This document shows positions 1 to 12,146 of a stretch of DNA of 12,146 bases, in pieces. The stretch comes from Nitrospinota bacterium (GTDB taxonomy: Bacteria; Nitrospinota; Nitrospinia; Nitrospinales; VA-1), in contig JAYNIA010000065.1 of NCBI GenBank assembly GCA_038108555.1, positions 1 through 12,146 of the forward strand, written 5' to 3'. The position numbers and the translations under genes were made by a program. Numbering within the stretch: the stretch's first letter is position 1; every line of letters begins with the position of its first letter. The notes under the pieces were generated by a model, which saw nothing but the letters and a program-made list of their open reading frames with translations, did no database searches and was not told the DNA's origin.

Positions 1-392
1 CAAAGCGGCGTGGTTGTGTAATCTTTTTCCGGGTCCAGCTTAACCCTTTCCTTGGCTTCTTTGCGCACACCAGGTTTCAGAAGATCATATGTCCCTCCAT
101 GAGGAGAGTTTTTCCATGCCTGGTAATAAGGGTCGTGACAACTTCCATTACATTTAACCGCGCCCACAAATTTAGGCTTTTTGCGTAAATCCTTGACAGC
201 CTTAGCCCGTTTTTTCGGTTTGACCTTCCAGCGGTCAAACATGGCGATTTCGTCTTCAGTCAATTTGAGTTTTTTCTTTTTTTTCTTTTTGGCATCTACC
301 TCACCACCTGTTCCAAAGACCAGGACAAGAGCCACCAAAACCAAGCTCAGAAATTTCAATGCTTTTCCCATCACTAATGTTCCTTTATTCAC
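1..392 (-). CDS. Cytochrome c554 (CycA)-like periplasmic multiheme cytochrome c, N-terminal part (runs off the window edge)
   Basis: Not in the ORF track; translated by hand. GTG at 392 follows SD AAGGAGG (397-403), with an alternative in-frame ATG at 371. Sequence: MNKGTLVMGKALKFLSLVLVALVLVFGTGGEVDA-KKKKKKKLKLTEDEIAMFDRWKVKPKKRAKAVKDLRKKPKFVGAVKCNGSCHDPYYQAWKNSPHGGTYDLLKPGVRKEAKERVKLDPEKDYTTTPL(C?). It has a signal-peptide-like hydrophobic stretch. FxG..KC..CH......W....H......LKP.V.KEAK...KLDP.KDYT matches the Nitrosomonas c554 N-terminus as I recall it. Confidence 0.88.
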   Translation of the reverse strand, partial: MNKGTLVMGKALKFLSLVLVALVLVFGTGGEVDAKKKKKKKLKLTEDEIAMFDRWKVKPKKRAKAVKDLRKKPKFVGAVKCNGSCHDPYYQAWKNSPHGGTYDLLKPGVRKEAKERVKLDPEKDYTTTPL

Positions 393-460
393 GACCCCTC
401 CTTGATCTTTTTAACGAGGTAAATTTTTGCGAAAAAAACCCTTCAATATACACAATGGAA

Positions 461-489
461 AGGATAGTATAAATACCTCAACGGGTCAA
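461..489 (-). promoter_or_regulatory. Putative sigma70 promoter for the c554-like gene
   Basis: Minus strand TTGACC(489-484)-N17-TATCCT(466-461), about 70 nt upstream of the GTG start. Confidence 0.55.
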
Positions 490-556
490 TACCCATTTAG
501 CTTAAATATTTGATTAATAAAGTAAAATTTAATTTATCCTGCTTCTCCACAAACTC

Positions 557-1600
557 TTGAAAACCAACCTTTCTGATTTCGATTTTGATCTTCCTTCTGA
601 GTTAATTGCGCAAAAGCCGCTTTCTCAACGTGACCAATCTCGATTGCTTGTTGTAGACAGGAAAAAGGGGACTCTAATCCATGATGTTTTCTCTAATTTG
701 AGCCACCACCTTCCCCAGCATCCTTTGATGGTATTCAATAATACGCAAGTTATCCCGGCAAAGTTATTTGCGACCTTAGAACATAGCGGAAAAGTTAGAG
801 AAATTATTTTGACCCGGGAAATTTCTGCAACCGTCTGGGAAGTTCTTATGAAAGGAAAAATAAAACCCGGAACCAAATTGATTTTCCAGGGAAGTGAGTT
901 GATTGGAAAATTCATAAAAAGAAATGCAGAACGTGCGGTGATTGAATTTTCATCGCAACAAATGCTACAGGAATATATAAAAAACTTTGGCAGAATGCCG
1001 CTTCCCCCCTATATTCGCCGCCAACAGGAAGATAAGATGAAGTCCCAAGAGGATATGGTTCGCTACCAAACCGTTTATGCATCAAAAATTGGAGCCATTG
1101 CCGCACCCACAGCCGGACTGCACTTTACTAAAAACCATATAAGAAAATTAAGGGATAAAAAGTTTGGGATGGCTTATCTCACCCTTCATGTGGGACCAGG
1201 AACATTTAAACCCATTCGTTCCGATGATTATTCAAAACATGAAATGGAAGCGGAAGCTTATCGAATCACACCCAGAAACTGGAATTTGATTTCAGAATCC
1301 AAGAAGGAAGGACGGCCCATTCTGGCCGTGGGAACAACTTCTACCCGGGTCTTGGAAACCCAGACTTTTACAGAACCCATCCAGAAAACACGATCTGGAT
1401 GGACCAATTGCTTCATTGTCCCTGGGTGGGACTTTAAAAACGTAGACCATTTGCTCACCAATTTCCACCTTCCAAAATCGACCCTTTTCTTGCTTGTTTC
1501 AGCATTTGGGGGTAAAGCTTTGGCAAAAAAGGCTTACAGAGAAGCCATAAACGAAAAATATCGTTTTTTCAGCTATGGTGATGCAATGCTTTGGTTGTAG
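557..1600 (+). CDS. queA: S-adenosylmethionine:tRNA ribosyltransferase-isomerase
   Basis: QueA motifs DFDFDLPSELIAQ, VFNNTQVIPA, PLPPYI, YQTVYA, AAPTAGLHFT, TLHVGPGTF, AVGTTS, LLTNFHLPKSTL and YRFFSYGDAM. TTG start. Confidence 0.97.
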   Translation: MKTNLSDFDFDLPSELIAQKPLSQRDQSRLLVVDRKKGTLIHDVFSNLSHHLPQHPLMVFNNTQVIPAKLFATLEHSGKVREIILTREISATVWEVLMKGKIKPGTKLIFQGSELIGKFIKRNAERAVIEFSSQQMLQEYIKNFGRMPLPPYIRRQQEDKMKSQEDMVRYQTVYASKIGAIAAPTAGLHFTKNHIRKLRDKKFGMAYLTLHVGPGTFKPIRSDDYSKHEMEAEAYRITPRNWNLISESKKEGRPILAVGTTSTRVLETQTFTEPIQKTRSGWTNCFIVPGWDFKNVDHLLTNFHLPKSTLFLLVSAFGGKALAKKAYREAINEKYRFFSYGDAMLWL

Positions 1601-1626
1601 CGGTACGACCCTTGGCCAAGATTAAA

Positions 1627-1917
1627 TCAAGTCGTACCTTCACCCTCGTCTACCGCCTGCTTGAAAAACTTACCCGACTTAAAGCGAACTACTTTACGGG
1701 CTGAAATTTCAGCCTCTTCTCCTGTTTTGGGGTTTCTTCCTACGCGCTTGGATTTAGCCCGTACCTGAAATGTCCCAAAACGACGCAAGATAACCGGTTC
1801 ACCATGGCCCAAAGATTCTTTAATTAACTCAATCACTGTTTCCACAGCCTCTTCTGCTTTGGCTCTGGACAGACTGGCCCGAGATGAAACCTGATTGATG
1901 ATATCTTGTTTGGTCAT
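1627..1917 (-). CDS. ihfA: IHF/HU family histone-like DNA-binding protein, IHF alpha-like
   Basis: MTKQDII..., FGTFQVR, GRNPKTGEEAEISARKVVRFKSGK. The 'ARKVV-F' arm resembles IHF-alpha more than HU or IHF-beta. SD AAGGAGGG directly upstream. Family assignment is certain; subunit assignment is less so. Confidence 0.85.
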   Translation of the reverse strand: MTKQDIINQVSSRASLSRAKAEEAVETVIELIKESLGHGEPVILRRFGTFQVRAKSKRVGRNPKTGEEAEISARKVVRFKSGKFFKQAVDEGEGTT

Positions 1918-2085
1918 GCTCCCTCCTTAAAAACAAGCTATTAAAATTTATAAATGGCTATTAGTCTTTAATTAAAACTTTCAGACAAACTGCCTCCACA
2001 ACCAATTTGCCTTAAAAGTAATTTCCCATAAGACTCCTCCAAGATGCCCCATGGAAAATCCCATATATTTTAAATCGGTGCATTT

Positions 2086-2113
2086 ACTTTACCACTTAAA
2101 TTAAAAATATCAA
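2086..2113 (-). promoter_or_regulatory. Putative sigma70 (extended -10) promoter for the IHF gene
   Basis: Minus strand TTGATA(2113-2108)-N16-TAAAGT(2091-2086) with a TGn extension. This would give a leader of about 160 nt. Confidence 0.4.
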
Positions 2114-2312
2114 TCATTAATTCAAGAATTTAGCAGATTTTCGCCCTTCCAAAAATTGACTCATTTTTGGGTTGACAAGGTATCAATTTGGGGCAAGAAA
2201 CAAGACAGAGATAACCATTTATTTAAAAAGGTTTATGGTTCAGGAGAACCCACAGCTAAAATGTTTGAGGAAAATTAAGAGAGGATTTAAAAAAAATAAA
2301 TTTCTACAGGAA

Positions 2313-2627
2313 CTATTTCACATGCGGGAGCATGGACCGGGTAGATACAATTCTGTAAATTTGATCGCCCTTTTTGGCAAGATTAAGCTTTTCCCGGGCG
2401 ATTTTTTCGATGGCATAAGGATCCGATTTCAGGGCGTGGATGTTTTTTCTAAGTAAATCGTTTTGTCGTCGTAACCCTTCATTTTCTTCTTTCATTTTCA
2501 CCTGTTCCTGCTCGAACCGGTAGGCATTCAAAATTCCATTTTCATGAAACACTGCCATTATCATCAGCAGCATAAAAAAACCCAGGCTGAGTAAAATAAT
2601 TTTTTGATAATTAGAATTGATGCTCAT
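2313..2627 (-). CDS. ftsB: Septum formation initiator FtsB/DivIC family protein
   Basis: 104 aa with a single N-terminal TM helix, a coiled coil, and the IEKIAREKLNLAKKGDQIY motif (E..AR..L....GE/D..Y). It lies directly downstream of eno, the conserved eno-ftsB order. Confidence 0.9.
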   Translation of the reverse strand: MSINSNYQKIILLSLGFFMLLMIMAVFHENGILNAYRFEQEQVKMKEENEGLRRQNDLLRKNIHALKSDPYAIEKIAREKLNLAKKGDQIYRIVSTRSMLPHVK

Positions 2628-2667
2628 AAAACCAGAAAAAATTTTTTAACGAAAATAAAACTATTTA

Positions 2668-5252
<2,585 letters not shown>

Positions 5253-5256
5253 TTAC

Positions 5257-6108
5257 TCAGCCAAAAAGAATTGAAAGATCATTTTTCAGGTTTGCCTGAA
5301 TTTTTGAGGGATCGGTGACGACCGCCTGTTTTGCTGCATCTGCACAACAGCAAGAATCCACATTATCCAACATGGGAACCAGTTCATTGATAACCTTTTG
5401 CGCTCTTTCAACATTTTGATGCATGATTTCAAGAACAGCCTCTAAGGTCACCGGTTCTTCTTCTATATGCCAACAATCATAATCAGTGACCAATGCCAGG
5501 GTTGAATAACACATACCCGCCTCACGGGCGAGTTTTGCTTCTGTCACATTGGTCATCCCGATCACGTCCACCCCCCACTGCCTATAAACATTCGATTCCG
5601 CACGTGTGGAAAACTGCGGCCCCTCAATACAAATATAAGTTCCGCCTTTATGGACAGTGGCCCCTGCTTTCTCGGCAGCTTGGAAAAGGACAGAAGCAAC
5701 CTGACCGCAAATGGGATCTGCCAGACTCACATGCCCCACCATCCCGGTGGTAAAAAATGTTCCGATTCGGCGATGGGTCCGGTCGATAAACTGATCCGGA
5801 ACCACAAAATGTCCGGGTGGATATTCCTCCTTCATGCTACCCACCGCACTTACAGAAATAATTTTCTCAACACCAATTTTTTTCATTGCAAAAATATTGG
5901 CCCTAAAATTTATCTCAGAAGGTGGAATGAAATGCCCAACTCCATGACGGGGAAGGAAAGCCATTTTTTTTCCGCGTAAAGTTCCAAGAATGATTTCGTC
6001 GGAGGGATCGCCAAAGGGAGTTTCCACCTTGACCTTTTCACTGATATCAAGACCTTCCATTTTGTACAAACCACTACCACCAATAACACCCAAAATCTCG
6101 TCTGACAT
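5257..6108 (-). CDS. mtnP: S-methyl-5'-thioadenosine phosphorylase
   Basis: GVIGGSGLY, TPFGDPSD, FLPRHG, AVGS, PDQFIDRT, EGPQFSTRAES, VIGMT..EAKLARE, VTDYDCW. ATG at 6108 follows SD AAGGGAG; the ORF track uses the adjacent TTG at 6111. Confidence 0.95.
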   Translation of the reverse strand: MSDEILGVIGGSGLYKMEGLDISEKVKVETPFGDPSDEIILGTLRGKKMAFLPRHGVGHFIPPSEINFRANIFAMKKIGVEKIISVSAVGSMKEEYPPGHFVVPDQFIDRTHRRIGTFFTTGMVGHVSLADPICGQVASVLFQAAEKAGATVHKGGTYICIEGPQFSTRAESNVYRQWGVDVIGMTNVTEAKLAREAGMCYSTLALVTDYDCWHIEEEPVTLEAVLEIMHQNVERAQKVINELVPMLDNVDSCCCADAAKQAVVTDPSKIQANLKNDLSILFG

Positions 6109-6281
6109 CAATTCTCCCTTTTATTAGATATTGGACTTTTAATGAATAACATTGGGTTTAACAAAAATATTTTTTATTAAAATTTAAAATTGGAATAAAC
6201 AGGATGGCACATCCATTTGAAGTAACAGGATACCAGGGAGAGTAAGGCCTCGCCTTTACCTAATTAAGGAACAATCTCAAC

Positions 6282-8564
6282 TTAACCCGGATTGTTTTTT
6301 TTATTTTCCACTTCACTCAACAAAAATTTCAATTCTGTTATCTGTTCACCGGCTTTGCTGATAACAGCTTCTTCCTTCTTCAGGTTCTGCACCTTGACAT
6401 TCACATCTTCTGCCAGCAGGTTCAACATGCTTAATCGCTTGTCCACCTCATCTAACACATTGATTTTGCTATTTAGAATATCGATTTTCGTTTCTGCATC
6501 TTCAGTGATGGTGGTTAATTTTTCAATATTCAGATTGATTTTATCCAGGTTTTCCCGCTCTTTTTCGATCCTCTCTCTTTCTGCATTTGTGCGGTTGATA
6601 ACGATTTCAAGCTCACCCAGAGCCTGTTGAGTTTTCTTCACCTTTTCTTCATTACTGGAAACTTTGGCGATCCGCGATTCTGTTCTTTCAAGGATATTAT
6701 TGAGGTGGTCCATTTTCTTTTCAATCTCAAGCATGGACTCCTGCTTTTCATCGATGTTCTCCTGGCGCTCCCGTAAGTATTTCATCAAAGCATCCAGTTC
6801 CCGAAGTTTGTCTTCAGTTTTCTCTACCTTGACTGATTCCTTATTGAGCTCTTCTACTTTTTCCTCAAAATTGGAAGTCACTTGCCCAAGTTCATTTCGT
6901 ATCAGATCAATTTTTCCGATCTCATCCTTGGCTTCCTGAACTTCCTTGAACCGTGTGCGTAATTCAATTTCCTGGATACTCAGCTTGGACGAAATATTAT
7001 TCATCCTTTTTTCCTGGTCATCGATGGCCGCTTTCTCTTTTGCAAGGTCTAAAATTTTCTCTTCCACCAGATTTGCCATCGACTTCAAGTCTTCAAGCTT
7101 CTGATCAATTTTCTCAAGAAAGTCGATCTTCTTGGTGACCTTGGCAATTTTGATATTCGCTTCTTCAATGAAGAAGTCAAGACCATCGACCTTCTTTTCC
7201 ATTTTTTCGATCAGTGCTTTTCTTTGCATCTGGGTTTCCATTTTCACATCCAGACTGATCACCATGGAACTGAGGTCATTGATTTTTTTATCGACCTGAT
7301 CCACCAACTGCTGCTTACGGATTATTTCATCCATCTGCTGCTGTGTGGATTCGTTGAGAACATCAACTTGCTTTAAAGTATCTGTAATGGTATCGATCTT
7401 TTTCAGGTCCTGATCCAAGCGCGATACTTTTTGCTCGGCCTCTTCCGCCATCACATTGAACCGCCCCATCCTCTCATTGGCATCGTCAATGATTTTCATC
7501 TCATCCTTAAGAATTTTCATCTTATTGCTAAGATTGTCGATCAGGAAAGAATTCAGCTTGTGGATCTTCTCTTCGGTCTTTTCAATAATAGATTTTTCAT
7601 CGTGTATCCGCGAAATCTTGGTCTCAACGTCAACGGAAACAGAGTCCAGTTCACGCAGGCGACCGGTAACACTGCGGATCAGTTCATTTTTCACAGAAAT
7701 GTTTTTGGATTCTATTTTCAGTTCACTGATCTGTTGCATCAGGCTGTTTAGAGAGTCCTGTGTCTCCTGGATCATGTGGTTCTGTCCCAGCAACCTCTCG
7801 TAATCTTCCTGAACTGTGACCAAAACCTTTTTCAACTCCTCCGTATCGCGGGTATGGTTATCTATGGTTTCCTTATCCTGCTTGATCCGGTCATACTTGT
7901 TCTCCAACTCCACCAAAGTTTCTTTCATCAACCCAATTTTCCCGGAAGCGGATTTCAGGAGGCCTTTCATGTTGACCACATCCTGAACCTGACTCGATAC
8001 ACTATCGAGAATATGCTCCAGTCGGTTCACATTGTGGTCTGCAGATTTTATTAGTTTGGCTTCTTCACGGATCTTTTTGACTTTCGAATCCATATCCCAA
8101 ACCAGCACATTCAAGCGGCCTGCATCTTCGTTGGCTTTTTCTACAATCACGCGTTGCTGGTTCAGGCTTTTGGTTTTTTGGTCCACATGCTCATTGAGTA
8201 GATGCAACTCGTCCAATTCCCTTTTCAGGGTATTGTAATTAGAGGAAAGTTCTTTGGAAATGCGTTGAAAGTCGCGGATGCGCCCATCGAAGGTTTTGAT
8301 TTCTTCAAAACGCACATTTAATGAATCGAGTTTACGAAGGGTATCTGGAACCTGACCGCTCATACGGTCAAAGAATTGTTTTCTTTCATCCATCTCCTCC
8401 GACTTCTTCTCAAAATATTCCACAAGAAGTTGGAGATTTTTGCGTTCGTTAGCGGCCTGCTTGAGCAATTCTTTAAATTCTTTCGGATCAAAGCCAGCAG
8501 GAACTTCTGAGCTCTGTCCGCCTGCCGACCCTCTGGGATTTTCGGTTCCGGATTTTTCTGCCAT
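6282..8564 (-). CDS. Hypothetical 760-aa long coiled-coil protein with 31-residue repeats
   Basis: Long ORF rich in E/K/L/I, with no Pro between residues 74 and 758 and no Cys. No TM segment, signal peptide or Walker A/B motif. SD-like AGGA at 8573-8576 and its own promoter. Confidence 0.92.
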   Translation of the reverse strand: MAEKSGTENPRGSAGGQSSEVPAGFDPKEFKELLKQAANERKNLQLLVEYFEKKSEEMDERKQFFDRMSGQVPDTLRKLDSLNVRFEEIKTFDGRIRDFQRISKELSSNYNTLKRELDELHLLNEHVDQKTKSLNQQRVIVEKANEDAGRLNVLVWDMDSKVKKIREEAKLIKSADHNVNRLEHILDSVSSQVQDVVNMKGLLKSASGKIGLMKETLVELENKYDRIKQDKETIDNHTRDTEELKKVLVTVQEDYERLLGQNHMIQETQDSLNSLMQQISELKIESKNISVKNELIRSVTGRLRELDSVSVDVETKISRIHDEKSIIEKTEEKIHKLNSFLIDNLSNKMKILKDEMKIIDDANERMGRFNVMAEEAEQKVSRLDQDLKKIDTITDTLKQVDVLNESTQQQMDEIIRKQQLVDQVDKKINDLSSMVISLDVKMETQMQRKALIEKMEKKVDGLDFFIEEANIKIAKVTKKIDFLEKIDQKLEDLKSMANLVEEKILDLAKEKAAIDDQEKRMNNISSKLSIQEIELRTRFKEVQEAKDEIGKIDLIRNELGQVTSNFEEKVEELNKESVKVEKTEDKLRELDALMKYLRERQENIDEKQESMLEIEKKMDHLNNILERTESRIAKVSSNEEKVKKTQQALGELEIVINRTNAERERIEKERENLDKINLNIEKLTTITEDAETKIDILNSKINVLDEVDKRLSMLNLLAEDVNVKVQNLKKEEAVISKAGEQITELKFLLSEVENKKNNPG
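6285..8207 (-). repeat. Protein-level tandem array of about 20 x 31-aa coiled-coil repeats (residues 120-760)
   Basis: Manual register gives 18 units of exactly 31 aa, one of 32, one of 35 and a final partial unit. Hydrophobic residues recur at positions 1, 4/5, 8, 12, 15, 22, 25 and 29, and K is frequent at 11. Confidence 0.85.
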
Positions 8565-8630
8565 ATCGAATGTCCTGTTAATTATTTTTACAGAAAAAAG
8601 AGTCGCCCAAATACTCTAAGGCACTATGTT

Positions 8631-8659
8631 TTTATATACTTATGGGCATTCAATGTCAA
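8631..8659 (-). promoter_or_regulatory. Near-consensus sigma70 promoter for the coiled-coil gene
   Basis: Minus strand TTGACA(8659-8654)-N17-TATAAA(8636-8631), an 11/12 match to consensus. Confidence 0.7.
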
Positions 8660-8696
8660 GTAAGGAAGGCAAAACAAGGGTATCCAGGAAGGATCG

Positions 8697-9710
8697 CTAG
8701 CGGGAAATCAACAATTCTGCAATCTGGACAGCATTGAGTGCCGCCCCTTTTCTCAAATTATCGGAGACTACCCAGAAGTTGACAGCCCGGTCCCGGGAGA
8801 TATCATCACGGATACGACCTACAAAAACTTCGTCCTTATTCTCCCCATCTGTTGCCAGGGGATAGGCATTATTTTCAGGATCATCGACCACACAAACTCC
8901 CTCCTGACTGGACAAAAGATCTTTCACCGCAGCGGCGGTAACAGGTCCCTCCGTTTCCACATTTAATGCCTCGGAATGGGAGTAGAAAACAGGAACCCGG
9001 ACGGTGGTCGGGCACACCTGAATGGAATCATCGCCCATGATCTTTCGAGTCTCATTGACCATCTTCATCTCTTCCTTCGTGTACCCATTATCCAAGAAAA
9101 TATCTATATGTGGCAAACAGTTATAAGCAATTTGATGAGGATATACATTAGATGAAACATCCTTCCCGTTTTGCAATTCCAGCACCTGGGTTTTCAATTC
9201 ATCAATCGCTTTTTGTCCTGACCCTGAAACGGATTGATAGGTAGAAACAACCACCCGTTTGATCTTGAATTTCTCGTGGATGGGTTTCAAAGCAACCACC
9301 ATTTGAATGGTGGAGCAATTTGGATTGGCAATGATCCCTGGCTTTTCTCCAATGGCATTGGGATTGACTTCAGGAACCACCAGAGGAATATCGGACTCCA
9401 TTCGATAAGCACTGCTATTGTCTATGACAACGCAATTCGACTTCACCGCATCGGGAGCAAATTTCCGGCTGATACTTGCTCCTGCCGAAAAAAGGGCAAT
9501 GTCTACATCTTTAAAAGAGTCGGACTTCAACTCTTCGACAATAATTTTCTCACCTTTAAACTCCAGTTCACTGCCAGCCGACCGGGCGGATGCCAACAGC
9601 TTCAGTTTATCTACAGGGAAATTCCTTTCCTGAAGAATTTCCAGCATTTTCCTTCCCACCGCTCCGGTAGCTCCAGCGACAGCTACATTGTATTTTTCTT
9701 TTTTCTCCAT
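8697..9710 (-). CDS. asd: Aspartate-semialdehyde dehydrogenase
   Basis: VAVAGATGAVG, VIDNSSAYRM, PLVVPEVN, catalytic IANPNCST, STYQSVSGSG, NGYTKEEMKM, VRVPVFYSHSE, DNLRKGAALNAVQIAE. Confidence 0.98.
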   Translation of the reverse strand: MEKKEKYNVAVAGATGAVGRKMLEILQERNFPVDKLKLLASARSAGSELEFKGEKIIVEELKSDSFKDVDIALFSAGASISRKFAPDAVKSNCVVIDNSSAYRMESDIPLVVPEVNPNAIGEKPGIIANPNCSTIQMVVALKPIHEKFKIKRVVVSTYQSVSGSGQKAIDELKTQVLELQNGKDVSSNVYPHQIAYNCLPHIDIFLDNGYTKEEMKMVNETRKIMGDDSIQVCPTTVRVPVFYSHSEALNVETEGPVTAAAVKDLLSSQEGVCVVDDPENNAYPLATDGENKDEVFVGRIRDDISRDRAVNFWVVSDNLRKGAALNAVQIAELLISR

Positions 9711-10798
9711 TAACTTCTTTTCTCCAGTTCAGCGGCTACCAGATCCCCCATTTCCTGGGTTCCCACCTGCTTCATACCATCAGACATGATGTCAGCGGTT
9801 CGCACACCCTGCGCCAATACTGCCTCTACCGCTTCCTCAATCCATACATTGGGCTCTTCCTTATCCAGGGAATATTTAAACAGCATCCCCACGGACAAAA
9901 TGGTTGCTAACGGATTTGCCAGCTCTTTTCCTGCAATATCGGGGGCACTACCGTGAATGGGTTCATACATGGCGTATTTTTCGCCCAGACTTGCCGAAGG
10001 CAACATCCCTATCGATCCGGTCAGCATGGAGGCTTCATCACTTAAAATATCGCCAAACATATTGGTGGTTAAAATCACATCAAACTGTTTGGGATTACGG
10101 ACCAGTTGCATGGCGCAGTTGTCCACATACATATGCGAGAGCTCTATATCGGAATATTGCGAATGGAGGTCGGTCACCACCTCGCGCCAGAATCCGGTCG
10201 CCTCCAGCACATTGGCTTTATCCACTGAGCAAACCTTGGAATTTCTTTTTCGAGCCACATCGAAGGCTATTTTTGCAATTCGTTGAATCTCGGGTTCTGA
10301 ATAGACCAGGGTGTTGAATCCATGCCGTTCACCCTTATCATTGGTTCCGGTGCCCCGCGGTTCCCCAAAATAAATACCGCCTGTCAATTCGCGAACTACC
10401 AGAAGGTCCAGACCATCCACCACTTCTCTTTTCAGAGTGGATGCATCGACCAGTGCCGGGAAAATACGCGCCGGACGCAGGTTGGCATACAGTCCGAGAC
10501 TGGATCGCAACCCAAGCAACGCCCTTTCTGGACGCAGGGAAAAGTCGATGGTCTCCCATTTGGGACCGCCGACAGCCCCAAGCAAAACCACATCTGCTTT
10601 TTTGGCTATCTCGAGAGACTCTTCAGGCAAGGGTTTTCCGGTCGCATCATAACCCGCGCCACCCACAGGAGCTTCATTCAGGGTAATCTTAAGACCGAGT
10701 TTGGACTCAATAATTTTAAGGATCTTAATGGCTTCAGCAGTCACTTCCGGCCCGATGCCATCCCCGGGAAAAACGGCTATTTCAAATTCACTACTCAT
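9710..10798 (-). CDS. leuB: 3-isopropylmalate dehydrogenase
   Basis: [79 protein letters not shown]. The stop overlaps the asd start (TAATG, translational coupling). Confidence 0.98.
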
Positions 10799-10879
10799 AT
10801 CGACCTTCGAACTCCTTTAAATTCTCAAATTAAACAAGCGCTCATATTACCATCGGAATGCCCCTGAGGGGAAAGGAAG

Positions 10880-10907
10880 TTGTAAAAATTTTTATTTACA
10901 TTATTAT
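10880..10907 (+). promoter_or_regulatory. Putative sigma70 promoter for the GT2 gene, overlapped by a TGTAAA-N8-TTTACA dyad
   Basis: TTGTAA(10880-10885)-N16-TATTAT(10902-10907), with an inverted repeat at 10881-10900. Confidence 0.4.
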
Positions 10908-10948
10908 ATCCGCTGGAAGTAATTTTCTCAGGACACTGAAAGCGAACG

Positions 10949-11710
10949 ATGATCAACGGCCAAAAAATCTGCGTCGTAATGCCCGCCTACAACGCAGAAA
11001 AAACCCTGCAAAAAACTTTTGATGAAATCCCCAAAAATATTGTCGATGAAGTCATCCTGACCGATGATGCCAGCAAAGATAAAACCGTCCAGTTGGCGGA
11101 AAAACTGGGGATCAAAACCTTTGTCCACACGGAAAACAAAGGCTATGGGGGAAACCAGAAAACCTGTTACCAGGAAGCGTTGAAGCTCGGTGCTGATATC
11201 GCCATCATGCTGCACCCGGACTACCAGTACACTCCGAAACTCATTACCCCCATGGCATCGATGATCGCGGAAGGAATTTTTGATGCGGTGATAGGGTCGC
11301 GCATCCTCGGCAACAAGGCCATGGCCGGAGGAATGCCATTTTACAAGTACGTGTCCAACCGGTTTCTTACCCTGACGGAGAACCTGATTATCCAGCAAAA
11401 ACTATCTGAATATCATACCGGTTATAGGGCTTTCAGCCGAAAAGTGCTGGAGACGATTCCCATGCTGGAAAATTCCGACGATTTCGTATTCGATAACCAG
11501 ATGTTATGCCAGACACTTTTTTTCGGATTCGAGGTCGGCGAAGTTTCCTGCCCTGCCCTGTATTTTGATGACGCCTCCTCCATCAGTTTCAGCCGTAGCG
11601 TCACCTACGGCGTCGGCGTAATGGAAACCGCACTGAGATACGCCATGGCCAAACGCGGCATGGGCCATTTTAAAATTTTTAATCCAAACGGCAAAAAATT
11701 GAACGAGTAA
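10949..11710 (+). CDS. Glycosyltransferase family 2, polyprenol-phosphate glycosyltransferase (DPM/DPG synthase)-like
   Basis: VVMPAYNAE, ILTDDASKD, NKGYGGNQK, MLHPDYQY (DxD-equivalent), VIGSR, EYHTGYRAF, FVFDNQ. Confidence 0.92.
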   Translation: MINGQKICVVMPAYNAEKTLQKTFDEIPKNIVDEVILTDDASKDKTVQLAEKLGIKTFVHTENKGYGGNQKTCYQEALKLGADIAIMLHPDYQYTPKLITPMASMIAEGIFDAVIGSRILGNKAMAGGMPFYKYVSNRFLTLTENLIIQQKLSEYHTGYRAFSRKVLETIPMLENSDDFVFDNQMLCQTLFFGFEVGEVSCPALYFDDASSISFSRSVTYGVGVMETALRYAMAKRGMGHFKIFNPNGKKLNE

Positions 11711-11751
11711 AACAAAAAAGGACGGAGTGTCAGCATATATTTGACGAAAGC

Positions 11752-11796
11752 AAAAAATAGCCCACTTCTCCTTGCACAATTTGAGAAGTGGGCCAT
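11752..11796 (-). terminator. Rho-independent terminator for the minus-strand gene entering from the right
   Basis: Perfect 11-bp stem GCCCACTTCTC (11760-11770) / GAGAAGTGGGC (11783-11793) with a 12-nt loop, followed on the minus strand by TATTTTTT. It lies between convergent genes. Confidence 0.8.
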
Positions 11797-11818
11797 ATGA
11801 AACAAACTGTCAGGGCAC

Positions 11819-12146
11819 TTAATTCAGTTGGATCAGGTTTTGAATCCTTTCTATCAAGGCATCTGCATCCGCAGCAGAAATTTTCTTGCCGCTTTGTGCC
11901 TGAATGGAATTAATCAATGCCTCAAGAGAATTAACTCCAGCCTTATCATTCTTAGAGTTGGAATCACTTAACATTTTATCTGCTGTTTTCAACTTAGAAC
12001 TCAAACTACCTTCGGTTCCCCGAGGAAGATTTAAATCAGCAATGTCCTCTCCCAACCCATCAATTATTTCAGCCGGACTCAAAACAATAACCGCCTGAGT
12101 TGCGGTGGAATCGTTACCCGCTTCGTCCGTCGCCGTCCAGGTCACG
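11819..12146 (-). CDS. C-terminus of a probable secreted/surface protein: end of a HYR/Ig-like domain plus a C-terminal helical (FIMAH-like) domain; 5' end outside the window
   Basis: VTWTATDEAGNDSTATQAVIV is the typical HYR/Ig-like last-strand motif. SLSSKL...N.LEALINSIQAQSGKKISAADADALI matches a small helical tail found on many secreted bacterial proteins. The frame is open to the window edge. Confidence 0.75.
   Translation of the reverse strand, partial: VTWTATDEAGNDSTATQAVIVLSPAEIIDGLGEDIADLNLPRGTEGSLSSKLKTADKMLSDSNSKNDKAGVNSLEALINSIQAQSGKKISAADADALIERIQNLIQLN

Follow-up and report, generated by a model that had tools for sequence, protein, structure and literature searches.

A reverse-strand gene in the stretch of Nitrospinota DNA analysed here (the window, 12,146 nucleotides) encodes a protein that consists, end to end, of a 31-residue repeat making nine helical turns per unit. 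The feature proved genuine and conserved, and it is unusual in structure. The analysis established the period, a pattern of core and charged residues that is specific to the phase of the repeat, the absence of hinge, membrane anchor and ATPase, and the conservation of length and landmarks. The uncharacterised family to which the protein belongs is conserved in length in several bacterial phyla and may represent a new kind of internal scaffold. A sequence-only reading of the window had placed the feature at 6285..8207. This corresponds to residues 120-760, and the full open reading frame is longer, at 6282-8564 of the reverse strand.

Period and anatomy of the repeat

The hydropathy of residues 120-755 showed a Fourier peak at 3.456 residues, with a power of 639 versus 5 at the period of 3.5. 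The peak near 3.44 and the 31-residue repeat expected from the sequence-only reading were thus both found, lag 31 being the top signal. The local period was 3.44-3.45 in the regular stretches and rose up to 3.476 across the 32-residue unit. The peak power was 633 against a maximum of 129 among 100 shuffles; a shuffle of 7-residue blocks was not counted as a control, because the heptad phase is not preserved in it. Self-similarity peaked at lags 31 (z 12.0), 62 (z 11.1) and 93 (z 8.8), and among the host genome's 1452 open reading frames with 250 aa or more, the protein ranked first by lag 31. As controls, the SMC protein of the host (3.49) and two chemoreceptor-like coils peaked at 3.49-3.50, and spacings of 31 were absent from the SMC protein and from one of the two chemoreceptor-like coils.

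An unsupervised 31-column alignment divided the protein, from residue 120 on, into 20 full units, of which 17 have 31 aa and the other three have 32, 28 and 38 aa. The earlier count of 20 consecutive units, 18 of them of 31 aa, stands as an equally valid parse of the stretch 493-558 (18 x 31 + 32 + 35). The four example units quoted with it are all present, at residues 151, 306, 493 and 714, and the further unit given at residues 68-98 was found as a unit start at 68, together with another at 44. A higher-order super-repeat was tested and had no support, apart from the likeness of the first and last units. No DNA-level 93-bp tandem repeat was found in the gene, which means that the repeat is old.

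Table. Features of the repeat protein and its gene neighbours in the window
Feature	Positions	Strand	Remarks
Gene of the 31-residue-repeat protein (P0001)	6282..8564	(-)	760 aa, all-helical; full-length orthologues open across Nitrospinota
asd (context only)	8697..9710	(-)	Upstream neighbour in Nitrospinota
mtnP/PNP-family phosphorylase (context only)	5257..6111	(-)	Downstream neighbour in Nitrospinota
Residues 1-26, head	8487..8564	(-)	Variable, Pro/Gly/Ser-rich; gappy, poorly conserved
Residues 27-47, conserved N-terminal helix	8424..8486	(-)	62 full-length members
Residues 44-119, irregular units of the repeat	8208..8435	(-)	Starts 44, 68; spacings 24 and 52
Residues 120-744, 20 tandem units	6333..8207	(-)	31/9 period; ~93 nm
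Residues 120-167, family signature	8064..8207	(-)	Most conserved stretch
Residues 337-368, 32-residue unit	7461..7556	(-)	One-residue insertion
Residues 417-462, middle landmark	7179..7316	(-)	283 residues from first landmark in 56/62 full-length members
Residues 493-558, 66-residue irregular stretch	6891..7088	(-)	Parses as 31+35 or 28+38
Residues 714-752, C-terminal landmark	6309..6425	(-)	Resembles N-terminal signature, offset 594

The phase profile of the unit was made from 16 exact units in 17 Nitrospinota and 52 distant sequences. Positions 1, 15, 22 and 29 are hydrophobic in 87-96% of cases in the former and 73-92% in the latter, whereas positions 4, 5, 8, 12 and 25 are partly hydrophobic; the core is composed of Leu, Ile and Val. 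Polar or basic residues occupy positions 11, 18 and 19, and basic ones position 28; acidic residues are found at 9 and 23 and, in Nitrospinota, at 26 too. This profile bears out the core positions 1, 5, 8, 12, 15, 22, 25 and 29 and the polar pair 18-19 that had been proposed before, and adds position 4 (88% hydrophobic), position 21 (69%) and a near-constant basic residue at 11, which had been missed. When the unit is drawn on a helical wheel of 31/9, position 15 faces the axis, with the pairs 11/12 and 18/19 to either side of it. The polar residues at 18-19 might therefore be those that straddle the core.

Because the core repeats every 31 residues, or nine turns (4.6 nm), the supercoil would be tighter than that of a heptad coil, with a calculated pitch of approximately 67 residues versus 98. 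The fixed 7+7+7+10 placement of the stammer in the sequence-only reading was not supported; the profile fits a stammer that is spread over the unit or one near 29-1-4. The latter alternative would be a local stammer with an extra core layer, as in the passage on L1ORF1p in PMC5940361. The oligomeric state would be dimer, trimer or tetramer. The Ile/Leu composition of core positions is a rule for the oligomeric state of coiled coils. Leu at position 1, Ile/Val at position 22 and the long polar core residues would suit a dimer, the last with reference to a passage on dimers in PMC13580157. The large residue at the axis-pointing position would suit a trimer or tetramer, with reference to the hendecad passage of PMC9858780.

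Charge covariation was analysed in 211 aligned sequences (Neff 111; Neff 11 for the small Nitrospinota subset). The helical spacings i+3 and i+4 gave strongly negative values (t about -10), and at i+2 the covariation reached -0.157 (t -5.2) for core-straddling pairs, compared with -0.053 for back-straddling pairs and -0.037 for an off-register null, these t values being overstated because related sequences are not independent. A signal was seen at i+12 too. Core-straddling pairs at i+2 and pairs at i+12 cannot touch within one helix, and so they point to parallel, in-register chains, an arrangement that seems fairly probable. Against this arrangement, the signal at i+5 was about equal on both faces (core-straddling -0.083, back-straddling -0.10). 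The two flanks of the helix carry opposite net charges, basic on one and acidic on the other; zoning of charge over long distances, as in intermediate filaments, was not seen.

Distribution, landmarks and relatives

Of 41 relatives, 27 had the gene, and across the phylum it was found in 71 of 92 Nitrospinota genomes, including 47 of the 57 high-quality ones and all nine families (9/9). There is nearly always one match per genome, double matches being complementary pieces, and the full-length Nitrospinota proteins have approximately 745-764 aa. The Atlas cluster nearest to the query is also commonest in Nitrospinota. mtnP follows the gene in 30/30 top loci and asd precedes it in 29/30; in eight hand-picked, more distant loci the counts are 6/8 and 5/8. 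The synteny with asd and mtnP suggested before is thus usual in Nitrospinota, but it is limited to this phylum, and a functional link to these two genes was rejected on that ground. Among five genomes without a match that were looked at, two have asd directly beside mtnP, one, in a single contig, retains only the gene start and the last ~35 codons, and two have no asd at the site. The clean deletions between asd and mtnP mean that the gene is dispensable in some lineages. A flagellar role was also rejected: G066, G080, G082, G083, G092, G093 and G094 carry the gene without a flagellin match, near-complete genomes without flagellin are among the carriers, and the opposite combination was seen in several genomes.

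When 1.84 billion representatives were searched with a profile, 822 matches reached E<=1e-3 and 72 reached 1e-30; many of the 150 matches listed are collinear proteins of 820-930 aa. Named members come from Fibrobacterota, Gemmatimonadota and Vicinamibacterales, where collinear relatives have 12-20% identity; Eisenbacteria are a further lead from the Atlas. Of the retrieved proteins, 112 have 380 aa or more; every one of these peaked at 3.438-3.468, and lag 31 was the top signal in 81 of them. This shared period is partly circular, as the profile used to collect the matches is itself periodic. Among 2717 unit spacings in 142 held-out locus homologues, 1930 were exactly 31. The Nitrospinota and distant profiles aligned over 732 columns with a probability of 100%, nearly gapless from residue 104.

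Residues 1-26 are probably disordered. The helix that follows has E40 in 84% and R41 in 74% of the 62 full-length members, and it is retained even in the long forms with ~110 extra residues; this lineage-specific expansion maps to residues 44-119. In the signature, L123, K130, Q137 and A144 each occur in at least 90% of 69 members. The spacing of the first and middle landmarks was exact in 56/62 with HMMs that include those proteins and in 33/62 with Nitrospinota-only HMMs, whose weak scores often pick another unit. The spacing of the middle and last landmarks differed by 0, +1, -3, -4 or -20 in 59/62. On the C-terminal side of the middle landmark, lineages differ in length (-3, -20), and most of these differences probably lie within residues 493-558 or just after.

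For Vicinamibacterales, 311 stretches were confirmed, and most of the 79 loci shown are titled Vicinamibacterales or Acidobacteria. In an Acidobacteriota sample, 8 of 201 genomes matched (four candidates scored per genome); the distribution there is therefore patchy. The gene lies in the context of comM/secA or of pgsA/hflX in Vicinamibacterales, and has variable neighbours at Gemmatimonadales-type loci (3/7 loci read). No partner gene common to the phyla was found among the loci compared. A microcompartment link was considered and rejected: such a locus adjoins in many Vicinamibacterales, but on the other strand, and it is absent from the second common context. Relatives are annotated as 'chromosome segregation ATPase', 'SbcCD ATPase subunit' or hypothetical, which is the SMC-like or hypothetical labelling foreseen in the sequence-only reading. 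The plasmid and phage collections contained no match to the protein. The wide alignment was also used in a word-index search, which had little sensitivity (5 matches); P0054 as query returned only itself, and the leads from a second Atlas search all stayed below 0.9.

The best NCBIfam profile was the SpiroCoCo C-domain (NF047515; E 1.9e-33), whose cut-off of 125 bits is not reached by the protein (116 bits). Four collinear relatives pass it (P0004 130, P0011 137, P0083 133, P0093 145) and three fail, and the profile matched 45/45 distant members. The SpiroCoCo N-domain (NF047514) gave 66 bits against a cut-off of 75, with residues 518-607 aligned to positions 60-149 of 221. The LA_3659 family (NF047516) exceeded its cut-off, with 66 bits versus 36, through partial internal matches that cover positions 60-149 only of 221. 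An annotation pipeline could label the protein as LA_3659 family.

One SpiroCoCo member (P0171) was compared with the protein, and the 31-residue module is shared between the two. P0171 has an N-terminal hydrophobic anchor with two units of the 31 type near its start, a hendecad-like middle of ~500 residues with a period of 3.62-3.67, and 31-spaced units with a period of 3.45 at ~786-993. The last of these is the C-domain, the start of which can be aligned to the signature of the family (hhalign 91%, E 1e-6). The tail of P0171 has a weak DUF6115-like match. In contrast, the protein described here has no anchor, hendecad stalk or tail; its period is 3.44-3.48 throughout, and it matches the SpiroCoCo profiles only in part and at several places. 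The maximum hydropathy over 19 residues is 0.55, versus 2.26 in P0171. In another relative, P0054, a TolB-like propeller and a TM segment are joined to 20 of the units. The occurrence of the units in both P0171 and P0054 indicates that the repeat is a shared module, and by score and architecture the protein itself lies outside SpiroCoCo. The earlier proposal of a new 31-residue-repeat family thus stands in that the family is uncharacterised, but the repeat also builds the SpiroCoCo C-domain (in one member) and the TolB-propeller fusion. This result explains what the SpiroCoCo C-domain profile consists of, as well as the SMC/SbcC mis-naming. Pfam gave only sub-cut-off matches, and the PDB sequence search only partial, generic coiled-coil matches (7 with A2, 98 with A4; best E 1e-9, a designed protein). 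No full-length match to a characterised family was found in the NCBIfam, Pfam and PDB searches.

The proposed rod and other readings

The protein is proposed to be a cytoplasmic, non-enzymatic rod, in which identical chains would lie parallel and in register and wind without interruption into a single left-handed coiled coil 93-109 nm long. The calculated length is 93 nm for residues 120-744 and 109 nm for residues 27-757, in good agreement with the 95-110 nm given in the sequence-only reading. The absence of an ATPase and of a membrane anchor, stated there, holds for the family: TM segments and Walker A are absent in 69/69 aligned members. That the coil is continuous and extended is very probable. 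The hydrophobic phase runs continuously through the units, and in the 211 sequences Pro does not exceed 2.4% and Gly 8.2% at any phase position of the unit; with neither residue locked to the phase, there is no regular turn.

The same observations bear on a folded structure, either helical hairpins or bundles of the spectrin, EzrA or chemoreceptor type or a 31-residue solenoid. Two HEAT-like repeat proteins of the host genome also have a 31-aa period, additional helices could pack on the hydrophobic flanks formed by positions 4 and 21, Pro occurs in 38-46% (weighted) of the family at two single columns (374 and 485), and the weak PDB matches include chemoreceptor hairpins. However, Pro is absent between residues 74 and 758, that is, for 685 residues, and mean-field direct-coupling analysis, at low power (Neff 111 for 656 columns), gave no antidiagonal or i+31 coupling. 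A HEAT/PBS-type solenoid, with two helices per repeat and Pro/Gly/Asp turns, was rejected, since there is no such Pfam match in addition to the lack of phase-locked Pro/Gly. A folded structure therefore seems improbable.

A nucleoid- or SMC-associated coil, that is, an ATPase-less chromosome organiser or a nucleic-acid-binding filament, is suggested by the weak SMC/Rad50 profile matches, by the names given by pipelines, and by the HTH-like character of the DUF6115 match of P0171 (E 7e-4, below cut-off). Yet the SMC match is far under the cut-off (39 vs 567 bits), the net charge is -24, the HTH tail is missing from the protein, and the host has its own SMC with an ordinary period. This reading is considered very doubtful. 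Membership in SMC/Rad50/SbcC itself was rejected: the lack of Walker A in all members is accompanied by the lack of a hinge and by scores far below the cut-offs.

With the extended rod preferred, its job has to be considered. The three conserved landmarks, set at a fixed spacing, would let the rods dock on each other or on a partner, and the docked rods would build an accessory scaffold or filament, useful but dispensable, in the manner of crescentin or FilP. The clean gene losses and the presence in flagellin-less genomes fit an accessory, non-flagellar role. The two MreB genes of the host, for rod shape, were counted against a scaffold. Alternatively, the same rod might remain discrete, without polymerising, and serve as a ruler or tether that keeps two partners a set distance apart, ~42 nm from the first to the middle landmark or ~88 nm between the ends. 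The exact spacing of 283 residues in most members, the resemblance of the terminal landmarks to each other, and the use of the repeat as a stalk behind the membrane anchor in P0171 and in the propeller fusion P0054 would suit a ruler. On the other hand, the loci compared share no co-conserved partner gene, the N-terminal part differs by ~110 residues between phyla, and a filament subunit would also be expected to have a fixed length. An accessory, non-essential cytoplasmic scaffold or filament is therefore regarded as the likeliest job, at about an even chance, ahead of the ruler, which is rather unlikely, and of the folded bundle and the nucleoid protein, both of them improbable. More tentatively, the rod might be an undescribed bacterial cytoskeletal polymer, an overwound 31/9 coil of ~100 nm that is length-locked in at least four phyla and shares its module with SpiroCoCo.

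If this is true, there would be one ancient repeat superfamily with soluble and membrane-anchored forms, the SpiroCoCo rods being named after spirochetes. A natural rod with ~20 stammers in series would allow a direct test of the way in which a coiled coil accommodates sustained overwinding, and crystallography of short fragments should be tractable. As the family is defined by its signature, landmarks and natural deletion lineages, the possible new scaffold could be tested in Nitrospinota, Vicinamibacterales and Gemmatimonadota.

Comparison with known coiled coils

Crescentin (excerpt of PMC10873595), FilP (excerpt of PMC6599971) and Scy are long, non-enzymatic, cytoplasmic coiled coils, and the protein resembles them in this by its sequence, whereas their filaments are experimentally shown. 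FilP and Scy also depart from heptads, according to the hendecad passage of PMC9858780: they have hendecads, with periods above 3.5 and Ala-rich cores, and a DivIVA-like head. The protein, in contrast, has a period below 3.5, a Leu/Ile/Val core and no DivIVA-like head. Crescentin was only a generic, partial PDB match (E 1e-5) among 98 coiled-coil matches. Of the intermediate-filament-like features, the long rod without an enzymatic domain is present, but a heptad/hendecad rod with a stutter, a head and a tail is not (period 3.44-3.46; the Nitrospinota forms are tail-less).

In L1ORF1p and the OMP100 stalk, a three-residue insertion likewise overwinds a left-handed coil, as described in passages of PMC5940361 and PMC4786415. 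These proteins have one local stammer, whereas the present one has one per 31 residues, ~20 in series. The same passages regard stammers as rare, local and destabilising and non-heptad coils as mostly above 3.5; that of PMC4786415 gives a lower period limit of 3.33 and notes that delocalisation could relieve the strain of a stammer. A survey of coiled-coil periods up to 40, known from an excerpt of PMC9369452, might list 31. In the open-access literature, which leaves subscription journals largely outside, no paper was found that deals with the family, with SpiroCoCo or with a coiled coil of 31/9 period.

Long tandem non-heptad repeats also occur in structural fibres of eukaryotes: the segmented coiled coils SF-assemblin/beta-giardin have a 29-residue repeat and the Giardia median-body protein a 24/7 repeat. 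These proteins differ from the present one in their periods, and no sequence relationship to it was found. SF-assemblin fibres are the subject of PMC2119799.

The host is described as a nitrite-oxidising bacterium. The gene ranks 92/1436 by codon use in its genome, a weak sign that suggests fairly high expression. Two genes of the same genome presumably are nxrA and nxrB, which they resemble by their N-termini.

The asd-mtnP interval in relatives

In one single-contig genome (G081), the start codons of the 31-mer gene are fused to its last codons between asd and mtnP. This arrangement is probably a deletion remnant of the gene, although it may be an assembly artefact. At two other loci, an insertion was found between asd and the 31-mer gene. 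These sites are listed below, together with the other features located.

Coordinates of features in relatives (L, homologue loci), the source genome (G000; C, contigs) and the window
Feature	Position	Remarks
Putative gene remnant	L140:2506-2690 (G081)	between asd and mtnP
Insertion between asd and 31-mer gene	L007:558-1099	resembles small toxin-antitoxin-type pair (by eye)
Insertion between asd and 31-mer gene	L011:47-1298	transposase-like remains (by eye)
263-aa multi-TM protein + small HTH-like gene	L150:2504-3663, L153:1580-2610	upstream of homologue, two Gemmatimonadales-type loci
HEAT-like proteins, near-identical pair, 31-residue repeat	G000 C24:975-2093, C83:4386-5498	
MreB-family genes, two, full-length	G000 C2:91031-92002, C45:19799-20776	
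FIMAH-like C-terminal fragment, enters from window edge	11819-12145 (-)	match below cut-off
Cytochrome c554-type gene, continues past other window edge	3-392 (-)	

31-residue repeats in other proteins

In the 1163-aa protein P0054, a TolB-like β-propeller is combined with a TM segment at about residue 399; 20 units of the 31-mer lie on the cytoplasmic side of that segment. The repeat is put to membrane-spanning use in this protein. No relatives were found when P0054 was the query in a word-index search. In the SpiroCoCo protein P0171 (1063 aa), the period changes along the chain from 3.44-3.49 to 3.62-3.67 and then to 3.45; this implies left-handed, straight, and overwound left-handed segments in that order. 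The repeat of the HEAT-like pair in the source genome has no relationship to the coiled-coil 31-mer.

Length, copy number, and neighbours in the wider family

P0061, P0068, and P0069 are longer forms of the family (1072-1157 aa). Self-similarity was maximal at lag 95 in P0061 and at lag 93 in P0068, which corresponds to duplications of approximately three units. The length of the family is therefore not absolutely fixed. Two genomes (G103 and G223) each carry two full-length paralogues of the 31-mer gene, in which respect the Nitrospinota differ.

The multi-TM protein upstream of the two Gemmatimonadales-type homologues listed above had no Pfam match. In about half of the Vicinamibacterales loci (L054-L131), the opposite strand near the 31-mer gene carries a microcompartment cluster (aldehyde dehydrogenase and BMC shell) as well as an SLT-LysM gene.
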